Shown: piece after piece, positions 1 through 8,668 of the stretch
Layout of the letters: every line of letters starts with the position of its first letter
Position numbering within the stretch: the first letter of the stretch is position 1
IMG/VR virus record: IMGVR_UViG_2740892423_000019
Direction: 5' to 3' (one strand)
Length of the DNA: 8,668 nucleotides
From: a virus
Taxonomy: Duplodnaviria > Heunggongvirae > Uroviricota > Caudoviricetes
Position numbers and translations under genes: made by a program
Notes under the pieces: model-generated
Database searches by the model: none
What the model was told of the DNA's origin: nothing
Seen by the model: the letters and a program-made list of their open reading frames with translations, nothing else

Positions 1-1592
<1,592 letters not shown>

Positions 1593-1610
1593 ATTTTATA
1601 ACCCAGAACG

Positions 1611-1637
1611 GGCGTCAGAAATGACGCCTTTTTTATT
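1611..1637 (+). terminator. Rho-independent terminator candidate between J and lom
   Basis: A perfect 7-bp stem, ggcgtca (1611-1617) pairing with tgacgcc (1622-1628), has a gaaa loop and is followed by ttttttatt (1629-1637), 19 nt after the J stop codon. Confidence 0.6.
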
Positions 1638-1658
1638 GCAGAAAAGCGAGAGGTAATT

Positions 1659-2258
1659 ATGCGTAAACTTTATGCCGCCATTTTGTCCGCAGCCATCTGT
1701 CTGGCCGTATCCGGTGCGCCTGCATGGGCGTCTGAACATCAGTCCACGCTGAGCGCGGGCTATCTTCATGCCTCGACGAACGTTCCCGGCAGCGATGATC
1801 TTAACGGGATTAACGTGAAATACCGTTATGAGTTTACGGACACACTGGGGCTGGTGACGTCATTCAGCTATGCAGGAGACAAGAATCGCCAGCTGACCCG
1901 TTACAGCGATACCCGCTGGCATGAAGACTCCGTTCGTAACCGCTGGTTCAGCGTGATGGCGGGGCCGTCTGTACGCGTGAATGAATGGTTCAGCGCGTAT
2001 GCGATGGCGGGTGTGGCTTACAGCCGTGTGTCGACTTTCTCCGGGGATTATCTCCGCGTAACTGACAACAAGGGGAAAACGCACGATGTGCTGACCGGAA
2101 GTGATGACGCTCGCCACAGTAACACGTCTCTGGCGTGGGGAGCTGGCGTGCAGTTTAACCCGACCGAATCGGTGGCCATTGATATTGCTTATGAAGGCTC
2201 CGGCAGTGGTGACTGGCGCACTGACGGTTTCATCATGGGTGTCGGTTATAAATTCTGA
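1659..2258 (+). CDS. lom: Lom outer-membrane protein (Ail/Lom/PagC/OmpX family), lysogenic-conversion gene
   Basis: The 199-aa ORF has a Shine-Dalgarno-like gagagg 7 nt upstream of the ATG and an N-terminal signal peptide (MRKLYAAILSAAICLAVSGAPAWA). The C-terminal motifs INVKYRYE, SVMAGP, AYAMAGVA and IAYEGSGSGDWRTDGFIMGVGYKF match lambda Lom as I recall it. Its position directly after J matches lambda. Confidence 0.92.
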   Translation: MRKLYAAILSAAICLAVSGAPAWASEHQSTLSAGYLHASTNVPGSDDLNGINVKYRYEFTDTLGLVTSFSYAGDKNRQLTRYSDTRWHEDSVRNRWFSVMAGPSVRVNEWFSAYAMAGVAYSRVSTFSGDYLRVTDNKGKTHDVLTGSDDARHSNTSLAWGAGVQFNPTESVAIDIAYEGSGSGDWRTDGFIMGVGYKF

Positions 2259-2284
2259 TTAGCCAGGTAACACAGTGTTATGAC

Positions 2285-2311
2285 AGCCCGCCGGTTCAGG
2301 CGGGCTTTTTT
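2285..2311 (+). terminator. Rho-independent terminator candidate after lom
   Basis: An 8-bp GC-rich stem, agcccgcc (2285-2292) pairing with ggcgggct (2299-2306), has a ggttca loop and is followed by a T-run (2306-2311), 27 nt after the lom stop codon. Confidence 0.65.
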
Positions 2312-2322
2312 GTGGGGTGAAT

Positions 2323-5300
2323 ATGGCAGTAAAGATTTCAGGTGTACTGAAAGACGGTGCAGGTAAACCGGTACAGAACTGCACAATCCAGCTGAAAGCA
2401 AAACGTAACAGCACCACGGTGGTGGTGAACACGGTGGCATCTGAAAATCCGGATGAAGCCGGGCGTTACAGCATGGATGTTGAGTACGGTCAGTACAGCG
2501 TTATTCTGTTGGTGGAAGGCTTCCCGCCATCGCATGCCGGGACCATCACCGTGTATGAAGACTCACAACCGGGTACGCTGAATGATTTTCTCGGTGCCAT
2601 GACGGAGGATGATGCCCGTCCGGAGGCACTGCGCCGCTTTGAACTGATGGTGGAAGAGGTGGCGCGTAACGCGTCCGCAGTGGCACAGAACACGGCAGCC
2701 GCGAAGAAGTCAGCCAGCGATGCCAGCACATCAGCCCGTGAGGCGGCAACCCATGCGACTGATGCTACAGGCTCAGCACGTGCAGCCAGCACATCAGCCG
2801 GGCAGGCCGCGACGTCGGCTCAGTCAGCGTCTTCCAGCGCAGGAACGGCATCAACAAAGGCTACTGAAGCATCAAAAAGTGCTGCCGCTGCAGAGTCCTC
2901 AAAAAGCGCGGCAGCCACCAGTGCCGGTGCGGCGAAAACGTCAGAAACGAATGCCGCAGCATCACAACAATCAGCAGCCACTTCTGCATCCACCGCGACC
3001 ACGAAAGCGTCAGAAGCTGCCACCTCAGCCCGGGATGCGGCGGCCTCAAAAGAGGCAGCGAAATCATCAGAAACGAACGCATCATCAAGTGCCAGTAGTG
3101 CAGCTTCCTCGGCAACGGCGGCAGGAAATTCCGCGAAGGCCGCAAAAACGTCTGAGACGAATGCGGATAACAGCGCACAGGCGGCAGCAGACTCACAAAC
3201 TGCATCGGCAAACTCCGCGACAGCAGCCAAAAAATCAGAAACCAACGCGAAAAATAGCGAGGCAGCAGCAAAGAGCAGCGAAACCAACGCTAAAGCCAGC
3301 GAAACTAATGCTAAATCCAGTGAAACAAACGCGGCGAAATCTGCGGCGGACGCACTTAATTATCGCAACCAGGCGCAAGTAATTGTTGGCGATAATATCG
3401 GTCTTGGTGAAGTTGCCATGACCTGCACTGATATCTCTGTTGAGCCATCAGGTTATATTGGATTTGTCAGGATTTACATCTCAGCGAAAGGTTATCCATC
3501 AGTAGCGTCTAGTGCCGGTGATAATCTTATTTCTGGTTATATAGTTAGATCAGAAGTGTCAACAAAAAGATATTCCGGTCTATTTGTTGGTTCAGATACA
3601 AAATCATTGTATTCGTACATTTACAGCCAAAGTTCTGGCCCGCAATGGATACGTCATACCCGCAGAGATGAATTAAGCCGCTTTGGTCAAAATGAATCAA
3701 CAACTCGTATGTATGGTCCAACTGGTGATCGTTTCTTTGAAATCCATACTAACGGGAGTTGGGGAGTTTATGATTCTTCTTCTGGACAATGGTCTCCGTT
3801 AGGTTTAGCCCAGGGCGGTACTGGTGGAAGAACTATCGAGCAAGCACGTGCGAACTTGCGGGTAATGTATGAGCAAAAAGCTGGCCTTGCTAATACTGAC
3901 CTAAACACCCTTACCGGTGAATATTCTGGTTTCTATCAACAACCAACGAGCGCTTACGCAACAGAAGAATTAAATTACCCAATCGGTCTGGCGGGCGCTT
4001 TAATAGTGCTCCAAACGAGAGCCAACACTGCTTCTTCCTGCGTTCAGGTGTACTACCCTTATAATAATCCGGGAATTACTTATAGACGAATATATGAAGG
4101 AGGAAGCGGTACCTGGTCTGAATGGAAGAGAGATGTATCAACAGAAAGGGTTGAAGAGGGAAAAGAAACAACTTACGTATATTCTACGTATTCTTCAGGC
4201 GCACCACGCTTACAGGTTTCCAAATCTGGTTTGTGGGGTTGTCATAATGGCACTGGCTGGTTGCCATTAGCTGTTGGGCAAGGAGGTACAGGTGCGACAA
4301 CAGTAGAAGATGCGCGAAACAACTTAAGTCTTGGCGAAAGTAGCGCAGTTAAATTTAAAAACCTTACTTTAACCGAAGCGCTCGACACGACATTAGGACT
4401 GCTTACAAAAACAGGACGAGACTGGAACACGCAGCATACTGATAACATTAATAAATTTATACCAATTGCAGGCAGTACAAACGGCCCGGCAGGTTCTATG
4501 GTTCTTGGCGGCATTCATGTTCAATTTAGTAAAAATTATGCTGTGCAGTTCGGAGGCCGCAATTCCGGTTTTTGGGGAAGAACAATTGAAAATGGAACGA
4601 CGCAGGAATGGAAGAAATTACTAACAGTAGACGATCTCAATTCATCTACCGATCTTGCTGTCAGGTCATTAACCACATCTAACCCGGTAAAATCTGGCGG
4701 AGGGCGAATTGATGTCCTTGGAAGCACGTCAGACTATAGCAAAATGGATTGCTTTGTACGTGGGTTTGATAGCACCGGTAATTCTCTCGCGTGGGCGTTG
4801 GGTTCATCAGTCGGCGTAAGTAAGATGCTGTCGCTAAAAAATTTCTTTAGCGGAGCTGAGATACTGTTAAATGGTAATGACGGCGCGGTTCAACTCAAAA
4901 CAGGTGCTGTTAACGGGGCTAAAGCACAGGCGCTCACTATCAACAAGGATGAGGTTAACTCAACTGTTGATTTAACTCTTACAAAACAAACAGGGACTGG
5001 AAATCGTTTTGTTTTACAGAACTTAGGTAATACAGAACTATCATTTGCCGCAAAAGTATGGGGATCAAGTGATCGACAAAACGTTTTTGAGGTTGGAACG
5101 TCTGCTGCGTATCTGTTTTATGCGCAAAAAACATCAGCAGGCCAGTTGTTTGATGTAAATGGCGCTATTAATTGCACAACGCTGAATCAGTCATCAGACC
5201 GCGACCTTAAAGACGATATTCGCGTTATCAGCGACGCTACGAAAGCAATCCGTAAAATGAACGGGTACACCTACACGCTCAAGGAAAACGGAATGCCTTA

Positions 5301-5628
5301 TGCTGGCGTTATTGCACAGGAAGTAATGGAGGCGATACCTGAAGCTGTGGGATCGTTTACTCATTATGGTGAAGAGTTGCAAGGTCCGACCGTTGACGGC
5401 AACGAGCTACGCGAAGAAACTCGCTATCTTAATGTTGACTACTCCGCCGTGACGGGGTTACTTGTTCAGGTCGCCCGTGAAACAGATGATCGCGTTACCG
5501 CGCTGGAAGAGGAAAATACAACGTTACGTGAAAATCTGGCAACAGCAGGCACCCGGATCACCACTCTGGAAAATCAGGTAAGCGAACTGGTTGCACTTGT
5601 CGGGCAGTTAACAGGAAGCGAACATTGA
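2323..5628 (+). CDS. stf: Side tail fibre protein, mosaic: lambda Stf-like N-terminus, Ala/Ser/Thr-rich shaft, divergent distal region, C-terminal self-cleaving chaperone domain
   Basis: Translation from ATG 2323 begins MAVKISGVLKDGAGKPVQNCTIQLKAKRNSTTVVVNT, which matches the lambda Stf N-terminus as recalled. The ORF track starts at the in-frame GTG 2317, which I regard as an artefact. A GGGG Shine-Dalgarno-like run sits at 2314-2317. The protein has a long low-complexity Ala/Ser/Thr shaft with repeated K(T/S)SETNA units, and two GGTG-x-ARxNL motifs (LGLAQGGTGGRTIEQARANLRV and LPLAVGQGGTGATTVEDARNNLSLG) typical of the phage tail fibre repeat. The gene ends at TGA 5626-5628. Confidence 0.88.
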   Translation: MAVKISGVLKDGAGKPVQNCTIQLKAKRNSTTVVVNTVASENPDEAGRYSMDVEYGQYSVILLVEGFPPSHAGTITVYEDSQPGTLNDFLGAMTEDDARPEALRRFELMVEEVARNASAVAQNTAAAKKSASDASTSAREAATHATDATGSARAASTSAGQAATSAQSASSSAGTASTKATEASKSAAAAESSKSAAATSAGAAKTSETNAAASQQSAATSASTATTKASEAATSARDAAASKEAAKSSETNASSSASSAASSATAAGNSAKAAKTSETNADNSAQAAADSQTASANSATAAKKSETNAKNSEAAAKSSETNAKASETNAKSSETNAAKSAADALNYRNQAQVIVGDNIGLGEVAMTCTDISVEPSGYIGFVRIYISAKGYPSVASSAGDNLISGYIVRSEVSTKRYSGLFVGSDTKSLYSYIYSQSSGPQWIRHTRRDELSRFGQNESTTRMYGPTGDRFFEIHTNGSWGVYDSSSGQWSPLGLAQGGTGGRTIEQARANLRVMYEQKAGLANTDLNTLTGEYSGFYQQPTSAYATEELNYPIGLAGALIVLQTRANTASSCVQVYYPYNNPGITYRRIYEGGSGTWSEWKRDVSTERVEEGKETTYVYSTYSSGAPRLQVSKSGLWGCHNGTGWLPLAVGQGGTGATTVEDARNNLSLGESSAVKFKNLTLTEALDTTLGLLTKTGRDWNTQHTDNINKFIPIAGSTNGPAGSMVLGGIHVQFSKNYAVQFGGRNSGFWGRTIENGTTQEWKKLLTVDDLNSSTDLAVRSLTTSNPVKSGGGRIDVLGSTSDYSKMDCFVRGFDSTGNSLAWALGSSVGVSKMLSLKNFFSGAEILLNGNDGAVQLKTGAVNGAKAQALTINKDEVNSTVDLTLTKQTGTGNRFVLQNLGNTELSFAAKVWGSSDRQNVFEVGTSAAYLFYAQKTSAGQLFDVNGAINCTTLNQSSDRDLKDDIRVISDATKAIRKMNGYTYTLKENGMPYAGVIAQEVMEAIPEAVGSFTHYGEELQGPTVDGNELREETRYLNVDYSAVTGLLVQVARETDDRVTALEEENTTLRENLATAGTRITTLENQVSELVALVGQLTGSEH
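5194..5625 (+). other. C-terminal self-cleaving chaperone domain of Stf (Peptidase S74 / endosialidase-chaperone-like)
   Basis: The motif SSDRDLKDDIRVI has the Ser-Asp-x-x-x-Lys signature of autoproteolytic tail-fibre chaperone domains (phage K1F endosialidase, T5 L-shaped fibre). It is followed by IRKMNGYTYTLKENG and a heptad-like tail, TALEEENTTLRENLATAGTRITTLENQVSELVALVGQL. Predicted cleavage is after the Ser encoded at 5194-5196. The assignment is by motif recall and was not searched. Confidence 0.65.
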
Positions 5629-5679
5629 TATCCTTCAAGCCCTGAAGGAGGCTGTTCCTGGTACGTTCAGACTGTTGTT

Positions 5680-5811
5680 GAGCTGGAAATCGCAACGGAG
5701 GAAGAAACCTTGTTGCTGGAAGTCTGGAAGAAGTATCGGGTGTTGCTGAACCGTGTTGATACATCAACTGCACCTGATATTGAGTGGCCTACGAACCCTG
5801 TCAGGGAGTAA
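5680..5811 (+). pseudogene. tfa: 3' remnant of tail fibre assembly gene tfa (last ~43 codons, no start codon)
   Basis: The segment translates to [43 protein letters not shown], which closely matches the lambda Tfa C-terminus (recalled as ...[37 protein letters not shown]...). It lies in the same frame as stf, directly after the stf TGA, with no ATG, GTG or TTG start and no N-terminal Tfa sequence. Confidence 0.7.
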
Positions 5812-5825
5812 TCATTGGGATTATG

Positions 5826-5858
5826 CCGCAGCACGTCTTAAGCAAGAGCGAGCTGCGG
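5826..5858. repeat. 33-nt palindromic element, copy A (hairpin between the convergent tfa remnant and methyltransferase 3' ends)
   Basis: The sequence is ccgcagcacgtcttaagcaagagcgagctgcgg. An imperfect stem (ccgcagc...gctgcgg) lies 8 nt downstream of the - strand methyltransferase stop codon (5866-5868). It is 33/37 identical, including the flanking ttgg, to copy B at 8526-8558. Confidence 0.5.
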
Positions 5859-5865
5859 TTGGATG

Positions 5866-6534
5866 CTATTTTTTCCCTGAAGCGGAAAACATTACTACAG
5901 TACCTTGAACCTTGGTTTTAACATTCTCGAAATGCTCTGAGAGTATATGTGTTAAGCCTTCTTCGGAATCTTTTGTGTTTGAAAAGATGCCTTTCTGATT
6001 GTAAATGCGCATCAGTTTTTGACCGAAGCTATTGTGCACAACTCCATCGCCAAGAATTGTGGCTCCGTATAGAGTTCCATCGTCAGTTAAGGCCTGCGCC
6101 GCATTGCGTATTACACAGCTTTTTGTAGATATATTTCCAGGCAGGCAGTGAAGAAGGTAAAACATGGAAATGGAATCAAATTGACCATGTAACGCCGCGG
6201 GATAAGGTTCAAAAACATCATGGCTAATTTTATGTTTAATTTTTGATTCCCCAGCCCTTGTAGATGCCGCGTTCAGGCTAGCTTCGTTCAAATCCATTAA
6301 AGATATCAGACTACTCTCAGGTACGTGAGTAAGGTAAAACCCAGTTCCAACACCAATATCCAGATGGTTGTTACCTAAATGTTCCAGAAAGTGTGGAAGA
6401 AGGTGTTCCTTTGTAGGACATCCCCATGCAAGCCGATTTGATACTCCCAAAACCCACCAGTCATAAAGCTTTAGGGTAAGTGGTGTGTAAATTTTAGCCC
6501 CATCATCTGTGTTTTTTTTCATTAATTTCACCAT
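5866..6534 (-). CDS. Class I (Rossmann-fold) SAM-dependent methyltransferase, substrate unknown
   Basis: The 222-aa ORF carries a canonical motif I, HLDIGVGTGFY (hh-D/E-h-G-x-G-x-G), and a downstream acidic motif-II-like LISLMDLNE. GC is around 40%, lower than the phage structural genes. The start is uncertain: ATG at 6534 (MVKLMKK) or ATG at 6522 (MKKNTDD, weak ggtga Shine-Dalgarno-like sequence 6 nt upstream). Confidence 0.72.
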   Translation of the reverse strand: MVKLMKKNTDDGAKIYTPLTLKLYDWWVLGVSNRLAWGCPTKEHLLPHFLEHLGNNHLDIGVGTGFYLTHVPESSLISLMDLNEASLNAASTRAGESKIKHKISHDVFEPYPAALHGQFDSISMFYLLHCLPGNISTKSCVIRNAAQALTDDGTLYGATILGDGVVHNSFGQKLMRIYNQKGIFSNTKDSEEGLTHILSEHFENVKTKVQGTVVMFSASGKK

Positions 6535-6590
6535 GTTATAGTTTTGTTTGTGAATTAAATCAATTATGGTGATGAATTACAAGGGGTTAA

Positions 6591-6860
6591 ATGCTGCCGC
6601 AGCATAGCGATATTGAAATAGCCTGGTATGCTTCGATACAGCAGGAGCCGAATGGCTGGAAGACCGTCACCACATAGTTCTACATCCAGGAATTCAGTGA
6701 GCATATTGCGCCACTTCAGGATGCTGTAGATCTGGAGATCGCAACGGAGGAAGAAAACTCGTTGCTGGAAGCCTGGAAGAAGTATCGGGTGTTGCTGAAC
6801 CGTGTTAATACAACAACTGCACCGGATATTGAATGGCCAACAGGACCCATTATCGAATAG
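6591..6860 (+). pseudogene. Small ORF with a Tfa C-terminal-like domain, interrupted by an in-frame amber codon (TAG 6675-6677)
   Basis: ATG 6591 is preceded by aagggg (Shine-Dalgarno-like). It encodes MLPQHSDIEIAWYASIQQEPNGWKTVTT, then TAG, then in the same frame [60 protein letters not shown]. The second part matches the lambda Tfa C-terminus ([20 protein letters not shown]...[22 protein letters not shown]). No start codon exists after the amber codon. It resembles the small Tfa-C-like proteins of E. coli cryptic prophages (ynaE/ydfK family), from memory and unverified. Confidence 0.5.
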
Positions 6861-6871
6861 TGCATTACGAA

Positions 6872-6904
6872 CTGCAGGATATTATATGGGATAATATTCT
6901 GCAG
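6872..6904. terminator. AT-rich inverted repeat between convergent genes (possible bidirectional terminator)
   Basis: Arms of 14 nt, ctgcaggatattat and ataatattctgcag, carry one mismatch and flank a 5-nt spacer (atggg). The + strand continues with tttatt. The repeat sits between the small ORF stop (6860) and the cyclase stop (6934). Confidence 0.3.
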
Positions 6905-6933
6905 TTTATTGGGGCTGTATTTTAAAAAGGTGT

Positions 6934-8265
6934 TTATTTTGAGTGAGTTATCACCTTGTTTTTTCCGGTTCTTTTGGCTTGATATAACGCTTTATCGGCA
7001 TTGACTAACATTTCAGATGGACTGAGATTATTCTCTTTTGAAGTAAAGCAACCAATACTGACAGTTATTTTCTCAGGTCCATGCGATAATAATTTTTCCG
7101 AGCATTGCTCTTCAATGTTTTTTCTGATTCGCTCTGCAATTGATAGCAAGAGCTTTTGAGTATTACCTTTAATGATAATACCGAACTCCTCACCGCCTAA
7201 GCGCCCTAATATATCCTCTTTCCTGATGGATTTTTTTATTATTCTGGTAACCATTACTATGACTTGATCACCCATATGATGCCCCCATTTGTCATTGATG
7301 CTTTTGAAATTGTCAATATCTAACATTATTACTGAGAAATCATGGTGTTTTGATATATTCTTCAATGAGTCAATAAAGTATCTTCTATTGTATGTATTCG
7401 TTAGTGGATCATGAATTGCCATATGATTAGCATGATTTAATTTCCTGAAAACATAATACATGAGTGTTGAAATGATATAAATCATTGATATCAATTCAAG
7501 AAATTTTGTCATGTACCATGCAGGATGGGATTTATCAATAAAATACAATAAAATTAGATTATTGCATACTGACACTATACTAATAAGTATTATACACAAC
7601 CATATTTTTGAGTAATTACGTATGCTGATGCATGAGCTGATAAGTAATACAAGCCAAAATACTGATATTATTTTGGTGTACACGATATTCCACGTCGACA
7701 AATGACGATTCAGCGAGTATTGTATAATATTAAGACTATATTTTATATTGTCACTGCTTAGATTTTTTGCTACAAACGGAGTAATAAAAAGAATTAATAT
7801 TGACAAAACAACAATTATTATGTTTCTTTTATCTTCTAAAACACTTTTATTTTTAACATTGGTGGAATAAACAGCCAGAAAGATTATAGATATAAAGCTG
7901 AACTGACGGAATAGATAATATATTGCGATATCATTTGATTTCTGATAGATTGTAGATAAATCGTTACCTAACGGAGATAAAGAAATAATAGCCACTTCTA
8001 ATAAATAATACGTGTTGCTCAAAAACGCGAATGAAAGAATTAAGAGATAACTTTGTCTCTGATTAGAAACATAGTAAAGCAATAGAAAAATAAAAATCAT
8101 CAGGTTTATGAAAAAAAGCCCAATAATGAAAACACTATAACTTATTTGTGTTGTTTGTGTTATGTATATTCCATTATTTTCATGCAGTAACAAAAATATA
8201 ATAGAGATGCATGAAAATAAAAAGATGAAGATTTTTATTTTTATAGGTACCTGCTTGATAATCAT
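6934..8265 (-). CDS. Membrane-anchored diguanylate cyclase: N-terminal polytopic membrane domain (MASE-like) plus C-terminal GGDEF domain with GGEEF active site and RxxD I-site
   Basis: The 443-aa ORF has ATG at 8265-8263 with aggtg 5 nt upstream on the - strand. The first ~270 residues are highly hydrophobic, with about 8 predicted transmembrane segments rich in I, L and F. The GGDEF domain motifs are all present: HDPLTNTYNRRYF, MLDIDNFKSINDKWGHHMGDQV, the I-site RKED (7213-7224), and RLGGEEFG with GGEEF at 7183-7197. GC is about 25-30% by hand count on sampled 60-nt lines. The architecture resembles E. coli YcdT/DgcT-type cyclases and possibly the prophage-associated DgcX reported in some pathogenic E. 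coli; both comparisons are from memory. Confidence 0.9.
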   Translation of the reverse strand: MIIKQVPIKIKIFIFLFSCISIIFLLLHENNGIYITQTTQISYSVFIIGLFFINLMIFIFLLLYYVSNQRQSYLLILSFAFLSNTYYLLEVAIISLSPLGNDLSTIYQKSNDIAIYYLFRQFSFISIIFLAVYSTNVKNKSVLEDKRNIIIVVLSILILFITPFVAKNLSSDNIKYSLNIIQYSLNRHLSTWNIVYTKIISVFWLVLLISSCISIRNYSKIWLCIILISIVSVCNNLILLYFIDKSHPAWYMTKFLELISMIYIISTLMYYVFRKLNHANHMAIHDPLTNTYNRRYFIDSLKNISKHHDFSVIMLDIDNFKSINDKWGHHMGDQVIVMVTRIIKKSIRKEDILGRLGGEEFGIIIKGNTQKLLLSIAERIRKNIEEQCSEKLLSHGPEKITVSIGCFTSKENNLSPSEMLVNADKALYQAKRTGKNKVITHSK

Positions 8266-8337
8266 GTACGCACCTGAGAATGATATATATATAATATGTA
8301 TCGCTACAAATAACGATAATTTCTTACTGGTGATAGT

Positions 8338-8366
8338 ATACTATTATTCTGGTTAATCGCTGTCAA
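8338..8366 (-). promoter_or_regulatory. Candidate sigma70 promoter for the diguanylate cyclase
   Basis: On the - strand there is a perfect -35 TTGACA (plus-strand tgtcaa, 8361-8366), a 17-nt spacer, and a -10-like TAGTAT (plus-strand atacta, 8338-8343), about 70 nt upstream of the ATG. This is a hand prediction in an AT-rich region where chance matches are common. Confidence 0.25.
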
Positions 8367-8525
8367 ATTGATGATTTTGGTTAGTATTGCAATAGCGAAG
8401 AGTTTGATCCGGTAAGACTGGCTAGGCAAGGCTATACCAAAAAATCAGTGTAGGTTCAGAAAACGATGCACCATACAATCATCAATAATTTCAAATTGTC
8501 CATTGTGCATAAATCATAAAGAAAA

Positions 8526-8558
8526 CCGCAGCACGTCGTATGCAAGAACGTGCTGCGG
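8526..8558 (-). terminator. 33-nt palindromic element, copy B; on the - strand a hairpin followed by a T-rich tract (terminator candidate for a gene entering from the right edge)
   Basis: The sequence is ccgcagcacgtcgtatgcaagaacgtgctgcgg, with a perfect 11-bp stem (ccgcagcacgt / acgtgctgcgg) and an 11-nt loop. On the - strand the stem is followed by ttttctttatg. Reverse-strand frames at 8587-8668 remain open to the window edge, consistent with the 3' end of a - strand gene. Confidence 0.4.
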
Positions 8559-8668
8559 TTGGCTGGTGAACTTTCTGGATTTGCCCCTATATTTCCAGAC
8601 ATCTGTTATCACTTAACCCATTACAAGCCCGCTGCCGCAGATATTCCCGTGGCGAGCGATAACCCAGC

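Follow-up and report, generated by a model that had tools for sequence, protein, structure and literature searches.

Why should the 3′ end of a tfa gene lie, in frame and without a start codon, behind a side tail fibre gene whose product ends in a chaperone of its own? The question is raised by a stretch of 8,668 nucleotides of caudoviral DNA (IMG/VR record IMGVR_UViG_2740892423_000019; hereafter the window), in which the late operon of a lambda-like prophage, integrated at the lambda attachment site, comes to its right end (Table 1). An original prediction, made from the sequence, had read the arrangement as a module swap that replaced the distal part of the fibre and deleted most of tfa.

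Table 1. Features of the window; position 1 is its first nucleotide.
Feature	Positions	Strand	Remarks
J	30-1592		Upstream of stf
lom	1659-2258		Between J and stf
stf, side tail fibre gene, 1101 aa	2323-5628	+	ORF; Pfam phage_tail_N and Peptidase_S74
Lambda-like N-terminal anchor (residues 1-134) plus initial part of the Ala/Ser-rich shaft, GC-rich	2323-3174	+	Identity to lambda orf-401
Remainder of the shaft and middle fibre domains, low GC	3175-4410	+	Without lambda counterpart
Distal fibre module	4411-5193	+	Common to phage mEp460, 92.5% DNA identity
C-terminal intramolecular chaperone domain (Peptidase_S74), residues 958-1101	5194-5625	+	Pfam
Spacer, 37 nt, from stf stop to start of tfa homology	5629-5665	+	Unrelated to tfa
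tfa 3′ stub, last ~48 codons	5666-5811	+	Stop TAA 5809-5811; copy A of 127-nt direct repeat
G+C-rich hairpin, copy 1	5825-5859	.	Conserved after tfa in lambda and relatives
ybcY-type class I SAM-dependent methyltransferase gene	5866-6534	-	Cargo between two tfa 3′ ends
Second tfa remnant, tfaX-like mini-ORF, 89 codons	6591-6860	+	
Post-tfa hairpin, copy 2, beyond dgcX	8526-8558	.	Repeat D2, 88% vs copy 1

The stf ORF runs from GTG 2317 or ATG 2323, the latter being the start chosen by PGAP (the NCBI annotation pipeline) in the closest genome, to TGA 5626-5628. Its phage_tail_N anchor (PF08400 on residues 1-134, E 3e-72 in a Pfam search) and its place after J and lom mark the product as a lambda-type Stf, and residues 1-284 share 87% amino acid identity with lambda orf-401 (with a DNA match over 2131-3164 at 87.5%). 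GC content is 0.57-0.62 across 2400-3150 and drops to 0.39-0.45 across 3300-5100, in keeping with the prediction of a lambda-like, GC-rich N-terminus and shaft followed by DNA of lower GC. The likeness to lambda does not extend to the fibre tip: BLASTP found no similarity in the window Stf to the distal half of lambda Stf (orf-314), a part that resembles T4 gp37 and reportedly binds OmpC. The distal fibre has thus been replaced, as proposed, and because the distal part is without homology to lambda Stf, the receptor presumably differs as well. A suggested check for the PF03406 repeat came out negative, with no match in Stf at E ≤ 0.01 in the Pfam search.

Judged by its similarities, stf is a mosaic fibre gene with boundaries at about 3174, 4410, 4660 and 5150-5200. 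Similarity to PhiR26_1 stops at 3164, to Ayreon at 3296 and to mEp460 at 3465, and left breakpoints cluster at 4410, 4660 and about 4910-4960. A 21-nt tandem repeat (3276-3332) lies in the shaft part, and the middle fibre domains contain two GGTG...AR.NL motifs, beginning at 3814 and 4282. Homologous proteins elsewhere are named 'pyocin knob domain-containing S74 family peptidase' by PGAP. For the end of the fibre, the only matches are the S16 gp37 chaperone domain and a T4 gp34-type repeat, which closes the distal module just ahead of the predicted cleavage site (profile match E 3e-8). The receptor-binding part has no detectable relation to the endosialidase or to the bullet domain of T5 pb1 (a profile search of all PDB sequences returned no pb1 chain); part of the distal module shows weak DNA similarity (72-75%) to fibres of the T5-like slur09 and of FritzHoffmann.

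That Stf ends in a Peptidase_S74 chaperone domain was borne out by the Pfam profile PF13884, which aligned with residues 958-1009 over its positions 1-57 of 58 (E 1.7e-13; the score of 51.1 bits is well above the gathering cut-off of 22). The sequence SSDRDLK occupies residues 957-963, placing the predicted nucleophile Ser958 (codon 5194-5196) five residues ahead of Lys963 (codon 5209-5211), and the SSDR.LK motif, including the serine and the lysine at +5, is invariant in 31 homologues. In an alignment with the chaperone domain of S16 gp37 (PDB 6f45), SSDRDLK stands opposite SSDRRIK. The same spacing is found in T5 pb1 (Ser1264/Lys1269), where an S1264A exchange stops cleavage (PMC4690869). 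Like the window Stf, K1F endosialidase, T5 pb1 and S16 gp37 have a C-terminal PF13884 domain with an SDxxxK motif; they also share a C-terminal coiled coil and a released fragment of about 130-145 residues, both of which are predictions for the window Stf. A cut before Ser958 would yield a fragment of 144 aa (15.9 kDa) and a mature chain of 99.7 kDa. The last ~40 residues of Stf are predicted to be helical (pLDDT 66-84), with weak coiled-coil matches, and the domain is C-terminal in position. Because the AlphaFold monomer model of Stf was unusable overall (pLDDT 43.7), how the tip and the chaperone domain fold is judged from sequence.

By analogy with K1F endosialidase and T5 pb1, the S74 domain would drive trimerisation of the fibre and then remove itself by autoproteolysis at Ser958/Lys963, freeing about 16 kDa. 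We infer that the window Stf is thereby independent of Tfa, since a fibre with a built-in chaperone domain would not need a separate one. Lambda, in contrast, has no S74 domain and needs its 194-aa Tfa. In related phages, a built-in chaperone domain alternates with a separate Tfa (PMC11990801), and a lambda-K1F STF chimera is functional on lambda particles (PMC11338833).

What is left of tfa in the window corresponds to residues 147-194 of lambda Tfa and to positions 87-130 of 131 in the Caudo_TAP profile (E 2.5e-19 in the Pfam search). Tfa is said to combine a variable, fibre-binding N-terminal domain with a conserved C-terminal one. Compared with a complete Tfa (Caudo_TAP, PF02413; ~190 aa with a start codon), the stub lacks the beginning, and reading its frame revealed no ATG or GTG and a first TTG at 5710; PGAP labels it a pseudogene ('tail fiber assembly protein, incomplete, missing N-terminus'). 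The original prediction of a start-less tfa remnant in the stf frame therefore stands, albeit with ~48 codons rather than ~43. It had also placed the remnant immediately after the TGA. The frame is indeed shared, with 60 codons following the TGA before the stub's own stop, but the spacer intervenes and tfa homology begins at about 5666 rather than 5629. As expected, no intact tfa was found nearby: the window contains no full-length Tfa-type ORF, and in 80 related loci, covered out to 4 kb, no such ORF exceeds 101 aa.

This junction is by no means private to the window. The stf stop, 37-nt spacer and stub occur together in 802 of 5426 complete E. coli genomes (~15%), and the stop, spacer and stub start are identical in the window, mEp460, Ayreon and a Qin-site prophage (the spacer over its whole length being identical or near-identical). 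Every informative IMG/VR locus, i.e. one whose chaperone domain reaches 86% identity and whose downstream sequence extends for 49 bp or more, has the junction at +37 from the stop; in all, the stop and junction recur in over 50 IMG/VR loci. Among IMG/VR sequences, the junction is absent behind the ~80% identical chaperone domains of ~54-kb phage contigs. On these sequence comparisons, the junction is one old ancestral event that has spread since. The swap of the distal fibre with loss of tfa is thus real, yet it is not an event of this prophage, as the wording of the original prediction suggested. Because there is a single junction, the frame that the stub shares with stf is inherited, had a chance of one in three and carries no functional weight.

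Isolated phages confirm the arrangement. In mEp460 (JQ182728, gene mEp460_020) and Ayreon (MF807953), the order J, lom, stf and the N-terminal anchor are those of the window, the distal module and S74 domain are 89% and 79% identical in protein sequence, respectively, and the same stop codon, spacer and stub follow, with no tfa gene behind stf, which supports a fibre that needs no Tfa. Differences concern the middle of the mEp460 fibre (window residues about 515-676) and, in both phages, the stub's 3′ end and all DNA beyond it, where mEp460 carries DinI and an integrase in place of ybcY, the tfaX remnant and dgcX. With lambda, the window shares 84-91% DNA identity across the 3′ end of tfa and the hairpin behind it.

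The explanation that fits best, and that we consider probable, is a mosaic, self-chaperoning Stf behind which an ancestral remnant of tfa, itself a non-functional pseudogene, has been kept as homology for crossing over. In the fibre, a lambda-type anchor and shaft are joined to non-lambda middle domains and these to the S74-ended distal module. In a single old event, such a distal cassette would have replaced the distal part of stf and, along with it, the N-terminal portion of tfa, which is variable. The 3′ end of tfa, which is conserved, and the hairpin would be homology that lambdoid phages have in common here, which may be why the stub persists; being shared, the tfa 3′ end would form the right-hand crossover arm whenever the cassette moves, and the downstream cargo (ybcY and the adjoining dgcX) would be bracketed by the same homology.

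Several features point in this direction. Right-hand similarity breakpoints fall inside or just past the stub (5763, 5789 and 5860-5865), 38 stub versions comprise at least seven different Tfa-type C-termini, and stub polymorphisms, about half of them synonymous, come in tfa-like blocks; within the window stub itself, mEp460-type sequence gives way to that of PhiR26_1 type between about 5724 and 5789. In experiments, one third of lambda x Rac recombinants crossed over within tfa homology (PMC3945230), and in E. ruysiae an S74 fibre gene is followed by a shorter stub with a different junction. Breakpoints and polymorphism thus suggest a role of the stub as a recombination arm, a reading that applies at the level of populations. 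The stub might also survive simply because it is of recent origin or so small that deletion has not yet removed it. Rather unlikely, in our view, is that stub and hairpin are a selected, portable docking cassette for the double crossover of tip or cargo (ybcY, dgcX), and/or that a C-terminal Tfa peptide acts in assembly. If the docking reading were true, any lambdoid phage could take up chaperone-independent tips and cargo in one double crossover.

Alternatively, the stub could be expressed as a mini-Tfa, i.e. the conserved C-terminal domain only, that aids fibre oligomerisation or another assembly step and is translated from TTG 5710 or by re-initiation or read-through after the stf TGA. Such C-terminus-only ORFs make up the PHROG families phrog_2341 (88 aa), phrog_3792 (78 aa) and phrog_5572 (130 aa), and the tfaX-like ORF is intact, at 89-101 aa, in several phages (L030, L065 and L067). 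Moreover, GGAGG precedes TTG 5710 by 8 nt, and the stub frame is open in 37 of the 38 distinct versions, which could reflect either selection for translation or import from intact tfa alleles. Yet GGAGG is merely the coding sequence of a conserved 'TEEE', the relatives' consensus has TCG at the position of TTG 5710, neither ATG nor GTG is available, and the stub of L010 is frameshifted. The spacer lacks a coding signature, its three polymorphisms being all non-synonymous, and the coding-like polymorphism of the stub is accounted for by block-wise import from intact tfa alleles. Read-through, for its part, would produce an extension that goes off with the cleaved chaperone domain, and the small spacer hairpin past the stf stop does not exceed shuffled sequence in stability (z -0.57). 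A working mini-Tfa is therefore very improbable.

It is also quite improbable that the stub is kept for a signal in cis, keeping the end of the late operon at the right distance from the 5825-5859 hairpin, which would terminate or stabilise converging transcripts. This hairpin is conserved from lambda to the window with compensating changes in its stem (as aligned with lambda and PhiR26_1), its stability greatly exceeds that of shuffled sequence (z -4.15), and on the minus strand a T-run comes after its second copy. However, a scan for consensus terminators gave no site, a terminator does not require 140 nt of one-time coding sequence ahead of it, and many relatives diverge inside the stub (5763, 5789) into other DNA without the hairpin, so the stub persists where the hairpin is absent. 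Hardly credible is that the truncation stems from recent decay of a dead prophage or from an assembly or sequencing artefact, the gene in fact continuing or tfa having been intact until recently. Prophages at the lambda attachment site are often defective, and some decay has occurred in the window, since a nonsense TAG at 6675-6677 (CAG in PhiR26_1) breaks the tfaX-like ORF. But the same stop and junction recur in the 802 complete genomes, the two isolated phages and the IMG/VR loci, and one IMG/VR contig is 100% identical to window positions 1191-8594. The TGA at 5626, for which an assembly error had been considered, is accordingly genuine.

Downstream of the stub, the locus holds features missed in the original description, as were the mosaic boundaries of stf: a second tfa remnant and direct repeats around ybcY. 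Copy B of the 127-nt repeat (D1) lies at 6715-6841 in the second remnant and is 89% identical to copy A, so that two tfa 3′ ends flank a DLP12-type ybcY as direct repeats. The ybcY product matches Pfam Methyltransf_12/23/25 and phrog_2132. The same layout, an opposite-strand methyltransferase gene between direct tfa 3′ ends, is found in K-12 DLP12 (tfaD-ybcY-tfaX) and in PhiR26_1 (tfa-ybcY-tfa'), the latter being 97% identical to the window in DNA over 5666-6815. In both, however, the left tfa is full length, whereas in the window it is a stub behind an S74 fibre gene; ybcY is intact in the window and a pseudogene in K-12, and the cargo further downstream is appY or ompT instead of dgcX. The hairpin at 8526-8558 (fold z -3.8 to -3.9) matches the sequence adjoining the stub in mEp460 and looks like a terminator on the minus strand because the T-run comes next there.

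For the window itself, these results mean little: its side tail fibre type, S74 chaperone domain and tfa pseudogene were already known, being annotated in hundreds of RefSeq genomes and present in isolated phages, and a module found in ~15% of complete E. coli genomes is ordinary. In practice they are of modest use. Together with the chaperone built into it, the distal module (residues about 677-957) amounts to a natural chimera that would work without any Tfa, and the module boundaries (the GGTG...AR.NL motifs and the S74 start) coincide with the type of fusion points used in retargeting lambda particles. More generally, the way in which the tfa 3′ end recurs about the fibre tip, ybcY and dgcX suggests that short conserved sequences channel the exchange of cassettes at the end of lambdoid late operons.

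Finally, the recurring layout of tfa 3′ end and hairpin places dgcX inside the prophage, as cargo next to ybcY; dgcX is a biofilm-related diguanylate cyclase of EAEC and ETEC.

The window covers the right-hand end of a lambda-like prophage. Its gene order recurs in the closest complete genome, that of E. coli RMDEC332 (98% identical), where ybhB and bioA follow. Relative to the lambda attachment site, the prophage thus lies on the bio side. The att core of lambda, GCTTTTTTATACTAA, is absent from the window itself and was found in this closest genome only, beyond the right-hand limit of the window (L001 12563-12577). Positions 1191-8594 of the window are 100% identical to the IMG/VR contig L007.

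Genes of the window and recurrent sites within stf at which similarity to related sequences stops
Feature	Position	Strand	Remark
J, 3' part	30-1592	+	
lom	1659-2258	+	
stf, 1101 aa	2323-5628	+	
stf breakpoints	3164, 3296, 3465		within the Ala/Ser-rich shaft
stf breakpoint	4410		right behind the second of two GGTG...AR.NL motifs
stf breakpoint	4660		
stf breakpoint	~4910-4960		
stf breakpoint	5150-5205		start of the S74 domain
Methyltransferase (ybcY-type SAM methyltransferase)	5866-6534	-	phrog_2132
MASE4-GGDEF diguanylate cyclase	6934-8265	-	

As originally predicted, the side tail fibre gene stf opens with a lambda-like, GC-rich part: residues 1-134 of its protein match phage_tail_N in Pfam (PF08400, E 3e-72), residues 1-284 are 87% identical to lambda orf-401, and GC content drops from 0.57-0.62 over 2400-3150 to 0.39-0.45 over 3300-5100. 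The distal half of lambda Stf, orf-314, finds no match in the window's stf. The phage tail fibre repeat PF03406, which had been proposed as a check, has no match in stf in Pfam, and an NCBIfam search returned no match for stf or for the tfa stub behind it. When other phages and 80 IMG/VR loci were compared, similarity to the window was found to stop at a few recurrent sites (see table), including the Ala/Ser-rich shaft, which holds a 21-nt tandem repeat. These recurrent breakpoints indicate that the fibre is a mosaic made of several parts rather than two. The region right before the predicted cleavage site resembles a T4 gp34 repeat (E 3e-8, PDB sequence search). An AlphaFold2 monomer model of residues 697-1101, built on a 31-sequence alignment, was unusable (mean pLDDT 43.7, pTM 0.23), likely owing to the shallow alignment and an intertwined trimer.

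At its C-terminus, the fibre carries the predicted chaperone domain: Peptidase_S74 (PF13884) matches residues 958-1009 in Pfam with 51.1 bits against a cut-off of 22, and the SSDRDLK motif occupies residues 957-963. Since the profile begins at the second serine, Ser958 is the predicted nucleophile and Lys963 its partner; a cut before Ser958 would free 144 residues (15.9 kDa) and leave a mature chain of 99.7 kDa. The pattern S-S-D-R-x-L-K is invariant across 31 homologues (61-97% identity), and the domain aligns with its counterpart in Salmonella phage S16 gp37 (PDB 6f45, E 5.8e-9). T5 pb1 is cut between Thr1263 and Ser1264; there, the serine is activated by Lys1269 and cleavage is blocked by S1264A (PMC4690869); the Ser-to-Lys spacing equals that of the window's stf. 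A built-in chaperone domain goes with the absence of a separate Tfa in related phages, for example in a Teseptimavirus pair (PMC11990801), and a K1F spike on the lambda Stf N-terminus yields functional lambda particles (PMC11338833). We infer that the stf protein cleaves itself and is independent of Tfa. Anchor and context assign it to the lambda Stf family, profile and catalytic residues to the S74 chaperone-domain family; in place of a Tfa, the locus has a pseudogene fragment. PDB searches, which returned the S16 gp37 chaperone domain and the T4 gp34 repeat, gave no sequence match of stf to T5 pb1 or K1F endosialidase; a likeness of the fibre tip to pb1 is not demonstrable, and the label 'T5-like' was dropped.

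Past the stf stop codon TGA (5626-5628), 60 codons run on in the stf frame up to a TAA at 5809-5811, with neither ATG nor GTG in the frame of the stub. The original prediction was right about frame and missing start, but the stub is not fused immediately to the TGA: tfa homology begins at ~5666, behind a 37-nt spacer unrelated to tfa. Of the Caudo_TAP profile, the stub matches no more than the final third (positions 87-130/131, E 2.5e-19); it corresponds to lambda Tfa residues 147-194 and is labelled by PGAP (NCBI) 'tail fiber assembly protein, incomplete, missing N-terminus'. Stop codon, spacer and start of tfa homology are common to the window, the phages mEp460 and Ayreon and one Qin-site prophage, in which pinQ follows. 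With a 432-nt probe spanning it (coverage at least 80%), the junction was found in 802 of 5426 complete E. coli genomes, and stf in full length together with the stub is covered in 99 of the complete E. coli genomes. In IMG/VR, the stub lies at +37 from the stop in every locus whose chaperone domain is 86% identical or more and whose downstream sequence spans 49 bp or more; where the chaperone domain is ~80% identical, in loci on ~54-kb contigs, the stub is absent. Nor does a Tfa-type ORF longer than 101 aa occur within 4 kb in any of the 80 related loci, in keeping with the expected lack of an intact tfa nearby. The same junction across genomes and phages implies that the TGA is genuine rather than an assembly error and that neither swap nor stub is special to this prophage. 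Judged by these comparisons, the stub goes back to a single ancient junction and did not arise locally. Given one ancestral junction, the shared frame (chance 1 in 3) is inherited from it and is uninformative about function.

Why, then, does the stub persist? From 5666 on, thousands of E. coli genomes show similarity to the window because the 3' end of tfa genes is conserved generally. Across 52 loci, S74-linked stubs come in 38 distinct versions, 37 of them with an open frame, and with at least seven different Tfa-type C-terminal endings (among others ...TNPVRE, ...AVPVME, ...PALP, ...EEPNTM, ...VAPIG and ...PPPSKR). Right-hand breakpoints at 5763, 5789 and 5860-5865 fall within the stub or just past it. 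Stub polymorphisms are grouped into blocks of several sites, as is typical of tfa alleles, and about half of them are synonymous; in the spacer, all three polymorphisms are non-synonymous. The window's own stub is mEp460-like until ~5724, and from there to 6815, through the methyltransferase gene ybcY, the window follows the intact tfa region of PhiR26_1 at 97% identity. Among lambda x Rac recombinants, one third crossed over within the 95% identical part of tfa (PMC3945230). The simplest reading of these patterns is that the tfa 3' end persists as a right-hand homology arm for the exchange of fibre cassettes, and that intact tfa alleles overwrite this end again and again.

Two other explanations would give the stub a function of its own. 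A codon-position test on the stub fits selection in place and import from intact tfa alike. Translation as a mini-Tfa is very improbable; the sole in-frame TTG with GGAGG upstream (5710) is TCG in most relatives. A cis-acting role is quite improbable. The small hairpin just past the stf stop (5645-5663) does not exceed shuffled sequence in stability (z -0.57), a value that ruled it out as a recoding or terminator signal.

A tfa 3' remnant beside an S74 fibre arose at least twice, since the one locus found by a GTDB genome scan with alignment, in Escherichia ruysiae, has a different, shorter stub (Tfa residues 156-191) behind a separate 346-aa S74 fibre gene. At this Qin-like prophage end (L087 3752-5270), behind an 800-aa stf that lacks S74 come a 93-aa ORF, the S74 fibre protein, a 102-aa membrane-like ORF and the 36-codon tfa stub, directly before a pin invertase; it is an independent arrangement pairing an S74 fibre with a tfa remnant. 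The window's type of stf and stub is itself frequent at the Qin site, where pinQ comes immediately downstream (L002 8578-9168; many E. coli genomes, H4-H25), with no invertible alternative fibre end visible alongside, unusually for a fibre locus associated with pin. In some database proteins (P0053, P0061 and P0081), a terminase large-subunit domain (PF05876) is joined straight to the S74 fibre end, and 'terminase gpA endonuclease subunit' is annotated across that junction in genome match H59; these are probably prophage deletion derivatives that lost all the DNA separating the terminase gene from the end of stf.

Downstream of stf, a 127-nt direct repeat of tfa 3' ends (5666-5792 and 6715-6841, 89%) flanks the methyltransferase gene. 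Recombination between its copies would remove ybcY, which is missing from most genomes carrying the window's stf. The second copy is part of an 89-codon tfaX-like ORF (6591-6860), in which a short N-terminus precedes the conserved C-terminus of Tfa. PhiR26_1 and the IMG/VR loci L030, L065 and L067 have this ORF unbroken (89-101 aa); in the window it is cut by a TAG (6675-6677) that is CAG in PhiR26_1. PhiR26_1 and the K-12 prophage DLP12 have the same gene order, tfa, ybcY (minus strand), tfaX; ybcY is a pseudogene in DLP12 and intact in the window.

The stable hairpin at 5825-5859 (z -4.15) is the one following tfa in lambda, and it recurs past the diguanylate cyclase gene at 8526-8558 (88%, z ~-3.8); in mEp460, the sequence of this second copy comes immediately after the stub. 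The second copy beyond the cyclase gene thus puts that gene between a tfa end and the sequence normally following tfa. A consensus terminator scan of 5500-8668 gave no site; the conserved hairpins are putative terminators. A perfect 17-bp hairpin at 6869-6907 (z -5.2), which separates the tfaX-like remnant from the 3' end of the cyclase gene, is probably the terminator of one or both converging genes. The MASE4-GGDEF gene fits the context published for dgcX of EAEC O104:H4 and ETEC (PMC4287979). It is flanked by the tfaX stop and the second hairpin copy, and the att core of the closest genome is ~330 bp to the right of that copy, so that dgcX sits inside the prophage as cargo, which refines the published idea of hitch-hiking by specialised transduction (PMC4287979).

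All these features can already be found in annotated genomes as well as in isolated phages deposited since 2012, and it is established that a built-in chaperone domain replaces Tfa and that fibre modules swap by homologous crossovers in stf and tfa. We found no paper that treats the stub explicitly; the finding on stf and stub is correct and tidy, but ordinary.

The central fibre shows a break of its own. Over the C-terminus of J (1150-1592, ~145 residues), which holds the receptor-binding domain (Pfam Ig_GpJ_C), DNA similarity to lambda J (93.7%) ends at ~1150 and similarity to the J of the closest genome at 1210. These breaks mark the receptor-binding domain as a swapped module too, and LamB, the receptor of lambda, may not be used by the window's central fibre.

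Follow-up and report, generated by a model that had tools for sequence, protein, structure and literature searches.

The concept of the moron and of the mosaic joint in lambdoid phages is reportedly that of Hendrix and Juhala, and Haggard-Ljungquist and Sandmeier are said to have described how P2, Mu, P1 and lambda exchange tail-fibre and tail-fibre-assembly (tfa) segments horizontally. In E. coli K-12, the cryptic prophage DLP12 holds a module, located between nohD and appY, in which the tfa gene tfaD (ybcX), the methyltransferase gene ybcY and the short ORF tfaX follow one another. The K-12 spacer between ybcY and tfaX is listed in a SELEX table as a divergent promoter region bound by RpoD holoenzyme and by H-NS (PMC3946193). 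The diguanylate cyclase gene dgcX adjoins lambdoid prophages at attB and at uspF-ompN (PMC4287979).

The window analysed here, the whole stretch of viral DNA at its full length of 8,668 nt, is the right end of a lambdoid prophage. Its genes run in the order J C-terminus, lom, S74 side tail fibre, tfa stub (copy A), methyltransferase, tfaX-like ORF and MASE4-GGDEF cyclase. Within it lie two direct copies of a short repeat, which are probably two relic tfa 3' ends marking the joints of a three-part mosaic. The features on which the argument depends are the following.

2317-5628, plus strand: side tail fibre gene (stf), an ORF with Pfam matches to PF08400 (E 3e-72) and PF13884 (E 1.7e-13)
5629-5665, plus strand: 37-nt spacer derived from the S74 module, separating the stf TGA (5626-5628) from the tfa-homologous sequence
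5666-5811, plus strand: repeat copy A, a tfa 3' stub of the 'alpha' type holding the last ~45 codons, from repeat search, alignment and the Caudo_TAP match
5825-5859, no strand: hairpin between the convergent tfa stub and methyltransferase (fold -23.3 kcal/mol, z -2.0)
5866-6534, minus strand: class I SAM-dependent methyltransferase of the ybcY family, 222 aa (Pfam Methyltransf_12/23/25/11; phrog_2132)
6563-6590, minus strand: sigma-70-like promoter candidate for the methyltransferase, TTAACC-16-CATAAT, from a consensus scan
6591-6860, plus strand: tfaX-like ORF of 89 codons, from translation, with an internal TAG at 6675-6677 (codon 29)
6715-6860, plus strand: repeat copy B, a tfa 3' end of the dgcX-linked 'beta' type, from segment identities, diagnostic sites and alignment
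6861-6933, no strand: 73-nt spacer, always found after a beta-type tfa end and before dgcX
6934-8265, minus strand: diguanylate cyclase with MASE4 and GGDEF domains (Pfam), 443 aa, consistent with DgcX

A repeat search of the window pairs 5666-5792 with 6715-6841 as a direct repeat of 127 nt that is 89% identical, ungapped and offset by 1049. A chance origin is excluded because the best ungapped 127-nt self-match scores 113 in the window and 57-62 in five shuffles, that is, 113/127 against at most 62/127. A sequence-only reading of this DNA had aligned the copies by hand at ~84% identity overall and ~92% over ~108 nt, around a 33-nt identical core. Recounting bears these values out, with 111/132 (84.1%) for 5680-5811 against 6729-6860, 99/108 (91.7%) for 5683-5790 against its partner, and the same core, TGGAAGAAGTATCGGGTGTTGCTGAACCGTGTT, which occurs exactly twice in the window, at 5725 and 6774. 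The first range of that reading stands, whereas the second (6733-6860) is 4 nt out of register, the partner of 5680 being 6729. MAFFT aligns the two copies without placing any gap within the repeat. The profile matches identify each copy as the 3' end of a tfa gene: copy A matches Pfam PF02413 (Caudo_TAP) at E 2.5e-19 over profile positions 87-130 of 131, and the copy B ORF matches at E 4.3e-24 over positions 75-130. Both exceed the gathering score of PF02413, yet they cover only the C-terminal third of the profile. Neither copy is a full-length intact tfa capable of serving as a fibre chaperone; copy A is without a start and ~150 codons, and the copy B ORF is without the N-terminal two thirds of Tfa and has the internal TAG.

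The left part of the window explains how copy A came to be a stub. The stf product joins a prophage tail-fibre N-terminal domain to a C-terminal Peptidase_S74 domain (Pfam, aa 960-1011, ~nt 5194-5349), and its RefSeq equivalent is named 'prophage tail fiber N-terminal domain and S74 family endopeptidase-containing protein'. Domains of the S74 type act as intramolecular chaperones, and an S74 fibre would presumably have no need of Tfa. Among the loci compared, the segment 5560-5665 occurs only in those with an S74 fibre (L007-L010, L012 and L013 in our numbering of comparison loci; 96-100% identity) and never beside a full-length tfa. Further right, 5758-5865 shares 97-98% identity with a full-length tfa end and its downstream sequence in K-12 DLP12 and in phages PhiR26_1 and 2G7b, where the full-length gene precedes the same methyltransferase; in other loci too, the alpha-type end is methyltransferase-linked. 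Copy A, labelled in RefSeq 'tail fiber assembly protein, incomplete, missing N-terminus', is thus a stub through fibre-gene replacement and not through capture, since only the tfa end was left when an S74-carrying module replaced the fibre tip. The stub is in frame with stf, and readthrough of the stf stop into it was considered and set aside, a shared frame having one chance in three.

As the sequence-only reading had it, the methyltransferase ORF is on the strand opposite to the two copies and between them. It matches phrog_2132 at E 7.9e-157 in an alignment that begins at residue 5. Sequence matches in the PDB are weak, to small-molecule O-methyltransferases at E~1e-3, and the protein has no match in NCBIfam; we therefore assign it no function. 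The gene is phage cargo, a moron. It is absent between the same neighbours in relatives, tfa being followed directly by dgcX in L004, L005 and 319 genomes that have a full tfa and then dgcX at the same attB-lambda locus; in lambda, ea47 comes after tfa. Its base composition is unlike that of the flanking phage genes, with a GC content of 0.40-0.45 across 5900-6500 versus 0.49-0.51 for 5300-5800 on the fibre side. As for signals of its own, there are one -35/-10 candidate and the hairpin. The consensus scan of the window found promoter sites no more numerous than in shuffles, and a simple terminator scan called no terminator, the hairpin at 5825-5859 included. The ybcY motif TTGATT-17-TATAAC of Shimada et al. 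is also present by eye, immediately upstream of the ATG, and the methyltransferase may be driven by the predicted promoter at 6563-6590. The hairpin, which is followed on the plus strand by CTATTTTTT, moves with the alpha tfa end and is conserved together with the module in L002, L006, L013 and L014; it may serve as a terminator.

From its sequence and position we take the ORF at 6591-6860 to be the counterpart of K-12 tfaX, which the BW2952 record labels only as a partial tail fiber assembly protein. A functional TfaX, that is, a small Tfa-like protein acting for example as a minimal chaperone or a regulator, would turn the repeat into two genes under selection. The ORF does match phrog_2341, an 88-residue family, from end to end (E 2.3e-57 over 1-87 of 88), intact versions of 82-108 aa are common, in hundreds of sequences, and the N-terminal 60 residues are well conserved. 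We nevertheless regard this explanation as unlikely. The eight loci read hold four different lesions, namely TAG (the window, L001 and L012), TGA (K-12) and two different frameshifts (Sanji and phage 2G7b), and the canonical C-terminus is lost in two more, PhiR26_1 and O157, where the tfaX 3' end has been replaced. The C-terminal tails are interchangeable, with at least five tfa-type tails in tfaX proteins elsewhere (...PTGPIIE, ...PEEPDTM, ...PANPVRE, ...PAVPVME and ...WLIQP), and the first ~30 residues gave no Tfa profile match in the Pfam search. Varied lesions and interchangeable tails fit a relic recombining time and again with other tfa ends, and the ORF of the window appears to be such a relic or pseudogene, which disfavours a functional TfaX. 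A DinI-family gene antisense to the 5' part of tfaX, annotated in RefSeq as truncated in strain Sanji, was also considered for the window and dropped, the Pfam search being empty for its 46-aa ORF.

Copy B itself is, by its segment identities, a chimera of a tfaX-type 5' part and a beta-type tfa 3' part. From 6535 to 6765 the window shows ~96% identity to tfaX contexts (95.7% to L002), and from 6766 to 6933 it is 99.4% identical to a tfa end plus the 73-nt spacer of L005 and L003. According to diagnostic sites, the change from tfaX type to beta type lies between 6694 and 6758. A full-length tfa with the beta end directly precedes dgcX in prophages that have no methyltransferase, and the 73-nt spacer is identical in L003-L005 and L007-L010, across three chromosomal sites. 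The cyclase beyond it is prophage cargo with a GC content of 0.25-0.30. It is consistent with the published DgcX in its architecture (MASE4 plus GGDEF) and locus description (beside a lambdoid prophage at attB-lambda). In the closest complete genome, MB53 (100% identity over 5400-7100), the lambda att core and then ybhB-bioA come after the cyclase, which puts the whole region inside a prophage at attB-lambda.

The sequence-only reading had proposed that the methyltransferase was captured between two tfa-like ends in this prophage. For such a local capture, a prophage would once have had two tandem tfa 3' ends and the gene would have been inserted between them here; the methyltransferase does sit exactly between the copies, its GC content is lower, and same-locus prophages without it exist. 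The distribution of the module speaks against this course of events, which we consider very unlikely. The methyltransferase and its upstream spacer are present in 3832 of 5426 complete E. coli genomes (71%), at 4877 places and up to four per genome, and K-12 derivatives match the methyltransferase region at 98.9% identity. In thousands of genomes the matches to the module run from window positions 5666-5683 to 6838-6848, with both limits at the edges of the repeats, and the methyltransferase with tfa ends on both sides is found among matches sampled throughout the ranking of these genomes. The flanks of the module vary (appY-ompT, potB, dgcX, IS66), and it occurs in Sanji and in 49 phage records, PhiR26_1 and 2G7b among them. 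The complete unit of alpha end, hairpin, methyltransferase and tfaX 5' part is 96-98% identical in the unrelated contexts of K-12, phages and Sanji, the 3' half of copy B belongs to the dgcX arm and not to the module, and two adjacent tfa ends without cargo were found in no locus examined. A module already present in phages and K-12 thus takes the place of the proposed capture. In O157:H7, a catalase/ferritin cluster lies between tfa and the hairpin-methyltransferase-tfaX unit, so that this position accumulates cargo.

We then asked what is found where the methyltransferase is missing. A synthetic A/B deletion product, made by joining window positions 5458-5757 to 6807-7106 (600 nt), was matched to complete genomes. 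It gives a single uninterrupted match of 599-600 nt in nine of them, at 95.8-98.2% identity. These nine genomes carry the S74 fibre end, a single tfa stub and then dgcX, without the methyltransferase, at a minimum of three chromosomal sites. In about 189 genomes the same two flanks enclose the methyltransferase, so that the presence/absence polymorphism foreseen by the sequence-only reading is real, as are the variants it expected with a single hybrid tfa end. In L007, at attB-lambda, the stub is of A type at 5651-5711, 5758 and 5764 and of B type from 5775 onward, the one exception being site 5723, which is polymorphic among alpha-type copies. More than one A/B switch is needed for the stub of L008, and the stubs of L009 and L010 have a third SNP type. 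From their identity of 95.8-98.2%, their several sites and the SNP patterns of L008-L010, the nine genomes are not simple recent derivatives of the window. L003 (MRSN346647), at first sight a deletion product, was rejected as one: another fibre module precedes its stub, which begins ~20 nt further in and is of beta type throughout, so that by these joints it is an independent truncation and not an A x B product.

A clearer and independent case comes from the K-12 context, where the repeats share 41 nt of identity and a synthetic tfaD/tfaX product has a one-piece match in nine genomes. L016, which has the DLP12 context, carries a full-length tfa that is of tfaD type in its 5' part and of tfaX type in its 3' part, with the switch inside the 41-nt identical stretch. 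Annotated 'internal stop' and followed by appY, this tfa bears the TGG>TGA nonsense change that is found elsewhere in K-12 tfaX. Alleles lacking the K-12 TGA have the same dinI-like::tfa joint, by which tfaX is defined, and the TGA therefore arose in the tfaX relic; L016 gained it by recombination onto the relic, losing the methyltransferase. What deletion between direct repeats should leave in nature, a single hybrid repeat in otherwise unaltered flanks, is found in the nine one-piece matches, L007 with its A-then-B order among them, and in L016. The minimal identity for homologous recombination in E. coli is ~23-27 bp, a processing segment that the 33-nt core exceeds; a divergence of 11% should strongly reduce RecA-dependent exchange. 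The deletion by recombination between the repeats that had been predicted is thus upheld as far as the hybrid ends go. In the context of the window, the nine genomes, a heterogeneous set, may have arisen either by intramolecular deletion or by a phage x prophage crossover at the same homology.

Site-specific switches are known in the tail-fibre regions of Mu, P1 and e14, but a dedicated mobile or switching system at this locus (an invertible segment of the Gin/Cin/Pin kind, a transposon with target duplication or an integron-like cassette) is scarcely credible, given that the repeats are direct and not inverted, that no invertase, integrase or transposase lies in or beside 5629-6933, that 127 nt at 89% identity does not fit a target-site duplication, that crossover points vary between hybrids as they do in homologous exchange, and that a search of the window for a gix/pix-like core gave one match with one mismatch against 0.34 expected, equalled in 60/200 shuffles.

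The best explanation is a passive mechanism, in which conserved tfa 3' ends provide homology, and crossovers there delete cargo or give it new flanks. First, a side tail fibre carrying its own S74 chaperone would have displaced the usual fibre tip together with most of tfa, leaving stub A. Stub A, the hairpin, the ybcY-family methyltransferase with its promoter region and the tfaX 5' part would represent a pre-assembled cargo module that circulates among E. coli lambdoid phages. Homologous recombination in tfa 3' sequence, perhaps by RecA or a phage recombinase, would finally have joined tfaX to a resident full-length tfa end bearing dgcX and so produced copy B; the events probably took place in this order. 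The ~130-nt sequence, common to every tfa of the family, would act as portable homology, and crossovers in it would swap the cargo to the right of the fibre genes. A crossover between the direct copies A and B would lose the methyltransferase and leave one hybrid end.

A stronger proposal is that the tfa 3' end and the tfaX relic are maintained as a 'cargo slot', a portable homology pair for loading, swapping and dropping accessory genes; we think it quite unlikely. If it were true, tfaX would be kept or repeatedly regenerated as the second homology arm, under DNA-level selection for exchangeability, and the methyltransferase, dgcX, the catalase/ferritin cluster and the appY-ompT side would be its cargo at the end of the late operon. 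On the passive reading that we prefer, a short conserved tfa coding end joins and removes unrelated accessory genes at the tail-fibre end of lambdoid prophages. Among the genes reshuffled in this way are the methyltransferase, found in 71% of complete genomes, and dgcX, a biofilm-related cyclase gene; the presence or absence of either should not be taken as a stable lineage marker. As breakpoints, the tfa 'pseudogenes' help to reconstruct the history of prophages. Our current understanding of phage mosaicism is unchanged by the finding.

The closest known system is tfaD (ybcX)-ybcY-tfaX in the cryptic prophage DLP12 of K-12, which has a tfa 3' end, a hairpin, an opposite-strand methyltransferase and a short tfaX ORF in the same order and orientation. 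Its pieces are 96-98% identical to the window (97.2% for 5758-5865 against L002), and tfaX is a pseudogene there too. The methyltransferase is frameshifted in DLP12 and intact in the window. The left tfa remnant of DLP12 has 438 nt and is fused to a terminase fragment, whereas the window has a 146-nt stub behind an S74 fibre; K-12 tfaX carries TGA in place of TAG and keeps its own 3' end, followed by appY-ompT, whereas the right copy of the window ends in dgcX-linked sequence. The tfa-methyltransferase-tfaX arrangement is thus the K-12 module, already known, with a new flank, and it exemplifies ordinary lambdoid mosaicism. With the dgcX of Richter et al. 2014, the window shares a MASE4-GGDEF cyclase directly beside lambdoid prophage DNA at attB-lambda, the gene being found also at uspF-ompN, and that paper proposes hitch-hiking via specialised transduction (PMC4287979). 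Here, in contrast, the cyclase lies within the prophage, between tfa and the att core, and the tfa-dgcX spacer of 73 nt is invariant at different sites; dgcX is better regarded as cargo inside the prophage than as chromosomal DNA beside it.

Two further likenesses concern mechanism. As in the fibre exchange among P2, Mu, P1 and lambda, crossing over takes place in conserved segments of fibre and tfa genes; there it reassorts fibre modules, whereas here non-structural cargo (the methyltransferase, dgcX and the appY side) is reassorted, with no invertible segment. The morons of lambdoid phages resemble the methyltransferase in being extra opposite-strand genes with a promoter region of their own (predicted here) and a lower GC content, set between neighbours that are adjacent in relatives, and the cargo of the window is likewise bounded by sequence shared between phages. 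Many joints of such phages are without homology, whereas the boundaries here are relics of coding sequence, ~130 nt long, that give usable homology.

The diguanylate cyclase-type gene dgcX (MASE4-GGDEF; 6934-8265, minus strand) is located within the prophage, both in the window (6861-8265) and at four of the compared loci (L001, at 12509, L003, L009 and L010). The lambda att core, GCTTTTTTATACTAA, lies ∼640 nt past the gene, and tfa (tail-fibre assembly) and dgcX are separated by an identical 73-nt spacer not only at attB-lambda but also at uspF/Rac and further sites. Taken with a GC content of 0.25-0.30, these observations point to dgcX being prophage cargo, rather than flanking DNA acquired through specialised transduction as was suggested previously (PMC4287979).

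Two repeat features accompany the genes of this right end:

5826-5865 and 8526-8565: second direct repeat, 40 nt, 88% identical, a GC-rich hairpin
2698-3255: imperfect repeat families D1 and D3, 33-41 nt, within the Ala/Ser/Thr-rich region of the side tail fibre gene stf (2317-5628, plus strand)

Read on the minus strand, the hairpin at 8526-8555 is predicted from its sequence to be a canonical intrinsic terminator (z -5.0), in which UUUUCUUU comes after a 14-bp stem. This hairpin and ∼60 nt of downstream sequence match the lambda b-region at 24162-24265 with 89% identity. The copy at 5825-5859 accompanies the methyltransferase-linked tfa end. Immediately past the hairpin, at 8577-8668, the window diverges from MB53, the closest complete genome, and likewise from all complete E. 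coli genomes searched. None of these genomes contains the whole of 8380-8668, and matches specific to the window end at 8575; the query overall has 22,986 matching places, up to 42 per genome, plasmids included. We infer that the last ∼92 nt are a putative insertion sequence end and the source of these matches. Presumably this end is similar to that of IS2.

The stf gene has 1103 codons in the window versus 1204 in MB53, and its repeat region is therefore length-polymorphic. It shares one reading frame with the tfa stub, the two being separated only by a TGA stop and 12 codons (stop to stub end, 5626-5811). This in-frame junction is common to all loci examined in which a fibre with an S74 chaperone domain precedes a tfa stub, and the shared frame is probably a coincidence. 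For the ybcY-family methyltransferase (5866-6534, minus strand), the PHROG profile alignment begins at residue 5 (window 6520-6534) and a GGTGA lies 6 nt upstream of the second ATG, which encodes that residue, so the true start may be M5 (218 aa) and not the annotated 222-aa start. Antisense to the 5′ part of the tfaX-like ORF (6609-6704, minus strand), RefSeq labels a truncated hypothetical protein, which in strain Sanji is assigned to the DinI family; the 46-aa ORF there has no match in Pfam. If the DinI-family label is true, tfaX would have originated as a dinI′::′tfa deletion joint.

The slot between tfa and the hairpin-methyltransferase-tfaX unit takes additional cargo. In O157:H7 F7349 (L015, 1331-3544), a minus-strand cluster encoding a manganese catalase, a general stress protein and a pair of ferritin-like proteins separates a full-length tfa from this unit.

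Many window-type genomes, EAEC 042 (L012) and L010 among them, carry a heavily deleted prophage. In EAEC 042 (L012, 2116-3329), a DNA-packaging gene runs directly into the final ∼700 nt of the S74 fibre gene. The right-end cargo block thus persists longer than the remainder of the prophage. The fusion of packaging gene to S74 fibre is analogous to the terminase::tfa joint in DLP12, the cryptic prophage of K-12.

Follow-up and report, generated by a model that had tools for sequence, protein, structure and literature searches.

The two near-identical palindromes in this 8,668-nucleotide stretch of DNA (the window), from the tailed-phage record IMGVR_UViG_2740892423_000019, belong to a noncoding module of about 100 nt that has a fixed position and orientation in lambdoid prophages. 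The palindromes probably represent the transcript-end hairpin of this module, which would double as a homology handle for the stacking of cargo cassettes. The stem of the hairpin covaries across the family, the junctions around it are mosaic, and a 3′ end has been mapped on the minus strand of a homologue in E. coli K-12. We infer that the two copies, referred to here as A and B, themselves end or stabilise transcripts, and that their duplication was made by recombination and not by some other mechanism.

The relevant features of the window are the following:

5677..5811, plus strand: tfa′1, 3′ fragment of a tail fibre assembly gene (from the RefSeq annotation of the near-identical locus L001)
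5826..5858, minus strand: copy A hairpin, a hairpin-only family member
5866..6534, minus strand: cargo 1, class I SAM-dependent methyltransferase, 222 aa (Pfam Methyltransf_12/23/25/11)
6684..6860, plus strand: tfa′2, second tfa 3′ fragment, between both cargo genes
6869..6907, no strand assigned: third, diverged hairpin with a 17-bp stem, of the same type as copies A and B
6934..8265, minus strand: cargo 2, MASE4 + GGDEF diguanylate cyclase, 443 aa (Pfam, 152.7 and 122.9 bits)
8518..8575, minus strand: copy B region, i.e., the resident module, cut off by IS2
8576..8668, minus strand: right end of IS2, inverted (matches fall under IS3-like element IS2 family transposase)

Copy A with its trailing bases (5826-5862) reads CCGCAGCACGTCTTAAGCAAGAGCGAGCTGCGGTTGG, and copy B (8526-8562) reads CCGCAGCACGTCGTATGCAAGAACGTGCTGCGGTTGG. 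The two are equal at 33 of 37 positions, lie 2700 nt apart in direct orientation, and were recovered by a repeat search of the window as family D5 (40 nt, 88%). A pattern with N at the four variable positions matched only these two sites, and none of 200 shuffled sequences contained any match, in agreement with the earlier note, which had described a pair of near-identical direct palindromes. That note had also pointed to a perfect stem and a minus-strand T-tract in copy B and to the lack of such a tract in copy A, and the sequence bears this out. Specifically, the stem of copy B consists of 11 perfect base pairs and is followed on the minus strand by UUUUCUUU, whereas that of copy A is weakened (7 bp, an A.A mismatch, 2 bp) and has a U-tract on neither strand. 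Folding, proposed earlier as a check on stability, gave -24.9 kcal/mol (z -4.65) for 73 nt of the copy B minus strand and -21.2 kcal/mol (z -2.6) for copy A. A simple terminator scan called neither copy, because its loop limit is 8 nt. As both the U-tract and a full stem are missing, copy A is not a canonical intrinsic terminator; our reading is that it is a decayed version of the hairpin. About 20 IMG/VR loci have an identical junction with a perfect stem (11/11).

The palindrome is not the whole unit. In the case of copy B, homology to its relatives extends to 8575, and thus the repeat unit is larger than the palindrome. It comprises an A-run at 8518-8525 (the minus-strand U-tract), the hairpin at 8526-8558, and the first 17 nt of a conserved block at 8559-8575. 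A covariance model, R1, scores 62.2 bits over 8514-8614, 60 nt are found at 100% identity in other E. coli, and the intact counterpart of this module lies at 12512-12619 of L001. IS2 is inserted at 8575/8576, i.e., 17 nt past the hairpin and inside the conserved block, and the homology of the window with L001 and a second locus, L002, ends at 8574/8575. For copy A, R1 scores 28.4 bits over 5814-5877, and homology to the full module stops after TTGGATG. Each copy had been placed just 3′ of a minus-strand gene. This holds for copy A, which lies 8 nt past the stop codon of the methyltransferase and, on the opposite strand, 14 nt past that of tfa′1. For copy B, the neighbour is the IS2 transposase, an accidental one. 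Copy B is not at the 3′ end of a cargo gene; both the diguanylate cyclase and the promoter-like site of this gene are downstream of it.

The complete module is noncoding and consists of the A-run, the hairpin, and a highly conserved block of about 60 nt; copy B is its left end. Of 5,426 complete E. coli genomes, 5,415 contain matches to a 60-nt query around copy B, at 22,999 places in total and with a median of 4 per genome; the pair is not private to the cargo of this prophage. The full module occurs at 220 places in 213 phage records, with about one copy in each lambdoid phage, among them lambda, HK97, HK633, phi80 and Stx phages. It invariably lies with the tail-fibre and cargo region on one side and the int/att end or a dinI-like gene on the other, in constant orientation. 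Among 15 copies from representative Escherichia and Shigella genomes, the kinds of neighbours and the orientation were likewise constant, with tfa, pinQ-ydfK, the methyltransferase, the cyclase or ykgJ on the left and a dinI-like gene on the right. The genome search suggested by the earlier note yields a very widespread family that marks the cargo-insertion zone in other lambdoid prophages as well. One K-12 copy, between ykgJ and ecpE, seemingly belongs to the core genome; it lies in a prophage-end relic, adjoined by remnants of tfa and of a dinI-like gene. Exact matches to the block outside Escherichia and Shigella are on low-coverage or lambda-sized contigs. In existing annotations, the HK633 record labels the module attP, PGAP calls it a ‘capsid protein’ pseudogene, and Rfam has it as the tail of CssrB.

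In the commonest context, an 82-aa DinI-like open reading frame on the minus strand stops 8 nt ahead of the conserved block, and is preceded by CTGTATACAAACACAG, which resembles a LexA box. The module persists in phages without a dinI-like gene (HK97, HK633, lambda), where it comes after sib/attP/int; in HK97 the annotated sib site directly adjoins it. Even among copies retrieved by the hairpin alone, the 60-nt block hardly varies, and its conservation exceeds that of the stem. As a kind of element the hairpin is ordinary, and its reading as a terminator does not account for the stronger conservation of this block.

Evidence for a conserved secondary structure was obtained from 73 distinct copies. 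In these, 91% of the stem cells pair, and 7 of the 11 base pairs show double, i.e., compensatory, changes. Double-change cells number 46, compared with 13.7 in shuffled alignments, none of which (0/500) attains the observed value; in controls in which the stem was slid, only 30-48% of cells pair. A second stem in the module shows no covariation in the same 73 copies, because it is invariant. As to the strand, 78 of 132 loci, with several unrelated left flanks, have a minus-strand U-tract (5 or more T among the 8 nt that follow the stem); about 40% of family members, including the full copy in lambda, have no good U-tract. The plus-strand tail is TTGGCTGG. Counts of G.U versus C.A pairs favour neither strand, as 36 variants fold better as plus and 23 as minus. 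The whole module is more stable as plus (-40.1 versus -31.5 kcal/mol), and its minus-strand fold has two stem-loops ahead of a U tail (z about -3.5).

Term-seq data for MG1655 published by Adams et al. (2021, PMC7815308) place a minus-strand 3′ end at 304,212/213, which in the ykgJ-ecpE copy is 4-5 nt past the stem. This end was seen in all three growth conditions and does not fall in a Rho region; its intrinsic-terminator score is 2.78, slightly below the cut-off of 3.0 used in that study (supplementary files 1 and 3 of PMC7815308). It is an ‘orphan’ end, seen despite low coverage of the flanking 800 nt, and it could be a processing product. No plus-strand 3′ end is listed near this copy, and the same lists report no 3′ ends at the Rac and Qin copies of K-12. 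The minus-strand end in K-12 is the only 3′ end mapped at any family member. The earlier suggestion of duplicated 3′-UTR terminators comes close: the hairpin is the stem-loop of a module that most often forms the 3′ UTR and terminal hairpin of a minus-strand dinI-like gene, and a K-12 homologue has a mapped end on this strand.

The window contains further duplicated elements that the palindrome pair had left out of account. The two tfa fragments form a direct repeat, D2 (5666-5792 and 6715-6841; 127 nt, 89%), and both match Rfam IS009, tfa′1 with 92.7 bits and tfa′2 with 129.9 bits, the latter over the gathering score. We read tfa′1 as the left-hand homology handle. The third hairpin directly follows the stop codon of tfa′2 and is 27 nt from that of the diguanylate cyclase, i.e., it sits between convergent genes. 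Its fold has -26.6 kcal/mol (z -6.4), and R1 scores 25.5 bits over 6860-6944 (E about 7e-5). On the plus strand it has a U-rich tail, UAUUGGGG, of which the UU at 6906-6907 is itself part of the paired 17-bp stem. Judging from an alignment with the lambda hairpin that follows tfa, it appears to carry paired C-G to T-A changes. Each of the two cargo genes has its own promoter-like site; that of the cyclase is sigma-70-like (8366-8338, minus strand, TTGACA-17-TAGTAT, 10/12) and lies downstream of copy B along the direction of transcription.

Simpler arrangements were found among related loci, namely tfa-hairpin-methyltransferase-tfa′-hairpin, X-hairpin-methyltransferase-tfa′-hairpin and tfa-cyclase-hairpin, and the window type is their combination. 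The left side of copy A (tfa stop, hairpin) aligns with one arrangement and its right side (hairpin, 3′ end of the methyltransferase) with another, so that the joint between the tfa fragment and the methyltransferase cassette is inside or at the hairpin. This supports the earlier suggestion that the palindromes are footprints of recombination. The breakpoints of the cassettes vary: some are on the left side of the hairpin, some follow TTGGATG, and others are spread over several points in the 60-nt block.

A mechanism consistent with these observations can be proposed. On the minus strand, the module would be an RNA 3′-end element for leftward transcription, with a conserved leader of about 60 nt and then a GC-rich hairpin, after which a U-tract usually comes; most commonly it would serve as the 3′ UTR of the dinI-like gene with the LexA-box-like sequence. 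At copy B, leftward transcripts, which now emerge from IS2, would end before the promoter of the diguanylate cyclase. Copy A sits at the minus-strand end of the methyltransferase, where this gene converges with the tfa remnant. Cassettes would be stacked or exchanged by homologous recombination, with the 3′ end of tfa and the hairpin as shared handles; copies A and B would flank cargo because cassettes recombine through these handles.

Other explanations were weighed against this one. The entire module might be an sRNA gene, specifically a DinR-like 3′-UTR sRNA released on the minus strand from the SOS-induced mRNA of the prophage dinI-like gene. In that case the RNA would have the hairpin as terminator and would carry its seed in the invariant 60 nt; copy B would be truncated and dead and copy A a terminator alone. 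This idea, which we regard as possible although unlikely, draws on the near-invariance of the block, on its start just 8 nt past the dinI-like stop codon and its retention where that gene has been lost, on the minus-strand fold with its U tail, and on the orphan 3′ end in K-12 amid low flanking coverage; there is also a precedent, in that DinR is processed out of the dinI 3′ UTR (PMC10907235). Against it, the U tail is missing in many copies, the second stem does not covary, being invariant, and no consistent -35 element is present upstream of the TAAAAT at the edge of the block. The 3′ UTR of the K-12 chromosomal dinI is not homologous, and the sequence was found neither in the literature searched nor in the supplementary files of EHEC Hfq-CRAC. 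The sRNA is a candidate only. The hairpin could also act chiefly on the plus strand, where the late tail-fibre transcript and a CssrB-type sRNA would both end at it, i.e., as a plus-strand or bidirectional terminator between convergent units. Hairpins do follow tfa stops by 8-15 nt in the window (copy A, 6869-6907) and in lambda, the plus fold is the more stable, and the third hairpin has a moderately U-rich plus tail with U also at stem bases 6906-6907. Moreover, at two loci (L022 and L055) a full Rfam CssrB (230 bits) ends in this same hairpin by the 3′ end of the methyltransferase, and CssrB gives a Northern band of about 180 nt in Shigella flexneri (PMC3071730). Yet the tail on this strand reads UUGG(C/A)UGG, not a U-rich sequence, in copies A and B as well as in the full module, and the sole 3′ end mapped in the family is on the minus strand, with none listed nearby on the plus. 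As to CssrB itself, its 3′ end is given in PMC3071730 without the ‘~’ that marks its 5′ end, and the methods (R/M/P) include prediction; for these reasons we take that end to be a terminator prediction and not a mapping. We therefore consider a chiefly plus-strand function improbable.

A DNA recombination signal at cassette boundaries, be it attC-like, a site of some recombinase or a phage att, would fit the imperfect palindromes found in the same orientation around minus-strand cargo in three independent cases (lambda ea47, the methyltransferase, the cyclase), the breaks in flank homology at or beside the hairpin, the wobble-pair counts, which favour neither strand as a DNA structure predicts, and the attP label in HK633. 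This proposal is weakened, and we deem it very unlikely, given that no recombinase consistently adjoins the element, that the module is found with unrelated integrases and at varied host sites (bio, zinT, dacD, ydfJ), that the breakpoints are not fixed, and that the longer tfa repeat lies alongside the hairpin, as homologous exchange predicts. A DNA signal by which cassettes are exchanged where the tail-fibre region ends is likewise a less likely variant than the SOS-linked sRNA. Least credible, and in our estimation close to negligible, is a generic dispersed REP/MITE-type repeat unrelated to module boundaries. Copies are indeed very numerous across E. coli and one is in the core genome, but the latter is within the prophage-end relic, each genome has a median of just 4 copies and each phage about one, neighbours, position and orientation are constant, and exact block matches beyond Escherichia/Shigella are confined to the contigs noted above. 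The REP-like option of the earlier note is accordingly not supported in its generic sense.

With the reading as a transcript-end hairpin and homology handle, the architecture of the window is explained: it is the rare right arm of a prophage in which two common cargo cassettes were stacked via tfa/hairpin handles, followed by IS2. More generally, the module is a very widespread noncoding element with a covarying stem that marks the zone of cargo insertion by lambdoid tail fibres. At present unannotated or mis-annotated, it is usable as a landmark in the search for prophage cargo, for instance genes of defence, signalling or virulence. Were the 60-nt body an sRNA, nearly all E. coli would carry this prophage regulator, in about 4 copies each, and a role as an SOS-linked sRNA would explain both its near-invariance and its retention after gene loss.

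Several known elements were compared with the module and do not match its identity. REP/BIME repeats occur in a genome by the hundreds, in either orientation and frequently in clusters, between unrelated genes; the module has its few places per genome and fixed neighbours. Crossover sites of Pin, Gin or Hin are inverted pairs around an invertible segment with an adjacent serine invertase. Here the orientation is direct and neither a pin gene nor another invertase is present in the window, so the earlier exclusion of such sites stands; Qin-type loci have pinQ beside a single copy. Integron attC sites have conserved R/L core sites and an adjacent IntI and attI, and in the loci examined the cassette region contains no integrase of any kind. 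An attP/attB site is shared by the phage and a specific bacterial site and used by one integrase type. The module occurs with a lambda-type Int in HK97 and an IntS-type in HK633, in prophages by bio, zinT, dacD and ydfJ; because the integrases are unrelated and the host sites differ, it cannot be the att site of all of them. The lambda tI/sib element is also a stem-loop on a leftward transcript, past int and attP at the far end of the integrated prophage, and is recognised by homology to the tI hairpin and a distance of about 190-240 nt from the att core. In contrast, the tI hairpin (ATTAGCGCAAG...) is unrelated in sequence and differs in position, lying about 3.3 kb to the right of the lambda copy of the module; the HK97 sib is annotated beside the module and not on it, and the module has no known RNase III site.

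Other systems are closer. Intrinsic terminators that bound phage ‘morons’ were reportedly described by Juhala et al. and Hendrix et al. in 2000. The moron concept is cited in PMC4104026. Such terminators are alike in being GC-rich stem-loops, usually with a U-tract, that end independently transcribed cargo in the lambdoid late region. They differ in that here one homologous hairpin family occupies a single genomic position in hundreds of phages, is tied to the 60-nt block, and is present without any moron (HK97, HK633); copy A, in addition, has no U-tract. CssrB, the chromosome-encoded Shigella sRNA B (RF02799; Peng et al. 2011, PMC3071730), shares its 3′-terminal stem-loop with the family, including the copy A loop CUUAAGCAAGA, and the full RNA lies to the left of the hairpin, beside the same methyltransferase gene, at the two loci mentioned. 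It is defined on the plus strand, whereas the window holds the hairpin alone, with the CssrB body replaced by the tfa fragment at copy A and by the upstream region of the cyclase at copy B. Scores against the 180-nt model are 44.1 bits for copy B (8462-8557) and 24.3 for copy A (5795-5857), below the gathering score of 76, and reflect the terminal hairpin only; the copies are thus not members. DinR, an sRNA from the Klebsiella dinI 3′ UTR (Ruhland et al. 2024, PMC10907235), is similar in combining a conserved 3′ UTR and a terminator of a dinI-family gene with a LexA-box-like sequence ahead; here, the gene is a prophage paralogue of dinI, and no homology to the chromosomal dinI 3′ UTR was found. 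Finally, the lambda b-region, in whose records NC_001416 and J02459 neither family member is annotated, carries other cargo and a full copy without a U-tract, but has the same three-part architecture: tfa and a hairpin (22573-22608), the minus-strand cargo gene ea47, and the full module (24162-24265).

The window corresponds to the right arm of a lambda-like E. coli prophage, in which two 33-nt palindromes, copy A and copy B, bound a set of cargo genes.

Features of the window (strand given where minus)
30-1592: gene J, 3' part
1659-2258: lom
2317-5628: side tail fibre gene
5677-5811: first 3' fragment of the tail fibre assembly gene tfa, followed by copy A
5826-5862: copy A, CCGCAGCACGTCTTAAGCAAGAGCGAGCTGCGGTTGG, by direct reading of the sequence
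5866-6534, minus: SAM-dependent methyltransferase gene
6684-6860: second tfa 3' fragment (direct repeat D2, 89% over 127 nt)
6869-6907: third, diverged hairpin, immediately past the stop codon of the second tfa fragment; stem of 17 bp, -26.6 kcal/mol, z -6.4
6934-8265, minus: MASE4-GGDEF diguanylate cyclase gene, followed by copy B
8526-8562: copy B, CCGCAGCACGTCGTATGCAAGAACGTGCTGCGGTTGG, by direct reading of the sequence
8576-8668: IS2 right end, inverted; starts 17 nt past copy B and splits a conserved 60-nt block

Direct reading confirmed both palindromes where they had been claimed (5826-5858 and 8526-8558), with 33/37 identity and a spacing of 2700 nt, and a repeat search of the window, which grouped them as family D5, confirmed that they are direct rather than inverted. 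When its four variable positions were left free, the pattern matched only these two copies in the window; 200 shuffles yielded no match. In copy B the stem is perfect over 11 bp and is followed by UUUUCUUU on the minus strand; in copy A, 7 bp are followed by an A.A mismatch and a further 2 bp, and both strands lack a U-tract. A simple terminator scan made no call at either palindrome because of its restricted loop length.

The closest complete E. coli genome match, RMDEC332 (94% coverage), has the identical gene order without IS2, and adjoins ybhB-bioA, i.e., the lambda attachment region. The minus-strand gene that the earlier note placed beside copy B therefore belongs to IS2: it is the transposase gene, brought there by an accidental insertion. 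The claim that each copy lies just 3' of a minus-strand gene holds for copy A, beside the methyltransferase 3' end, and for copy B only through this accident. In the minus-strand reading direction copy B instead precedes a strong sigma-70-like promoter-like site (8366-8338, minus strand; TTGACA-17-TAGTAT) and the cyclase gene, and follows no cargo gene. The cyclase cassette was also seen beside zinT in another strain; its product may resemble the prophage-borne DgcX of O104:H4. Elsewhere, the tail fibre gene contains in-frame degenerate repeats at 2698-3255 (families D1 and D3), rich in Ala, Ser and Lys and spaced by multiples of 3, which are typical of an stf shaft.

Copy B shares homology with other loci from an A-run left of the hairpin to about 60 nt right of it: TTGGCTGGTGAACTTTCGATAGTGCGAGTATTGAATGATTTCCAGCCGTTACCGATTTTA. 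This unit of about 100 nt, the module, has its left end in copy B, and in the window IS2 cuts its conserved block after 17 nt. With 60 nt around copy B as the query, 5,415 of the 5,426 complete E. coli genomes gave matches, at 22,999 places in all (median 4 per genome, maximum 13). Among phages, 213 records hold the full module, at 220 places, i.e., once per phage; they include HK97, HK106, HK75, phi80, HK633, HK542, mEp460 and many Stx phages. In a one-genome-per-species collection, exact matches to the block core were confined to Escherichia and Shigella, barring low-coverage or ~48.4-kb contigs of unrelated taxa, which are probably lambda DNA contamination of assemblies. The odd contigs with an exact 28-mer were assigned to a Chromatiales MAG, Chromatium, Pseudomonas, Shewanella, Streptomyces and Enterococcus (L230, L234, L238, L243, L264; short contigs L232, L236, L248 and others). 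The position of the module is regular: in HK97 its place is between tfa and the sib annotation, which it abuts; the 171 nt that separate stf from int in HK633 consist mostly of the module, annotated there as attP; and prophages at bio, zinT, dacD and ydfJ carry it at a distance of 0.2-0.8 kb from the host junction. Among 15 copies in representative Escherichia and Shigella genomes the kinds of neighbour and the orientation are constant, with tfa or minus-strand cargo (including pinQ-ydfK, the methyltransferase, the cyclase and ykgJ) on the left and a dinI-like gene or the prophage end on the right.

The commonest right flank (L116 and about 60 other loci) carries an 82-aa DinI-like ORF on the minus strand, which comes to its stop 8 nt short of the conserved block. 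On that strand, a prophage dinI-like gene thus ends in the module, which provides its 3' UTR (60 nt) and its terminal hairpin. A LexA-box-like sequence, CTGTATACAAACACAG, lies upstream of this ORF, which suggests SOS-induced leftward transcription into the module. The 3' region of the chromosomal K-12 dinI gene differs, and no homology to the module was found there. The K-12 region from yagU to ecpE (MG1655, 303.6-304.5 kb) has the look of a prophage right-end relic: a tfa remnant, matched by Rfam IS009 at 202 bits, is followed by minus-strand ykgJ, which takes the place of the cargo, then by the module and by a dinI-like C-terminus in degraded form. IS009 (RF02111) matches the tfa 3' fragments of the window as well (5568-5768, 92.7 bits; 6614-6817, 129.9 bits, the latter above the gathering score), and the K-12 yagU-ykgJ spacer (L006, 2612-2811), where the sRNA EcsR2 was reported; what IS009 describes as an 'sRNA' family is thus the relic of a gene for tail fibre assembly. 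EcsR2, which lies in that spacer and corresponds to the tfa relic, was rejected as the identity of the hairpin.

Across 73 aligned, distinct copies, 91% of the cells in the 11-bp stem are paired, as compared with 30-48% in slid controls. Compensatory double changes in seven stem pairs amount to 46 cells versus 13.7 expected from column shuffles, and none of 500 shuffles reaches the observed value. That is, the hairpin stem is under selection as a structure. As the aligned copies had been gathered with a 28-mer from within the 60-nt block, the apparent invariance of the block is inflated, but a hairpin-keyed scan recovered the known full-module loci and added a single full module, L198, with one base different in the 28-mer. 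A hairpin-only pattern scan of IMG/VR gave many chance matches, and a palindromy filter was applied. On the minus strand, at least 5 T occur in the 8 nt past the stem at 78 of 132 loci, with several unrelated left flanks; the plus-strand tail is TTGGCTGG. The K-12 homologue, the ykgJ-ecpE copy, has a published Term-seq 3' end on the minus strand, at 304,212/213 of MG1655, 4-5 nt past its stem. This end is present under each of the three growth conditions and was flagged as not Rho-dependent, but its intrinsic-terminator score, 2.78, is just below the authors' threshold of 3.0 (PMC7815308). The earlier proposal of duplicated 3'-UTR terminators is partly supported by the dinI-like 3' UTR and by this mapped end, with copy A, which is without a U-tract, counting against it.

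How the window came to hold two copies is suggested by a census of loci. The order tfa-hairpin-methyltransferase-tfa'-hairpin, the last being the full module and tfa' a tfa 3' fragment, occurs at at least 6 loci; X-hairpin-methyltransferase-tfa'-hairpin, in which the left hairpin retains the A-run, at 5; and tfa-cyclase-hairpin at 4. The order in the window, tfa-hairpin-methyltransferase-tfa'-cyclase-hairpin, was seen only in L001, which is near-identical to the window, and L224, and by comparison of these sequences it appears to combine two commoner arrangements, with the join in the tfa 3' repeat. Copy A is a hairpin only: its homology to the full module stops after TTGGATG, where the methyltransferase 3' end starts, and it aligns on its left to one arrangement and on its right to another. 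The same junction in about 20 IMG/VR loci has a perfect 11/11 stem, to which the window copy adds two substitutions. These mosaic flanks and arrangements support the suggestion of a recombination footprint. The third hairpin, 27 nt from the cyclase stop, is detected by the family covariance model at 25.5 bits. Aligned with the post-tfa hairpin of lambda, it shows paired C-G to T-A changes and is apparently a diverged relative. Lambda shares the layout of the window: the tfa stop is followed by a hairpin-only copy (22573-22608), ea47 on the minus strand and a full module (24162-24265); neither the copy nor the module is annotated in the lambda records.

Taken together, these data make it probable, if well short of certain, that the palindromes are copies of a conserved, leftward-acting transcript-end stem-loop at the junction between tail-fibre or cargo genes and the int-att region, duplicated by cassette stacking. 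The stem-loop would act mainly on leftward transcripts. Copy B would keep transcripts that come in from the right away from the cyclase promoter and the tail genes, while copy A, now decayed, would close off the methyltransferase unit where the tfa remnant converges on it. The duplication would be a by-product of cassette stacking via homologous recombination.

The genome search did reveal a very widespread family, as a generic REP-type repeat would be, and the pair is not private to this cargo; but the element occurs about once per phage, in a fixed position with constant neighbours and orientation, and a REP-like identity is scarcely credible. A recombination or att signal is also very improbable. 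The HK633 record labels the module 'attP' (L009, 2526-2606) on similarity to the ykgJ-yagV spacer, and RefSeq has it as a partial 'capsid protein' pseudogene (L004, 3032-3103); both labels look like mis-annotations, because the module co-occurs with unrelated integrases and unrelated integration sites. Among the loci examined we found no consistently adjacent recombinase. The breakpoints vary (some lie to the left of the hairpin, some just past TTGGATG and others at several places in the 60-nt block) and a longer tfa repeat travels alongside the hairpin, which favours homologous exchange between phages over a site-specific mechanism.

The remaining alternatives concern the strand and the product. 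Wobble-pair counts favour neither strand, the whole module folds more stably on the plus strand, and the Rfam sRNA CssrB, on the plus strand, ends in a module-type hairpin in another arrangement (230 bits, L022 and L055); the hairpin may therefore work both ways between convergent units. In Shigella, a Northern blot reportedly showed CssrB as a band of ~180 nt (PMC3071730). Its full match (L022, 3028-3207, minus strand; L055, 6299-6478, plus strand) adjoins the 3' end of a window-type methyltransferase gene and ends in a copy-A-type hairpin. A 547-aa ORF follows CssrB in the same orientation as the methyltransferase gene, and L022 also has a sok/CssrC match (12930-13105). Given the minus-strand U-tracts and the K-12 transcript end, a mainly plus-strand or bidirectional terminator seems rather improbable to us. 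Less remote, though still unlikely, is a 3'-UTR-derived sRNA analogous to DinR (PMC10907235), which would account for the invariant 60 nt that a terminator leaves without explanation. An independent promoter for a minus-strand sRNA was rejected: TAAAAT lies at the block edge, but the -35 is inconsistent among flank classes. A small ORF over the block was likewise rejected on inspection, the single ATG-started frame extending into non-conserved flanks. Two further identities were also rejected, namely a homologue of lambda sib/tI, in view of the lambda sequence at 27.4-27.8 kb and of how HK97 is annotated, and the AgvB/AsxR-type prophage anti-sRNAs, which are located at the pR' moron site, unlike the module.

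The leftward transcript-end stem-loop thus remains our preferred reading, and the conservation of the 60-nt block, for which it does not account, is the part worth following. No description of the module as a family was found in the literature searched, Rfam has no family for it, and a text search for its printed sequence gave no matches. Parts of it have been captured already, as the 3' hairpin of CssrB, the 'attP' note of HK633 and an orphan Term-seq peak in K-12. A terminator-like hairpin that bounds cargo is shared with phage morons, and in this respect the element is ordinary in kind.

Follow-up and report, generated by a model that had tools for sequence, protein, structure and literature searches.

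A ybcY-family methyltransferase and dgcX between conserved hairpins in the b region of a lambda-like Escherichia coli prophage

Genes and hairpins of the interval

Positions 5866-8558 of the window, the whole 8,668-nucleotide stretch analysed here, belong to a lambda-like prophage of E. coli and make up its accessory ('b-region') end, directly past J-lom-stf. The first-pass annotation had viewed this interval as prophage cargo adjoining stf/tfa, a placement that our data support. The following features were assigned.

5640..5811, + strand: first tfa 3' remnant (tail-fibre assembly gene, C-terminal part), matching Caudo_TAP positions 90-130/131 (E=6.4e-19)
5826..5865, no strand: hairpin P1, a 33-nt palindrome with a TTGGATG tail; left boundary of the methyltransferase cassette
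5866..6534, - strand: ybcY-family class I SAM-dependent methyltransferase of 222 aa (WP_000239881.1, phrog_2132)
6535..6590, no strand: divergent spacer of 56 bp between methyltransferase and tfa remnant; probable methyltransferase promoter region, from sequence and promoter-like hexamers
6591..6860, + strand: tfaX-like pseudogene, a tfa chimera interrupted by an in-frame TAG, with a recombination joint at ~6695-6760
6872..6904, no strand: hairpin Pm, AT-rich with a 14-bp stem; boundary between the two cassettes (fold z-score -6.3)
6934..8265, - strand: dgcX, encoding a MASE4-GGDEF diguanylate cyclase of 443 aa, from Pfam, motifs and identity to attB genes
8338..8366, - strand: candidate sigma-70 promoter of dgcX, TTGACA-17-TAGTAT, 10/12 matches in a consensus scan
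8526..8565, no strand: hairpin P2, an 11-12 bp GC-rich stem with a TTGGCTG tail; right boundary of the dgcX cassette (z = -3.8)
8566..8575, + strand: first bases of a lambda b-type flank that normally leads to attR, homologous to lambda 24196 onward
8576..8668, no strand: terminal part of IS2, inserted in the b-type flank and 95-96% identical to the ends of IS2 copies in many genomes

Assignment of the first reverse-strand ORF (5866-6534) as a methyltransferase proved correct. Its product is a class I SAM enzyme, with Pfam profiles Methyltransf_12/23/25/11 all exceeding curated cut-offs and a match to phrog_2132 at E=7.9e-157. The gene shows 100% nucleotide identity to the E2865 gene (WP_000239881.1) and 99.3% to K-12 ybcY, and the glycine-rich SAM motif (D59, G61, G63, T64, G65) is invariant among 31 homologues. 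A single-sequence AlphaFold model was discarded (pLDDT 32.8) and an alignment-based AF2 model used instead (pLDDT 89.9); it displays a Rossmann-type fold with matches to small-molecule or lipid methyltransferases only. The enzyme probably works separately from dgcX, on some small molecule or lipid. The 56-bp length given earlier for the upstream intergenic region was confirmed, and a consensus scan placed promoter-like hexamers within it on the - strand (6590-6563). In K-12, the spacer between ybcY and tfaX contains a listed binding site for RpoD holoenzyme and H-NS (PMC3946193).

The ORF at 6934-8265 (- strand) likewise encodes a cyclase, as annotated, with GGDEF (PF00990, E=9.5e-45) and MASE4 (PF17158, E=1.8e-35, residues 40-274) domains. 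The GGEEF active site is intact at residues 357-361, and an RxxD I-site (RKED, 348-351), as described in DgcX (PMC4287979), precedes it by five residues (ILGRL). The active site agrees with the numbering of the DgcX catalytic mutants E359/E360 (PMC10459773), and we identified the cyclase as DgcX. It is the same gene as in EAEC/O104:H4 (Richter et al. 2014, PMC4287979; PMC10459773), the proteins showing no differences, and nucleotide identity is 99.3-99.8% over 1332 nt in 670 genomes. DgcX, studied as a near-identical protein, synthesises c-di-GMP and raises cellulose and biofilm output (PMC4287979, PMC10459773). Strong expression from a dgcX::lacZ fusion, which depends on RpoD/RpoS (PMC4287979), is consistent with the candidate promoter at 8366-8338.

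Two tfa remnants flank the methyltransferase gene. The first stands after an stf that bears its own S74 chaperone domain, is annotated as partial tfa in strains 042 and MB53, and shares a 127-nt repeat with 6715-6841 (89% identity). The second was originally described as a small Tfa-C-like ORF. Its C-terminal Caudo_TAP match is real (52 of 131 PF02413 positions, covering 79-130 only), but the gene is broken: reading from 6591 runs into an in-frame TAG at 6675-6677, and neither profile search nor ORF list yielded a full-length, uninterrupted Caudo_TAP domain in it. Its first 28 codons show no relationship to lambda Tfa. The left part of this ORF resembles methyltransferase-type loci, from which the window differs by 4 mismatches in 6535-6690 versus 66-76 in 6761-6933, and the right part resembles dgcX-only loci, with 85-94 and 1-4 mismatches over the same segments. 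This pattern indicates a crossover between methyltransferase-type and dgcX-type arms at ~6695-6760, within tfa. The small ORF region also contains an Rfam IS009 match (129.9 bits).

Earlier inspection had recognised two copies of a 33-nt palindrome. Both are genuine (5826-5858 and 8526-8558), but a third copy lies at 6872-6904, and the inverted repeat seen between the small ORF and the cyclase, while present, is itself that copy, an AT-rich palindrome of the same family. In the window, CYGCAG-N21-CTGCRG had 3 matches versus none in 200 shuffles, and P1 and P2 are identical at 29/33 core positions, or 35/40 with the shared TTGGMTG tail, which 0/200 shuffles matched. P1 is a degenerate copy (two substitutions in its 3' arm) with no adjacent U-tract, and 7 nt separate it from the stop of the methyltransferase gene in 8/8 methyltransferase loci read (complete genomes and deposited phages). 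Pm is homologous by position to lambda's hairpin at 22573-22606, and its distance from dgcX was constant across the seven dgcX loci that were read completely. P2, with homology to lambda 24162-24195, presents on the - strand a 12-bp stem and then UUUUCUUUAU; loci with dgcX at five different chromosomal sites all place it 260 nt upstream of the gene. On the + strand Pm is followed by UUUAUU, and it is likely the terminator for both tfa (+) and dgcX (-). A poor U-tract follows Pm on the - strand, so read-through co-transcription of methyltransferase and dgcX could occur. A strict promoter/terminator consensus scan returned zero canonical terminators in the region, and for this reason we only infer a terminator role for the hairpins.

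Co-occurrence of the methyltransferase and dgcX

The first-pass annotation had proposed that methyltransferase, small ORF and cyclase form a co-selected lysogenic-conversion module coupling a SAM-dependent modification to c-di-GMP signalling, with independent morons as its fallback. The genomes favor the fallback. Among 5426 complete E. coli genomes, 3799 have the methyltransferase, 767 have dgcX and 190 have the contiguous arrangement, counts at odds with the co-occurrence that the first-pass annotation had set as its own check; the pair is adjacent in 5% of methyltransferase carriers and 25% of dgcX carriers. Carriage of dgcX, about 14%, compares with 9/61 in the published work (Richter et al. 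2014, PMC4287979; PMC10459773). Of 120 hairpin loci from IMG/VR, 41 have the methyltransferase, 3 have dgcX and 0 have both. In methyltransferase-only loci the gene is followed downstream by appY, an alpha/beta hydrolase, ompT or IS66, and the chromosomal methyltransferase homologues of Salmonella have no GGDEF neighbour.

Composition and arrangement of the three genes are also at odds with a module. The low GC thought to be common to them is strongly unequal, with 40.8% in the methyltransferase, 48.5% in the tfa remnant, which is at the level of stf (48.3%), and 29.6% in dgcX. The methyltransferase fold is that of generic small-molecule enzymes, and what had been taken for a third gene is a scar of recombination, namely a chimeric piece of tfa broken by a stop codon. 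Methyltransferase and dgcX do share a strand, as a module would predict, but they are 399 nt apart with a hairpin and an antisense pseudogene between them. A module would also fit the fact that P1 and P2 bracket exactly what single-hairpin sites miss, and that the 190 complete genomes with the contiguous arrangement conserve it at 99.6-99.7% identity and keep both large ORFs unbroken. Such intactness could reflect selection for the pair instead of clonal inheritance. Nevertheless, the five composite loci sampled from the 190 were all at lambda attB and had common derived mutations (the TAG stop and the degenerate P1), and by sequence the composite arrangement looks to be of single origin. We therefore consider a three-gene module highly improbable, and its link between SAM-dependent modification and c-di-GMP unsupported. 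A new 'methylation plus c-di-GMP' label would be wrong, as DgcX is published (biofilm/virulence-associated) and ybcY is common.

Position and origin of the two cassettes

The dgcX gene resides at attB beside ybhB-bioA in EAEC 042 and other strains, and dgcX-only loci were seen at ybhB, dsdC/intS, yodB and torT. Published DgcX likewise adjoins lambdoid prophage DNA, mostly at attB beside ybhB. It has been proposed that dgcX is host DNA beside the prophage, gained by aberrant excision ('hitch-hiking', specialised transduction; PMC4287979). The constant position of dgcX at the extreme prophage end, beside host genes, and its occurrence in 0/50,697 deposited phage genomes would agree with such an origin. 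However, a dgcX-only locus has its att core, GCTTTTTTATACTAA, 348 nt past P2, and the DNA from P2 to this core is homologous to lambda 24162-24265 and 27471-27742, placing dgcX within attR, in the ea47 slot. Moreover, one cassette with identical boundaries is found at five different chromosomal sites. Hitch-hiking is thus scarcely credible, and dgcX is better described as a genuine gene of the phage b region, occupying the ea47 slot within attR, than as flanking host DNA. To the published account our data add this position, between two hairpins, and the presence of the ybcY cassette between stf and dgcX in a quarter of carriers.

The lambda b region (tfa, hairpin, ea47, hairpin, ea31-ea59, attP) similarly holds a reverse-strand accessory gene within a pair of 34-nt palindromes, ea47 being bracketed by hairpin copies at 22573 and 24162. 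Relative to lambda, ea47 is replaced by dgcX, or by methyltransferase plus dgcX, and both ea31 and ea59 are missing. Rightward of P2, the flank is homologous to lambda 24196 onward and then to the attP arm. In the window, the IS2 terminus interrupts this flank from 8576, 17 nt past the last hairpin, and homology to 042 ends at 8575.

The methyltransferase cassette also has close relatives. Its order, namely tfa 3' end, hairpin, methyltransferase (-) and tfa remnant, is identical in the tfaD-ybcY-tfaX-appY end of K-12 DLP12 and in the active phages PhiR26_1, 2G7b and ev243, the phage copies being 96.7-97.5% identical to the cassette as a whole. In K-12 DLP12, by contrast, ybcY is frameshifted and appY comes next, and other loci have an alpha/beta hydrolase plus ompT next; in the window the dgcX cassette comes next, after a chimeric tfa remnant that contains a nonsense codon. 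The methyltransferase cassette lies between two hairpins at 1049-nt spacing in 21/38 loci, and its repeat includes the hairpin along with ~170 nt from the 3' end of tfa.

Related loci thus display four states of occupancy: empty, methyltransferase only, dgcX only, and both. Empty sites have one hairpin (L024, L025 and L089). Two of them, L025 and L089, join a P1 left flank (50/50) to a P2-type right flank (48/50) across that hairpin, so the whole P1-P2 stretch is an insertion/deletion polymorphism, and the earlier view of the palindromes as boundaries is upheld. Lambdoid morons, in the Hendrix/Juhala concept, are variably present single accessory genes of deviant GC, with their own promoter-like and hairpin elements, that are expressed from the prophage. 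The present genes resemble them in being single accessory genes of deviant GC, variably present, between or after phage genes, and the occupancy states amount to presence/absence polymorphism at a fixed position. This series, together with ipaH, EcoRII and pin beside the same hairpin, argues that methyltransferase and dgcX are independent morons in a hairpin-delimited cargo slot. To our knowledge, one recurrent hairpin at the boundaries of many unrelated morons is no part of the moron definition.

We consider it very probable that the interval holds two known morons, the ybcY methyltransferase and DgcX, stacked by recombination at tfa remnants and hairpins, and not one three-gene unit. Cassette 1 would comprise P1, the ybcY methyltransferase (-) and the tfa remnant, and cassette 2 would comprise Pm, dgcX (-) and P2, in lambda's ea47 slot inside attR. 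A homologous crossover in the conserved tfa 3' end presumably fused a methyltransferase-type arm with a dgcX-type arm, leaving a chimeric tfa pseudogene interrupted by a stop. The hairpins, which resemble transcript-end hairpins or terminators, would be conserved boundary elements of the cargo slot and, being common to the cassettes, could offer short homologies for cassette gain, loss and reassortment. Experiments have demonstrated that lambda recombines with defective prophages in stf/tfa (PMC3945230). The locus itself is ordinary; both genes were previously known, and the hairpin boundary is the sole mildly new point.

The hairpin at cargo boundaries

Sequence comparison shows that the palindrome is a hairpin conserved in the b region of lambdoid phages. 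At least 12 distinct sequences flank it on the left, in reassorted combinations with two main right-hand flanks, and elsewhere it adjoins IpaH, an EcoRII restriction-modification system or pin. Its stem is maintained through compensatory changes; pair conservation was tabulated by script, as a MAFFT alignment had misplaced a one-base bulge. In a scan of species-representative genomes, true matches were in Escherichia and Shigella only, and matches in high-GC and other MAGs look like chance or contamination. An Rfam search gave a sub-threshold match in which the CssrB 3' end coincides with the hairpin, and otherwise zero families matched the hairpin itself. Literature on lambda hairpin function, CssrB and exchangeable effector loci provided nothing usable beyond the recombination study cited above.

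Two known element types were rejected. The gix/hix-type invertase sites, considered because pin genes often adjoin the hairpin, have AT-rich half-sites that the hairpin sequence does not resemble. The hairpin also has no resemblance to the REP consensus.

The hairpins might instead be sites of dedicated, site-specific cassette exchange (integron-like or enzyme-directed) rather than passive terminators with incidental homology. One hairpin separates each cassette, empty, single and double occupancy are known, breakpoints fall at or within the 33-40-nt element, compensatory changes keep its structure, and cargo is mostly same-strand. Integron arrays (attC) are likewise single-gene cassettes parted by imperfect palindromes, with empty and occupied states. 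Unlike in integrons, the palindromes here are much shorter and the exchange in the window took place within tfa homology, so the likeness is one of resemblance and not of membership. With respect to an IntI-type integrase or attI, the window has no integrase ORF and hairpin neighbours vary elsewhere; indeed, no recombinase is consistently adjacent, neighbours differing widely by locus, and the pin genes beside some copies belong to the tail-fibre inversion system. The joint in this window is inside tfa, not the hairpin, the repeat of tfa 3' end plus hairpin is typical of homologous recombination, and Red/RecA-dependent exchange has been demonstrated in the region (PMC3945230). Dedicated exchange is accordingly improbable.

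We give somewhat less than an even chance to a tentative broader proposal: the CCGCAG...CTGCGG hairpin (33-34 nt) may be a conserved, portable 'linker' marking boundaries in a b-region cassette array in lambda-like phages of Escherichia/Shigella, with unrelated cassettes gained, lost and reassorted through recombination at or next to it. If so, it would provide a concrete molecular basis for the movement of virulence-related morons between prophages. A single conserved hairpin at the joints of many cargo cassettes, including Shigella ipaH, offers a testable handle on the shuffling of lambdoid accessory genes. Genes proposed as hairpin-separated cargo are ea47, dgcX, ybcY, the ipaH E3 ligases, EcoRII restriction-modification, and pin plus a regulator.

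Two cargo genes in the right arm of a lambda-like prophage

The window corresponds to a lambda-like prophage's right arm and carries the following features:

30-1592, 3' end of J
1659-2258, lom (Ail_Lom, E=3e-120)
2317-5628, side tail fibre gene (stf), encoding an N-terminal prophage tail-fibre domain and, at the other end, an S74 chaperone domain (C-terminal)
5826-5858, hairpin P1 (to 5865 with its tail)
5866-6534, minus strand, ybcY-family methyltransferase, 222 aa, class I SAM-dependent
6872-6904, hairpin Pm
6934-8265, minus strand, dgcX, 443 aa, MASE4-GGDEF
8526-8558, hairpin P2 (to 8565 with its tail)
8576-8668, IS2 terminus, running to the window end

P1, the methyltransferase gene and a tfa remnant constitute cassette 1, and Pm, dgcX and P2 constitute cassette 2. 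The first-pass annotation had correctly described both enzyme genes and a 56-bp spacer (6535-6590) upstream of the methyltransferase. It had also ascribed a common low GC content to these genes and a small Tfa-C-like ORF between them, which did not hold: values were 40.8% for the methyltransferase, 48.5% for the tfa remnant (equal to stf) and 29.6% for the cyclase. Within stf, an Ala/Ser/Thr-rich stretch (2698-3255) with degenerate 33-41-nt repeats (7 and 4 copies) and strong AT skew probably forms a coiled or fibrous part of the shaft. IS2 inserted 17 nt past P2, within lambda b-type flank, and masks the attR and host junction of the prophage.

The methyltransferase is a ybcY-family enzyme whose DNA is 100% identical to the E2865 gene for WP_000239881.1 and shares 99.3% identity with ybcY of K-12 DLP12, which is frameshifted. 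It matches phage family phrog_2132 (E=7.9e-157) and is also found in active phages, for example PhiR26_1, 2G7b and ev243. Ordinary chromosomal homologues (56-70% identity) occur in Salmonella, Enterobacter, Citrobacter and relatives, and no GGDEF neighbour was seen for the Salmonella homologue. The K-12 ybcY homologue has its own divergent spacer, which is bound by RpoD in vitro (PMC3946193). Genes beyond methyltransferase-only cassettes differ between loci: appY in K-12, an alpha/beta hydrolase gene and ompT in E2865 and PhiR26_1, an IS66 element in O157:H7, and ompT directly in CFT073.

The cyclase gene is dgcX, because it encodes a MASE4 domain, is 99.3-99.8% identical to genes at lambda attB beside ybhB-bioA (EAEC 042 and many other strains), and places GGEEF at residues 357-361, the numbering used for DgcX mutants E359A/E360A (PMC10459773), with RKED five residues upstream. 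The near-identical characterized protein makes c-di-GMP and promotes cellulose and biofilm (PMC4287979, PMC10459773), and its expression depends on RpoD and RpoS (PMC4287979). A consensus scan gave a candidate promoter, TTGACA-17-TAGTAT, at 8366-8338, from which dgcX may be independently driven while being insulated by the hairpins. In dgcX-only loci, found at ybhB, dsdC/intS, yodB and torT, dgcX comes immediately after a complete or partial tfa. A search of 50,697 deposited phage genomes found dgcX in none. One locus in the dsdC/intS region of strain SCU-113 holds a 94.5%-identity variant inside the remains of a decayed prophage. Three pairs are broken in the hairpin that flanks this variant, and the fold energy is -8.2 versus about -21 kcal/mol, which looks like decay of the element once the prophage is dead.

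Probable composite origin of the locus

The methyltransferase, small ORF and cyclase had been proposed to form a functional three-gene module, a reading that gene distribution does not support. Among 5426 complete genomes, the methyltransferase was present in 3799 and dgcX in 767, and the contiguous block (tfa remnant, P1, methyltransferase, tfa remnant, dgcX, P2) in 190. Of 120 IMG/VR loci, a sample gathered via the hairpin, 41 had the methyltransferase, 3 had dgcX and none had both. These counts favor the fallback offered with the module proposal, namely that the genes are independent morons. Neither gene is new, nor is their association with prophages or the K-12 order tfaD-ybcY-tfaX, and strain 042, which is well studied, has the whole locus.

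The small ORF fares no better as a gene. Its frame, from 6591, meets an in-frame TAG at 6675-6677, and of the 131 positions in the tail-fibre assembly profile it covers just the C-terminal 52. It is instead a recombination scar. In an alignment of 6535-6960, the segment 6535-6690 differed from methyltransferase-type loci at 4-5 positions and from dgcX-only loci at 85-94, whereas the segment 6761-6933 showed the opposite pattern (66-76 and 1-4 differences, respectively). These mismatch patterns place the predicted crossover at about 6695-6760, within the conserved tfa 3' end. Experiments have shown that Red-beta and RecA drive homologous exchange within stf/tfa when lambda meets defective prophages (PMC3945230). 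All five loci inspected in which methyltransferase and dgcX are contiguous (042, MB53, DS26-1, RMDEC332 and FDAARGOS_433) lie at attB and have in common the CAG-to-TAG change and a degenerate P1, which points to a single origin of the composite followed by inheritance.

The second tfa remnant (6614-6817) matches Rfam RF02111 'IS009' at 129.9 bits (gathering score 117), and a weaker match of 92.7 bits at 5568-5768 spans the stf 3' end and first tfa remnant. Thus, the model of this candidate sRNA family appears to derive from the 3' portion of a gene for tail-fibre assembly.

A hairpin family at cargo joints

The palindromes said to bound the proposed module are real. P1 and P2 are identical at 29 of 33 positions, and at 35 of 40 once their common TTGGMTG tail is counted; no match arose in 200 shuffles. 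The inverted repeat on which the small ORF and cyclase were said to converge is also present, but it belongs to this family as a third, AT-rich copy (Pm) rather than being an element apart from a simple pair. The stem is kept via compensatory changes at pairs 2, 7, 9 and 10 in Pm and pair 7 in the tfa-side copy of lambda. In a scan of species-representative genomes, the exact-form hairpin was confined to Escherichia and Shigella.

The hairpins are putative terminators. On the minus strand, P2 has a 12-bp GC-rich stem followed by UUUUCUUUAU, and Pm sits 3' of the tfa stop codon as well as that of dgcX; a strict scan found no canonical terminator in the region. The 3' end of Rfam RF02799 (CssrB, a Shigella chromosomal sRNA) coincides with the hairpin palindrome, which suggests that transcripts ending at the hairpin have already been detected in Shigella. 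CssrB matches at 8462-8557 and 5795-5857 scored 44 and 24 bits, respectively, both below the gathering score.

Comparison loci supply a series of occupancy states. A lambda-type empty site (L024) has lambda tfa flank (43/50), one hairpin and lambda b-region flank (43/50), and two window-type empty sites (L025 and L089) have the left flank of P1 (50/50), one hairpin and the right flank of P2 (48/50). The methyltransferase-only state, in which a pair of hairpins spaced by 1049 nt encloses the cassette, was seen in 21 of 38 evaluable loci; dgcX alone lies between Pm and P2; and the window is doubly occupied. Judging from this series, the hairpins may also serve as recombination joints. At least 12 different sequences flank the hairpin on the left and two main ones on the right, in reassorted combinations. 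Neighbouring cargo includes IpaH-type NEL E3 ligases, pin invertases, a membrane protein, and an EcoRII endonuclease accompanied by its C5 methylase. The apparent recurrence of one conserved hairpin wherever many unrelated cargo cassettes join is a modest addition of this analysis.

Several cargo sets deserve individual mention. Genes for IpaH-type NEL E3 ubiquitin ligases, which are Shigella effectors, adjoin the left side of the hairpin in six IMG/VR contigs (L026, L042, L062, L071, L088 and L095), several with a ybcY methyltransferase cassette to its right. Another IMG/VR contig (L085) carries a complete EcoRII-type restriction endonuclease and C5 cytosine methylase between tfa and hairpin, about 0.25-3 kb left of the latter. 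In O157:H7 strain 4276 (L004, 2290-4503), reverse-strand genes for a manganese catalase, two ferritin-like proteins and a general stress protein occupy the same slot, between tfa and the hairpin preceding the methyltransferase.

Placement of dgcX in the ea47 slot

Lambda (NC_001416.1) has its own copies of the hairpin at 22573-22606, 15 nt past the tfa stop codon, and at 24162-24195. They bracket ea47 and are identical at 28 of 34 bases by eye; a literature search found no published description of this pair. Earlier work reported dgcX in 9 of 61 genomes, always directly adjoining lambdoid prophage DNA (PMC4287979). In dgcX loci, the right flank of P2 is homologous to lambda from 24196 onward and switches about 100 nt later to the attP arm (lambda 27471-27742), with the att core 348 nt beyond P2. 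Therefore, dgcX occupies the ea47 slot within the prophage and is not part of flanking host DNA. This placement inside attR is likewise a modest addition. A dgcX-only prophage at ybhB (L007, 6593-7078) is without the lambda stretch 24266-27470 (ea31, ea59), and its hairpin flank runs almost directly into the attP arm.

Follow-up and report, generated by a model that had tools for sequence, protein, structure and literature searches.

An intact allele of ybcY, predicted to encode a class I SAM-dependent small-molecule methyltransferase, as cargo of a lambdoid prophage

The window, that is, the whole stretch of 8,668 nucleotides analysed here (IMGVR_UViG_2740892423_000019), starts within the J tail-tip gene of a caudoviricete and continues through lom and a side-tail-fibre gene (stf) to the gene of a diguanylate cyclase (dgcX) close to its right end (Table 1). 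Between stf and dgcX, flanked by two remnants of tfa, lies an uninterrupted open reading frame of 222 codons plus stop. The first-pass annotation, made from the letters alone, had described this gene as a methyltransferase in a prophage beside a c-di-GMP synthase; the surroundings are as described, with J, lom, stf and tfa remnants upstream and the MASE4-GGDEF cyclase on the other side. No strand had been given for the methyltransferase, which is encoded on the minus strand. Positions 5600–6950 of the window are 100% identical to the corresponding segment of Escherichia coli MB53, and identity is 99.8–100% to the right of position 5600, whereas within the repetitive part of stf MB53 has ~300 nt more than the window. 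In MB53, this segment forms the end of a complete lambdoid prophage that adjoins ybhB-bioA, where lambda attaches, and the att core lies beyond dgcX, at what would be window position ~8908 as read from MB53.

Table 1. Features of the window, in order of position.
Feature	Coordinates	Strand	Basis
J tail-tip gene, 3' part	30-1592	+	Pfam/ORF list
lom	1659-2258	+	Pfam/ORF list
Side-tail-fibre gene (stf), Peptidase_S74 chaperone domain at its end	2317-5628	+	Pfam
First tfa remnant (3' end, 135 nt), downstream flank of the cassette	5677..5811	+	RefSeq partial tfa; repeat D1; junction as in E2865 and K-12 type
Conserved GC-rich hairpin (repeat D3) separating the stop codons of tfa and the methyltransferase gene	5826..5865	.	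Kept in E2865 and K-12
Annotated CDS, class I SAM-dependent methyltransferase, 222 aa	5866..6534	-	ORF list, Pfam, PHROG 2132, RefSeq annotation in MB53, 99% nt identity with MG1655 ybcY
Probable actual CDS, starting at the second ATG (M5), 218 aa; GGTGA 5 nt upstream	5866..6522	-	Start inferred
Codons for His129-Cys130 (LLHCLPG, directly after beta4)	6145..6150	-	Alignment A3; HMM alignments to JHAMT and ToxA
Motif I LDIGVGTG, SAM-binding glycine loop, residues 58-65	6340..6363	-	D59, G61, G63, T64 and G65 invariant in alignment A1
Sigma-70 promoter of ybcY, TTGATT-17-TATAAC	6535..6563	-	Single exact match in the window, 0.01 expected by chance
Divergent promoter-like site ATGGTG-15-TTAAAT, counterpart of the K-12 tfaX promoter ATGGCA-15-TTAAAT (2-nt difference)	6566..6592	+	Alignment
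Rfam IS009 (RF02111) candidate sRNA, overlapping the second tfa remnant	6614..6817	+	129.9 bits versus gathering 117, model 1-199/199
Second tfa remnant (C-terminal part only, tfaX type), upstream flank	6684..6860	+	MB53 RefSeq partial tfa mapped; E2865/tfaX alignment; repeat D1
MASE4-GGDEF diguanylate cyclase (dgcX)	6934-8265	-	Pfam

The predicted protein is identical to RefSeq WP_000239881.1, annotated as 'class I SAM-dependent methyltransferase', and matches PHROG 2132 end to end (E 7.9e-157). In MG1655 and a K-12-type strain, the locus, flanked by tfaD and tfaX, belongs to the cryptic prophage DLP12 and carries the annotation of a pseudogene, ybcY (b0562). Over gene, promoter and hairpin, 801 of 812 nucleotides (99%) are identical between the window and K-12, and the sole inactivating lesion of the K-12 copy is a 2-nt deletion in ATG-A8, which eliminates the second ATG and causes a frameshift. 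This identity, the shared flanks and the K-12 lesion together show that the window copy is the intact allele of ybcY. The gene is therefore already known and annotated (ybcY, PHROG 2132), and it is an ordinary prophage passenger: counted at a coverage of at least 80%, it is present in 3,799 of 5,426 complete E. coli genomes (70%), in up to four copies per genome. It has spread from prophage to prophage, and its setting is always one and the same cassette. Among phage records, it was found in 15 of 50,697, for instance, in ev243, 2G7b, the PhiR series, Kati and Turner.

Translation likely initiates at the second ATG of the annotated frame (nt 6522), yielding a protein of 218 aa with either a very short leader or the GGTGA 5 nt upstream, because M5 is invariant and homologues begin there almost without exception, the PHROG 2132 profile starts at residue 5 of the 222-aa ORF, the K-12 deletion takes out exactly the M5 ATG, and the −10 element of the published ybcY promoter abuts the first ATG. 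The dN/dS ratio against the orthologues from Citrobacter, Klebsiella and Proteus is ~0.10; by this measure, the family is under strong purifying selection and the ORF is therefore a functional protein-coding gene. As computed from the sequence, the product is soluble and near neutral, with a maximum 19-residue hydropathy of 0.95 and a pI of 6.9.

The cassette reads, in order, tfa 3' end, hairpin, ybcY (encoded on the other strand), divergent promoters placed back to back and 5'-truncated tfa. The cassette is conserved as a unit, because in an alignment of the window, E2865 (which has a full tfa) and the K-12 type, both junctions are identical; the three diverge only past the second tfa remnant, where they continue into dgcX, an alpha/beta hydrolase gene and ompT, or appY. 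The two tfa remnants contain a direct repeat of the tfa 3' end (D1; 127 nt, 89% identical, at 5666–5792 and 6715–6841), which flanks ybcY, and such flanking homology may allow the gene to move between lambdoid phages by recombination. An invertible tail-fibre segment was also considered and rejected, given that the tfa copies are direct rather than inverted repeats and no invertase is present. Genomic SELEX in K-12 has identified TTGATT-17-TATAAC as a constitutive RpoD (sigma-70) promoter of ybcY, with H-NS binding, and ATGGCA-15-TTAAAT as a divergent tfaX promoter in the ybcY spacer (PMC3946193). At the other end of the gene, the hairpin is stable on both strands (folding z −4.7 on the minus and −3.8 on the plus strand) and on the plus strand is followed, after a 10-nt gap, by a U6 run; on the methyltransferase strand it lacks a trailing U-tract, and a consensus scan detected no canonical intrinsic terminator, this hairpin included. 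With its orientation opposite to that of J-lom-stf, its published sigma-70 promoter, its variable presence and the atypical GC content of its cassette (40.8% versus 53–55% for J and lom), ybcY displays the features of a 'moron', a gene whose transcription in the lysogen would not depend on the late operon.

The neighbouring cyclase fits DgcX in having an eight-helix membrane sensor and an RxxD I-site five residues before GGEEF; published DgcX genes are always located beside lambdoid prophage DNA at attB (PMC4287979, PMC10459773). The dgcX gene has a GC content of 29.6% and a strong promoter-like site of its own, TTGACA-17-TAGTAT, at 8366–8338. Functional coupling between ybcY and DgcX can be ruled out: across the 5,426 complete E. 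coli genomes, the two genes are adjacent as in the window in only 190, compared to 3,799 genomes with ybcY and 767 with dgcX; their GC contents differ; a tfa remnant separates them; and some phages carry ybcY but no cyclase, as is the case for ev243, in which the gene is accompanied by an alpha/beta hydrolase gene, ompT and an integrase gene. The adjacency is incidental, with two independent cargo genes stacked in one region. A methyltransferase/esterase pair, for which the hydrolase of ev243 and E2865 and a COesterase in Erwinia were considered, was likewise dismissed, as the E. coli hydrolase has no homologue near the methyltransferase elsewhere among the genera.

The first-pass annotation had proposed a check of the product against the Pfam Methyltransf families and by structure prediction, and both analyses bear out its assignment, with a signal far stronger than chance would give. 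Four families were matched above their gathering cut-offs, namely, Methyltransf_12 (37.6 bits, cut-off 30; best E-value, 3.8e-9), Methyltransf_23 (28.8, 27), Methyltransf_25 (27.7, 27) and Methyltransf_11 (24.6, 21.2). The Rossmann motif I from which the annotation had started (E/DxGxGxG, at the end of beta1) is present as LDIGVGTG, encoded at nt 6363–6340, with D59, G61, G63 and G65 invariant. Two further acidic residues, D81 (LMDLN) and D106 (HDVF), are invariant in alignment A1, with strands at residues 76–81 and 99–104 in the structural model; in the broad alignment A3, D81 is still invariant, and D106 is absent among the positions conserved at 90% or more. By analogy, for example, with Asp77 and Asp102 of CysG, D81 would be the ribose-hydroxyl acid at the end of beta2 and D106 the adenine N6 acid after beta3. 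The AlphaFold2 model, built from 25 homologues, has a mean pLDDT of 89.1 and a pTM of 0.86 and contains seven beta-strands in class I order, including the C-terminal antiparallel beta6-beta7 hairpin; an N-terminal cap and the Rossmann core account for all 218 aa. On these features, the product of 5866..6534 belongs to the class I Rossmann-fold methyltransferases; we predict that it binds and turns over SAM, with binding through Asp59, Gly61, Gly63 and Gly65 of motif I, Asp81 (ribose) and Asp106 (adenine).

The family is large, with 2,296 homologues in a set of 5.8 billion proteins and, in a profile search, 1,742 cluster representatives at E <=1e-3 among 1.84 billion. Bacterial and fungal members are ~45% identical. 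Longer relatives show the methyltransferase domain alone, the one exception being a fusion to RCC1 in a lichen fungus; when a fungal member served as the query, the distant homologues retrieved bore generic names only, and the fold search in a viral structure library yielded only generic methyltransferases. Similarity to each characterised enzyme is limited to the SAM-binding core, at 12–21% identity. When ORFs from 67 loci (~27 genera or groups) were clustered, no conserved operon partner emerged, the recurrent neighbours reflecting within-genus synteny only, so that gene context points to no pathway. The ~45% identity of the fungal members, combined with the lack of a shared neighbour across the 67 loci, speaks in favour of an acceptor that is small and common, either a metabolite or a xenobiotic. 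The nearest solved relatives are all small-molecule O-, N- or C-methyltransferases, and the predicted enzyme, which we take to be cytoplasmic, almost certainly acts on a small molecule rather than on DNA. The acceptor would be a small, widely distributed soluble compound held under the aromatic N-terminal helical cap (Tyr24, Trp26/27/37).

Outside the SAM motifs, Tyr24, Cys39, His57, His129, Asn186 and Asp189 are invariant in a broad alignment reaching down to ~35% identity, and Cys130 is conserved at 90% or more. In HMM alignments, His129 (FYLLHC) is aligned with His115 of juvenile hormone acid methyltransferase (JHAMT; FYTLHW), with its equivalent in a second JHAMT (FYCLHW) and with ToxA (FLFHY). 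JHAMT requires His115 for catalysis, and this residue forms a hydrogen bond to the carboxyl of the substrate (PMC8526772). In CysG/BelI, a His-His-Asp motif after beta4 serves metal-dependent carboxyl O-methylation, with an Arg binding the C1 carboxyl. As for the Gln/His pair of JHAMT, the His has its counterpart in His129, and the Gln region falls outside the HMM alignments, which start at about residue 41. As for the His-His-Asp motif, the sequence has His129, with Cys130 in place of the second His, and offers the invariant Asp189 and the near-invariant Lys22 as candidates for the remaining functions. The top structural neighbours include many carboxyl or acid O-methyltransferases (JHAMT, DhpI, BelI, tRNA cmo5U methyltransferase, Trm9, Tam and LahSB). 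Because of the alignment of His129 with JHAMT His115, the position of the His-His-Asp motif in CysG/BelI and these acid O-methyltransferases among the neighbours, we lean, by analogy and at somewhat less than even odds, towards O-methylation of a carboxylate, as in JHAMT or CysG/BelI, as the single best guess at the chemistry. His129 would then position the acceptor, with Cys130, Asn186 and Asp189 nearby if, as class I topology suggests, these residues cluster, and formation of a methyl ester could serve a detoxification or metabolite-editing function of benefit to the lysogen.

Phosphoethanolamine-type N-methyltransferases have a Tyr/His dyad, with the catalytic His after beta4. Since a His in this position also occurs in N-methyltransferases, His129 does not discriminate between O- and N-methylation, and an amine acceptor stays a live rival, although an unlikely one. 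Under this alternative, the enzyme would methylate a lipid or phospho-base at its amine head group, in the manner of PmtA or phosphoethanolamine methyltransferase, and thereby alter the membrane or osmolyte chemistry of the lysogen. The invariant Tyr24 and His129 can be set against the dyad; the top Foldseek match is a phosphatidylethanolamine (PE) N-methyltransferase of 207 aa, and thus of the same size (8YS9; E 1.2e-11, TM 0.60–0.67); phosphoethanolamine methyltransferases of Plasmodium, plants and nematodes also rank high; and two N-methyltransferases, NodS and ToxA, are among the best profile matches. However, identity to 8YS9 is 15–17% with a profile E-value of just 0.004, the structural match list is flat, so that the top rank of 8YS9 counts for little, and no amphipathic or hydrophobic membrane-binding segment is present, the maximum hydropathy being 0.95. 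Furthermore, ybcY occurs in 70% of E. coli genomes, although the species is not known to synthesise phosphatidylcholine. It is very unlikely that the enzyme modifies a macromolecule other than DNA (a tRNA or rRNA side chain, a protein carboxyl or a lysine) and in this way alters a host factor or translation in lysogenic cells, given that the 218 aa consist of core plus cap and include no additional segment for binding RNA or protein, the pI of 6.9 indicates a near-neutral charge, small-molecule enzymes dominate both the sequence and the structure matches, and a common metabolite fits better with a patchy distribution on mobile elements and fungal members at ~45% identity.

A role in DNA modification had been disfavoured by the first-pass annotation, which had seen neither a DNA-methyltransferase motif nor an adjacent restriction enzyme and had preferred a small-molecule or protein/RNA methyltransferase to a component of a restriction-modification system; motifs, Pfam matches, fold and context all agree with that view. 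None of the 356 fetched family members, the window protein included, contains [DNS]PP[YFW] or PC[QH]; the protein matches no DNA-methyltransferase Pfam family; in the model, cap and core leave no room for a target-recognition domain; no DNA methyltransferase is among the top structural matches; and ybcY is surrounded by tfa remnants, stf and dgcX, with no restriction-endonuclease or specificity gene nearby. On these grounds, restriction-modification is ruled out, and the ybcY product is not a DNA methyltransferase. Orphan DNA methyltransferases are often borne by phages, and PADLOC reported a weak match to mad2 (14 bits, E 0.0033), but an orphan DNA methyltransferase acting as anti-restriction or epigenetic cargo has a negligible probability. 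With regard to known anti-phage defence genes, nothing was found beyond this 14-bit match. Scarcely more credible is the notion that ybcY is functionless hitch-hiking DNA, a decaying remnant between tfa fragments that is silenced by H-NS and kept by linkage. The gene is a pseudogene in K-12, where its promoter region is bound by H-NS, truncated variants exist (for instance, clusters of 161 and 130 aa), and the gene has no known phenotype, the only one found in the literature being that a ybcY mutant had no effect on Hha toxicity (PMC2408971). Against decay stand a dN/dS of ~0.10 over deep divergence, a best copy at least 99% identical to the window allele in 3,288 of 3,837 records, the 6,589 member sequences of the 222-aa cluster, the invariance of every catalytic motif and the persistence of the family on plasmids and chromosomes of many genera. 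K-12 evidently tolerates the loss of ybcY. Overall, we put a probability of about 0.7 on the reading that the locus holds an intact ybcY, a self-contained piece of prophage cargo encoding a small-molecule methyltransferase and independent of DgcX.

Relatives of ybcY recur on other replicons. The Salmonella orthologue is chromosomal and was matched to STM1638 by its position upstream of cybB; the published record describes STM1638 as no more than a putative methyltransferase beside rydC. A copy with 65% identity is present on about 600 large Klebsiella plasmids, frequently accompanied by a second family member. On a virulence plasmid of the pLVPK/pK2044 type, this copy is divergent from rmpA-rmpD-rmpC-peg-344 and beside iroBCDN, and three comparative-genomics studies have flagged it as a marker of liver abscess or hypermucoviscosity (PMC5126061, PMC9372168, PMC9846069). 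A family member is also found on a 28-kb plasmid of Erwinia amylovora. In the vap island of the Prescottella equi virulence plasmid lies a true but degenerate relative, oriented divergently to the operon of the LysR regulator (virR), with an hhalign probability of 100% and an E-value of 1.9e-40. This relative has lost motif I, Asp81 and Asp106 but retains the equivalents of Cys39, His57, His129, Asn186 and Asp189, and is probably non-catalytic; R. equi pVAPA_0470 has been credited in print with no more than 'a potential regulatory role'. A search of the literature turned up no experimentally established function for any of ybcY, the Klebsiella copy, STM1638 and R. equi pVAPA_0470.

This distribution raises the further idea, in our estimate quite unlikely, that members of the ybcY family are mobile enzymes of host adaptation, which use an unusual, possibly metal-assisted His-Cys...Asp site to methylate or methyl-esterify one specific small molecule derived from the host or the environment. 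If true, it would explain why intact copies turn up next to regulators of virulence or fitness on mobile elements that are unrelated to one another. The elements in question are the E. coli lambdoid prophage cargo, the Klebsiella rmpADC plasmids, the R. equi vap virR region (with a degenerate ligand-binding derivative) and E. amylovora pEA29. The family combines strong purifying selection with presence in 70% of complete E. coli genomes and a 65%-identical copy beside rmpA on ~600 Klebsiella plasmids, including hypervirulence plasmids. Identification of the substrate would account for a lysogenic-conversion function that is very common and decide whether the Klebsiella marker is only linked to virulence or contributes to it, and the natural 2-nt knockout in K-12 provides a ready isogenic comparison. 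What interest the locus retains is modest and comes from how common and how strongly conserved the gene is and from its repeated appearance on mobile elements associated with virulence.

Among known systems, the closest are the phages with PHROG 2132/WP_000239881.1, in 14 full-length records of which the protein is 99–100% identical to that of the window and nothing material differs. The K-12 ybcY shares the flanks of the window copy (the tfaD 3' end downstream and a tfaX remnant upstream) and the promoter TTGATT-17-TATAAC, but bears the 2-nt deletion where the window copy is intact, and it occupies the DLP12 site, followed by appY-ompT, whereas the window prophage is at att-lambda and continues with dgcX. 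The Klebsiella pneumoniae protein WP_011251259.1 (BAH65943.1 on pK2044) is 65% identical over 215 aa, keeps all motifs and, like ybcY, is mobile-element cargo; by contrast, it is located on a plasmid rather than in a prophage and is divergent from rmpADC, with no annotated tfa flanks adjoining. Among enzymes of established function, JHAMT (PDB 7EC0/7EBS) shares the class I fold and is the best single-sequence match in the PDB (E 1.3e-3; 2e-5 with the family profile), but the resemblance amounts to ~21% identity over the SAM-binding core only, the organisms and the biology are unrelated, and the Gln14/15 partner and terpenoid pocket of JHAMT have no demonstrable counterpart in ybcY. CysG/BelI (PDB 9FCD, 9FCE) differ in that their second His is a Cys in ybcY, the Asp and Arg22 of these enzymes being compared by sequence only, and in that ybcY is not surrounded by a biosynthetic gene cluster. 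Finally, the PE N-methyltransferase 8YS9, the top Foldseek match, has the same length and the same fold as the ybcY product, but is separated from it by the low identity and weak profile E-value given above, and the ybcY product has no membrane-binding feature.

The sole inactivating lesion of K-12 ybcY (MG1655 record L099, 4153-4807) is a 2-nt deletion in the ATG-A8 sequence, as compared with positions 6515-6534 of the window. The deletion falls at the probable start codon, within a slippage-prone run, and, once repaired, would yield a natural isogenic pair for ybcY.

In strain MB53, the lambda att core GCTTTTTTATACTAA sits between ybhB and dgcX and, therefore, dgcX lies on the phage side of attR. 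Judged from this sequence arrangement, the diguanylate cyclase gene (6934-8265) is cargo within the prophage. The proposal made in the DgcX paper is that specialised transduction carries dgcX along as flanking host DNA. The strong promoter-like site upstream of dgcX is consistent with the very high expression of this gene reported by Richter et al. (2014). A 40-nt repeat containing a hairpin occurs in two copies in the window, 88% identical to each other, and their placement suggests insertion of the dgcX block between a tfa stop codon and its hairpin. On the minus strand, copy 2 is followed by UUUUCUUUAU, which resembles a canonical terminator facing ybhB.

Features in and next to the window (window positions unless stated otherwise)
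Feature	Position	Strand	Remarks
Imperfect 21-nt repeats in stf	3276-3332		
45-aa ORF	5784-5921	+	covers tfa stop, hairpin and, on the opposite strand, methyltransferase 3' end
Hairpin repeat, copy 1	5826-5865		after tfa stop
Rfam IS009 (RF02111), candidate E. coli sRNA	6614-6817	+	full-length match above threshold
Promoter-like site TTGACA-17-TAGTAT	8338-8366	-	10/12; ~70 nt upstream of dgcX start
Hairpin repeat, copy 2	8526-8565		upstream of dgcX promoter-like site
Lambda att core (MB53 sequence)	L001 23309-23323, ~8908-8922 of window		just past window end

The IS009 match coincides with the tfaX-type tfa remnant and lies a short way downstream of a divergent promoter-like site (6566-6592); this 'sRNA' may be no more than the RNA made from this phage gene fragment. 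Some RefSeq genomes label the 45-aa ORF 'hypothetical protein' or indeed 'nucleocapsid protein' (E2865, JCL301); most likely, the ORF is an artefact of annotation. The side-tail-fibre gene stf (2317-5628) contains, especially at 2600-3400, a long low-complexity stretch rich in Ala, Ser and Thr, and is ~300 nt shorter than its otherwise near-identical MB53 counterpart. A Peptidase_S74 intramolecular chaperone domain forms its end and may be the reason for the reduction of the downstream tfa to 135 nt.

The ybcY methyltransferase family is present on ~600 Klebsiella plasmids. For instance, the K. pneumoniae hypervirulence plasmid pRJF999 encodes a homologue with 65% identity (L096, 8995-9648), divergent from rmpA-rmpD-rmpC-peg-344 and with iroBCDN alongside, as well as a second family member ~9 kb from the first. 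The Klebsiella homologue has been named a virulence marker in several genomic surveys, none of which includes a test of its function. Furthermore, a distant family member is found in the vap pathogenicity island of P. equi pVAPA1037 (L098, 7001-7714), divergent from the virR operon. The SAM-binding motifs are gone from this protein (GVGTG to GARSA, DLN to CLK, HDV to GSV), which retains the other invariant residues of the ybcY family and is probably a pseudo-enzyme or a ligand-binding derivative.

Follow-up and report, generated by a model that had tools for sequence, protein, structure and literature searches.

Tail-fibre assembly (Tfa) proteins are two-part chaperones of phage tail fibres, in which a variable N-terminal beta-sandwich binds the fibre and conserved C-terminal helices trimerise (PMC9608196, summarising North et al. 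2019). Sequence from the 3' end of tfa genes also occurs in a second family, tfaX, in which a tfa 3' end is preceded, in one reading frame, by some 36 codons specific to the family, for an ORF of roughly 88–89 codons. The E. coli K-12 member of this family (b0563, formerly ylcE) lies in the cryptic prophage DLP12, downstream of tfaD and divergent from ybcY. Its transcript has been detected and is up 2.55-fold in mixed biofilm, and a deletion mutant grows and forms biofilm like the wild type (PMC3646849). The spacer between ybcY and tfaX shows an RpoD-holoenzyme SELEX peak and H-NS binding, both in vitro (PMC3946193). In PHROGs the family is catalogued as phrog_2341, a family without known function. 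A third described element, the diguanylate cyclase DgcX, is reported always to adjoin lambdoid prophage DNA, mostly at attB (PMC4287979).

Here we analyse a small ORF that brings these elements together in an 8,668-nt stretch of phage DNA (hereafter the window). At positions 6591–6860 the window reads ATG, 28 codons, TAG and then 60 further codons in the same frame. We interpret this feature, with a probability of about 0.88, as a nonsense allele of a tfaX-family ORF that is itself a product of recombination.

The ORF opens with the signals of an ordinary gene. A Shine-Dalgarno-like AAGGGG (6581–6586, plus strand) stands four nucleotides (TTAA) before the ATG at 6591–6593, and an in-frame TAA at 6588–6590 directly precedes that ATG. 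The AAGGGG is kept in 78 of the 80 copies on viral contigs and reads AAGAGG in the other two. The truncated frame (6591–6677, plus strand) consists of 28 sense codons of the tfaX-family-specific N-terminal segment (MLPQHSDIEIAWYASIQQEPNGWKTVTT) and the amber stop. This TAG (6675–6677) goes back to CAG (Gln29), with position 6675 changed from C to T. The 60 sense codons 3' of it continue in frame to a terminal TAG at 6858–6860; this part of the frame (6678–6860, plus strand) comprises seven more family-specific codons followed by the C-terminal (helical, trimerisation) module of a lambda-type Tfa.

Any translation that starts at ATG 6591 would stop after 28 residues and leave the Tfa-like part unmade, and we expect the frame at 6678–6860 to be untranslated. 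The original prediction had stated that this downstream frame has no start of its own. That is correct for ATG, but the frame does contain a TTG at 6762, which GGAGG (6746–6750) precedes by 11 nt, as well as a GTG at 6789. Because the TTG and the GTG also occur in ordinary tfa genes, they are no evidence of a separate gene.

Profile and structure matches mark the open frame after the TAG as a Tfa homologue and not a chance ORF. Residues 31–86 of the read-through product match positions 75–130 of the 131 positions of Pfam Caudo_TAP (PF02413), with E = 4.3e-24 and 85.6 bits against a cut-off of 22.1 bits. The read-through product also matches residues 123–174 of the Mu Tfa protein (PDB 5yvq_B; E = 1.2e-7). 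A Tfa-C-like domain split by an in-frame amber codon, the arrangement first proposed for this locus, is thus borne out by both the sequence layout and the Pfam match. Positions 1–74 of the Caudo_TAP profile are absent from the ORF, which has no Caudo_TAP_N match either, unlike full-length neighbours (194 aa) that carry Caudo_TAP_N and Caudo_TAP. Because the fibre-binding domain is missing, the ORF is not a functional Tfa. The RefSeq annotation (PGAP) of E. coli strain MB53 labels the equivalent of 6684–6860 a pseudogene, "tail fiber assembly protein, incomplete, missing N-terminus".

Homology over the whole read-through product identifies the ORF as a homologue of tfaX. Over its 90 codons the frame is maintained. 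The product matches positions 1–87 of the 88 positions of phrog_2341 with E = 2e-57, and its N-terminal segment matches positions 1–36 of the same profile with E = 9e-24. The family-specific N-terminal segment is about 36 residues long (MLPQHSDIEIAWYASIQQEPNGWKTVTTQFYIQEFS). Identity to K-12 TfaX is complete both before the stop (28/28 residues) and directly after it (7/7), and residues 1–28 are common to the window ORF, K-12 TfaX, ev243 gp27 and the PhiR68_2 homologue. The window ORF remains nearly identical to these three relatives up to about position 6700, save for TAG in place of CAG. It has the hallmarks of the tfaX family except an uninterrupted frame, which the TAG at codon 29 breaks.

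A different family had been proposed from the first inspection of the locus, namely that of ynaE and ydfK, with cold-shock induction as the corollary. This link did not survive comparison: a BLASTP search against the YnaE-family protein of PhiR68_2, so assigned by its depositor's annotation, gave E = 9.9. YnaE and YdfK, the cold-shock-induced proteins of the Rac and Qin prophages, share with the ORF only a neighbourhood, in that PhiR68_2 encodes its YnaE-family protein in a gene of its own that lies between pin and ybcY. The window holds no YnaE-family gene, and we found no cold-shock link for tfaX. Neither the ORF nor the YnaE-like protein matches any NCBIfam model. In PADLOC, the ORF and the neighbouring cyclase matched none of the defence-system models, and the neighbouring methyltransferase gave only a sub-threshold match to mad2 (E = 0.003).

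Homologues carry glutamine where the window has its amber codon. Codon 29 is CAG in K-12, ev243, PhiR68_2 and four further loci (L008, L009, L012 and L013). Among complete E. coli genome records that contain the locus, a 54-nt CAG probe is found exactly in 2772 of 3212 (86%). The TAG probe, 57 nt long with the stop at its centre, has exact matches in 192 complete-genome records, and about 2750 further records lie one or two positions off this TAG probe. On viral contigs, CAG occurs at 78 and TAG at 2 of 80 loci, these being the best-scoring matches to a full-length query and hence a set biased to intact copies. The original prediction had offered a recent nonsense pseudogene as one reading and had pointed to a sense codon, for example CAG, as what homologues should then carry at this position. 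That codon is what K-12, ev243, PhiR68_2 and the 78 viral loci have, and the pseudogene reading stands. The opposite pattern, in which homologues would all share the TAG and end there, is contradicted by the excess of exact CAG records over exact TAG records.

The TAG allele belongs to a narrow group of close relatives. Among the matches listed, the TAG carriers agree in their neighbouring genes and show 99.9–100% identity over a 1351-nt stretch around the ORF; over this stretch the window is 100% identical to strain MB53, and 196 records are at least 99% identical. The two viral contigs with TAG, both from IMG/VR, are 99.6–100% identical to the window over 2.8–3.3 kb. An intact sister allele, P0001, sits on a further contig that shares 99.4% identity with the window across 2043 nt. 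This sister encodes 89 aa with Gln29 and the same C-terminal tip, and adjoins the same dgcX gene; across codons 37–80 it differs from the window by one non-synonymous and three synonymous changes. The arrangement of the locus, the ancestral codon CAG and the allele frequencies are thereby established. On the same comparisons, the TAG is real, derived and recent, and is confined to one prophage lineage.

How did a tfaX ORF come to carry this particular Tfa end? Upstream of it, on the minus strand, lies a gene for a YbcY-type class I SAM-dependent methyltransferase of 222 aa (5866–6534; Pfam Methyltransf_12/23/25; phrog_2132, E = 8e-157). A divergent spacer of 56 bp (6535–6590) separates the start of the methyltransferase gene from that of the small ORF, and it has the same length and nearly the same sequence wherever the methyltransferase gene is intact. 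This divergent layout is found downstream of lambdoid fibre genes in the window, K-12 DLP12, ev243 and PhiR68_2. It recurs in P2-like prophages adjoining smpB (L009–L011), in tailspike phages (L012 and L013) and in most of the 80 viral loci.

Tfa-derived sequence flanks the methyltransferase gene on both sides. The left copy of the duplicated tfa end is a first tfa 3' fragment (5677–5811, plus strand), which PGAP annotates as a tfa pseudogene missing its N-terminus and which aligns with the 3' end of K-12 tfaD and its downstream flank. The direct repeat itself is 127 nt long: copy 1 (5666–5792, plus strand) is 89% identical to copy 2 (6715–6841, plus strand), which lies inside the small ORF. 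In other loci the duplication extends up to 189 nt and takes in a downstream hairpin. To the right, positions 6695–8575 of the window are 99.3% identical to a full-length tfa gene (194 aa) and the dgcX gene of strain JE86-ST02.

In our reading, a mobile block carries the YbcY-type methyltransferase gene (minus strand), the 56-bp spacer and a leader of about 36 family-specific codons that has a Shine-Dalgarno sequence and an ATG of its own. The block lies within a tfa 3' end that is directly duplicated, so that the 36 codons run in frame into the Tfa C-terminal helical module and yield an ORF of about 89 codons. Given the near identity to JE86-ST02 from 6695 onward, the window ORF is a chimera of the cassette leader and the dgcX-linked tfa 3' end. 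It is this tfa 3' end that, in lambdoid prophages, invariably comes before the cargo gene dgcX at their right end. In one prophage lineage, the C-to-T change at 6675 converted Gln29 (CAG) to an amber codon.

The surroundings of the ORF fit this account. Judged by its sequence, the window is the right arm of an E. coli lambdoid prophage. In MB53 the genes follow one another as J, lom, side tail fibre, tfa fragment, methyltransferase (minus strand), tfa fragment, diguanylate cyclase (minus strand), ybhB and bioA, the last two marking the lambda attB region. The window differs from MB53 in a fibre gene that is 309 nt shorter and in its last 92 nt, which are the end of an IS2. The lambda att core (GCTTTTTTATACTAA) was not found in the window, which ends in the IS2 copy before any attachment site. 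The side tail-fibre gene (2323–5628, plus strand; Pfam phage_tail_N and Peptidase_S74), whose start we placed at ATG 2323 on the basis of the sequence and of how PGAP annotates MB53, encodes a C-terminal S74 intramolecular-chaperone domain. A scan of positions 5600–7100 for promoters and terminators gave no plus-strand promoter-like site and no terminator, with counts below shuffle expectation, and is therefore uninformative.

Downstream of the ORF, the minus strand encodes a MASE4-GGDEF diguanylate cyclase of 443 aa (6934–8265; Pfam MASE4 and GGDEF). The stop of the cyclase gene lies 73 nt past that of the ORF, and this 73-nt gap to the tfa 3' end is constant in five contexts. The cyclase occurs in 771 of 5426 genomes and is consistent with published DgcX. 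The adjacency to a diguanylate cyclase that had first been flagged at this locus is real but has been described before: the cyclase fits a published protein known to be lambdoid-linked (PMC4287979).

Patterns of polymorphism differ between the two parts of the tfaX family ORF. We counted polymorphisms in 88 copies with 13 distinct alleles. Sequence diversity in the family-specific segment is very low. Codons 1–36 hold 6 synonymous and 14 non-synonymous polymorphisms plus one stop, a neutral-like ratio (binomial p = 0.15) in a test of low power that rests on 20 substitutions. Comparisons of codons 1–36 with divergent copies give 2–3 synonymous and 4–8 non-synonymous differences, with omega at 0.35–0.9. 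Codons 37–80 hold 29 synonymous and 31 non-synonymous polymorphisms (p = 3e-5), and their dS reaches 0.3–1.5 between copies from different contexts. This is the pattern expected for repeated replacement by recombination with functional tfa genes. The methyltransferase gene hardly varies between contexts (dS at most 0.035); a polymorphism count for it across the viral loci was discarded, as non-collinear loci had introduced spurious stops.

The family as a whole shows both decay and persistence. At least three independent nonsense events have struck it: CAG to TAG at codon 29, TGG to TGA at codon 62 (K-12 and PhiR68_2) and TGG to TAG at codon 62 (L083). Some recombinant C-termini lack the Tfa motif altogether, namely the 101-aa type represented by ev243 and the 82-aa P0024. 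Intact alleles of 86–89 aa are common in many contexts, keep the Shine-Dalgarno sequence and the ATG, and end in at least seven different C-terminal tips.

Several other readings of the amber codon have to be set against a nonsense mutation. A sequencing or assembly error, which was raised at the outset and is an a priori possibility only, has a probability close to nil: the 57-nt TAG sequence recurs without any change in 192 complete-genome records that were assembled independently, and it is also present in the two IMG/VR contigs. It is highly improbable, too, that the locus is a functional gene which makes an 89-aa protein through amber suppression or programmed readthrough of the TAG at 6675–6677, as had also been suggested. 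The downstream frame is indeed open and nearly unchanged relative to the intact sister allele, but this is expected anyway after a recent mutation. A glutamine-inserting suppressor would restore the ancestral residue, but amber suppressors are not normally found in natural isolates. In E. coli, UAG is suppressed more efficiently when a purine comes next, whereas the base that follows this TAG is U. We found no tRNA gene in the 8,668-nt window. The hallmark of programmed readthrough is a stop codon that homologues share, and this one they do not: the TAG is the minority allele and is restricted to one near-identical arrangement, and other lineages break the ORF elsewhere. We regard it as extremely improbable that the real gene is a 28-aa peptide and the Tfa-like sequence downstream an unrelated remnant. 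Such a peptide would have a good Shine-Dalgarno sequence and ATG, and the spacer in K-12 binds RNA polymerase in vitro (PMC3946193). Against it, 86% of the complete-genome records with the locus are exact for CAG, ORFs at the locus reach 61–101 codons, the phrog_2341 profile spans 88 positions, and codons 1–36 are under no significant constraint.

A further alternative concerns RNA. The Rfam family RF02111 ("IS009") matches positions 6614–6817 on the plus strand, overlapping the ORF, with a cmscan score of 129.9 bits that exceeds the gathering score of 117. A second, weaker match (92.7 bits) covers 5568–5768 at the other tfa fragment, and the K-12 ylcE/tfaX transcript that rises in mixed biofilm (PMC3646849) could be taken in the same sense. 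That the region encodes the non-coding RNA IS009, instead of or besides a protein, is nevertheless very doubtful. Compared with tfaD, the consensus of the model reads as tfa coding sequence. In the window, five of the 23 pairs of the model are non-canonical, and the predicted fold does not surpass those of shuffled sequences (z = -0.95). The 11 distinct tfa 3' sequences, a small set, contain zero compensatory changes, and 91 of 500 shuffles score at least as high for covariation. The window thus passes the score threshold of RF02111, but the structure has neither thermodynamic nor covariation support here, and what the family itself models appears to be tfa coding sequence. A nonsense allele of a recombinant tfaX-family ORF remains the reading that we prefer.

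What, if anything, was lost with the amber mutation? The loss was probably without consequence, because the product would have had no fibre-binding Tfa domain and the neighbouring fibre carries its own S74 chaperone. Intact copies with a Shine-Dalgarno sequence and ATG are common, so the intact family might be functional, in which case the TAG would be a loss of function and not a step of further decay. We consider it unlikely that intact tfaX (phrog_2341) genes encode functional stand-alone Tfa C-terminal (trimerisation) modules that form a two-gene cargo cassette with the YbcY methyltransferase in lambdoid, P2-like and tailspike prophages. A possible role for such an intact TfaX would be to co-assemble with the Tfa chaperones of co-resident or superinfecting phages and thus modulate or poison them; if the module reading were true, the amber allele of the window would be a natural knock-out. 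Several observations speak against a stand-alone module: homologous recombination keeps the frame automatically, codons 1–36 lack significant constraint, and at least three nonsense mutations have occurred.

As a discovery the feature matters little, and its use is chiefly in annotation. Labels such as tail-fibre assembly protein, recoded gene or cold-shock gene should be avoided for the ORF. Beyond this, the locus illustrates how the highly conserved tfa 3' end acts as a homology "linker" through which cargo, such as the YbcY methyltransferase and the biofilm-relevant DgcX, is shuffled among prophages. The linker thus bears on the spread of dgcX between E. coli lineages.

Comparison with described systems places each part of the locus in known territory: a catalogued remnant gene, a mosaic cargo region distal to the tail-fibre gene, the published dgcX and an existing RefSeq pseudogene annotation. 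With lambda Tfa, K-12 TfaD and the Mu protein TfaMu (5YVQ), the ORF shares homology in its last ~55 residues, which correspond to their conserved C-terminal helical module, but the variable N-terminal fibre-binding beta-sandwich of lambda-type Tfa and TfaMu is missing. Moreover, a functional Tfa gene would be expected directly behind a cognate fibre gene that needs a separate chaperone, whereas a tfa fragment and the methyltransferase gene lie between the fibre gene and the ORF. The neighbouring fibre has its own Peptidase_S74 intramolecular chaperone domain. The closest relative is K-12 tfaX, with which the window shares the Shine-Dalgarno sequence and ATG, the 56-bp divergent spacer to ybcY and the fusion to a tfa 3' end. 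The two differ in how the frame is broken: K-12 tfaX retains CAG at codon 29 and is truncated to 61 aa by TGG to TGA at codon 62. They also differ in their surroundings, since ybcY is a pseudogene in K-12, where appY and ompT follow tfaX. The window has dgcX in that place instead, and the tfa-derived part of its ORF is, unlike that of K-12 tfaX, of the dgcX-linked type.

Nonsense alleles of tfaX are not confined to the TAG lineage, the prophage lineage in which Gln29 (CAG) has become the amber codon at 6675-6677. Further examples occur in K-12 (locus L004, 5876-6061) and in two other compared loci, L003 (3052-3237) and L083 (1501-1686). Codon 62 has changed from TGG to TGA in K-12 and phage PhiR68_2 and from TGG to TAG in L083, and these codon-62 mutations are independent. 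The K-12 change means that the annotated 61-aa 'protein TfaX' is a truncated allele of an ORF of ~89 codons.

A 46-codon ORF on the minus strand (6564-6704) spans the amber codon, and part of it (6609-6704) is annotated by PGAP as an incomplete 'hypothetical protein' in TAG-lineage genomes only. This ORF is probably spurious, an artefact of annotation caused by the break in the plus-strand frame. Rfam family RF02111 (IS009) matches the window at 6614-6817 and 5568-5768, and its consensus reads as tfa coding sequence from the 3' region. Every tfa end is matched by RF02111, and we found no structural support for the family at these ends. RF02111 may be an 'sRNA' family assigned in error, its model having been built on remnants of tfa pseudogenes.

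The divergent spacer between the methyltransferase gene and the small ORF (6535-6590) also carries TAG-lineage-specific substitutions, reading GTTTTGTTTG and ATGGTGATG where most copies have GTTTTATTTG and ATGGCGATG; among 80 viral loci, only 2 have these substitutions too. One of the substitutions alters the -35-like hexamer of the promoter predicted for K-12 tfaX, ATGGCA-15-TTAAAT (PMC3946193). The -10 of this predicted promoter overlaps the ATG, so the start codon would lie outside any transcript originating there.

The methyltransferase(-)/56-bp spacer/small ORF(+) cassette is not restricted to lambdoid prophages. It recurs in P2-like prophages integrated beside smpB (L009-L011, 2276-3270), in one of which it lies directly 3' of gpD with no tfa upstream, and, in another type of phage, 3' of a tailspike gene (L012-L013, 2276-3267). 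In L012 the small ORF is intact and the methyltransferase gene is split into 48- and 42-aa pieces.

The side tail-fibre gene of the window (2323-5628) encodes phage_tail_N, a long repeat region rich in Ala, Ser and Thr, and, at the C-terminus, the intramolecular chaperone domain Peptidase_S74. Such a fibre does not require a separate Tfa, which makes the loss of the 5' part of tfa downstream of it understandable. Compared with E. coli strain MB53, to which the window is 98.0% identical over 4411-8575, the repeat region is shorter by 309 nt.

The window has two copies (5826-5865 and 8526-8565; 88% identity) of a 40-nt hairpin element whose stem is 10 bp long (CCGCAGCACG...CGTGCTGCGG); in L023, L035 and L083 the element stands 3' of both duplicated tfa 3' ends. 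Rfam CssrB matches over the elements are weak and sub-threshold (44 and 24 bits versus a gathering score of 76). The element may be a terminator or a recombination landmark. The last 92 nt of the window (8577-8668) are the end of an IS2 copy and match 'IS3-like element IS2 family transposase' regions at 100%; the insertion lies immediately past the second hairpin copy, ~310 nt 5' of the dgcX start codon. This hairpin/IS2 junction is absent from all complete E. coli genomes in our collection, so the source strain of the window is unlike all of them here. Inserted at this point, IS2 could influence how dgcX is expressed.

In the window, dgcX and ~260 nt of its upstream sequence separate the tfa end from the hairpin element, which in other loci directly follows tfa. 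Wherever the pair occurs (window 6861-8565 and loci L005, L006, L007 and L008), dgcX lies on the opposite strand and the stop-to-stop distance from the tfa 3' end is exactly 73 nt. These five contexts differ, and include attB-lambda, a site beside torT, one near torI/dsdC and a metagenome contig. From this constant spacing and the position between tfa and hairpin, dgcX looks like cargo, a gene that entered 3' of tfa and has been moved by recombination within the 3' end of tfa. Specialised transduction has been suggested for dgcX movement (PMC4287979); from the sequence comparison, tfa 3'-end recombination appears to act instead of, or in addition to, that route.

Follow-up and report, generated by a model that had tools for sequence, protein, structure and literature searches.

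The stretch of DNA analysed here (hereafter the window; 8,668 nucleotides, IMG/VR virus record IMGVR_UViG_2740892423_000019) carries a gene that, judged from its sequence, is the known dgcX of E. coli. It is a rediscovery and not a new finding, since 440 of the 443 encoded amino acids are identical to published DgcX. At a probability of about 90%, dgcX encodes an inner-membrane diguanylate cyclase that is carried as a self-contained moron of a lambda-like prophage, is independently transcribed and raises c-di-GMP capacity.

Richter et al. (2014; PMC4287979) published DgcX as a c-di-GMP synthase associated with prophages in E. coli; it was first described in the 2011 O104:H4 outbreak strain. 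To this picture we add that, in relatives without the interruption seen in the window, dgcX lies within an att-bounded prophage and not merely adjacent to one, that it is part of a discrete cassette linked to the tail-fibre-assembly gene (tfa), and that the equivalent slot of other prophages holds diverged alleles. Some of these context details may already be contained in the genome comparison by Povolotsky and Hengge (J Bacteriol, 2016). The gene is present in 771 of 5,426 complete E. coli genomes (about 14%), and its location and mobility therefore bear on the evolution of biofilm formation and pathotypes. Clinical and ecological interest stems from the proposal that DgcX contributed to making the 2011 O104:H4 outbreak strain strongly adherent, curli-expressing and virulent.

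The window encodes DgcX

The dgcX open reading frame comprises 1,332 bases on the minus strand. An earlier note on this DNA had extended the gene to position 8366; the start codon is located at 8265, and 8266-8366 hold the 5' leader and a promoter-like site whose -35 element starts at 8366. Profile searches identified a GGDEF domain (Pfam PF00990, residues 283-437, 152.7 bits against a cut-off of 23.8, E 9.5e-45), which also matches TIGR00254 (163.9 bits, cut-off 37.4), and a MASE4 domain (PF17158, 122.9 bits, cut-off 28.4, E 1.8e-35, residues 40-274, covering profile positions 4-237 of 239). An open reading frame of this length in DNA of 30% GC with such profile scores is not a chance feature. 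Compared with DgcX of the O104:H4-like strain FDAARGOS_401 (Georgia), the protein differs by three substitutions (K4N, I194T and K245Q; 99% identity).

Translation of the minus strand of 7183-7224 yields RKEDILGRLGGEEF, in which R348-K-E-D351 is followed by ILGRL and G357-G-E-E-F361, confirming both an intact GGEEF motif and an RxxD inhibitory site (I-site) five residues ahead of it, as previously read from the letters. PleD is the reference for diguanylate cyclases in which the roles of the metal-, GTP- and I-site residues are established. Alignment with PleD (1w25) places D316, K321, N324, D333, E359, E360 and K431 of DgcX at D327, K332, N335, D344, E370, E371 and K442, while K435 occupies the column of R446. 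The I-site residues R348, D351 and R379 correspond to R359, D362 and R390, the last being a secondary I-site residue. These catalytic and I-site columns are invariant or nearly so across 18 family members.

The AlphaFold2 model (mean pLDDT 85, pTM 0.69) contains eight long helices N-terminal to the GGDEF fold (residues 8-27, 40-67, 72-96, 103-135, 142-168, 194-214, 220-241 and 249-284), and the hydropathy peaks are consistent with them. Together with the MASE4 match, this substantiates the membrane sensor of about eight helices suggested at first reading.

The A-site, the I-site, the eight helices and the prophage adjacency of DgcX were already reported by Richter et al. (2014; PMC4287979). 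Length, GGEEF, RxxD and the eight membrane helices are the same in the published protein and the window copy: the reference DgcX (CAU96679.1) has 443 amino acids (PMC12355678), and the numbering of the published E359A/E360A mutants (PMC10459773) agrees with GGEEF at residues 357-361. Overexpression of DgcX leads to cellulose production, and a 94% identical allele loses its cellulose/rdar phenotype in the GGEAF and GGAAF mutants. Deletion of dgcX in strain Fec101 had a minor effect only.

The conserved residues and the motif-dependent phenotypes of the 94% identical allele suggest how DgcX would work. The eight-helix MASE4 input domain would be connected through a long stalk helix to a cytoplasmic GGDEF domain, which would convert two GTP to c-di-GMP and be feedback-inhibited through the RxxD I-site. 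DgcX might instead lack catalytic activity and serve as a receptor for c-di-GMP or as a scaffold, in the manner of its paralog CdgI (YeaI), and the DgcX literature searched contains no direct enzymology and no direct c-di-GMP measurement (the paper on the 94% identical allele is without LC-MS). However, GGEEF and the catalytic positions aligned with PleD are intact, and the phenotypes of the 94% identical allele require the GGEEF glutamates; a silent DgcX is thus very improbable.

DgcX and its chromosomal paralogs

DgcT (YcdT) and CdgI (YeaI) of K-12 are chromosomal paralogs with the same MASE4-GGDEF architecture. DgcT is 37% identical to DgcX across 408 residues. Both paralogs are encoded at core-chromosome loci and not in prophages, dgcT beside pgaA and cdgI in yeaG-yeaH-yeaI-yeaJ; relatives from Citrobacter with 41% identity to DgcX occupy the yeaI position. 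Whereas GGEEF is intact in DgcX, the active site of CdgI is degenerate according to the literature, and published expression is very weak for dgcT but very strong for dgcX (PMC4287979).

Genes of sequenced phages also encode GGDEF domains, for example in Bacillus phage SP-15 and several PHROG families. The GGDEF domain of DgcX matches phrog_5594 (E 1.5e-65) and genes from phage records at 26-40% identity. In contrast to DgcX, these matches span the GGDEF half only; none has a MASE4 domain or is closely related to DgcX.

Gene neighbourhood and expression signals

Tail genes and a second cargo gene lie at lower window positions than dgcX (Table 1). The distance of about 1.3 kb between the side tail fibre gene and dgcX given in the earlier note is correct, but the interval is not empty, as a methyltransferase gene is located there between two tfa fragments. 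This gene is 96-97% identical at the DNA level to genes in the isolated phages 2G7b, ev243 and PhiR26_1, and is labelled YbcY in PhiR26_1. The dgcX gene follows a methyltransferase gene and a tfa fragment here, whereas the published DgcX context has an intact tfa.

Table 1. Features of the window (positions in the 8,668-nucleotide stretch; "." marks features given without a strand).
Feature	Position	Strand	Evidence
gene J, 3' part, lambda-type tail tip; start lies upstream of the window	30..1592	+	Pfam Ig_J, Ig_J_second, Phage_Tail_Tip, Ig_GpJ_C; gpJ annotation in related genomes
lom, Ail/Lom outer-membrane protein, classical lambda cargo	1659..2258	+	Pfam Ail_Lom, E 3.2e-120, full length
stf, side tail fibre with C-terminal S74 intramolecular chaperone domain	2317..5628	+	Pfam phage_tail_N (residues 3-136), Peptidase_S74 (960-1011)
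tfa 3' fragment A, pseudogene remnant	5677..5811	+	PHROG tail fibre assembly, E 1e-12 to 5e-20; incomplete tfa in RefSeq relatives
degenerate copy of the GC-rich boundary hairpin, abutting the methyltransferase 3' end	5826..5865	.	85% match to HK97 (L010 3511-3551); sequence read
class I SAM-dependent methyltransferase, second cargo gene	5866..6534	-	Pfam Methyltransf_12/23/25; phrog_2132, E 7.9e-157, full length
tfa 3' fragment B, left end of the conserved dgcX cassette	6684..6860	+	PHROG tail fibre assembly, up to E 4e-31; cassette homology begins here in L004, L021 and L023
17-bp inverted repeat, terminator candidate between the converging tfa fragment and dgcX	6870..6907	.	RNA fold; invariant at four loci
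dgcX, MASE4-GGDEF diguanylate cyclase, 443 aa	6934..8265	-	ORF, Pfam, TIGR00254, 440/443 to DgcX
GGDEF catalytic domain, residues 283-437; GGEEF 7183-7197, RxxD 7213-7224	6955..7419	-	Pfam, PleD alignment, translation
MASE4 membrane domain core, Pfam residues 40-274; eight helices within residues 8-284	7444..8148	-	Pfam, hydropathy, AlphaFold2
promoter-like site TTGACA-17 nt-TAGTAT, about 73 nt upstream of the dgcX ATG	8338..8366	-	10/12 consensus match only, best of the region
GC-rich hairpin followed by UUUUCUUU (minus strand); candidate leftward terminator, upstream cassette boundary	8526..8565	-	fold -24.9 kcal/mol, z -4.2; common to HK97
IS2 end, inserted 310 bp upstream of the dgcX start codon	8576..8668	- (presumed)	homology to uninterrupted relatives ends at 8575

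The promoter and the flanking hairpin terminators of dgcX are predictions from consensus matching or folding. AGGTG is found 6 nt before the ATG. The inverted repeat downstream of dgcX folds at -22.1 kcal/mol on the plus strand (z -4.4) and at -15 kcal/mol on the minus strand (z -5.8), and the hairpin upstream of the gene is 95% identical to HK97 20936-20996 and recurs at other cargo-slot borders. An automatic terminator scan of 5600-8668 found nothing; it missed both hairpins because of its loop limit of 8 nt, and direct folding was used instead.

In phage-free W3110, a single-copy lacZ fusion of dgcX was the strongest among all E. coli cyclase genes (PMC4287979). If the predicted signals hold, transcription of dgcX in a lysogen would be independent of phage late transcription, and a lysogen with dgcX would have a greater capacity for c-di-GMP and biofilm matrix.

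In uninterrupted relatives, dgcX is located inside an att-bounded prophage

In published work, dgcX is placed "adjacent to" prophages or described as "not part of a mobile element". We compared the window with relatives in which the region upstream of dgcX is uninterrupted. In these relatives, the lambda att core GCTTTTTTATACTAA sits between dgcX and the host gene ybhB, and about 310 of the approximately 390 bases before the core are 95-97% identical to the attP-proximal region of phage HK97. An att core and HK97-like attP-proximal DNA on the host side of dgcX place the gene inside an att-bounded prophage, in line with the earlier proposal that it is horizontally acquired phage cargo and not host-native. 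The arrangement dgcX-attR-ybhB was found in 585 genomes, and 670 genomes contain a gene with at least 99% DNA identity to dgcX of the window. Relatives with the identical cassette share the published position of DgcX, beside ybhB at the lambda attachment site. Carriers listed by Richter et al. (2014; PMC4287979) are EAEC/STEC O104:H4, EAEC 55989, ETEC H10407/E24377A and the commensal SE11.

The gene is part of a cassette of about 1.9 kb, which begins at the tfa 3' end, takes in dgcX together with its promoter region and ends at the GC-rich hairpin. This cassette (L002 13085-15030) recurs with 82-99% DNA identity in four further chromosomal contexts (L003, L021, L023 and L034), and one of its prophage contexts is of the myovirus type. 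Cassette loci include lambda attB, argW, torT and a bluR-side locus, and the cassette invariably retains both the phage hairpin and the 3' end of tfa. HK97 represents the empty site: here the tfa stop codon is followed by 124 nt and the hairpin, while in the window dgcX and its promoter region intervene. Comparison with other genomes shows that an insert of about 1.65 kb, which contains dgcX and its own promoter-like site on the strand opposite to the late genes, is located between the tfa 3' end and the GC-rich hairpin found ahead of sib/attP in HK97 and similar phages.

The same slot is used by other cargo. The isolated phages 2G7b and PhiR26_1, which share the methyltransferase gene with the window, hold an alpha/beta hydrolase and an omptin gene on the minus strand in place of dgcX, which supports the tail-fibre hotspot named in the earlier note. 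The dgcX gene lies on the strand opposite to the tail genes and converges on them. Classical lambdoid cargo includes lom, appY-ompT at the end of DLP12 and the effector loci of the Sp prophages. Like classical lambdoid morons, dgcX forms a (predicted) independent transcription unit with deviating base composition, and it separates sequences that adjoin each other in the related phage HK97. Its payload is different: a second-messenger synthase, compared to a surface protein, a regulator or a secreted effector in classical morons.

An alternative is that dgcX is host or island DNA which merely lies beside prophages and spreads by specialised transduction, as suggested by Richter et al. This view agrees with the published placement next to, and not in, mobile elements, and with the lack of an isolated phage genome carrying dgcX: a search of 50,697 sequenced phage records gave no DNA match (sensitivity about 65%), and the protein matches were GGDEF-only with less than 40% identity. 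Packaging or transfer of dgcX by a live phage is thus hypothetical, although absence from this collection is not proof of absence in nature. Matches to dgcX in IMG/VR comprise 17 contigs that are short and predicted to be viral; two come from metagenomes. Three of six inspected carrier prophages are visibly decayed (042, ET846 and RMDEC332), the last having IS621 within the capsid gene and an internal stop in one packaging gene. In strain MB53 (NZ_CP073939.1), the carrier prophage has a tail region that seems complete. In addition, a paralog with 67% identity lies beside ybcH-nfrA-nfrB and in some strains leads directly into folD with no phage genes near; an old capture could have drawn on this chromosomal gene. 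Against an origin as neighbouring host DNA stand the att core and the approximately 310 HK97-like bases on the host side of dgcX, as well as the tfa 3' end and the phage hairpin that travel with the gene at the lambda attB, argW, torT and bluR-side loci. We also searched for dgcX at a prophage-free locus, which the earlier note had named as the observation that would make the gene host-native. A joined ybhC-to-dgcX match (at least 80% of the test query covered) was present in only 3 of 5,426 genomes, and the single inspected case, ET846, retains an integrase, an IS1 element and tail-fibre fragments. We consider it improbable that dgcX is host DNA beside prophages, and prefer its reading as prophage cargo.

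An IS2 insertion interrupts the prophage end

No lambda att core was detected in the window, allowing up to two mismatches, because IS2 interrupts the sequence at 8576 and removes the expected phage sib/attR region. The window ends inside IS2 before any att site is reached, while the identical cassette adjoins attR-ybhB in the closest relatives. The bases at 8576-8668 match loci annotated as "IS3-like element IS2 family transposase" in thousands of genomes; their minus orientation is presumed from the IS2 end sequence.

This IS2 junction, 310 bp upstream of dgcX, distinguishes the window from the published DgcX context and occurs in none of the 5,426 complete E. coli genomes. A second IMG/VR contig (L026) matches window 6500-8594 at 100% identity. 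As it starts at window position 8594, 19 bases beyond the junction at 8575/8576, it contains the same IS2 junction. IS2 is located just outside the hairpin and probably leaves the expression of dgcX unchanged.

Base composition and origin

The base composition of dgcX departs from that of the neighbouring phage genes, 29.6% versus 48-56% GC (J 53.0%, lom 55.5%, stf 48.3%). The strong AT-richness reported in the earlier note is thus correct, but the 55-65% GC it assigned to the structural genes is too high; the window reaches 62-65% only across its first approximately 450 bases. Within dgcX, GC content is 26.8% in the MASE4 part and 34.4% in the GGDEF part, and all codon positions are at 27-31%. 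A low-GC donor beyond the enterobacteria was considered and rejected: all full-length relatives with a named source are from Escherichia or Citrobacter. The AT bias is partly a trait of the family, since the paralog dgcT is also AT-rich (38.6% GC), and does not point to a particular donor.

Possible history and role of the gene family

It is possible, though in our view not the likelier case, that MASE4-GGDEF genes of the DgcX type form an old lineage carried by phages, as opposed to a gene that hitchhiked a single time. Alleles ranging from 99% to about 51% protein identity all converge on tfa and lie just after it. Lambda-like prophages show this arrangement at four or more integration sites, as does one baseplate-bearing prophage of the myovirus type, and the GC-rich hairpin borders the dgcX cassette wherever the DNA is conserved, as well as two diverged paralog loci. 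For these diverged paralogs the name "DgcY" was considered and rejected: the listed DgcY has 349 amino acids and is therefore a different protein.

The family is persistently tied to tail-fibre modules of differing prophage types, which could mean that the cargo is selected mainly for phage-phage or phage-host conflict through matrix, motility or receptor glycans, with biofilm and virulence being secondary. Published work shows that the c-di-GMP level controls infection by phage N4 through NfrB, and the 67% identical paralog adjoins nfrB-nfrA-ybcH. However, the documented effect is the opposite of protection: N4 infection requires c-di-GMP, so that more c-di-GMP should sensitise the cell. The dgcX gene is moreover intact in decayed prophages, which fits a benefit for the host. 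A main role in conflict is accordingly unlikely in our view. Defence against superinfection by the cyclase is unsupported, the c-di-GMP requirement of N4 being the only relevant data found.

Returning to an old phage-borne lineage, the intact dgcX in decaying prophages would then reflect selection on host or prophage for c-di-GMP input. A chromosomal gene next to the c-di-GMP-dependent glycan locus nfrB-nfrA-ybcH, at the end of the DLP12 prophage, may have given rise to this lineage.

An intact MASE4-GGDEF cyclase known as dgcX

The window corresponds to the right end of a lambda-like prophage (see table for its features). Residues 40-274 of DgcX match MASE4 (122.9 bits) and residues 283-437 match GGDEF (152.7 bits), both far over the Pfam cut-offs; TIGR00254 also matches. 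Residues 348-361 read RKEDILGRLGGEEF, an RxxD motif followed after exactly five residues by an intact GGEEF. In an alignment with PleD (1w25), D316, K321, N324 and D333 of DgcX correspond to D327, K332, N335 and D344, and E359, E360 and K431 to E370, E371 and K442, with K435 at the position of R446; the I-site residues R348, D351 and R379 are located at PleD R359, D362 and R390. The aligned catalytic and I-site columns are invariant or nearly so in 18 family members. In the AlphaFold2 model (mean pLDDT 85) the membrane domain has eight long helices, with a short beta hairpin (181-192) in the loop that connects helices 5 and 6; the last helix (249-284) continues as a stalk that leads to the GGDEF fold. 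The helix count agrees with a 2014 report, whereas SMART gave six in a 2023 paper.

These data bear out three claims of an earlier note made from the sequence alone, namely an intact GGEEF active site, an RxxD site at canonical spacing and an eight-helix membrane sensor domain. The gene had been placed at 6934-8366; the start of this interval holds, but coding ends at 8265, and 8266-8366 comprise the leader and a promoter-like site. With 29.6% GC dgcX is AT-rich as claimed, but the tail genes are at about 48-56% (J 53.0%, lom 55.5%, stf 48.3%) instead of 55-65%. The gene does lie ~1.3 kb past the side tail fibre gene, but the gap holds another cargo gene and dgcX converges on the tail genes. 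Overall, the sequence had been read correctly and the conclusion was right, but the gene is dgcX, already known and well described.

The window protein shares 440 of 443 residues with its counterpart in strain FDAARGOS_401, which is from Georgia and shows the O104:H4-type arrangement. The gene was named in the 2011 outbreak strain by Richter et al. (2014; PMC4287979), who described an intact A-site with the I-site five residues upstream, an N-terminal domain of ~270 residues and eight helices common to YcdT and YeaI, and a location adjoining lambdoid prophage DNA at the lambda attachment site. In a single-copy lacZ fusion, expression of dgcX exceeded that of all other E. coli cyclase genes, with contributions from sigma-70 and RpoS (PMC4287979). 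Overexpression of the Fec101 allele resulted in a cellulose-dependent colony morphology; this effect was lost in GGEAF (E360A) and GGAAF (E359A/E360A) mutants, and the effect of deleting dgcX was only minor (Cimdins-Ahne et al., 2023; PMC10459773). The residue numbering of these mutants fits the window protein, and the allele of SCU-113, at the argW-dsdC location of Fec101, is 94% identical to it. A direct c-di-GMP measurement was not found in the available parts of PMC4287979 or PMC10459773.

Features of the window and hairpin copies in comparison loci
Feature	Position	Strand	Remark
Tail tip gene J, 3' part	window 30-1592		
lom	window 1659-2258		
Side tail fibre gene (stf)	window 2317-5628		C-terminal S74 chaperone domain
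Tail-fibre-assembly (tfa) fragment, first	window 5677-5811		
Degenerate hairpin copy	window 5826-5865		abuts methyltransferase
Class I methyltransferase	window 5866-6534	-	phrog_2132, E 7.9e-157; labelled YbcY in phage PhiR26_1
tfa fragment, second	window 6684-6860		
17-bp inverted repeat	window 6870-6907		between dgcX 3' end and converging tfa fragment
dgcX	window 6934-8265	-	
Promoter-like site (predicted only)	window 8366-8338	-	TTGACA-17 nt-TAGTAT
GC-rich hairpin	window 8526-8565	-	
IS2 element end	window 8576-8668		last 93 bases
Hairpin copy, HK97	L010 3511-3551		
Hairpin copies flanking paralog	L016 5088-5160, 7629-7670		
Hairpin copies flanking paralog	L024 5097-5150, 8595-8670		

The stf gene, especially at window 2700-3400, contains an Ala/Ser/Thr-rich repetitive stretch with SETNAK-type repeats, from which long spurious ORFs in other frames arise.

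dgcX is located inside the prophage, in a cargo slot

The literature is hesitant as to whether dgcX is phage cargo or a neighbour of the prophage, and "hitchhiking" through specialised transduction was suggested in 2014 (PMC4287979). Our sequence comparisons favour true phage cargo. Strains 042 and MB53 have the lambda att core GCTTTTTTATACTAA ~640 bp past the dgcX start codon, directly ahead of host ybhB, and ~310 of the ~390 bases preceding the core are 95-97% identical to an HK97 segment that runs from 124 nt past tfa over the annotated sib site up to the att core. Since the att core and HK97-like DNA are found beyond dgcX, the gene is inside the att-bounded element, at the position of the b region of lambda. 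HK97 represents the empty site: its tfa stop is separated from the hairpin segment by 124 nt, whereas in the window dgcX and its promoter region lie in between.

A cassette that extends from the tfa 3' end over the 17-bp inverted repeat, dgcX, its promoter region and the GC-rich hairpin to ~60 nt further on is kept as a block, with DNA identities of 82-99%, in four more chromosomal contexts (L003, L021, L023, L034), namely between argW and dsdC, beside torT, next to a J-lom-stf-tfa prophage beyond bluR and on a metagenomic viral contig. Its coordinates are 6684-8575 in the window and 13085-15030 in L002. The cassette thus moves as a unit. Beside torT, an 85% identical allele (L021, L022; gene 6001-7332) has a tfa-dgcX spacing of ~75 nt as in the window, and the neighbouring prophage has baseplate-J, wedge and sheath-initiator genes; therefore, the cassette is not limited to lambda-like phages.

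A second cargo unit (window 5677-6860) consists of the methyltransferase gene flanked by two tfa 3' fragments. Methyltransferase and tfa fragments are present at 96-97% identity in the isolated phages 2G7b, ev243 and PhiR26_1, which differ in carrying an alpha/beta hydrolase and an omptin gene (minus strand) in place of dgcX. Judged from these alignments, the site after tfa is a cargo slot. The self-cleaving S74 domain of stf may explain why tfa downstream survives as fragments only.

We searched for a prophage-free dgcX locus, as a host-native gene could show, with a query in which K-12 DNA from the ybhC side was fused to the dgcX-att segment, requiring at least 80% coverage. Joined matches were obtained in only three of 5,426 complete E. 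coli genomes; in ET846, the one inspected, an integrase, IS1, a tail-protein fragment and a tfa fragment are still in between. On this evidence the search does not refute the earlier reading of dgcX as phage cargo, not host-native, and the comparisons support it. What the analysis adds is context only, namely the location within the prophage, the cassette boundaries, the empty-site comparator, the diverged alleles in the slot and the private IS2 insertion of this copy.

Promoter region, hairpins and IS2 insertion

The tabulated promoter-like site is the best in the region, and AGGTG is found 6 nt ahead of the dgcX ATG. The GC-rich hairpin (14 bp, with UUUUCUUU after it on the minus strand; predicted -24.9 kcal/mol, z -4.2), which lies ~160 nt upstream from the -35, would, as a predicted structure, block leftward transcription from the att side. 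The same hairpin (ccgcagcacg...cgtgctgcgg) also borders post-tfa cargo slots in various prophages and in HK97, and may be both a leftward terminator and a recombination boundary for cargo exchange.

Homology of every uninterrupted relative stops at 8575; from there on, the window matches loci of IS2 transposases in thousands of genomes. IS2 is inserted at 8576, 310 bp upstream of the dgcX start codon and just beyond the hairpin, and replaces the expected sib/attR. Because outward transcription from IS2 should reach the hairpin first, little effect on dgcX is expected. The junction was detected in none of the 5,426 complete E. coli genomes. Window 6500-8594 is matched at 100% identity by the IMG/VR contig UViG_2648501669_000018 (L026), which begins within IS2, 19 bases from the insertion point; the contig thus has the same junction and is probably of the same lineage.

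Distribution of dgcX and state of its prophages

dgcX matches were present in 771 of the 5,426 genomes (14%), 670 of them with at least 99% DNA identity and 86 with 90-95% (a ~94.5% allele is among the matches listed). The dgcX-attR-ybhB arrangement was found in 585 genomes, and methyltransferase and dgcX arranged as in the window in 190. The gene is not universally maintained, since IS1 splits it in at least two complete genomes, H4 (NZ_CM136147.1) and H189 (NZ_LS483297.1).

None of 50,697 sequenced phage records contained dgcX, and the 17 IMG/VR loci with the gene are short contigs predicted to be viral, of which two are metagenomic. RMDEC332 is the closest complete genome (97.8% identity over 95% of the window length); in its prophage (L043 1603-9851) the major capsid gene is interrupted by IS621 and a packaging gene contains an internal stop. 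Most tail genes are missing from the prophage of strain 042, and that of ET846 has shrunk to integrase-IS1-tail fragments of a few kilobases. Prophages with dgcX are thus often defective. In all three decayed prophages dgcX is intact, which is consistent with host-level selection for the cargo.

The wider DgcX family

All full-length DgcX relatives with a named source are from Escherichia or Citrobacter. Alleles with 85%, 81%, 52% and 51% protein identity are each located downstream of a tfa gene or fragment on the opposite strand, directly adjacent for the first two and one to three genes off for the others. The 51% allele lies between uspF and ynaE/pinR, which in K-12 gene order is the Rac prophage end. 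These loci, which are a sample, suggest that this cyclase clade has long been linked to tail-fibre modules; the observations may in part be contained in a 2016 comparative paper.

A 67% paralog (L013, L014, L015; gene 6001-7335) directly follows nfrB-nfrA-ybcH on the same strand. In one genome it adjoins omptin, AraC-family and methyltransferase genes, the order of the K-12 DLP12 right end; in two assemblies folD is next, without prophage genes between. The nfrB-nfrA-ybcH locus is a c-di-GMP-dependent glycan system required for phage N4 infection, and the paralog could be its dedicated cyclase or the chromosomal source of dgcX. Citrobacter relatives with ~41% identity occupy the yeaI position, and K-12 DgcT is 37% identical to DgcX.

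In E. albertii, a metallo-beta-lactamase-fold gene is present between the 52% paralog and tfa (L024 7533-8336; L025 2793-3665). It faintly matches the anti-Pycsar Apyc1 family, whose members are phage proteins that degrade cyclic nucleotides.
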